Source: Octopus sinensis
Taxonomy: Eukaryota
DNA length: 64,000 nucleotides
Direction of reading: 5' to 3'
Assembly: GCF_006345805.1 (NCBI RefSeq)
Contig: NW_021824833.1
Location: 1-64,000, forward strand
This document shows positions 1 through 64,000 of the stretch, piece after piece (position 1 is the first letter of the stretch; each line of letters starts with the position of its first letter). The notes beneath the pieces are model-generated. The model was given only the letters and a program-made list of their open reading frames with translations. It was not told the origin of the DNA and searched no databases. The position numbers and the translations under genes are program-made.

Positions 1-188
1 CAACTGTATCGATCTTCCCCTGGGACCCGTGCTACAGTATAGTAGTTTTTAACATTGTTATTATTGTTATTGTTCTTCTTCTTCTCCTTCTCTTCTCCTC
101 CTCCTCCTCCTCCTCCTTCTTCTTTCTCCTCTCCTCCTCCTCCTTCTTCTTCTTCTTCTCCTCCTCCTCCTTCTTCTTCTTCTTCATC

Positions 189-245
<57 letters not shown>

Positions 246-364
246 GTTTCTTCTTTCTTCAAATTCTCTTCCGTTTCTCGCCGAGTATTTTCCGTACACC
301 TAGAGCAGAGAAGCTCATTGTATGCATTCCCAGATTAGCTTTGCCCTAGGTGTACGGAAAACAA

Positions 365-415
<51 letters not shown>

Positions 416-437
416 GTTATTATTATTATTATTATTG

Positions 438-490
<53 letters not shown>

Positions 491-1545
491 GCTGTTGCAC
501 TCGTTGTTCTGCTTCCTACCTATGTAAGCTCAAATACAAAGAGGCACGGCTTAATGATAGTTTCACGAAGTGTCACTCCGACATATTCAGCCCCTCATAT
601 TGCATGGTGTTTCACTAGTGAATCATTTACATACAACGCAGTTAGAAAATGAACGGCCCAGAAACAATAGTAACGAATATCAAGGTTGTGCCGTATTCAT
701 TCTTCGTCATCTTATCTACATACATATACTTACGTACACATATATATACATATACATATATACACGTATATATATACACGAATATCAAAGTTGTGCCATA
801 TTCATTCTTCGTCATCTTATGTACATATATATACATACATAAACATGTATATATATACATATATATATATACACGTATATATATATATATATACACGTAT
901 ATATACATATATAAACATACATATATATTATATACATATACGTATATAAGCATACATATATATTATATATATATAGACGTATATATATGTATATATATAT
1001 ATATATATTATATATATATATATACACGTATATATATACATATACAAACATACATGTACATATTATATATATGCATATATAAACATGCATATATATATAT
1101 ATTATATATATACGCATATATATACATATATATATACATGCACACACATATATACATGTGTCATTATCTATTACTATATCTATCTGTATGTCTATATCTT
1201 CCTTTCTTTACCACCACCCCCCCGCTTTATCTGTCTGTCTAACTCTTTATTCCAACATTTGAAGTCAGCCAACTGCATTATTGCTTTGGTCACACTCGAT
1301 GCACATCTGACATCTTCATGTGCATACTGCTGCACCAATTACATTTTAATTATCTTCTCCTCCTCCTCCTCCTATTCCTCTCCCTCTCTCTTCGCTCCCT
1401 TTCTTTTTCTCAGTCACCTCTTTTACTCTGTCCCTCTCCCTCTGTCCCTCTCCCTGTCTTTTTCACTACCGTCCCTCTATCACTTACTGTTGCTTCTCAT
1501 CTCTAAAATTAACATCTTCTTCCTTTTCTTCTTCTTTTCTTCTTC

Positions 1546-1602
<57 letters not shown>

Positions 1603-1641
1603 GTCTTCTTTTTGTACACCTTCTTCATTATCATCATCATC

Positions 1642-1687
<46 letters not shown>

Positions 1688-2588
1688 CATCATCATCATC
1701 ATCATCTTTATCTTCATCTTCTTCTTTATCATCATCATCTTATTCTTATTCTTTGTCTTCTTTTTCTTCTTTTTTTTTCTTCTTCTTCATTATCATCATC
1801 TTTTTCTTCTCCCGCTTCTTCTTCTTCACCTTCTCCTTCATCATCATCATCATCATCATCATCATCTTCTACTTCTTTTTCTCTTCCGCCTCCTTGATCC
1901 TAGGCCAGCCCTGACTGAAAGAGCCTATGATCTAGCAACATGTCCCCCAAAAATGTCCACTTTAAAACGGTGGTTGTTCAAATTCAAGGAACATTTAACT
2001 GCTATTTCTAGCCGATAGCGTACTGACGCGAAAGTTGCCTCATTGACTCACGTGATGTTACTTGAAAAGAAATGACAAACTAAAACTAGCCCGGAAGTGG
2101 TTGCAAAATGCTCGAACATTCTAATCGGAATATTGAGTTTCGAAATTTACCCGCGTATTAAAGCAATGTCATTGTTCACATCGGGCAAAATGAAATACTA
2201 ACATATTTAAGACATCAGGAAGAAGAAGAAGAAGAAGAAGAAGAAGAAGAAGAAGAAGAAGAAGAAGAAGAATAAGAAAAAGAAGAAGAAGAAGAAGAAG
2301 AAGAAGAACAACAACAACAACAACAACAAGAAAGAGAAGAAGAAAAGAAGTAGATGGTTATTTAATTTTAAACTGTAAGGAAGAAAACACATTTCGACGT
2401 TTTCGACAATTGTCATTCGTCAAAACATAGAAGATAAAGAAACTCCGTGAAAGCAATGTTACATACAACTGTATGTATAAGGGGGGGTTTAAGTATATAG
2501 GCGGCTCCGTATGCATATGTGTGTGTGTGTGTGTGTGTGTGGTTGTTCTTGAGAATTGCACATAATGACAATACAGTTAAAACTACAT

Positions 2589-3056
2589 AGGAAACAAGCT
2601 CTTGCTTGGGATGCATGTAACGGACTTGATAAGATCTGACACTCAAACCTTCCACCTACGCTAAAAGTTTAAAATATTTAGAATATTGATTGATAGAACA
2701 CAGATTGAGCCGCTCCCTCTCTATGGATCAACCTGCTCAGAAAGGTACAGAACATCAGTTGAAGATCACACCCGACACTTGGTAACATCTACGGAAATCT
2801 ACTACCAATATCCCTCAAGTTAAAGCAGAAACGGCTACAATTTGCTGGCCACTGTCATCAAGCAGAGAAAGAGGTTATCTCATCCCTGTTCCAGTGGAAT
2901 CCCTCTGGAAGTGTTTTCTCCAGGAAACTGACATTTCCAGGACTGAGGGCTGAATAATGGATGTCTGAACACAGCAATGCAGGACAGCAATAGTGTGGGA
3001 AGAGATTGTCAATGGAGTTCCGACTAACCATAGGTTGATCTAGGGATGAGGATGAA
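2589..3056 (+). mobile_element. Degenerate RTE-clade LINE 3' fragment
   Basis: Frameshifted RKQALAWDAC...IEPL.LYGS...KLKQKRLQFAGHCHQAEKEVISSLFQWNPSG...RKLTFP, typical of the RTE ORF C-terminus. Confidence 0.75.
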
Positions 3057-4288
3057 AACCACATGCGCCAACACGTACACATGCATCGTGTGTCCATACA
3101 TGGTGCCTCAAACACATGTACGATTCATTTATCCCGACAATGTCTAAGACATCAACCTTATACACCAATTCATTTTCGAGGAGGTTGCTTGACTCTGTGT
3201 GTATGTGTGCGTGAGTGTGTGTATGTGGGTGGGTGTTTATGGTAAGAAGCTTGCTTCCCGACAACATGGTTCCAGGTTCAGTCCCACTGCGTGACACCTT
3301 GGGCGGGTTTCTTCCACTACAGCCTCGGGCTAACAAATGCCTTGTGAGACGGAAACTGAAAGAAGCCTATCGTATGTGTTCGCACGTGTGTGTGTGTGTG
3401 TGTATGTATGAATGTGTGTGCGTGTGTGTGTATGTGTGTGTGTTTGCGTCTGTCTGTGTCTGTGTTTGTGGGCGTCTGCATGTGTATGTGCATGCGTGTG
3501 TATATGTGCGTGTGCATGTGTGTGCGTATGTGTGTGTGCGTGTGTGTCTTTGTGTGTGTGTTTGTGTGCGTGTGTATGTGATTGTATGTGTGTGTGTGTA
3601 TGTGTATGTGTGTATGTGTGTATGTGTGTGTATGGTTGTATGTGTTTGTATGTGTGTGTGTGCATGTGTACGTGTGTGTATGTGCGTATGTGTGTGTATG
3701 TGTGGGTGCATGTGTACGTGTGTGTATGTGCGTATGGTGTGTATGTGTGTGTATGTGTGTGCGTGTTAGTCCCACCACCACCACCACCACCACCACTGCC
3801 TGACAGCCCGTAGCGGTTTGCTTACGTCACCGCAAAATTATCGGCAAAAGACAATGTTAGACTAAACACCAGTCTTTCAAAAAAAATAAAAGCTAAATCC
3901 CCGGATCGGTTCCTTTGCCAAATAGCCTTCAAGAGGATGCCCCAGCATGGCCGCATCCTAATGACCGAAACCAGTAAACGATAAAAGATAAAAGGAACAT
4001 ATGCGCATGCGCACAGCTGCCTCTATCTGTTTCTTTGTTTCTCATGCTTGCAGCTCCGCGTCTACATTGGACGCGTACAAATGGACAAATATATCATTCT
4101 TTGAACAGGTCAAGCTTATGAAATTAATTTCATAAATTAATAATCTTTGACTGTTGTTGATATCGTTCGTGTCAATGTGGCCGTTGCTGCTGTTGCTGTG
4201 GTTGTCGTTGTTATTTCTATTGTTAATGTTGTTCGGCTGCCCCGGGTTACATGTGCAAGTACAAACCTATGGTATATTGGTAACTGAT

Positions 4289-4321
<33 letters not shown>

Positions 4322-4332
4322 GCAAATATATA

Positions 4333-4378
<46 letters not shown>

Positions 4379-4565
4379 TATAGATATATATGCATATATA
4401 TATACATATGCATATATATATATATATGTATATATATGTATACACATATATATTTATACATATATAGATATATCTATATAAATTTATAGATATATAAATA
4501 TATAGATATAGAAATACATATATTTATAAATGCATATAGAGAAAGTATATATATATATATATGTG

Positions 4566-4608
<43 letters not shown>

Positions 4609-5015
4609 CACACAAACACATTTACATATATATACATGAATGTGTGTACCAGACGATCAATGGAAGGTTGCAGAGGAGTAAAACATGACATCGAAGAGGT
4701 GCATTGTGGGTAGGGGACGGATGATAACAATGGTGGTGGCGGTGGCGGTGGCGACGACGACGAAGTCGACGATGATGATGATGATAATGATGATGATGCC
4801 GATGATGATGATGATGATGATAACGACGATGACGATGACGATGATGATGATCCTGGTTTGTTATTCTCCACAGACCAATGATAGACGAATATCGATCAGT
4901 CCTTCCAATATGATCAGAGCTATAAATTACCGCCGCAGCGTTTGCCATCTTCGATCACATTCAAGGTTCAGTAATCACTGGCACATGGCTTTCACACACG
5001 GTAATACTCTGCGTG

Positions 5016-5054
<39 letters not shown>

Positions 5055-5592
5055 GTGTGTTGTGTGTGTGTGTGTGTGTGTTGTGCGTGTGTGGGGTGTG
5101 TGGTGTGTGTGTGTGTGTGCGTGTGTGTGTACGTATGCAAGATGCAAGGATGTTTGTGTGTAACTGCTTGTGTATGCATACGTGGGTGTTTTATCATGGG
5201 TATACATACACACATACACACACACACATATATATATATGTTATATATATATAATATATATATGTTATATATATATATGTGTGTGTATATATATATAATA
5301 TATATATCTATATATATATAGTAAAGGGAAAGCAAGAGGAATATAAACATACGCATACACACACACTATATATATACACAAATGTATACACATCTATGTA
5401 TGGCTGTGTGTATGTATAGATACACATTCTCTATTAGATGCACATCTATACATATGTGTGTATACATATATGTGCATACCAGATATATGTACGTGTATGC
5501 ATATATATATGTGTATGTGTGCGCGCCTGAGAGTGTGTGTGTATCTGTGTCTCTGTGTTGTATATGTATATATATAGATATATTTATATATG

Positions 5593-5642
<50 letters not shown>

Positions 5643-5686
5643 TGTATAAACGTACGTATATATACGTATACATGCATATTTATTAT

Positions 5687-5739
<53 letters not shown>

Positions 5740-6216
5740 TACATATATATATATATATATACTTACATATACATATATACATACATCAGCATACAGTATA
5801 TAACGCGAGTTAAAAAGAGTGAGTCTGGGTGGGTTTAGGGGAGAGGCGGAAGAAGGAGATATAAGGAAGAAATGGTTGAAATACAGAGGGGAAAGAAACA
5901 GCAAATAGATAATGGCGGAAAAAATTGCGTAGTAGGGTGGGAGTAAGAGTTAAAGACAGAAAAGGAGTAGGAGAGAGAGTGATAGTAAGAGGAGAGTTGA
6001 TGTTTAGATATGATGGGGGTAGGAGGGTCTGTGAGGAAAATAGAGGTAGAGAGGGGAGAAGGGAAAGGAGGAGAAGTAAGAGTGATAAGTTTGGCTGAAC
6101 GTCACACGACCCTTACATAAATATTCGATAGGGGGGAACAACAGGTCACAGCTCTGTCGGGATATATTTAGTGCATTGTGGGTAATGATTCATCACTGAC
6201 AGAGATAGATATACTT

Positions 6217-6247
<31 letters not shown>

Positions 6248-6315
6248 CATTTGTATGTAAGATATGTATGTATATATATTTGTATATATATATATATATA
6301 CATCCACACACACAC

Positions 6316-6346
<31 letters not shown>

Positions 6347-6382
6347 CATACATATATATATATATACATACATATGTATGTG

Positions 6383-6421
<39 letters not shown>

Positions 6422-6452
6422 GTATATATACACACACAGATATATATGTATG

Positions 6453-6485
<33 letters not shown>

Positions 6486-7665
6486 ATATAATGACAAGTT
6501 ATGTATTAACGCTGGAGATTTTAAGTATAGATTAGGTAAGATGCAAAGACGTAGTAGATAGTTAACCACTAGCAAAGATCCTGTCATTTTCTCCTGTCAA
6601 ATTAAGGTTATATAAATGTTATTATAGGTATACACTAACAGCAGTACCTCCCCACATATCACATGAAGTTCGTAGATAATTTCGTAGCCACTTAACCACC
6701 ATCAGATAAGCTATTCCACTCCTTTCTTACACAGCCAAGTATTACACACTCCAGTAGAAGGGTCGTTTCATTTTGCTTCAGTTTGATTAATGCAAGTAAA
6801 TTATACGGAATTTTTACTTGTTAATCTGTAACTTGTTATCATCTTTTATTTCTGTGTTTAATTATCGTCATAAATATCGAATATAATGTAATTCCTGACA
6901 GTGTTAGACAGTGGTAGACATGATCAGAAGGCAAACTCGATTGGGACAAGGTAAACATTTGCCCTTGTCACATGTGAAGACAGTATTACGTATGATTTGT
7001 TTTGGGTTTTTTTTTTCTTGCTTTCATGTATCAGCATTGTTTTATTGTATATGTGTGTGTATGCATCTGTCAGTGTGTGGACATTCGTGTGTGTACCTAT
7101 GTATGTATGTATGTGATTAAAACACACTGTTTTTCGCACGTGCGTATTAAATTGGATTTACTCCTCAGTGTAAATTCGATTTACTCCACAGTGTTCTAAT
7201 CACCGGCGGTGTAAGTGAAGAGGGTAACTCTAACTAAGGTTGAAAAGGGAGCTAACTCATACCAGTTTTATTAGACTAGGTAGAGTGGTCTCAAATTGTG
7301 CTGAGTCAAACTCGGAACCCCACAACAAAATAATGTTCACCCCGCTCTAATTGCCCAACGAAACTAACCAACTTACTACAATGAAACCTCTCCCCAGCAA
7401 AATTACCAACTCAAGAACAAAATTTAATATAAAACTTACTAACTTTGCCTCGATTGCCATCACATATGTATGAACTATTTTCGTATCCTAACCGATGTAT
7501 CAATCCTTTTTCGCATTCTGAAGAGATTTGCTAAAACTAGTAAATCGAAACGATCGTAAATGCTACCTTTATCATTGCTTCCTTCTTCTTTGTTATCTAA
7601 TCAAATTAATGGCATACCAGCGAAAACGACGAGTCTCCCCTTGTTATTACATCCATTTTCTTCTC

Positions 7666-7716
<51 letters not shown>

Positions 7717-8004
7717 AATATACATATATATATATATACATACATAAACATATATATATATATGTATGTATGCATACATGCAGGCATGTATGTATGTGTG
7801 TAAGTATGTATGCATGTATGTATGAATGTATGTATATATGTATGTATGCATGGATGCAGGCATGCATGTATGCATGTATGTATGAATGCATGTAAGTATG
7901 TATATATGTATGAATGTATGTGTGTATACATGCAGGCATGTATGTATGGATGTATGTATGTATGAATGTATGTATATAAGTATGTATGAATGTATGCTTA
8001 TTTG

Positions 8005-8038
<34 letters not shown>

Positions 8039-8354
8039 TGTATATATGTATGTTATTTTGTTTTTATTTTTTTAGTTTCAGCTCAGAGCTGCGGCCATGC
8101 TGATGCACCGCGTATGTATATAAATGTATATTTACATTTAGAAAGACCTACAGAATATTTTACAGATGGTGGGGAGTCAATACTGAGACTAGAATCAAAC
8201 TTATAACACTTGCTTGTGACTCAAATGTGGCCTGTCAGCTTATTTACTTAGTGGTCATATAAGCCGTCAGGCGAAACTTCAAGCGTGAATCAATATTAAT
8301 TTTATTGTATATTGACTCACACACACCCATACACACCCCCACCCCCCACACACA

Positions 8355-8402
<48 letters not shown>

Positions 8403-9158
8403 CATAAACACACACACACGCCACACACACACACACACACACATACACACACACACACATACACACACACATTATAAACATTGACTGAAGCTGCAAGTTT
8501 GATAGACGTTTATTATATCCATACAAAGAAAAGTTTGTCAGTTACTTCGGAATTACTGCTTTGGAGCCGTCATCATAATTACACACACATCTCAAACCAT
8601 ATACATACATATATATATATAAGGGTCTCAGGGAATAAAGACCAATACCTAGAACGCATTTTGGTGCTGTAGACAACGGCGTTGTCAATGCTGTCATCTC
8701 TACTTTGACAGAGAGATAATAGATATTTCGCAGATGTTATTCGTTCAACTGTTGGGTTGCTTCATAAAAATAGATCAAAAGAAATATAAAATGCCAATTA
8801 GTCGGAACAGCAGCGAAGTATTTGTTGTTTAGGGTTATATATAAAGGGGTGGGTTGGTGTATATTGTTGTGTATTTCGGGGTATGATTATTTCCATCGTT
8901 TATTTGTTTAGTTATTAGTGTGAAGGTGTCTGTATGAGCGTATACTTCGTGTGTATTCATAAATATATATATATATATATATATATATCTGTGTTTATGT
9001 TCCACTTTGCTCCAAACGCAAACAAGCATATATACACACGTGTACACACACACACGGTAATTTGAATACATATGCTTAAATTTCTCAATATATGTATGTG
9101 TATATGTGTGCATGCATGTATGGACAACCAGCCAGACAAACTGACAGACCGACCGACT

Positions 9159-9257
<99 letters not shown>

Positions 9258-9382
9258 CTTTACGCCGGCAAAGTATATATAAATATATGTGTTTAAATAT
9301 GTAAATGTGTGCATATATATAAATGGTTAATTTAATTTTTCATTATTGAATTGATAAAATGTGTTTTTTTCTAATTCATATA

Positions 9383-9445
<63 letters not shown>

Positions 9446-9924
9446 TTTCAAAAAACACCTTTTAACAATTCAATAATGAAAAATTAAATATACCATTTAG
9501 AAAAATTACCAATTGATAAAAGGTATTTTATTTTCTAATTTATATATATATATTATATTTTGTGAAATTTGATTTAGTATTTCTTAATTGAATTTTTCCC
9601 TTTAAGTTCGGAATAATATTCCCTCATATTATTATTATATTATATACATGCATATATATATATATACACAAACATACTTATACATATGAACAGTATATAC
9701 GATCACATAAACATGAAATATATATATATATGAATGTACATATATATATAGATATATATAATATAGGGTATATGTATATATGTGATATATATATATATTA
9801 TATGTTATATTATACATATATACAAATATGTATATATATATGTATATTATGTATATATGTATATATATATATGTATATATATCTATATGTATTATATATA
9901 TATATCTATATATAATGTATATAT

Positions 9925-9964
<40 letters not shown>

Positions 9965-9986
9965 CTATATGTATATTATATATATC

Positions 9987-10031
<45 letters not shown>

Positions 10032-10282
10032 ATATATATATATATATAATGCATGAATGATATATTACTTATCTGTGGGCTTTTGTGTCAAATTGTAATG
10101 AAAACAATTTAACATTCCTCTGAAGAATTATTCCATATTTTTTGTAGAGTATTTATAATACCTTTACACTAGTAGTGATGACAGTGACTTCAGAGTTTCG
10201 ATCTGAAAGCCTTCACTCGACTGCCTATATATGTGTATATATATACAATAAAATATTTGATTATTACTAATCTTATTATTAT

Positions 10283-10762
10283 TTTTTTTTCTTTCGAATT
10301 TGCTTCCATTTCTTGCCGGGTGTCTTCCCGACTCCTAGGGCAAAGAAACTCATAGTATACATTGGTAGGCCATTAAACCATACTCAATAGTTCGTTCATT
10401 TTTTTTTTTCAAGTTAAATTAAAATACATGAGCAGCAACAGTTCTCACATCGACAATGCTCTTCTCAATACGTGTGATGTATCAGTTTAGACAATCTTTT
10501 GCACTTCTTGCAGGGATGGTAAGCCAGGGATCATTCTCATATAATTTTCGGTTCCCTTCTTGATCATTCCTAGTGCTCCTACGATCACTGGTATTGTAAC
10601 CGCCTTGAGATGCCACATTTTCTCAATTTCAATGAGTAGGTCTTTATATTTTCTGAGCTTGTCAAACTCTTTCGCTGAGATATTATGATCACAGGGGATG
10701 CTCATGTCGATCAATAAGCAAACTTTATTGTTTTGGTCTTTCACAACAATATCTGTTTTTTT
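10283..10762 (-). mobile_element. R4/Dong-clade non-LTR element, 5'-truncated (restriction-like endonuclease + 3' UTR), ending in (TAA)n
   Basis: KTDIVVKDQNNKVCLLIDMSIPCDHNISAKEFDKLRKYKDLLIEIEKMW...PVIVGALG (PD-D/ExK RLE). The 3' end runs into aataataa. Confidence 0.88.
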
Positions 10763-10939
10763 TGAAAATTTTCACCAAAAACGTTCTTCGGTGCCTTCCA
10801 GATTTCTTCTTTCCTGAAGTGTACTGGGTGGCATTGGATCCTCCATGGGGTTCACTGCTGTTTGTGTGGTGGATTGGGGTTTCAGCTTTGACTGTTTTGC
10901 CTTTTCCTCCCTTTCCCTCCTTATTTTTGTTTTCGGTCC

Positions 10940-11385
10940 TTGAGGAAATTTTTGAGTAAAATTTTCGTTGAAAATTTTCGAAAAATTTTCTGGGTGAAAT
11001 TTTCGGTGAAAATTTTTGGGGAAAATTTTCGAAAAATTTTGCGAAAAAATTTTGGGGTAAAATTTTCGGTGAAAATTTTGGAAAAATTTTTGGTGAAAAT
11101 TTTCGAAAAATTTTTGGGAAAATTTTCGAAAAATTTTTGGGTAAAATTTTCGGTGAAAATTTTAGAAAAATTTGAGTAAAATTTTCGAAAAATTTTTGGG
11201 TAAAATTTTCGGTGAAAATTTTCGAAGTATTTTTGGGGGAAATTTTCGAAAAGCCTTTGGGGAAAATTTTCGGTGAAAATTTTCGTAAAATTTTGGGGAA
11301 AATTTTCGGTGAAAATTTTCGAAAAATTTTTCGAGAAAATTTTCGGTATAAATTTTAGAAAAGTTTTCGGTGAAAATTTCGGTGT
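10940..11385. repeat. Quasi-palindromic 11-12-bp minisatellite (GAAAATTTTCG/GGG/GGT)
   Basis: Dozens of consecutive gaaaattttc variants. Confidence 0.9.
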
Positions 11386-11749
11386 ATTATTATATTATTA
11401 TTATTATTATTATTATTATGTTTATTGATATTAGATTTAGTGTTATCTTCACGTCACAATACATATTATAGTAGATTCCAATATACCGTATACTAATTGA
11501 CATGTATAGGCACAGAAAATTACTCTTTTCCAAAGGGTGAAACGGCTGTAAGTGATTTTAATGATTCTAACAATTTATATTAATGTATTTTTTTAATAAC
11601 TATTTGTTTTCTTATCCGAAATATGTTGAATTTTATACTGTATATATGTATGTTATTATGGTTGTAGTTTTCATAAATAAATAAGGCAACATTCTAATAT
11701 CCTAAAGCTGATAAACCAACTAATGTGTTTCTCCATTTTCTTTTTTGTA

Positions 11750-11810
<61 letters not shown>

Positions 11811-11877
11811 CATATATATATACATATATAATACATATATACATATATATATACATATATACATATAATATATAATC

Positions 11878-11922
<45 letters not shown>

Positions 11923-13499
11923 TATATATATGTTGGTATCTACGAATAGTAGTACCCTCAATATAATAATATATATATATATATATATAAACACACTCAC
12001 ACATACACAAACACACACACACACACACATATATATATATCAGTCGTTCGTTTCAATCTCACCTGTTTCCTATTGAAGCACATGTGCTTATTCCATTGTT
12101 ACAACCCAATATGTAGTCTCAGTTGCTGCTCTATGTTAATCAAAATATTATTATATAATGGTGAACAAATGATACCAAAAATTTCCAAATTCTAGTTTTG
12201 TTTTAAACGACAGCCTTCTTTCAGTTTCCGGCAACCAAATCTATTTACAATGCTTTGGTCGGCCCGAGACTGTAAGTAGAAGACATTTGCTCAAGATGCC
12301 ACGCAGTGAGATTGAATCTGGAACCATATTATTTGAAAGCAAACTTCTTACCACATAGCCACGCTTATGCTTTCTATGCCTTCAAGATGCTGGAAATAGC
12401 AGTGAGATCTCCCTAGATTCACCACATACCATCTTATAAAAGAAGTCACATTAGATATTTTCATCCTAAATATACCGTGCTTGAAAGCAACGACGAATTG
12501 GTCACGGCTGGAACGTCTTTGAAGATGGGTTTGTTGACTAAGACTAGTATAAAGCTAAAGTCGTCGGGTTATGTAGTGTTTCACGGCGGGGTCATGACTG
12601 GAACGCTCTCCTGATAAAACAGCAACATATTCGAGCAACAGCAACGACAACCAGCTAACGAGGAAGCCATCTATGTGGTCGCTAAATTTGCAAGAAACAG
12701 CAGCCAGATTTCCCTCAAACCACACCCAAAAGCTTAAAGGAGAAGGAAGAAAACGTGATAAAAGTAGTCCTAGATGTATAGTTTGTATGAGAAGTTTGAG
12801 GAGATGGTCATATTTGGAACGATTACGATCGTGGGTTTATTCGATTTGAGTTGTTCTAGGTTAACAAAAGAAAAACAAAGAAATAACGGGGAGGGAAAAT
12901 AAAATCGATTTATCGGAATGATAACGGATTGATTTGTGAAAAATCGATAATTGATCGTAGAAAATTGATTCGTCGGTCAGAGAAAAGTTATTTTGGATCT
13001 GTCGAAAATCCATGATTGAGTGTTAAAAAAAATAGATGATCGATCGTGGAAAATTGATAATCGATACTTGGAAAATTGATAACCAATAAGTCGAAAATAG
13101 ATGATTGATCTGTATCAAATCGATTATTGAACTGCCGAAAATTGATTATTCGCCGCAGAATATTCATGATCGATCTCTTGGAAATCGATATTCGGGCGTA
13201 GACTATGATTATCGATCGGAGAAAATCGATATTCAATATACAAAGATCAATGACTGATCGATAGAAAATGATTGATCTTAGAAAAGTAAAAATAGACATC
13301 TTTGGATAAACGTATCTTTATTAAACAGAAGCGCAGGAAAATTCTTCAATTTTATCTGAAGAAGTTGTGGAATGTTCTCTGAGAGAATTACAGCAGAGTA
13401 AGAACTTTGGTAGGAGACTGTGGAACGAGACAAATCGATATCATATGTGAAACATCAGATGCTAGGTTCGATCCTTCGTTAGTCTGTAATTTGATGTGT

Positions 13500-13900
13500 A
13501 AATGTCTCGTGTTATTGCTGCTGCTGCTGTTATTGTTGTTGTTGTTGTTGTGGTGGTGGTGGTGGTGGTAGTAATGGTGGTGGTGGTGGTGATGGTGGTG
13601 GTGGTGGTGATGGTGGTGGTGATGGTGGTGGTGGTGGTGGTGGTGGTGGTGGTGGTGGTGGTGGCGGTGGTGGTGGTGGTGATGGTGGTGATGGTGGTGG
13701 TGGTGGTGGTGGCGGTGGTGGAGGTGATGGTGGTAGTGGTGATGGTGGTGGTGGTGGTGGTGGTGGTGGTGGTGGTGGTGGTGGTGGTAGTGATGGTGGT
13801 GGTGGTAGTGGTAGTGGTAGTGGTGGTGTTGCTGCTGATGCTTCTGCTGCTGCTGCTCTTGCTGTGTCTCATCGTCATCGTAGCTCTTATGCTTGTGACA
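13500..13900. repeat. Long (GGT/GAT/GCT)n trinucleotide tract
   Basis: Directly visible; source of the poly-V/H/T ORFs. Confidence 0.95.
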
Positions 13901-14735
13901 GCAGCTGTAATCCGGTAAATGCAGTCGAGGCAAAATTTAATTAGATTAGCCATCTGCGTATCATATTCAATGTACATAGACTGTTGATAAACCAATTACC
14001 ACAGAATTTGTCCTGAGATAATATCTATTACGGACGTGTACCGTATTGAAAACATAATAATCTTTCGGTTTCCGTCTACCAAATCCACTCACAAGGCTTT
14101 GGTTGGATCGAGGCTTTACTAGACGACACAAGCCGGAGGTGTTATGCAATGAGACTGAACCCAGAACCATGTGGTTGGGAGACAAACCTTTTACCATATA
14201 ACCACGAAATAACAAAAAACAAACCTTTATCCTTACACACAAAAAAACAGGTAGAAATTGTGCAAACCAGGACAAGATATAGAACTCACGACCTTCAGCT
14301 CATCAGCCGTATACCGTAACCATTCAGCCACGCTCTTTCTCAATAAAAATAGGAGTGACAGAGCTGCTGTCACATCCATTGTGCTAATGGTGAGGTTTTG
14401 CCATTATTGGTGTTTCTTTGGTTACAGTATAGGCTGTAGTGGAAGTAGTGGTGATAGCTATGGTAACAGTGTTGTTATCATTGTTATTGATTTCGCAGTA
14501 ACATTCCACAAAATTCGATCAGCGCGTATCGATAAGTTTTTACATCATTGTCTTTTGCAATTCATGATTTTTGTTAGATTTCATGGTTTGGTTTTGTCGC
14601 AGTTCTTTGTGTATCAATGCAATCGATCGATTGTTATACACGCAGATGTGTATATAAATACATATATATATATAGTTGCGTGTATGTGTTGTGTGTATGT
14701 GTGTGTGTGTTATATAATATATATGTGTATATAAT

Positions 14736-14780
<45 letters not shown>

Positions 14781-14939
14781 CATATATATATACATATATA
14801 TATATATATACATATATATATACATATATATATTACATATATATATATACATATATATATATACATATTATAATATATATATTATACTTAATATAGATAC
14901 ATATATATATATATATATATCTATACTATATATATATAG

Positions 14940-14971
<32 letters not shown>

Positions 14972-15002
14972 CAAATATATATCGAGAGGGAGAGAGAGAA
15001 AC

Positions 15003-15034
<32 letters not shown>

Positions 15035-15107
15035 CCATAGATAGACAGACAGACCGGCAGGCAGATTGATCGATAGATGGATAGATAGATAAATAGACAG
15101 ACAAACT

Positions 15108-15154
<47 letters not shown>

Positions 15155-15487
15155 GTATATGTGTGTGTGTAGAGAGAGAGAGCGAGAGACTGTGTGGGTA
15201 TGTGTTTAAGAGAATGGAGAGGAGGGAGGTGGAGAGGGAGGAGTCGGTAGAAACACCATTTTTACAAATATGTCAGCTCAATTGGAAAACTTCATCAAGA
15301 TGGCTTTTTGTGGGGTTTTGTTTTATCTTATTTCATTTGTTTTTGCATATTTTTTTCTAAGGACATAAAAAATAATATTGTTTTCCGCCATTTTAGTTCA
15401 ATGTGGAAATAATCTTTCTCTTCCGCTATATTTCTATTTCTCTATCTCTATCTAATTATACATCTCCCCCCCTCTCTCTCTCTCCAT

Positions 15488-15537
<50 letters not shown>

Positions 15538-15681
15538 ATAATATATATATATATATATATATATATAATACATACTACATATATACATGTATATATATAT
15601 ATTATACATACGAGTGTATGTGTGCTGTATGTGTGTGCATATATATATATATATACATCTATATACGTATGTGTGTACATG

Positions 15682-15712
<31 letters not shown>

Positions 15713-15840
15713 ACGTATATATATATATATAATGAATGTATACCTATGTATATACACACGTATATCTGTGTGTATGTATGTACGTGTATGTATATACATA
15801 CATACATATATATAGATACATATATATGTATATATATCTA

Positions 15841-15912
<72 letters not shown>

Positions 15913-16419
15913 CAGCGAGACAGAGGCAATGTATATCACTGTTGTAGCAACAAAACATCAGATTTAATCTGTTTATGTTATTATTTAAATCAATTTATTT
16001 TATTTATTTCACTCCGACTCCATGATTTTGTTTTTTCTTTTTTTTTCTTTCTGTTTTTATTTAAATATTTTTAAAAACTTTCTTCGCCAAAATTCTTTTG
16101 CTTCTTTTTGACATTCAGATTCCAAGTCCCATTGAGGTGGACTTAGTCATTTAATATTCCTAGGTTGATATAATAAAGTACTGGCGTAAAGTACCAAAAT
16201 TTCAGACCTTGTACCTGAAGCGCAGAAACGTTGGTGCGTCGGACAAACTGCATTGTGGTATTTTTTCCAGCTCTTTGTTTCCTGTGTTCAAATCCAGCCG
16301 AGATCAACTTCGTCTTTCATCGTTTCGGGATGCGTGAAATAACAGAAGCAGTCAAGCACTGGTTTTGATGTACTCGACTAACCTCCACTTCTAAATTGCG
16401 AACACACATTTTTATTATT

Positions 16420-16585
16420 TTTTTCTACTCTAGGCACAAGGACCGAAATTTGTGGGAAGGAGGGCCAGTCGATTAGATCGACGTCAGTACGCAACTGGTA
16501 CTTAATTTATCAACCCTGAAAGGATAAAAAGCAAAGTCGACCTCTGCGGAATTTGAACTCAGAACGTAAAGACAGACAAAATACC
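16420..16585 (-). mobile_element. 3' part of the Meta-domain-type SINE that served as the insertion target (its head is at 22313-22374)
   Basis: The head ggcgagctggcagaaacgttagcacgccgggcgaaatgcttagcggtatttcgtctgtc at 22374-22313 continues the consensus exactly with this segment. Confidence 0.85.
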
Positions 16586-16958
16586 TATTTCTATTTCTTT
16601 ACTACCCACAAGGGGCTAAGCACAGAGAGGACAAACAAGGATAGACAAACGGATTAAGTCGATTATATCGACCCCAGTTTGCAACTGGTACTTAATTTAT
16701 CAACCCCGAAAGGACGAAAAGCAAAGTCGACCTCGGCGGAATTTGAACTCAGAACGTAACGGCAGACGAAATACCTTTTTTTTACTACCCACAAGGGGCT
16801 AAACACAGAGAGGACAAACAAGAACAGACAGACGGATTAAGCCGATTATATCAACCCCAGTGCGTAACTGGTACTTATTTAATCCACCCTGAAAGGATGA
16901 CAGGCAAAGTCGACCTCCGCAGAATTTGATCTCAGAACTTAACGTCAAACGAAATACC
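16586..16958 (-). mobile_element. Two tandem headless SINE-B units (190 and 183 bp) with a Tx1-like 3' tail
   Basis: Each unit starts at GGTATTTCGT, carries the gtcgactttgcctttcatcctttcggggtcgataaa core, and ends tgtgtttagccccttgtgggtagtaaa(gaaat). Confidence 0.85.
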
Positions 16959-17307
16959 AATTTCTTTATTGCCCACCGGGGGCCAAACATAGATATGGAC
17001 AGTACAACTGATGGGATCAGTGAATCGATATGATTTTACATAAATGTGACATCAAAAATAAAATACAATACATAAAAATCGAATGGAATACACAGTACAA
17101 AAACAATACAAATGAAGCGATGATCAAGTTACGCTCCGATCCCACAAGCCCCGATCTACCGCTGATACCTTTTTATTTTTCCTTTTTTTTTTTTTTCCTC
17201 GTCTATTCACACGGTTCCTTGCACGCACAACACTCGTGCAACATACTTCCATCTCTTTTGGAACGTACACTCTGACAGACACCTCTTCTCCAGCCACAGT
17301 TTCCTTT

Positions 17308-20300
17308 TCAAATGAAAAGAAAAAAAGGATCGTAATTGTCACCAGAGATAAAGTTGCCTGTCTTAATTCCTTTTATCCTAGTATTCCATACAGCCTCTTT
17401 TGCTATTGCTACAACCGTGAGAAAACAATTCTTACCTTCGTTCGTTAGAACTCCCGGTGGGTCAATTTTTATAATTGACTCAGTCGACAGCCGTACTCTT
17501 CCTTCGCCGGACAACAGATGTTCAGCATAAGCCCACATTTCAGTTATCTCCGACACTGAACAATAGCGTGAGGGACGGTTTCCCTGTCCCCACCGCATCT
17601 TGGACAGGTCGGCGACTGACGTTTACCATGTCTTGCGAGCTTATCCCAAACGGGCAAGGCACCTCTGTAGCATTGCCAGGTTAAGGACTTTTGGAAGTTG
17701 TCCAACGTTCTCAACCCGAATGTACGATGAAACAAGCTGTCCAGTTGAATAAATCCGAGACCTAGAGTCGACCCCAGGCCATCGTCGCATTCAGACTCTA
17801 CCAACCACTATATAAAATCCGTGTGGAACCCCCACCGCTGGCGTTGCCCGAGCGCCGGAACAGCAAGAGGGCCTTACGGCACTCTTATGCCACTCACTCG
17901 ACCTCGGTCTACGAGAACACCAGGCTTCCTGTTCGCAAAAACTCTTGAACTCAGGGAACATTTGTCTGGCCAGCGGAGACCACACCCGTTCACTATCCAG
18001 GAGAATCCAGAGGTGCCTCAACCTCAACGCATGTCTGCGCATCATTAACCAAGGCATCCCTAAACCTCCATTTAAAGGCTTTTGACAGCAGACAGAGCGT
18101 TTCACAAGTGGCGACCTGCCCTTCCACAAAAAGCGAAAGAGCTGTCTCTCCAACCTGATCAACCACGAATCCGGACAGGGCACGACAGTCAGGCGGTAGG
18201 TAATGACCGATGCGATAAACACATTGGCCACTTCCGCCCTCCCTTTCAGGGATAGCCACCGCCAAGACCAAGTCTTGACTACTGCAGCCACCCTGCTCAA
18301 TACCTCCGTCCAGTTCTTCTCTATCTGGAGGCCTGGTCCAAACCAGACTCCCAGCAACTTAACCGGTCCCTCCGTCCAGCGCCTAACAACACTGTCTGAA
18401 GGCATCGACTTGCCAACCCAGGTGCCGAGCTGCAAGCCGACCGACTTTTCCCGGTTAATCTTTGCTCCTGCTACCTCCTCGTAAGCCTCAATAGTCTTAC
18501 CTACTTCACGTAGGCGTACCACTGTGGTTACACTGATAGTGATATCATCCGCGAAAGCCGTAACAAACTCCTCTAGTCCTGGTTCTCTCGGGATGCCACT
18601 CAACCTTTGCAGTAATGGCTCGAGAGCCATCACATACAAAAGTGGTGAAAGCGGACATCCTTGACGAACCGAGCGTCTGATGCAGAACGGCTTCGAAAGG
18701 AAACCGTTCACCCGAACTATCGAGTCAATGTTGTGGTACAAAGCGATAAACCACCTGAGGAAGCCAAGGCCCAGGCCAAACCGCGCAAGTACAGTCGCTA
18801 GGTATCGATGGTCAACCCTATCAAAAGCTTTAGACTGGTCCAAATGCACCAATGCCCCACCTTTGCCAGATTTATTACCAAACCTCTCTATGGTATAGCG
18901 AATAAGATGGAGGGTATCCTGAATGGTTCTGCCTGGGATGGCACATGTCTGTGCCTCCCCGACTATACCATTCGCGACACGCGCCAACCTTTTTGCTAGA
19001 ACCTTGGCCAAAATCTTCACTTCTGCGTTTAACAGAGTGATGGGCCTGAAATTCTCTAGAACGTCCCCCTTGTCCGGGTCCTTTCTGACCAACGTCACTA
19101 CTCCCCGGCGCACAGATCTGGGGATAAACCCATTCTGTTTCCAGTTCGCGTACACGTCAGTCAGTAGTTGCCCGAACAAGTCTGGCATACATTTATACAG
19201 CTCGTACGGAAGACCATCAAGTCCCGGTGACTTACCCGCTTTACAATCGGCCAAAGCCTCCATCACCTCCTCAAGTGTGATTGGCCCTTCGCAAGACTCC
19301 GCATCCGACCCCGAGAGGCACGGCAGCCCGGTAAGAAAGTCCTCGAGGGCTCTCCCACCACCAGGACCGCCGTCACCCCCGAACAGCTGGGCGAAGTACT
19401 CCCGAAAGACCTCACACATTTTCTCGGGTTCGTTTATCAAGACACCATTTTGATTCGTCAAAGACCGAATAGAGGAACTATTTCCTTGCCGAGCTTCCAC
19501 CACTCGGGCCCATCCAGCGGCTTTGATTCCTTCACTTCCCATTGCACGTAACTTAGCTCTGGTAATACTTCCCATGTGGTGGGCTTCAAGATGCTGGTTT
19601 AACTCCAGTCTTTTCACCCTCGCTTGGTCTGTATTACCAGTCCTCCAGGCTTCTTCTAGTTCCTTAACTAGACCATCTCCTATTTTACGTCCCTTCTTAG
19701 CTAAACTTATGCTAAACCTAATAGACTCATATTTGATGGCTCTTTTTAGGGCGTACCACCATTTGTTATTAATGATGGTACCTGTTAATGCCCTCTGTAT
19801 TAACATCTTGATCCGCTTTCTGTACTCCTCAATCGCCAAAAGGGACGTATTGAGTTTCCAGTAGCCAGATCCCTGTCTATGCAACTTATCTACCGTCAGT
19901 TTACAGGTAACCATCTTGTGGTCACTGTAGCTGACTAGAAAAAACTGTGGACACTCAACTATGGACTTATCTTTTTCTCTAATTAAAATCCTATCTAGAT
20001 ATGTTCTGGTAGACCCGTCACTATTTGACCACGTCCACTGTGGAGTGTTCGGGTGCTCCAACCTATATGGATCTGCTAGCTGAAATTGACTTAGCAGATC
20101 CCGAAAGCCTGTGTTACATTTTCTGTTCATGTTCGAGTTTGAGCCAACACAATCTGTGTGTGCTGCACATATTGTATTAGAGTCTCCTAACACTACTAGT
20201 GAATGCGACGTGGCTAGGAACTTTCCTAGGCCACGAAAATATTCAGTTTGCGGGCCAATAATGTTTGGTGCATAAATAGCGACCAGCCTGATTGTCTTGC

Positions 20301-20607
20301 CACAACTGAATGTCAAGTCGAGAACGACCAGCCTGCCTTCTGGGTCAGAAAAAACCAACTTTTTCTCGGCTACCCGGTTTCTTTTTAGTAGGACCAACAC
20401 CCCACCCCCACCTCCCGCCCGACTCGGAGAAACGTATTTCTCGTAGCCGTTCAGGAGGGGGAGCAGATCTCTTGGCCCCTTCACCCGGGTTTCCGTTGCA
20501 ACAATTACATCCAAATTTCTCGACCTGATGTCATTCAGAAAGCGTCCTTGCTTCCAGCTTGACAACAGGCCATGAACATTTAAACAACCAATGTGAATAG
20601 CCATCAC
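17308..20607 (-). CDS. Tx1 ORF2 (endonuclease + reverse transcriptase), 938-aa open frame with frameshifted C-terminal segments
   Basis: EN motifs CLNVHGL, ATETR, AIYAPN, LGDSN, YLDRIL, YSDH. RT motifs KSPGLDG, FRPITLLN, LDQSKAFD, RQGCPLSP, FADD. The C-terminal CPRC..ETVPHAIVQC sits in a shifted frame (17544-17804). Confidence 0.93.
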
Positions 20608-20975
20608 TTACCTGTTTAATTAGGATTGTCCGGTGGAGGGGGACCCTCCACCTTTTTTTTATCCAGGGTCGGAGGTGGACGGTCTTGGGAAATAGATTTG
20701 TCAAAATCCCGTTCTCACCACCGACACAGAATTATCAGGTGGAGGGGGAATCTCCACCTTTTCCTTTTCTCGCGGGATCGGAGCTGGTAATCCATGAAAT
20801 ATCGACTTGTTAAAATCTAATCTCAATGAAGATACAGTCTTTCTGTACTTATTTTGTAGAATTCTATAAGTCTTATTTGAGACTTCATATATGTCGTAAT
20901 TGATAAATTCCTCTGAAAGGTTATCAATTTTTTTTAGTCTTTATGAGTTGAATGTCTCTCATGAGCTCAGTATCT

Positions 20976-22174
20976 TTAGTGTATACGGCTATTATGCCTT
21001 TTTCTTCTTTTCTCTCTTCTGGCAGTCTTTTTTGGTCGTTGTTCTGTAGTAGTCGCCGCTCTCGGCTGGGTTGCTGGTTGTATTTTTCTTTTGTTTGTTG
21101 TTTTTTTCTCATCTGTTTCTTCTTTATCTTCTTCCTCTTTGTCTTTTTTCTCCTCTTCCTCCTCTTCTTCATTTTCCTTGCAGTTCCTTCGAATGTGGCC
21201 TAATTGACCACATAAAAAACATCGAGGTTTTCGGCCCTCAACAAACACCACGAGGTTCTCCTCCCCTACCTCAATTGTCTCAGGAATTGTTTGAATTATT
21301 TTAGGGTCCGCTTGAATGAGAAGATTAATTGTTTTACCATCCCAGCGTGGGTTTTCCGTAGCGGTAGCCTGGAGGAGAGTAATTTTTTCTACCTCTTGAT
21401 TATTAGGACTGCCGCCAACAACCACATAGGTTCGACCTCTGGCGGGACCCTTGTAATTTTTATTCGCGACGTCCTCATCCCCATATAATAGGGTATTAAC
21501 TCCACGTCGTTCGTTTTCAACGTTTCCACTGAGTTCTTGTGTGCTATTTCTTTATTGGTGAACCTTACTTCCACCGTTCCGAATTTTTTTCCTCTTCTCA
21601 GAAATTCTACGTCGCCCAATATTGGCTTTAAGCACTTTTCTATTTTCTCTTCTGACATTCTTTCAATTTTTCTATTTTGTAGACAATATGTTTTGAAAAT
21701 TATTGTTTTTTGCTTTTCTTCCTGTAATAACTTTTGCGGAGGTTCAATTTTCACACTGTTGTCATTTATTTCCATCATTTTGCTGTATTTCATAATTTCG
21801 CTTTTATTCGTCGACAGTATCTGGGTTCCACCCCCAGCAGCCAACGCAAAACTTTTTTTTCCATTTTTTGGTTCTATCTGGATGCTAGGCACATCAATTA
21901 TTCTCTTCGACACAATGCCTTTGTTCTCTGGCAAAGTCGGAAACTCTTCTGGTGAAAGTTCTGACGAGCTCTCAGACACATCTCCAAAAATATCAAATAT
22001 ATTATCCTCTCTGCTATTCCTTCTTGTAGCGGGGGAAACCCCTATTTCCTTGTCTGTAGTTGGCTCCTCGCCGGACATGTATTTCCTCCTCTCAACAGGA
22101 GAAACAAGTATTTCTGCTCCAACGGTAGGCTCCATGCTAGACGACATTCTTCCCCCCAAAGGGGGAATGAACAA
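20976..22174 (-). CDS. Tx1 ORF1 (RRM-like region + gag-type zinc knuckle), split by a frameshift near 21410
   Basis: Two overlapping frames (21389-22174, 20976-21425); CFLCGQLGHIRRNC CCHC knuckle followed by a charged tail; lies directly upstream of ORF2. Confidence 0.85.
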
Positions 22175-22376
22175 CGCGTGCTACCACAAGCACTAAGTGT
22201 TTTCAATTGAAAACTCCAACAGTTAAGTTATTCAACAGTTTAACAAGAAACAACAGTTGTTAACAATATTAACACCACGAAACAGCAATTCTTACTTCAC
22301 GAACACATGTGCGACAGACGAAATACCGCTAAGCATTTCGCCCGGCGTGCTAACGTTTCTGCCAGCTCGCCGCCTT

Positions 22377-23050
22377 TCTAATATTCTTTTCTACTCGTGG
22401 CACAAAGTCCGAAATTTTGGGGGAGGGGGCCAGTCTATTAGATCGACCCCAGTACGCAACTGAAAGGATAAAAATCAAAGTCGACCTCGGCGGAATTTGA
22501 ACTCAGAACATAAAGACAGGCAAAATACCGCTAAGCATTTTACTCGCCGTGCTAACGATGCCAGCTCGCCGTGTTACACATTTTATTATTAACGTATTCC
22601 AAAGGCGGCGATCTGGCAAAATCGTTAGCACAGCGGGTGAAATGCTTTGCGCTATTTCGTCTGTCTTTACGTTCTGAGTTCAAATTCCGGCGAGGTCGAC
22701 TTTGCCTTTCATCCTTTCAGGGTCGATAAATTAAGTACCAGTAAAAAAAACTGGGGTCAATGTAATCGACTAGTCCCCTCCCCACAAATTTCAGGCCTTG
22801 TGCCTTTAATAGAAAGGATTATTATAACGAGCTGGCAGAGTCGTTAGAGCGCTGGACAGCGCTGGACGAAACAATTAGCGGTATTTCGCCCGTCGCTACG
22901 TTCTGAGTTCAAATTCCGCTGAGGTCAACTTTGCCTTTCATCCTTTCGGGGTCTATAAAATAAGTACTAGTTGCACAGTAGGGTCGATTAATCGACTCAT
23001 CCCCTCCCCTGAAATTGCTGCTCTTGCGGCAAAATTCGAGACTATTATTA
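22377..23050. mobile_element. Cluster of three Meta-domain-type SINE-A copies (22377-22572 minus; 22600-22818 plus; 22829-23050 plus)
   Basis: Repeated head ggcgagctggcag, B-box-like gttcaaattcc, core gtcgactttgcctttcatcctttc and an (att)n tail. The core resembles the Meta/Sauria SINE domain. Confidence 0.85.
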
Positions 23051-23054
23051 TTGT

Positions 23055-24350
23055 TGTTGCTACTGCTGCTGTCGTTGATATGTTTTCCTTCGTTTACAAT
23101 CTTGCTTTACCATTTTGTCCATTTTGGTACTTCTGCATCTCCTTCTACAATCTTTTTGTTCTGTCAGTAATATATCGTTCTCATTAAGAAATTTGTACAG
23201 TTCTTCTGCAATTCCTCCTGACAGTAACTTCCACATTAATGAGCGGCAAGAAATTGGCCTGTAATTGTCGGCAGCCTTTCCTTCAGATACGACACCGTTC
23301 GTCCTTTTGTCAATCAACCCAGGGTTTCTTCTCTATCGATCAGTGCATTAAATTGCTCTGCGATCAATTTATGGCACCTACTAAACTTTTATTCTTTTAT
23401 CCAAAATCCCTGTATACCATCAGGTCCTGCTGCTTTCCAATTGCTTATCTTTTTACTCATATTTCTGATATTCTCTTTTGTGAAATGGATAGCCTCTTGC
23501 TGGGAATAAGAAGCCGTTTGATTCAGGCTGCAGAAACCATTCAGCTGCAGTATTATGTTGTTCTTGCTTACTCCATATCTTACTCCAAAACTATTGACTT
23601 TCATCAGCATTAGGAACAAATCTTTTACATTCTATATCATCTTTAATTTCTTGATGACACCTTTTCTAGTCGATTCTAAACAATTGGCTTTGTCGGTATT
23701 GTTTAATACGTTGTTCAAACCCAGTTAGCTTTGCTTTTTTGGCAAGTATGCGCTGCTTCAGTTCTTCCACTATAACAATCAGACTTTTTGTATCTATACC
23801 ATACTTCTTCAATTTTTCAAACTTGCATTCATTCATCAATTTTCCATTTCTTTTCTTGATAAGTATTGACACTACACTGCTCAAGGAGTTTATATCTTCT
23901 GATATTCTCCTTTTCCACCATGTTTGTTTATTTCCTCTCCTATCCTTCGATGTTCTGTTCTCAATAGTTCCCAATCCCATCCTTTCTGCCACAATCCTAT
24001 TTGCAGCCTTAATGAGTTTATTTGTTTGTGTGATGTTCTTTGTTTTCACGTGTCTCAATACATTATAGACTCTACTTGTCTCTTGATTTAGTCGCCATTG
24101 GTTAGCACATACAGTCGCACATAAATTCTGTCTTTTCTGCATTTAATAGATCCAAAATCTTAGTCATTGTTTGGTCTTCATTGTTTAAATAGTCACTGAT
24201 CTCGATTCTTTCACGATTCACGATAATATATTCTTGCGAACGACTGTCCCTCCCTCCCACTATAACACTTTCGTTTCTCGTATGCCCAGTATCAACTGAT
24301 ATCCTTCTTTTAATAGTTTCTAGCTTCAATTCTGTTAACCATCCGTTCTT
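23055..24350 (-). mobile_element. Degenerate R4/Dong-clade fragment (N-terminal region and RT domains 0-2)
   Basis: WWKRRI, KQRILAKKAKL...QYRQSQLF, NWKAAGPDGIQGFWIK, NYRPISC..MWKLLSG..EQK; multiple frameshifts. Confidence 0.8.
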
Positions 24351-24362
24351 TCGTATTGCTCA

Positions 24363-24556
24363 TGGCGGCAAACTAGCAGAGTCGTAAGCACGCCGGACAA
24401 CGCATATTTCTTCCGGCTTTACGTTCTGAGTTAAAATTTCGCCGAGGTGACTTTGTCTTTCATCCTTTCGGGGTCGATAAAATAACCAGCTTAGCAATGG
24501 GGTCAATGTAATCGACTAGTCCCAAAGTTTCAGGCCCTGTGCTTCTAGTAGAAAGG
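24363..24556 (+). mobile_element. SINE-A copy
   Basis: Same head, core and tail as the other SINE-A copies. Confidence 0.8.
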
Positions 24557-24937
24557 TTTATTAATACAGTTATTTTTAGGACGGCAACGCCCGGTCTTGT
24601 ATGAATGTATGAATAAACCTTTGATGAGATACCGTATATTGAAACAGATGTTGCTGTATTTTTGAGACATTCGATATTTGTTTACAGATACACACGTTAC
24701 AGGAACGCAGTCCCCACTGTCGCCCTTTTTTGTTGATTTGTCAACGTCTTTCATCCGACATATCTCTCATCATCAACGTGTCGTCTGTTCCTACTCACCG
24801 AGAACTTATTGACAATGTTTCATTCTCAGAATAGACATTTTGACAAGTCATTCAATTCACGAAGGGAAAAGCAGCCATTATTGATAGAAAAATATTCATA
24901 AATGACAACTGTGTGGGGGTGGTCAGTGTGCGTATAT

Positions 24938-25014
<77 letters not shown>

Positions 25015-25096
25015 TGTGTGTATAGAGAGATATATATATTAGATAGAGGAATAGATATATGTATGTTTATATATATATATATATATGTATGTTATA

Positions 25097-25138
<42 letters not shown>

Positions 25139-25163
25139 TATATATATGTGTGTGTGTGTATAC

Positions 25164-25220
<57 letters not shown>

Positions 25221-25326
25221 TATATGTGTGTGTGTGTATACATATATATATATATATAGACAGATAGGTAGATATATATATATACATACATGCATACGTA
25301 CATATATACCTACACACACACACATA

Positions 25327-25394
<68 letters not shown>

Positions 25395-25812
25395 GTTTTA
25401 GCAATTTTGTGGATACTGTAGCATTTTCTTTCACCTCTCCCCTCATTACTGATTTCAAATATTTTTCGCCACTTTTGTCGGAATTCTAGTTCAAATTTGT
25501 TCCTCCCTGTTTAACAAACGTAAACCTAGAAACCATTCTTCTAACTCCAGCTCGCTTTTCTTACACACTTGCATGCACATTTCTAACACCTTCCACCTTG
25601 CACTTACGTGCATCATCACACACTCACACATGCCGCCCACCCCTTTCTCACCTGCACTCTTTCACACTACGCACTCACCCCGTTTATACCCAGTTACAGA
25701 TGCACTCTCATACGTGCATCTACACACCCATCCCGTCTATCCGTATTAACTGTTCCCATATGACTGCATTCCTGCCTGTCCAATTTCATCTTTTTGTTTG
25801 CCCTCTGCATCT

Positions 25813-25849
<37 letters not shown>

Positions 25850-26089
25850 ATATTTAATTCTTATGCTTTCCTTAAAACTTGATTTCGAAACGTACGTCCG
25901 TGGATAACTAAAAAAATGTATGATAGATTGCAGTCAATTCATTCTCTCTTACCTGTTTGTGTCTGCCTTCCAAATGCTGTTTTTACTGAGATCTCCCTTT
26001 TTAGTAGAAGAAATAGCTATAACCCTTTGACTGCTATTTCTAAATTCGGTATGTGGTAAGGCAACTCGTTGCTAAACCCTTATTGCTTA

Positions 26090-26140
<51 letters not shown>

Positions 26141-26878
26141 CATAAACATATACATATGTATGTATGTATGTATGTATGAATGTATGAGTGTATGTATGTA
26201 TGCATGTATGTATGTATGTATGTATGTATGTATGTATGTATGTATGTATGTATGAATGTATCTATGCATACATACCACCTAGATCTGCACCCGCGGTCGG
26301 CTTCACACACACACACATTTTTTATCTTTTACATATGCATGTATGTATGTATGGATGGATGGGTGGATGGATGGATGAACGGATGGATGGTTGTGTGCAT
26401 GTATGTATGTATGTATGTATGTATGTATGTATTGTATGTATGTATGCCTGCATGTATGTATATATGTATGTATGTGTGCATGTATACATATCTCTCGAAG
26501 TTCCTAAAAATATAAAGAATTCTGTAAACAACACATATCTACATACGTACATACACAAACACACACGCGCGTGCACTCACACACACACACACACACACAC
26601 CACACACACACACACACATACACACGCATACATACATAATACATGCAGATAGATACGCTATTTTATTTGAGTTTGCCCTCCAAATACATAAGTTTTTATA
26701 CTTTTATTTCTTGGTTTTGAGACTTCGGCTATGCTGTAGCTCTGTTTCTTCCCTTTCTAAACATTGCGATATATGTAAATAACAAAACTACATATATTCA
26801 ATGAAACTCTGTTATCCATTTTGTTTGTTCTTTCTCATATGCATATATATATACATCCATACATCCATACATACATAC

Positions 26879-26931
<53 letters not shown>

Positions 26932-27145
26932 ATGTATGATAAATCGTTTGCCATTACACACATTTTTTTCTCTCCTTGTTTTTTCTGTGTCCTTTTCTGT
27001 AGAAGAGCGTACGTAGGCTCGAAACGTAAAATACTTTTTCTATTCTTGAGCGTTATACTAATACATCGGTTTGTTTTGTACACCAACAGTCTTCGTCTTT
27101 TGTTTTTTGTTTTTTCGTAAACTCTCCCTATATATATAACGACAC

Positions 27146-27622
27146 AAAAACGCAATAGAGGACAATAAAACATTCGTTCAGATAGACGATACAAATGCGG
27201 ACAGGAAAAACAACAATTAGATGCCTACTTTCTTCAGTCATGTTAACAGATGTCCTTCCAGTTTCGGACAGTTACACTTGAGACTGTTCGATCTGGTTGC
27301 CCAAAAAAAAGTCTAAGCTAAAAGCATTAGATGTCTTTTGTACACCATATTCTCCGTTTTTTGTCATTGTTGCTCTACACATTCGCTAGGTTTCTTACAA
27401 AAGACATCTAATGCTCTTAGCTTAGACTTTTTGGGAGCAACCAGATCGAACATTCTCAAGTGTAACTGTCCGAAACTGTAAGGATATCTGGTAACTTGAC
27501 TGAAGAAAGAAGGCCAATAATGACACGCCCCTTTTTTACCTGTCCCTCTAATTCTTGTTTTCCCTGTCCGCCTTTGTATCGTCTATCTGACCGAATGTTT
27601 TATTGTCTCCTATTGCGTTTTT
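27146..27622. repeat. Foldback element: about 200-bp inverted arms with a 53-bp spacer
   Basis: 27146-27342 is the reverse complement of 27396-27622, with an extra block of about 35 bp in the right arm; flanked by (TA)n. Confidence 0.85.
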
Positions 27623-27706
27623 ATTCCATTTTTTTATATTTCTATATACAAATAGCGGCATAGTACACACTTGTGTTCATCTAATAGTATGTATGTATTA
27701 TATATA

Positions 27707-27769
<63 letters not shown>

Positions 27770-27852
27770 GGTCCCGGGTTGATTCGGGGTTAACCACAGT
27801 AAATAAGGTACTCAATACATAGCAGAGTAAAATTAATTTATTATATAGAAGG

Positions 27853-27903
27853 AGCTTCTACAGGACTAGAACTGTTTCATTCAAGAGAAATCATCAGGAA
27901 GCT
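27853..27903 (-). ncRNA. Identical hammerhead motif in the inverted terminal-repeat copy
   Basis: Exact reverse complement of 29440-29490. Confidence 0.8.
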
Positions 27904-28435
27904 AGTTAACAAGAATTGTATTGGCATTTATACATTTAGGCGGGTTTAAAGGGGTGGTGGTGGTGGGGGACTTTTTAGGGGTAGGCATAGCGCAAAAATA
28001 TCATACTTGGGGGAGTGGTCAAGGAGTCAGTGGTAAATTAGATAAAAGAATAAATAAAAGAATAAAAAAATATATAGAAGAATAGAGTTTTAGGTAAATA
28101 AGGAGATTCTCACTTATACATATACACATATGTATATATATATACACACACACACACATATACATACACACATACATATACACACACATATATATATATA
28201 CATATACATATATATACATATACACATATATATATATATATACACATACATGTATATATATATATACACACACACATGTATATATACACACACGCCCACA
28301 CATACATATACACACAAAAATTATATACATACACACACATACACACATACACACACATATCTACATACACACATGCACACACAAGTCCATATATACACAC
28401 ATGTATATATATAATAATATATAATATATATATAT

Positions 28436-28477
<42 letters not shown>

Positions 28478-29028
28478 ATATATACATATGTGTACCTATA
28501 CATACCTACACATACACACATATACATACAAATACAAACCATTCCCTAATTTTAATTTTATTATTATCTTCATTTATTACTTTTGTTATCTTTGACCGCG
28601 GGTCACAAGCATCTTGGCTATCGTCCCCCTGGGGACGACAGCAAGTCCATTTATCTTTCTACTCGAACACAAGCACTCACTCACGCACGCACACTCATTC
28701 GCACTCACACTCATTCGCACGCACACTCACTCATTCGTACATTCATACACATACACGCACGCACGCGTTATATTCATACATACATACATCTACATACATT
28801 CACATATATACACATACGTACGCGTACCTACAGATTCATGTCTACACGCTTACACATACATACCTCAATACACCCACAATACAATGATTAAAATCCTCCA
28901 TATTAATTATTATCGAGAAAATCTTTAAAGGCTGAGAAATCATTATTTCTAATCTAATAGTCCATACATATACACCAATAAATATATAACACACATACAT
29001 ATACACCTACATACAAATACATACACAT

Positions 29029-29079
<51 letters not shown>

Positions 29080-29439
29080 GTACGTATATATACATAAATA
29101 TACATACACCCATACATACGTACATATATACACATACACACACCCACACATATACATATACATACATATACGCGCATACATACACATACATAAACATACA
29201 CATACACATATATATATACATATATAATACTACAAAATTAGAAAATGGAGAAACATATTTAATATTATCCCATGGTGGGTTGAATTTTTTTATTTATTCT
29301 TTTATCTAATTTACCATTGACTCCTTGACCACTACCCCAAGTATGATATTTTGCGCTATGCCTACCCCCAAAAAGTCCCCCACCACCACCCCTTTAAACC
29401 CGCCTAAATGTATAAATGCCAATACAATTCTTGTTAACT

Positions 29440-29490
29440 AGCTTCCTGATGATTTCTCTTGAATGAAACAGTTCTAGTCCTGTAGAAGCT
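29440..29490 (+). ncRNA. Type I hammerhead ribozyme motif in a Penelope-like terminal repeat
   Basis: AGCUUC-CUGAUGA-UUUC(UCUU)GAAU-GAAA-CAG(UUCUAGUC)CUG-UA-GAAGCU: 6-bp stem I, intact core, 3-bp stem III, GUA cleavage triplet. Confidence 0.8.
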
Positions 29491-29503
29491 CCTTCTATAT
29501 AAT

Positions 29504-29576
<73 letters not shown>

Positions 29577-29611
29577 ACAAAGAGAGACAAAGAGATAGAG
29601 AGAGAGAGAGA

Positions 29612-29680
<69 letters not shown>

Positions 29681-30040
29681 CAGATAGATATAATAAAAGG
29701 GAAGACAAACGAAGAAACGATTATCTTATGAACTCCAGTAGCTTATAGCTTAAAGCTTTTTCCACTACAGGTGTGGCGGAATCATAATTGAGTGCGAGTA
29801 ACACCTTACAGTTACTCAGGCACTCAACTATGAGTCCACCTTAATTTGTTGTGGAAACAGATGTAAGTTAATAGAGTTCGCAAGATAATCTTTTTTCTTT
29901 TGTCATCTCTTTTGTTTTATATAATATGTGTGTGGTGGTGTGTGTGTGTGCGTGTGTTTGTGTGTATGTATGTGTGTTGTATGTATATTTATATATATAT
30001 ATATTATATATATATATATATATTATATATAATATATATT

Positions 30041-30440
30041 GCGCAGGAGTGGCTGTGTGGTAAGTAGCTTGTTACCCCCATATGGTTCCGGGTTCGTCCC
30101 ACTGCGTGGCACCTTGGGCAAGTGTATTCTACTATAGCCTCGGCCGACAAAGTCTTGTGAGTGGATTTGGTAGACGGAAACTGAAAAGAAGCCCGTCGTA
30201 TATATGTATATATATGTGTTCGTGTTTGTCTGTCTGTGTTTGTCCCTCTAGCATTGCTTGACAACCGATGCTGGTGTGTTTATGTCCCCGTTACTTAGCG
30301 GTTCAGCAAAAGGGACCGATAGAATAAGTACTGGGCTTACAAAAAGAATACGGTCCGGGGTCGATTTGCTCGATTAAAGATGGTGCTCCAGCATGGCCGC
30401 AGTCAAATGACTGAAACAAGTAAGAGTAAGAGTAAGAGTA
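30041..30440 (+). mobile_element. CORE-like tRNA SINE (family C), full length. Other copies at 3225-3380, 12210-12370, 14055-14210, 35110-35545, 36070-36190, 43060-43400, 48030-49010, 52750-52865, 55380-55725, 56385-56800
   Basis: Head gtggctgtgtggtaag...ggttccgggttcagtccc (A/B-box-like), core caccttgggcaagtgtcttctactatagc, internal (AT/GT)n, tail gactgaaacaagtaaaagag. Confidence 0.88.
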
Positions 30441-30482
30441 TGTGTGTGTGTGTGTGTGTGTGTGTGTATTTGTTTCTCTTTC

Positions 30483-30887
30483 ATCTCTTTTACTTGTTTT
30501 AGTCATTTGACTACGGCCATGCTGGAGCACCGCCTTTAGTCGAGCAAATCGATTCCAGGACTTATTCTTTGTAAGCCTAATACTTATTCTATCGGTTTCT
30601 TTTGCTGAACCGCTAAGTTACGGGGACGTAAACACACCACCATCGGTTGTCAAGCGATGATGGGGGTCAAACACAGACACACAAGCATATACGCACACGT
30701 ACATAAATATATATATACATATATACGACGGGCTTCTTTCAGTTTCCGTCAACCAAATCCACTCACAAGACTTTAGTCGGCCCGAGGCTATAGTAGAAGA
30801 CACTTGCCCAAGGTTCCACGCAGTGGGACTGAACCCAGAACCATGTAGTTGGTAAGCAAGCTACTTATCACACAGCCAATCCTGCGC
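30483..30887 (-). mobile_element. Family C SINE, full length, inverted relative to 30041-30440
   Basis: Reverse complement of the same consensus. Confidence 0.88.
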
Positions 30888-30927
30888 CTTGTATGTGTAT
30901 ATATATATATATGCGTGTGTGTGTGTT

Positions 30928-30958
<31 letters not shown>

Positions 30959-31789
30959 ATGTAAGTATGTATGTATGCATGTATGCATGTATGTATGTAT
31001 GTATGTATGTATGTATGTATGTATGTATGTATGTATGTATGTATGTATGTATGTATGTTATATGTATTTATATATATGTATAATGTAACCACATGTGGAT
31101 TGTTGGCGATTTTTTCCTCCGTCTTCCTTTTCTCTTGGACTTTCCTCTGTCTCCTGTTTCTGAAGAAGAGCTTTGCTCGAAACGTAAATCCACCTTTCTT
31201 TCCTTCTCTGAGCGTCTGCTAATACTTTACTTGGACCACATCCTCACATTGCTGGGTTTTTTTCTCTGTTTGATCTCAGCCACGTTACCACGTGACGTAG
31301 TCAACGAACGAGTCTCTTCATCCTAACGATATGCAGGATTGAACCCAGAGCCATTACAAAACAGTCTGACCTGACAGTCCTGAATCGTACAAAAGTAACA
31401 GGATGCATCCAAGTTTCTAAGTTTAGTCGTTGTTTGGATGGAGATTGCGCGAAGCCTCCTTCTTCGAAAGGTGTTCAGACAACACACACGTGCACACATA
31501 ATGCACACACACACACGTACGTACACACATGTATGTGAATATATGTTTTGTGTGTGTGTGCGCGTGAGAGAGAGAGTGTGTGTGTGTATGTGAGTGTGTG
31601 TGTGTGTGTGTGTGTGTTCGTACGTGTGTGTGCGTGAGAGAGAGAGAGTGTTGTGCGTGTATGTGTTTGTATGTGTGTGTGTTCGTACGTGTGTGTGCGT
31701 GAGAGAGAGATATAAAGGGCGTTTTTTGTGAATCTATTATGAGTTACCTCCCTTAATAAATAGCAAGTGAACAGAACTTGTGTGATAAC

Positions 31790-31824
<35 letters not shown>

Positions 31825-32589
31825 ACCTGACAGAACGAGGTCCCTTTAAGATGACGTCCCCTTCAACACAAGTCATCACTTTGTCCTGTTCTGGCTAAAC
31901 AATGGGCTCTTGGTGTCAGTAGTCGGGTGTTTGCTCCAACGAGGAACGAGGAACCATATCCTCCAAAATTTCACCCTAGCGTCTTATACAAAAGAAGGAA
32001 CATATTAACCAGTGTGATTGTAGATGTATAGAAAGACAGGATTGCCACAGCCGGAACGCTTTTGATCGTTGACTAATCTGGAGCTAAACAACGCTAACAA
32101 CTATGTTAACGGCGACACCGCTTGTTCTGAGTTACGTCCCTTGGTATAGTCTGAGGCTTGTAAGAGTGCTCTCCCTTACAATTATATAGCTTTAATTCTT
32201 TCCTGAGAATTAAGTTATCAATAAACTGTCAATACATTTATCACTCTAAGGTAAGCAGCGGACTTTTAAACCCTGGTTGACAAACAAGTTTCCTTTTTGC
32301 ACAGGTGGGACACTGAGGCGCGAAATGTTGCTGCAGAAACAGAACGTCCAAGGCTAAGTCAGTGAAGGAAATTGGAGCTAAGTTGGACTCTAACTTTACA
32401 TAGGCCAATTAATTATTCTAGTTGACGATCCGTCGACATCGTAATAAGAAGCCATTAAGAAGTCAGCTGAACTTCTCTGAACTACAAAGAGGAGCATTTT
32501 GGGGAGGGAAAGAGGATATCTTGCTTATCTAAATCCAGTCATAATAGAATCTTCTGGAAGACACATGGTGCATCAAGGAAGAAAGGTTT

Positions 32590-33330
32590 ATTTCACAGAA
32601 ACTGAAGTTATAGAAGTGATGAAAGCGTTCAAATGTGGCGAAGCCGTAGGAAAGGATAAAATTCGGCCTGAGATGTTAAATGCCTTAAACAGATATAGAG
32701 CAACATTTATATACAGACATAGAAATATTTGCCCAAGTAGAGACATGTGACCATTCGTAAAAGAACTTTGCAGAAACCAGAAATTTCTCTTTAAACCCAA
32801 GACACTGCGAAATCCTACACAGCATGTCGTTCAATACATGGCCATATGCCTTTTCGACATCTACAAAACAAGGGTACACCTCTTCGCAATATTTCTATCG
32901 TTTAAGGCTACGAGCTGGCAGAAACGTTAGCACGCCGGGTCAAATGCTGAGCAGTATTTCGTCTGCCGCTACGTTCTGAATTCAAATTCCGCCGAGGTCG
33001 ACATTGCCTTTCATCCTTTCGACTTCGATAAATTAAGGACCAGTTGCGTACTGAGGTCGATCTAATCGACTGGCCCCCTCCCACCAAATTCTCGGGCCTT
33101 GTGCCAAGAGTAGAAAACAATATTTCTATCGTTTATCGAAGACCTGCCATAGAGTAAATATCTGGTTGGTTGTGCCGTGTCCTGAACGGAAGCCACACAG
33201 CTCTTCAACAAGTTTGAGCGCAACACTTTCCCTCCATCTCTTTCCCAGACCTCTAGCGTAGATTTTACTAGTGATGTTCAATAAGGAGATTCCCTGTAAA
33301 TCAAATATTGTCTCTAGCTTCTCTTTTATA
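32590..33330. mobile_element. RTE-type RT remnant in two opposite orientations
   Basis: Plus: EVIEVMKAFKCGEAVGKDKIRPEML. Minus: QGISLLNITSKIY, GFRSGHGTTNQIFTL, FVDVEKAY. Confidence 0.75.
32905..33117 (+). mobile_element. SINE-A copy with a perfect 18-bp TSD, inserted into an RTE fragment
   Basis: caatatttctatcgttta at 32887-32904 and at 33118-33135. Confidence 0.9.
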
Positions 33331-33770
33331 AAAAAAAAAATAGTGGTTATCACTCTGCATCGCCATTGTATGTCATTGTAACTGTATCTACATTATTAAA
33401 GACATTTGCGTTAAAAGTGTTCGAATGATTAAAATCCTCCATATTAATTATTATCGAGAAAATCTTTAAAGGCTGAGAAATCATTATTTCTAATCTAATG
33501 TGGTTCAGTTTCTTGTCTTGAATCTCATCCAAATCTGCTCACGTAACAATCATTATATTTATCACTCTCACAAAATAATATGATTATATTAATCATCAAA
33601 CAAGATACGACGATATAAATCATTACACGTTGTAATTACATTAAGAGAAGTAATGATAAAAGCATTCAGTAGCCGGTGTCGTTGGAAATATTTCCCCAAC
33701 AGGAAATTATGCCGGTGACATGAGTAAAAAGGTTTTCGAAATTGAATTCATTCAGAAAGACTTTCACTTA

Positions 33771-34136
33771 TCTCTCTCTATATAAAGCTGAAGTTGTCTG
33801 TGTATGGCAGGTTTGGTAGCCTTCAACTAACACTATCTCCTCCGAGACCCTGCGGCGCAAGTTGACCAAAATTGAGAGTACGATACAAGAAGGTTTGCTC
33901 TTCCTTCCGTAGAAGAAAAAATTAAAATCGGACCATGTTAACCCCAAAAAGTTACATCAAAATGGTGCTTTTTTTCTATGAAAATCCCTATTTTTTACGA
34001 TTTTTTGACTGCTGTGTCACCGTTTTTCGGTGTATTTCAACCAGAAAAATGTTCACTTAAAGAGAATAACAAGCTACATAATGCAAAATTCTAAAGGGTC
34101 GAAACAAACCCGAGCAACGCCGGGCGATACTGCTAG
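33771..34136 (+). mobile_element. Non-autonomous Helitron
   Basis: A|TC start, subterminal hairpin cccgagcaacgccggg, CTAG|T end; second copy at 53859-54248 on minus. Confidence 0.85.
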
Positions 34137-34321
34137 TATATAGATACGTCCTCTTCTATGTTCAAACCATCGTAAAAGAAAAACGAGAAACATCAACCAG
34201 CCAAATAATCATTACCTATCAACTTTGGTGCTTCAAAGTGGTTGCTTGATCTGCTAGATACAGTAATCAAATATCAATGAAATCATTCCCGGAAGACAGC
34301 CATTAACAAAATTTCCCCCAA

Positions 34322-34366
34322 GACACCTGATGAAGGCTGGAGAGTATATCCGCCGAAAGTTGTGTT
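34322..34366 (+). ncRNA. Minimal hammerhead motif, one core base (C15.2) missing
   Basis: GACAC-CUGAUGA-A-GGC...GCC-GAAA-[C]GUU-GUGUU with a 5-bp stem I. Confidence 0.55.
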
Positions 34367-36236
34367 AACAACAAACAGGATGTGGACAAATATCCGTCAA
34401 ATGTAAATAATGTAAATAATAGCAACTTAACTTTTACATTTGAATTAGTGTTACTTCCAACTATACTTTTTTAGCTGATGACGGTTCACCGTCAACTGAT
34501 ACGAGATCCCAGGTGCAGAAAATACCCGTGAGTAAACATTTAGATCTTTGCCCAACAAACAAACACCCCAAATACCAATTTTTCCTTTAATATCAAAGCA
34601 TCGGGTACACCTCTGTCTAATTCTGATTACATAAGGAAAATATATTCATTAAGAAATACAAACCAAAGCTAAATAATTTATAAGAACGCAACAGAATGAG
34701 TATATACACTAAACAATTACAAACAACGAAAATACAGGAAGTCAAAAGCTGAGGTAACGGGTTCCTTCCGAGACTCGGAACCCAAACTTCAAATACCTGT
34801 GTAATTACACTTTTCCGATATTACTGGCTGATGTCATCCTAGAAACTTCTCAGCTGGCCCCTCGTAATGTTGTAAGTTATTGAGGTAGTGGGACGCTCTT
34901 TATCCTGTATCAAATAGGACGAGAATAAAACTGGTGACACCATAACGCACACACACACATCCTTCCCACTGAAAGAAAACGTTTCGAGACGCCACTACGT
35001 CACTGGTAATGATTTCTCCTGTCACCGCTCATACTGGAGCATTGGTGTCAATTCCTCGATTCGTTCCGGCGAGTAAATAGCAGCCAGATTCTCTGAAATG
35101 TTATCATAACGAATGAGTGGCTGTGTGGTAAGAAGCTTGCTTACCAACCACATGGTTCCGGGTTCAGTCCCAGTGCGTGACACCTTGGGCAAGTGCCTTC
35201 TACTATGGTCTCGGGCCGACCAAGGCCTTGTGAGTGGATTTGGTAGACGGAAACTGAAAGAAGCCCGTCGTATATATGTATGTATATGTATATGTATGTG
35301 TGTACGTATTTGTGTGTGGGGGGTGTATGTTTGTGTGTCTGTGTTTGTCTCCCCAACATCGCTTGACAACTGATGCTGGTGTGTTTACGTCCCCATAACT
35401 TAGCGTTCGGCAAAAGAGCCCGATATAATAAGTACTAGGCTTACAAAAGAATAAGTCCTGGGATCGATTCGCTCGACTAAAGGCGGTGCTCCAGCATGGC
35501 CACAGTCAGATGTCTGAAACAAGTAAAAGAGTAAAAGAGTAACGAAAAATTAGCCAAGGTACGCTGGAGTGTACAAAAAGACTGTATTGCCGCAGCTGGA
35601 GCTCTTATGATCTTGGGTTTCTTTCAATTATAAATGAGATGCAGCTAAAAAAAATAGTCACAATAAGAACAACAACAACGACGACGACGACCATATATTT
35701 TTCCAGTTTGGTAAAAATGCAACCTTACGCAGTTATCTCCCACAACATAGTCTTGCGCTGTAAGAGTGCTCTCCCCTGCAAACATATCGCTATAGTCTAT
35801 GCTGAATCAAGCTTTTCTACATCGATATGATAATAATAATAATAATCCTTTTTACTAAAGGCACAAGGCCCGGAATTTGTGGGGATGGTGATAATCGATT
35901 ACATCGACCCCAGTACTCGACTGGTACTTAATTTATCGAACCCTGAAATGATAAAAGGCAAAGTCATCCATCATGCTAACAACTCTGCCTGCTCGCTGCT
36001 CAGCCGGTAGCTGAGGAGTACAGGGTTCGATTCTCGTTGCTACCTGCTGGCAACTATTGATAGACGCAGACATGGCTATGTGGTAAGAAGTTTGCTTCCC
36101 AACGACATGGTTCCCCGGGTTCAATCTCATTGTGTGGCACCTTGGGCAAGTGTCTACTATAGCCTCGGACCGACCGAAGGCATGTGAGTGGAGAAGCCTA
36201 ACGAGTATATATATATATAGAGAGAGAGAGACATAC

Positions 36237-36285
<49 letters not shown>

Positions 36286-36311
36286 TACACGCACACGTGT
36301 ATATATATGTC

Positions 36312-36361
<50 letters not shown>

Positions 36362-36481
36362 TAAGGGAGCGAAACTACAAGGACTTTCCGTAGTCCGGTT
36401 GATGAGGAAATCGGCTGCGAATGATCCTTGTTTTTGTCCTGTTTGCCGTTTGTCACACACACACAAACACACATATAGTGA

Positions 36482-36583
36482 ATAGAATTATTTACATTAT
36501 TTACATTTGACGGATATTTGTCCCCTCTTGTTTGTTGTTTCAGCTGATATACCCTCCTCTTGGGGAAATTTAGAACCTGGGTT

Positions 36584-36618
<35 letters not shown>

Positions 36619-36690
36619 GGTCACTGGCTGGAATCGAACTCGGAATCTTGAGGTTAGTAGCTTAACCACTACGCCATATGCCTGTGGACA
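36482..36690 (-). mobile_element. tRNA-headed short element with a (TAA)n linker and a tail homologous to the hammerhead repeat at 34305-34420
   Basis: A-box TGGCGTAGTGG, B-box GTTCGATTCC; tail aaatttccccaag...ggacaaatatccgtcaaatgtaaataatgtaaata. Confidence 0.7.
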
Positions 36691-37153
36691 ATAATGGAAT
36701 GGATTTTTAGGGCTTATAAATCTAATATTATCCTATCCTTCCTTAACACCGGTTCCCATATGCTACTTATATCTACACTCGGTCTGCTTAGGATGCTGGT
36801 GTGTCCTAGCATATTTGCTGCTTCTTTTAGTTTTCGTATTTTCCAGTGTCTATTATTTTAACTTCATCCCACAGCGGGTGGTGGTTTCCATTTTTCCATA
36901 CATGATCAGCTATACCCGATTTATCTGTACCCGTCAAATGTAAATAATGTACATAATTCCTCATCTCTTAAATATAGAAATGTAGTGAATAAAAGTTTTG
37001 AGTTTGCGTGAAAACAAGAGCATTGCCATTTAAGTCTATATAATTTATGATATGTGTGCATGTTACTTCATACAATTATGAAGCCAAACTCTGGGTCACA
37101 ATATTCCACATACGGTAGAGATATGGAACAGAAGCTGAGACAAAACTGTTGTC

Positions 37154-58977
<21,824 letters not shown>

Positions 58978-59077
58978 CAAAATGGCGGCCAGGTTAGCTG
59001 CTCTTGAGTATGACCAGAGGATCGGATGTCGCTGTGCCAGAAAAAGCTGCAGTAATGCTTTCTCGTGTTTTCATTGG
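58978..59077 (-). promoter_or_regulatory. Putative KHK 5' UTR/proximal promoter with a YY1 motif and a CCAAT box
   Basis: GCCGCCATTTTG (58978-58989, minus) directly precedes the ATG; CCAAT lies at 59073-59077 (minus). This is a short unique island between long microsatellite tracts. Motif match only. Confidence 0.45.
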
Positions 59078-59185
59078 TTAATATAATAAAAATATACGCT
59101 GTTCCATCATCACTGGAGCTATTTTCATAAAACATCAACTCCTCCACCATTTATAGACATAGTTACTACAACAGTCTACAGTTAC

Positions 59186-59217
<32 letters not shown>

Positions 59218-59369
59218 CTACGGCAAAACAGTAATACTTATGCGCAAGGCATATTATGTATATACATCCATGTAAATAGAAAGATGGATAAATGTACGTC
59301 TGTGAATATTACAGCTGTTTTTCTCTTCAGTCGAGTATCTTCTTATACGCTATGTGAATCTTCATTTAA

Positions 59370-59374
59370 TTAAG

Positions 59375-59427
<53 letters not shown>

Positions 59428-59596
59428 TTTCACATACCTCCCTCTCCCGCGCTCTTTCATTCATCTTATTCCAACTAGATTTTCTCTTATCTTCCGTCCT
59501 CATTATCTCCCTCCCTCCCTCTCTCTCTCTCTCTTTATTCTCAACTCTTATATTTTCGTTCTCTTTTCCTCTGAATTTCTTTCACTCACACTCTCT

Positions 59597-59652
<56 letters not shown>

Positions 59653-60660
59653 CTCCATACCACTCTTTATCGTCTATCTCCATCTTTTTCTCTCCACACA
59701 TTCTTTATCGTTTCTTCCCCACACTCTCTCACTCTCTCTCTCCCTTTCACTCTCCCTTTCACTCTCCCTTTCACTCTCCCTCTCTCTTCCCACTCTCTCC
59801 CTCTCTCTCTCTCCCTTTCACTCTCCCTCTCTCTCTTTCTCTCTCATCTACCCTATTTCCTTCTTTCTTTCTCTTACATTCTTTCTCTCTATACCTCTTC
59901 CATTTCTGCTCTTAATTCTCATTTCTATATTCTTTTGCGCTCTATATTCCAGTTCCCTTCTTCTTCTTCTTCTTCTTCTTCTTCTTCTTCTTCTTCTTCT
60001 TCTTCTTCTTCTTCTTCTTCTTTCCTTCCTCACCCTCGTCTTCTTCTTCTTCTCCTTCCTCATCCTCTTCTTCTTCTTCTTCTTCTTCTTCTCCTTCCTC
60101 GTCCTCGTCTTTTTCTTCTCCTTCCTCACCCTCGTCTTCTTCTCCTTCCTCATCCTCTTCTTCTTCTTCTTTCTCTTCTTCTTCTTCTTTCTCTTCTTCT
60201 TCTTCTTTCTCTTCTTCTTCGTCTTCTTTTCTTCTTCTTCTTCTTCTTTCCTCTTCTTTTTTCTTCTTCTTCTTCTTCTTCTTCTTTCTCTTCTTCTTCT
60301 CTTCTTCTTTCTTCTCTTCTTCTTCTGTCTGCTTCTCTCGTCCTTCCGTCTTCTTTTCTTCCTTCTCTCTTCCTCGTCTTCTTATTCTCCTTCCTCGTCC
60401 TCTTCTTCTTCTTCTTCTTCTTCTCCTCCTTCCTCCTCCTCTTCTTCTTCTTCTTCTCCTTCCTCATCCTCTTCTTCTTCTTCTTCTTCTTCTTTTCTTC
60501 TTCTTCTTCTTCTTCTTCTTCCATTCACACCTCACACTTCTTGCATGTCTTCTTGCATTACACACGAGATATTTTGTTTTACTGCAAAAGTAATTAACAC
60601 GCATTATAATCAGGCATGTGACAATAGAAGATGCAGTGTGCCGTGATGCGTAAGTGTTAG

Positions 60661-60715
<55 letters not shown>

Positions 60716-60756
60716 TAATAATAATAATAATAATGATAATGATGATGATGATGATG

Positions 60757-60815
<59 letters not shown>
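59370..60815. repeat. About 1.2-kb polypyrimidine (CT)n/(CTT)n tract followed by (AAT)n, upstream of KHK
   Basis: Directly visible; includes ctctccctttca 12-mers. Confidence 0.95.
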
Positions 60816-60864
60816 TTATTCTTTTTATATTTTTAATAATAATAATGGTTTCAAATTTTTCCAC

Positions 60865-61009
60865 AAGGGCAACAATTTGGGGAGAGGGGGCTAGGTGATT
60901 ACATTGGCCTCAGTATTTCACTGGTACTTAATTTATCGACTCCTAAAGGAAGAAAGGTAAAGTCGACTTCGGCAAAATTTGAACTCAGAACGTAAAGACA
61001 GACGAAATA
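60865..61009 (-). mobile_element. Headless SINE-A starting at TATTTCGTCTG, directly 3' of the deleted Tx1
   Basis: gacagacgaaata at 60997-61009 abuts the Tx1 3' end. Confidence 0.8.
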
Positions 61010-61014
61010 ATAAT

Positions 61015-62545
61015 AATTGTTTCTTTATTGGCCACAAGGGCCGAACATAGAAGCAAATAGGGACAATACAAAGCAAGGGACAAGTGGGGTTTAACCCCCC
61101 AAAAATCGATTAAACAATAAAATAATGTCAATTAACAATATAATTAAACAATCAAAAATTCTCCAAAAGTGGAGAGTTCCACATAGGGACCACTGAGGAA
61201 CCCCACACACCCTGGTTACCCCGAACGCGAGGTGCACCTCGGCAGGCGCTCCTCTCCTTCTCGACTCCTCCGGTTTACAAGCGAATGTTCAGAGTAGGCC
61301 TATTCACACGTGCCATCCTCGCCACATTCACCCACCTTTCAACAGAAATATTGGGGGTGGGGCAGAACTTCCTTCACTTTCACTTTCCTTTTCAGATGGA
61401 ATTTGGAAAAGTCGACGAGGGCTTCGCCGAAGAGGAAAGCATCTGTCTTCAGACCTTTCAATCTCGCCCACAACACTACCTCCTTCGCCATAACCACCAA
61501 ACAGATGAAAACTGACGTTTTTTTCTCGGCCAAAAGAAGGCGGCGGTGCGATCTTCACGGTGGACTCGGTTGATAACCGGATCCGTCCTACACGCGTCAA
61601 CAAAGCTCCACAAGTCAGTAGTGCCCGGACACTGGACGAGTGCAGGCGGGGCGGTTTAATTGCCCTGCGTACACCTCGGACAGGTCCGTCAGACAGCACT
61701 TCCGTATCTGTAGGACTTGTCTCGAACCGACAGGGCTCCCTGGTAGCACTGCCAGGCCAGCGATTTCTGGAAGTTATCTATAGGCCCCCGGCCCGAAAGT
61801 CCTCCGGAAAAGACCAGCTGATTGATCTTTACCGACGCCCAGAATTACTCCGAGGACGTCATCGTTCTTTCCCGCCACCAATCCCTTATAGAACTCCATA
61901 ATGGAACTTCAGATTGTCACTTTCATTTATTACCACGCAAGCGAGTACCCACTACAGATCTAGTTCTGGTGGCACTTCCTATATGATAATCTTCATCGCC
62001 CTTCTTCCCATATATGTAATGAAGAGCACGAATACCTCGCTACAGCAGGCGGCCAGCGAGTGTTTAATAGCCAGGTCCTCAGTTTTAAAAAACTTTCACC
62101 CCGACTAACTGCTTCACCCTCGATATACGGCCGATGTCCTGCTAAATATCGTGAAGGACCCTTTCTATCTAGGTGTTCGTTGCCATTCCGAGCCGTTTCG
62201 ATTTACGACTAATGCAGTGTTACGTCACTATTTTCCTGGCTGTGTTTTCTAACGTTTCTGGTGGTGGTGATAGTCTGCCCTCTTCCCATCGATTTTTCTA
62301 AATTTTAAAATGGACGTCGCCATCTTGACGGAATTGCTTTTAAACGCCTCTCGAGCGATATTCTGGTGGGCTTAATATTACCCCTTACAGGGCCAAACAA
62401 CCACAGAAAACCTAGTCACAAGTTCTTGGATTTTTCAGTAACAAATTGGAGCGAAAATTCCGAGCGAAAAACAGCACCAAACGGGTGTATAGAATGAATA
62501 TAATGAAGACTTACTTCGAGCGTTCGAAAACACGTCCGACGTACT
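61015..62545 (-). mobile_element. Internally deleted Tx1-family element (5' UTR + start of ORF1 joined to end of ORF2 + 3' UTR)
   Basis: YMGRRAMKIII.EVPPELDL.WVLACVVI matches ORF1 YMGMRTSRIKITRVPPEVEPMWLLAAVLI. DNFQKSLAWQCYQGAL and RIRLSTESTVKIAPP match the ORF2 C-terminus. The junction is near 61900; the 3' end reads GGCCCTTGTGGCCAATAAAGAAA. Confidence 0.85.
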
Positions 62546-62574
62546 CCGCAGCAAATATAATGATAATAATAATA

Positions 62575-62770
62575 ATCCTTTCTACTAGAGGCACAAGGCC
62601 TGAAATTTCGGAGAGGAGACTAGTCGATTACATCGACCCCAGTGTTTCACTGGTACTTAATTTATCAACCCCTAAAGGATGAAAGGCAAAGTCGGCCGCG
62701 GCGGAATTTGAACTCAGAACGTAAGGACGGACGAAATGCCGCTAAGCATTTTTGACGAGCGTGCGAAAGA
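62575..62770 (-). mobile_element. SINE-A copy
   Basis: Core and tail match the family; flanked by (att)n. Confidence 0.8.
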
Positions 62771-62773
62771 TTC

Positions 62774-62824
<51 letters not shown>

Positions 62825-62829
<5 letters not shown>

Positions 62830-63235
62830 TAATAATAATAACAATGATTTTTTAGTAGTAGTTCGTTTGATGAAGACATCACCGTCTTAGACAGAATAAT
62901 ATTCATAAAAACTTTTTTTATGTATGTATTCTCATGCATATAGTTGCATATCTAGACATGTTCTTATTGATAAACTTCAGGAAAGTTCTACAGATTTTTA
63001 CAGTTCCATTGATGGACTGGATCTGTAGCCTTCGAATTAGCTTTCTCCTTTCTGATTTTGAGAAGCGTAATTTCTCAAAATTGGTATTTAGGCAGTGTGT
63101 TACATATCCCAGAGCTCCAATAATTACAGGTATAAACCTGAACTTGTAATCTGGATAGAGTAACTGTAGATTTCTCAATAGTTCAGCATAGGTATTCTCT
63201 TTTTCACTGATCTTCAGCTTTATGTTATCATCCGT
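62825..63235 (-). mobile_element. 3' fragment of a second RLE-type non-LTR family
   Basis: DDNIKLKISEKENTYAELLRNLQLLYPDYKFRFIPVIIGALG...LQIQSINGTVKICRTF. Confidence 0.75.
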
Positions 63236-63306
63236 ATGTATGTATGTATGTATGTATGTATGTATGTATGTATGTATGTACGTATGTATGTATGTATGTA
63301 TGTATG

Positions 63307-63655
63307 ACCCTGCCTCAGTAAAGCTGGACTCAAGAGTTATCTTCGTAGTCATAAAGCGAGACAGATGAGTGATAACCTGGCCACTGGTGGTGGTGTTACA
63401 CACCATACTAATCATATCTGTTGGGCATGTGGAAGAAAGTGTAATTCGGCGGGAGGACTTAAACGACATGCAAAGGTACATGAAGCCCAGTTACAACTAC
63501 AGTCGGCTACTGCCGGTAAAGGTTTTAGCTGCCAATTCTGTACAAGACATTGTAGATCTTTAGCTGGGCAAAAAAGTCACGTTCGATCACAGCACCAATA
63601 ACAGTTAAGCTTCGTGCAATGGCCATACTCGATAACGAGGGGGCAACCATCATGT
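63307..63655 (+). mobile_element. RTE-type 3' end with tandem C2H2 zinc fingers and a (TATG)n tail
   Basis: CWACGRKCNSAGGLKRHAKVH and CQFCTRHCRSLAGQKSHVRSQH, plus a partial third finger upstream; short 3' UTR, then catc(atgt)n. Confidence 0.7.
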
Positions 63656-64000
63656 ATGTATGTATGTATGTATGTATGTATGTAGACCAAGAAAAAAGTA
63701 ACAAGAATGGATCAGTAGTTTAGTACAATTGTTTCATACTAAGAACATTTTATTTAAAGCTGCAAATATTACAGCAAATATAATGTCAAGTATTCATCAG
63801 CTAAATCACATATATGTTTTCCAAACATCCTAGAGAGTGTAAATATCCTTATGGAGTATTAGGAGTGAGTTCTATGAATTTGAAGTAAGATTATAAGCAG
63901 ACTTTATATGTTTTCCAACAATGAACAGTTTTTAAAAAAAGTTTTTAAAATGATTATTAACTTCCCAGAGAAGGTAAATCCATCCATAAAGATGCAGATA

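What the first reader, a model, noticed from the sequence alone, without database searches (positions are those of the whole stretch)
16586..16958. Self-targeting SINE builds precise headless tandem arrays using a borrowed Tx1 tail
Seen: the two units begin exactly at GGTATTTCGT and end in tgtgtttagccccttgtgggtagtaaagaaat. This resembles the LINE ends ctatgtttggcccccggtgggcaataaagaaatt (16959) and ctatgttcggcccttgtggccaataaagaaa (61020), and differs from the SINE-A tail. Established: SINEs recruit LINE machinery through shared 3' ends. Inference: SINE-B contains the very site its partner endonuclease cuts, so on insertion into another SINE the cDNA can anneal to the 15-nt target overhang and drop its head. 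This would give exact-register arrays, a LINE-SINE-target feedback loop.
Basis: partly seen in the sequence, partly recalled or inferred. Interest (0 to 1): 0.8.

Follow-up and report, generated by a model that had tools for sequence, protein, structure and literature searches.

The report
SINE-targeting LINE builds nested SINE array
A Tx1-like LINE and the short element (SINE) that borrows its tail repeatedly landed at one exact spot (just before GGTATTT) inside another SINE, leaving one SINE "head" followed by three head-less bodies; this is retrotransposition, not duplication, building a small tandem array.

Summary
On the minus strand one founder SINE carries a single 47-nt head (22374-22328). 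A 5.35-kb Tx1/L1-type LINE follows (22312-16959), then three bodies that all start at GGTATTT: u1, u2 (LINE-like "B" tails) and u3 ("A" tail).

- **LINE insertion.** The LINE is flanked by a 15-16-nt target-site duplication, GGTATTTCGTCTGTC(G) / GGTATTTCGTTTGAC(G), so it cut exactly at that site.
- **Independent SINE-B.** A full-length SINE-B at 39874-39654 sits in non-SINE DNA with a duplication starting GGTATTT.
- **Junction count.** Four of five B/LINE1-type 3' ends in the window abut GGTATTT, against 1.4e-4 expected per position.
- **5' starts.** No other SINE copy in the window starts there.
- **Shared tail.** The SINE-B tail shares about 45-50 nt with the LINE 3' end.

Site-preferring insertion into the SINE family's own conserved 5' region is well supported. 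Head loss by annealing of the cDNA to the 15-nt overhang fits every junction but is inferred. Simple duplication is disfavoured: u1 and u2 are 84.7% identical and have different tails. Only one array could be examined, because no further sequence from this genome was reachable. I rate it a new variant of target-specific Tx1/SINE systems such as Tx1-Mar/SINEU.

The parts
22576..22590 (-). Outer target-site duplication, left copy (AATAATAAAATGTGT), flanking the whole SINE cluster
   Evidence: Matches 16404-16419 at 15/16 positions
22386..22571 (-). S1: full-length SINE-A immediately upstream of the founder, with an internal deletion
   Evidence: BLAST to a full-length SINE-A. 92.8% identical to u3 in the body and shares three private variants with it
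22375..22385 (-). 11-nt spacer AATATTAGAAA between the S1 tail and the founder head; probably a degraded copy of the first 11 nt of the outer duplication
   Evidence: 9/11 match to AATAATAAAAA at 16419-16409. Low-complexity sequence, so this is weak evidence
22328..22374 (-). HEAD2: the single tRNA-related SINE head of the array (47 nt)
   Evidence: Identical or near-identical to the heads of full-length copies. Joined to u1 or u3 it gives a colinear full SINE, 89% and 91% identity
22312..22327 (-). Left copy of the LINE's target-site duplication, GGTATTTCGTCTGTC(G)
   Evidence: 13/15 (14/16) match to 16958-16943, and 14/15 to the first 15 nt of u3
16959..22312 (-). Tx1/L1-type LINE, probably full length. 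ORF1 is 22174-21389 plus a CCHC part at 21425-20976. ORF2 is 20607-17791 (938 codons). The zf-RVT region lies in a shifted frame at 17804-17544. The 3' end is ...ggcccccggtgggcaataaagaaatt
   Evidence: Pfam Exo_endo_phos, RVT_1, zf-RVT and zf-CCHC. Colinear with human L1 ORF2p, E = 1e-64. Best named homologue is 'Transposon TX1 149 kDa protein' at 31% identity; the closest hit is 59%
16776..16958 (-). u1: SINE-B body and tail starting at GGTATTT; tail is gtagtaaa followed by an A run. Its first 15-16 nt are the right copy of the LINE's duplication
16586..16775 (-). u2: SINE-B body and tail starting at GGTATTT; tail is gtagtaaagaaatagaaata
16420..16585 (-). u3: body and A-type tail of the founder SINE-A, starting at GGTATTT
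16404..16419 (-). Outer target-site duplication, right copy (AATAATAAAAATGTGT)
39643..39885 (-). Independent full-length SINE-B (about 39874-39654) in non-SINE DNA, flanked by the duplication GGTATTTACTG / GGTATTTGCTG
40693..40892 (+). Independent 5'-truncated SINE-B (starts at about position 66 of the full element) with an 18-nt duplication TATACATAATRCTAAAAC. This is the one B-type 3' end not followed by GGTATTT
61019..61908 (-). 3' part of a second, diverged Tx1-like LINE with the same kind of tail (...gtggccaataaagaaac). It is followed by (ATT)n and a SINE body that starts at TATTTCGTCTG

Best explanation
The window comes from a genome packed with tRNA-derived SINEs that share a head and body but carry different 3' tails. 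It looks like an octopod genome, but that is my memory of the SINE sequence and was not verified.

One tail type ('B') is copied from the 3' end of a Tx1/L1-type LINE, so SINE-B is moved by that LINE's machinery. The LINE's endonuclease prefers to nick the bottom strand immediately 5' of GGTATTT and the top strand about 11-18 nt downstream (15-16 nt for the LINE itself). That motif lies in the conserved 5' region of the SINE family, at the loop/3'-arm boundary of a 13-bp hairpin formed with the head. The abundant SINEs therefore act as landing pads.

At this locus a founder SINE-A (head 22374-22328 plus u3) was hit at that site at least three times: by two SINE-B RNAs (u2, u1) and, later, by the LINE.

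Inferred step: when the incoming RNA is itself a SINE, its cDNA carries the complement of the same 15 nt once reverse transcription has passed the site. That cDNA end anneals to the 15-nt top-strand overhang left by second-strand cleavage. Second-strand synthesis then starts there and the incoming head is never integrated. Each such hit adds one 'body + tail' unit in exact register and regenerates the target. The LINE has no such internal homology, so it integrated at full length with a visible 15-16-nt duplication.
For: Shown:
1. The LINE (22312-16959) lies between SINE head + GGTATTTCGTCTGTC(G) and GGTATTTCGTTTGAC(G) + SINE body. This is a 15-16-nt duplication at the site. The joined flanks are colinear with full-length SINEs.
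2. There is one head for three bodies inside the founder. The cluster is flanked by a 15/16-nt outer duplication.
3. Three different tails abut GGTATTT: the LINE tail, an A-run variant, and AAAGAAATAGAAATA. A fourth unit carries an A-type tail. These are separate retrotransposition products.
4. A full-length SINE-B in unrelated DNA has the duplication GGTATTTRCTG.
5. 4 of 5 B/LINE1-type 3' ends abut GGTATTT, against 1.4e-4 per position expected.
6. Of about 21 SINE copies, 5' starts at position 48-52 occur only behind B/LINE-type tails. Other truncations fall at positions 12, 13-15, 25, 37-39, 66, 72 and 97.
7. The SINE-B tail aligns with both LINE 3' ends over about 45-50 nt.
8. u1 and u2 are 84.7% identical and share only one private variant.

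From the literature:
- Tx1-clade LINEs are commonly target-specific and mobilise SINEs to the same target. This gives tandem SINE insertions sandwiching a duplication (PMC4494074).
- An annealing pathway of LINE 5'-end joining uses the 3' overhang; L1 gives 15-bp duplications (PMC4245944).
Against: - Only one array and five informative junctions; no more of this genome could be reached.
- The annealing step leaves no trace that separates it from exact truncation at the end of the overlap.
- Position 14 of the 15-mer is B-type (C) in u2 rather than founder-type (T). The overhang copy must therefore have been trimmed or repaired.
- The LINE's two duplication copies differ at 2 of 15 positions, although the LINE looks young (938-codon ORF2 without a stop).
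- About 12 other intact SINE sites in the window are unoccupied, while one locus was hit three times.
- S1 and u3 share private variants, so recombination has probably also acted nearby.
- The preference is not absolute: one SINE-B has the duplication TATACAT....
Confidence: 0.65

Rival explanations
1. Unequal crossover, replication slippage or tandem duplication. A single 'tail|GGTATTT' junction arose once and the head-less unit was then copied by recombination, as proposed for SINE arrays in bivalves.
For: Bivalve arrays of the form TSD1-(SINE)n-TSD1, with head-truncated inner units, are ascribed to unequal recombination (PMC11481361). S1 and u3 are the most similar A-type pair (92.8%) and share three private variants. 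u1 and u2 share one private variant, and u2 and u3 share two. A single outer duplication flanks the cluster.
Against: The three junctions carry three different upstream tails (LINE tail, A-run, AAAGAAATAGAAATA), and u3 has a different tail family. u1 and u2 are only 84.7% identical. Inner units have complete tails, unlike the bivalve arrays. The rival does not explain why the LINE and an unrelated SINE-B insertion use the same GGTATTT site.
Confidence: 0.12
2. One integration event with serial template jumping. Reverse transcription started on one SINE RNA at the founder's site and jumped end-to-end onto the 3' ends of further RNAs. This would require SINE RNAs whose 5' ends lie at GGUAUUU, for example from cleavage in the hairpin loop.
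For: The site sits at the loop/3'-arm boundary of a predicted 13-bp hairpin. The head-side 15-mer matches u3's 15-mer at 14/15, better than it matches u1's at 13/15. End-to-end template jumping by non-LTR reverse transcriptases is established; I cite it from memory (R2, Bibillo and Eickbush 2002).
Against: The apparent ages differ. u1 is about 12% from the family consensus, whereas the LINE keeps a 938-codon open ORF2. No stand-alone head-less copy starting at GGTATTT is seen in unique DNA in the window. The independent SINE-B and the LINE's own duplication already show that the site is a target rather than an RNA end.
Confidence: 0.12
3. A multimeric master copy. A SINE-B source gene already containing two bodies retrotransposed as a unit.
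For: It cannot be excluded from one locus. Dimeric SINEs are known in other taxa (from memory).
Against: Both other SINE-B copies in the window are monomers. u1 and u2 differ by 15% and have different tails. The third body has an A-type tail.
Confidence: 0.05

Closest known systems
Tx1-Mar LINEs and SINEU SINEs of crocodilians (Kojima 2015, PMC4494074)
   Same: A Tx1-group LINE with sequence-preferring insertion into an abundant repeat. A SINE partner goes to the same target. Repeated hits give tandem SINE insertions that sandwich the target-site duplication.
   Different: There the target is an unrelated DNA transposon (Mariner-N4_AMi) and the tandem units are complete. Here the target lies inside the SINE family itself, the duplication is the first 15 nt of each unit, and the added units lack heads.
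Annealing (microhomology) pathway of LINE 5'-end joining (Yamaguchi, Kajikawa and Okada 2014, PMC4245944). Also the homology-assisted 5' junctions of R2 with co-transcribed 28S sequence (Eickbush 2000 and Fujimoto 2004, as cited in PMC4494074)
   Same: The 3' overhang left by second-strand cleavage pairs with the cDNA end, and this fixes the 5' junction.
   Different: Usual microhomologies are 1-5 nt and fall at random truncation points. Here the overlap would be the full 15 nt, always at the same internal position, because the RNA carries a copy of the target.
SINE tandem arrays in bivalves, TSD1-(SINE)n-TSD1 (Mob DNA 2024, PMC11481361), and SINE-derived tandem repeats in squamates cited there
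   Same: A first unit with a head, head-less following units, and one duplication around the whole array.
   Different: Inner units there are truncated at both ends with identical junctions and are ascribed to unequal recombination. Here the tails are complete, are of three kinds, and the units are 10-15% apart.
CORE-SINE-type modular SINEs with exchangeable LINE-derived tails (octopus OR2 is listed as a CORE-SINE in PMC4758252)
   Same: One head and body combined with different LINE-related tails (A, B and C types in this window).
   Different: The assignment of this SINE to OR2/CORE rests on my memory of the sequences and was not tested with a model. Rfam gave no hit.
Alu insertion into the A-tails of older Alus (L1 endonuclease TTTT/AA preference; from memory)
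   Same: The partner endonuclease's preference makes an older SINE the landing site and produces head-to-tail SINEs. The window's A/C-type SINE arrays in (ATT)n tails (46176-46969) look like this.
   Different: Those insertions fall in the tail and keep random 5' ends. The B-type hits fall inside the body at a single position.

Membership tests
tRNA-derived SINE with a LINE-derived 3' tail (stringent LINE/SINE partnership) | The 3' end is shared with a LINE in the same genome | tested here: met
   The SINE-B tail aligns with the LINE1 and LINE2 3' ends over about 45-50 nt, ending in (A/G)TAAAGAAA
tRNA-derived SINE with a LINE-derived 3' tail (stringent LINE/SINE partnership) | Dispersed copies with variable target-site duplications and 5' truncations | tested here: met
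   Duplications of 11, 17 and 18 nt for copies at 39874-39654, 32905-33118 and 40711-40874. 5' starts are variable
tRNA-derived SINE with a LINE-derived 3' tail (stringent LINE/SINE partnership) | tRNA-related head with pol III A and B boxes | tested here: inconclusive
   A B-box-like GAGTTCAAATTCC and an A-box-like GCTGGCAGAA are visible. ARAGORN and Rfam give no call
Tx1 group of L1-superfamily LINEs | ORF2 with an N-terminal APE-type endonuclease, RT and a C-terminal zinc-binding domain; ORF1 with a CCHC knuckle | tested here: met
   Pfam Exo_endo_phos, RVT_1, zf-RVT and zf-CCHC. Colinear with L1 ORF2p residues 10-889, E = 1e-64
Tx1 group of L1-superfamily LINEs | RT phylogeny places the element inside the Tx1 clade rather than in other L1 lineages | tested here: inconclusive
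   The only support is the name of the best labelled homologue ('Transposon TX1 149 kDa protein', 31% identity). L1-Tx1 families are reported as active in Octopus vulgaris (PMC13282606). No tree was built
Tx1 group of L1-superfamily LINEs | Insertion at a specific sequence in a repeated target | tested here: met
   The LINE has a 15-16-nt duplication at the SINE site. 4 of 5 LINE1/SINE-B 3' ends abut GGTATTT. The sample is small and the preference is not absolute
Sequential tandem insertion at a regenerated target (SINEU-3 / Tx1-Mar type) | Successive units are separated by a copy of the target-site duplication | tested here: met
   Each unit begins with the 15-mer GGTATTTYGTYTGNC, which is the LINE's duplication
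Recombination-made SINE satellite (bivalve TSD1-(SINE)n-TSD1 type) | Inner units share the same truncated-tail to truncated-head junction and are highly similar | tested here: not met
   Tails are complete and of three kinds. u1-u2 identity is 84.7% and u2-u3 is 89.8%. u1 and u2 share one private variant
Annealing-mediated 5'-end joining | The 5' end of the insert overlaps the target's 3' overhang | tested here: inconclusive
   Every SINE-into-SINE junction is compatible with a 15-nt overlap. The overlap cannot be told apart from exact truncation, and position 14 in u2 is of the incoming type

The most novel reading that the evidence does not exclude
An abundant SINE family carries, in its own conserved 5' hairpin, the preferred cleavage site of a Tx1-type LINE, and one of its subfamilies has adopted that LINE's tail. 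Every SINE is then both passenger and landing pad. Homology between the incoming cDNA and the 15-nt overhang converts dispersed SINEs, hit by hit, into register-perfect head-less arrays. This would be a retrotransposition-driven, recombination-independent route from SINE to satellite-like repeat. It may also give the LINE a safe harbour and possibly co-transcription from the SINE head.
Probability: 0.35. Interest if true: 0.7.

Novelty: new variant of a known kind. Interest (0 to 1): 0.55.

Why it matters
Tandem arrays derived from SINEs are usually put down to unequal recombination. This locus suggests a second route in which targeted reverse transcription adds units one at a time. The target sits inside the element, and long homology between cDNA and overhang sets an exact register.

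If it is general in this genome, three things follow:
- It would help explain SINE clustering in genomes where SINEs make up about 4-12% of the DNA (figures for octopus species in PMC12988792 and PMC13282606).
- It would add a SINE to the list of Tx1 targets.
- It would be a natural case in which the 5'-joining step of LINE integration is dictated by a defined 15-nt homology, which is useful for studying that poorly understood step.

It also warns annotators that head-less SINE 'satellites' may be nested insertions.

Tried and rejected
- **Searching for more of this genome.**
  - Exact-pattern scans for the SINE-B tail in metagenome contigs and genome contigs gave 29 and 17 chance hits. None contained the SINE.
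  - A 30-nt SINE core pattern in viral contigs gave nothing.
  - An exact look-up of the window's ORF2 gave nothing.
  - The closest ORF2 relative, at 59% identity, lies on a 3-kb contig without the tail.
- **Relatives at 40% identity.** Loci L048 and L049 have unrelated 3' UTRs and say nothing about the target.
- **RNA and tRNA models.** Rfam and ARAGORN found no hits in the window.
- **Hairpin in the shared tail.** A 4-bp GCCC-N5-GGGY hairpin is predicted but shows no compensatory change, so it was not used as evidence.
- **Literature.** Searching papers for the SINE sequence strings returned nothing. No paper was found that describes a SINE-targeting Tx1 element or this array type in cephalopods.
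- **LINE2 / SINE junction at 61020.** I first counted it as a fifth hit at the site. I set it aside because (ATT)n lies between the two elements, and insertion into the microsatellite explains it equally well.
- **S1 head plus u3 tail as one founder.** I considered a founder with everything else nested inside it. I preferred 'duplication-S1-duplication'-founder-duplication' because of the 11-nt spacer. The two readings do not change the main conclusion.

Full report
**1. What is there**

The window is AT-rich, full of microsatellites and carries about 21 copies of one tRNA-derived SINE family. It resembles octopod sequence, but that is my recollection of octopus SINEs and was not verified by any tool. 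Full-length copies have three parts:
- a 47-nt head (ggcggcgagctggcagaaacgttagcacgccgggcgaaatgcttagc);
- a shared body beginning GGTATTTCGTCTG;
- one of several tails.

An example is 32905-33118, with a 17-nt target-site duplication. I call the tails A (…cccacaaatttcgggccttgtgcctagagtagaaa…), C (…ttgctggccttgtgcaaaaatttgaaa…) and B (…ccgtttgtctgtccttgtttgtcctctctgtgtttagccccttgtgggtagtaaagaaata).

**2. The observation**

TRF reports a 183-bp period, 2.9 copies, at 16470-17001. On the minus strand, u1 (16958-16776) and u2 (16775-16586) start at GGTATTTCGT and carry B tails. The tails end differently, A-run in u1 and AAAGAAATAGAAATA in u2. A third unit, u3 (16585-16420), starts at the same place but has an A tail. 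The third unit was missed.

**3. The flanking LINE**

- **Structure.** Directly 5' of u1 lies the end of a 5.35-kb LINE (22312-16959, minus strand).
  - ORF1 includes a CCHC knuckle.
  - ORF2 is 938 codons with APE endonuclease and RT domains.
  - The zf-RVT region lies in a shifted frame, implying two frameshifts.
- **Relatives.** ORF2 is colinear with human L1 ORF2p at E = 1e-64. Its best labelled relative is a 'Transposon TX1' protein at 31% identity, and its closest relative is 59% identical. 'Tx1-like' is therefore reasonable but not proven by phylogeny. L1-Tx1 families are listed as recently active in Octopus vulgaris (PMC13282606).
- **Shared tail.** The last 45-50 nt of this LINE, of a second diverged LINE ending near 61020, and of the SINE-B tail all align. 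This confirms the 'borrowed tail'.

**4. The key finding**

Upstream of the LINE's 5' end lies a SINE head followed by GGTATTTCGTCTGTC(G). Downstream of its 3' end u1 begins GGTATTTCGTTTGAC(G). The LINE therefore inserted into a SINE exactly before GGTATTT, with a 15-16-nt duplication. Joining the flanks gives a colinear full-length SINE.

The array is therefore one head, then the LINE, then three bodies. The cluster is bounded by a 15/16-nt outer duplication (AATAATAAAATGTGT at 22590-22576; AATAATAAAAATGTGT at 16419-16404).

A further full-length SINE-A, S1 (22571-22386), lies between the left outer duplication and the head. An 11-nt spacer that resembles the start of that duplication follows S1. 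I read the locus as: duplication, S1, duplication', [head | LINE | u1 | u2 | u3], duplication.

**5. Is GGTATTT a target?**

- An independent full-length SINE-B (39874-39654) in non-SINE DNA has the duplication GGTATTTACTG / GGTATTTGCTG.
- Of five B/LINE1-type 3' ends in the window, four abut GGTATTT. The fifth (40874) has the duplication TATACATAATRCTAAAAC.
- GGTATTT occurs 18 times on both strands, 1.4e-4 per oriented position, so chance is excluded.
- 5' starts at position 48-52 are seen only behind B/LINE-type tails (u1, u2, u3 and, ambiguously, the copy at 61011).
- All other truncated copies start at positions 12, 13-15, 25, 37-39, 66, 72 or 97. The head-to-tail arrays of A/C-type SINEs in (ATT)n tails at 46176-46969 have variable starts.

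**6. Mechanism**

*Shown:*
- site-preferring cleavage;
- a 15-16-nt stagger for the LINE;
- a tail shared by LINE and SINE-B;
- separate retrotransposition products at each junction, with three different tails.

*Inferred:*
- Once the cDNA of an incoming SINE has been copied through its own site, it pairs with the 15-nt top-strand overhang.
- That overhang primes the second strand, so the incoming head is never integrated.

This extends the annealing pathway of 5'-end joining (PMC4245944). It also parallels the homology-assisted 5' junctions known for R2 (cited in PMC4494074). Each hit regenerates the site, so arrays can grow.

The RNA fold places the site at the loop/3'-arm boundary of a 13-bp hairpin with the head. 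The DNA there is an imperfect palindrome, which may matter for recognition, but this is speculation.

**7. Rivals**

- **Duplication or unequal crossover.** This is disfavoured by the different tails and by 84.7% identity between u1 and u2 with one shared private variant. However, S1 and u3 (92.8%, three shared private variants) may be recombination products or members of the same sub-subfamily. Such arrays are attributed to recombination in bivalves (PMC11481361).
- **One-shot template jumping.** This would need SINE RNAs ending at GGUAUUU, and it conflicts with the different apparent ages of u1 and the LINE.
- **A dimeric master copy.** Nothing supports it in the window.

**8. Weak points**

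- Only one array was available.
- The LINE's duplication copies differ at 2 of 15 positions although the LINE looks young.
- u2's 15-mer is of the incoming type at position 14.
- About 12 other SINE sites in the window are empty.
- No additional sequence from this genome could be obtained.

**9. Comparison and novelty**

The nearest described system is Tx1-Mar/SINEU. There a target-specific Tx1 LINE and its SINEs go to one site in a Mariner element and form tandem insertions sandwiching the duplication (PMC4494074).

Here the target lies within the SINE family itself and the added units lose their heads. I found no description of this in the searchable literature. Repbase notes and subscription papers were not searchable.

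I rate it a new variant of a known kind, of moderate interest, and cheap to confirm or refute by a genome-wide census.

Noticed in passing
window 46176-46969 (+) and 22602-23040 (+): Other head-to-tail SINE arrays (four and two units) made of A/C-type SINEs. Their 5' starts vary (positions about 13, 72, 25 and 4), and each sits in the (ATT)n-like tail of the previous one. They look like insertion into microsatellite tails by a different LINE partner.
   Followed up: partly
window 22571-22386 (-) versus 16585-16420 (-): S1 and u3 are the most similar A-type pair (92.8%). They share three private variants, including the CpG-to-TpG change inside the 15-mer. S1 is followed by an 11-nt near-copy of the outer duplication. 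This suggests a duplication-mediated SINE duplication, or two hits from one source.
   Followed up: partly
window 61019-61908 (-) and 60841-61011 (-): A second, diverged Tx1-like LINE 3' fragment with the same kind of tail is followed by caATTATTATTA and then a SINE body starting TATTTCGTCTG. It is ambiguous between a hit near the same site and insertion into an (ATT)n tail. The 5' boundary of this LINE was not resolved.
   Followed up: partly
window 39874-39654 (-), RNA fold; the same motif occurs in all SINE heads: The target GGYATTTCGTCTG is the 3' arm of a predicted 13-bp hairpin with the head's CTGGGCGAAATGC (loop TTAG). The LINE/SINE-B tail end GAAATA resembles the 5' arm (CGAAATGC), so each new tail|site junction re-creates a small palindrome.
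   Followed up: no
window 17540-17810 (-): The LINE's ORF2 leaves its frame near 17800 and returns near 17570. The zf-RVT match is in the shifted frame. This means two compensating frameshifts, or sequencing errors, in an otherwise stop-free 938-codon ORF.
   Followed up: no
window 16160-16400 (+): A strongly diverged SINE of the same superfamily (about 67% identity to the others, with a different tail) lies tail-to-tail against u3. Only the 16-nt outer duplication separates them.
   Followed up: no
window 62918-63481 (-) and 63365-63601 (+): An ORF whose C-terminal half looks like a conserved retroelement-associated domain (…IPVIIGALGYV…), next to a short C2H2-like ORF on the other strand. 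Neither was searched.
   Followed up: no
window 15003-15925 and many other places: Long microsatellites: (AGAT)38, about 390 bp of (AT)n, (AG)n, and (ATT)n runs next to SINE tails. The (ATT)n tracts seem to grow out of A/C-type SINE tails.
   Followed up: no
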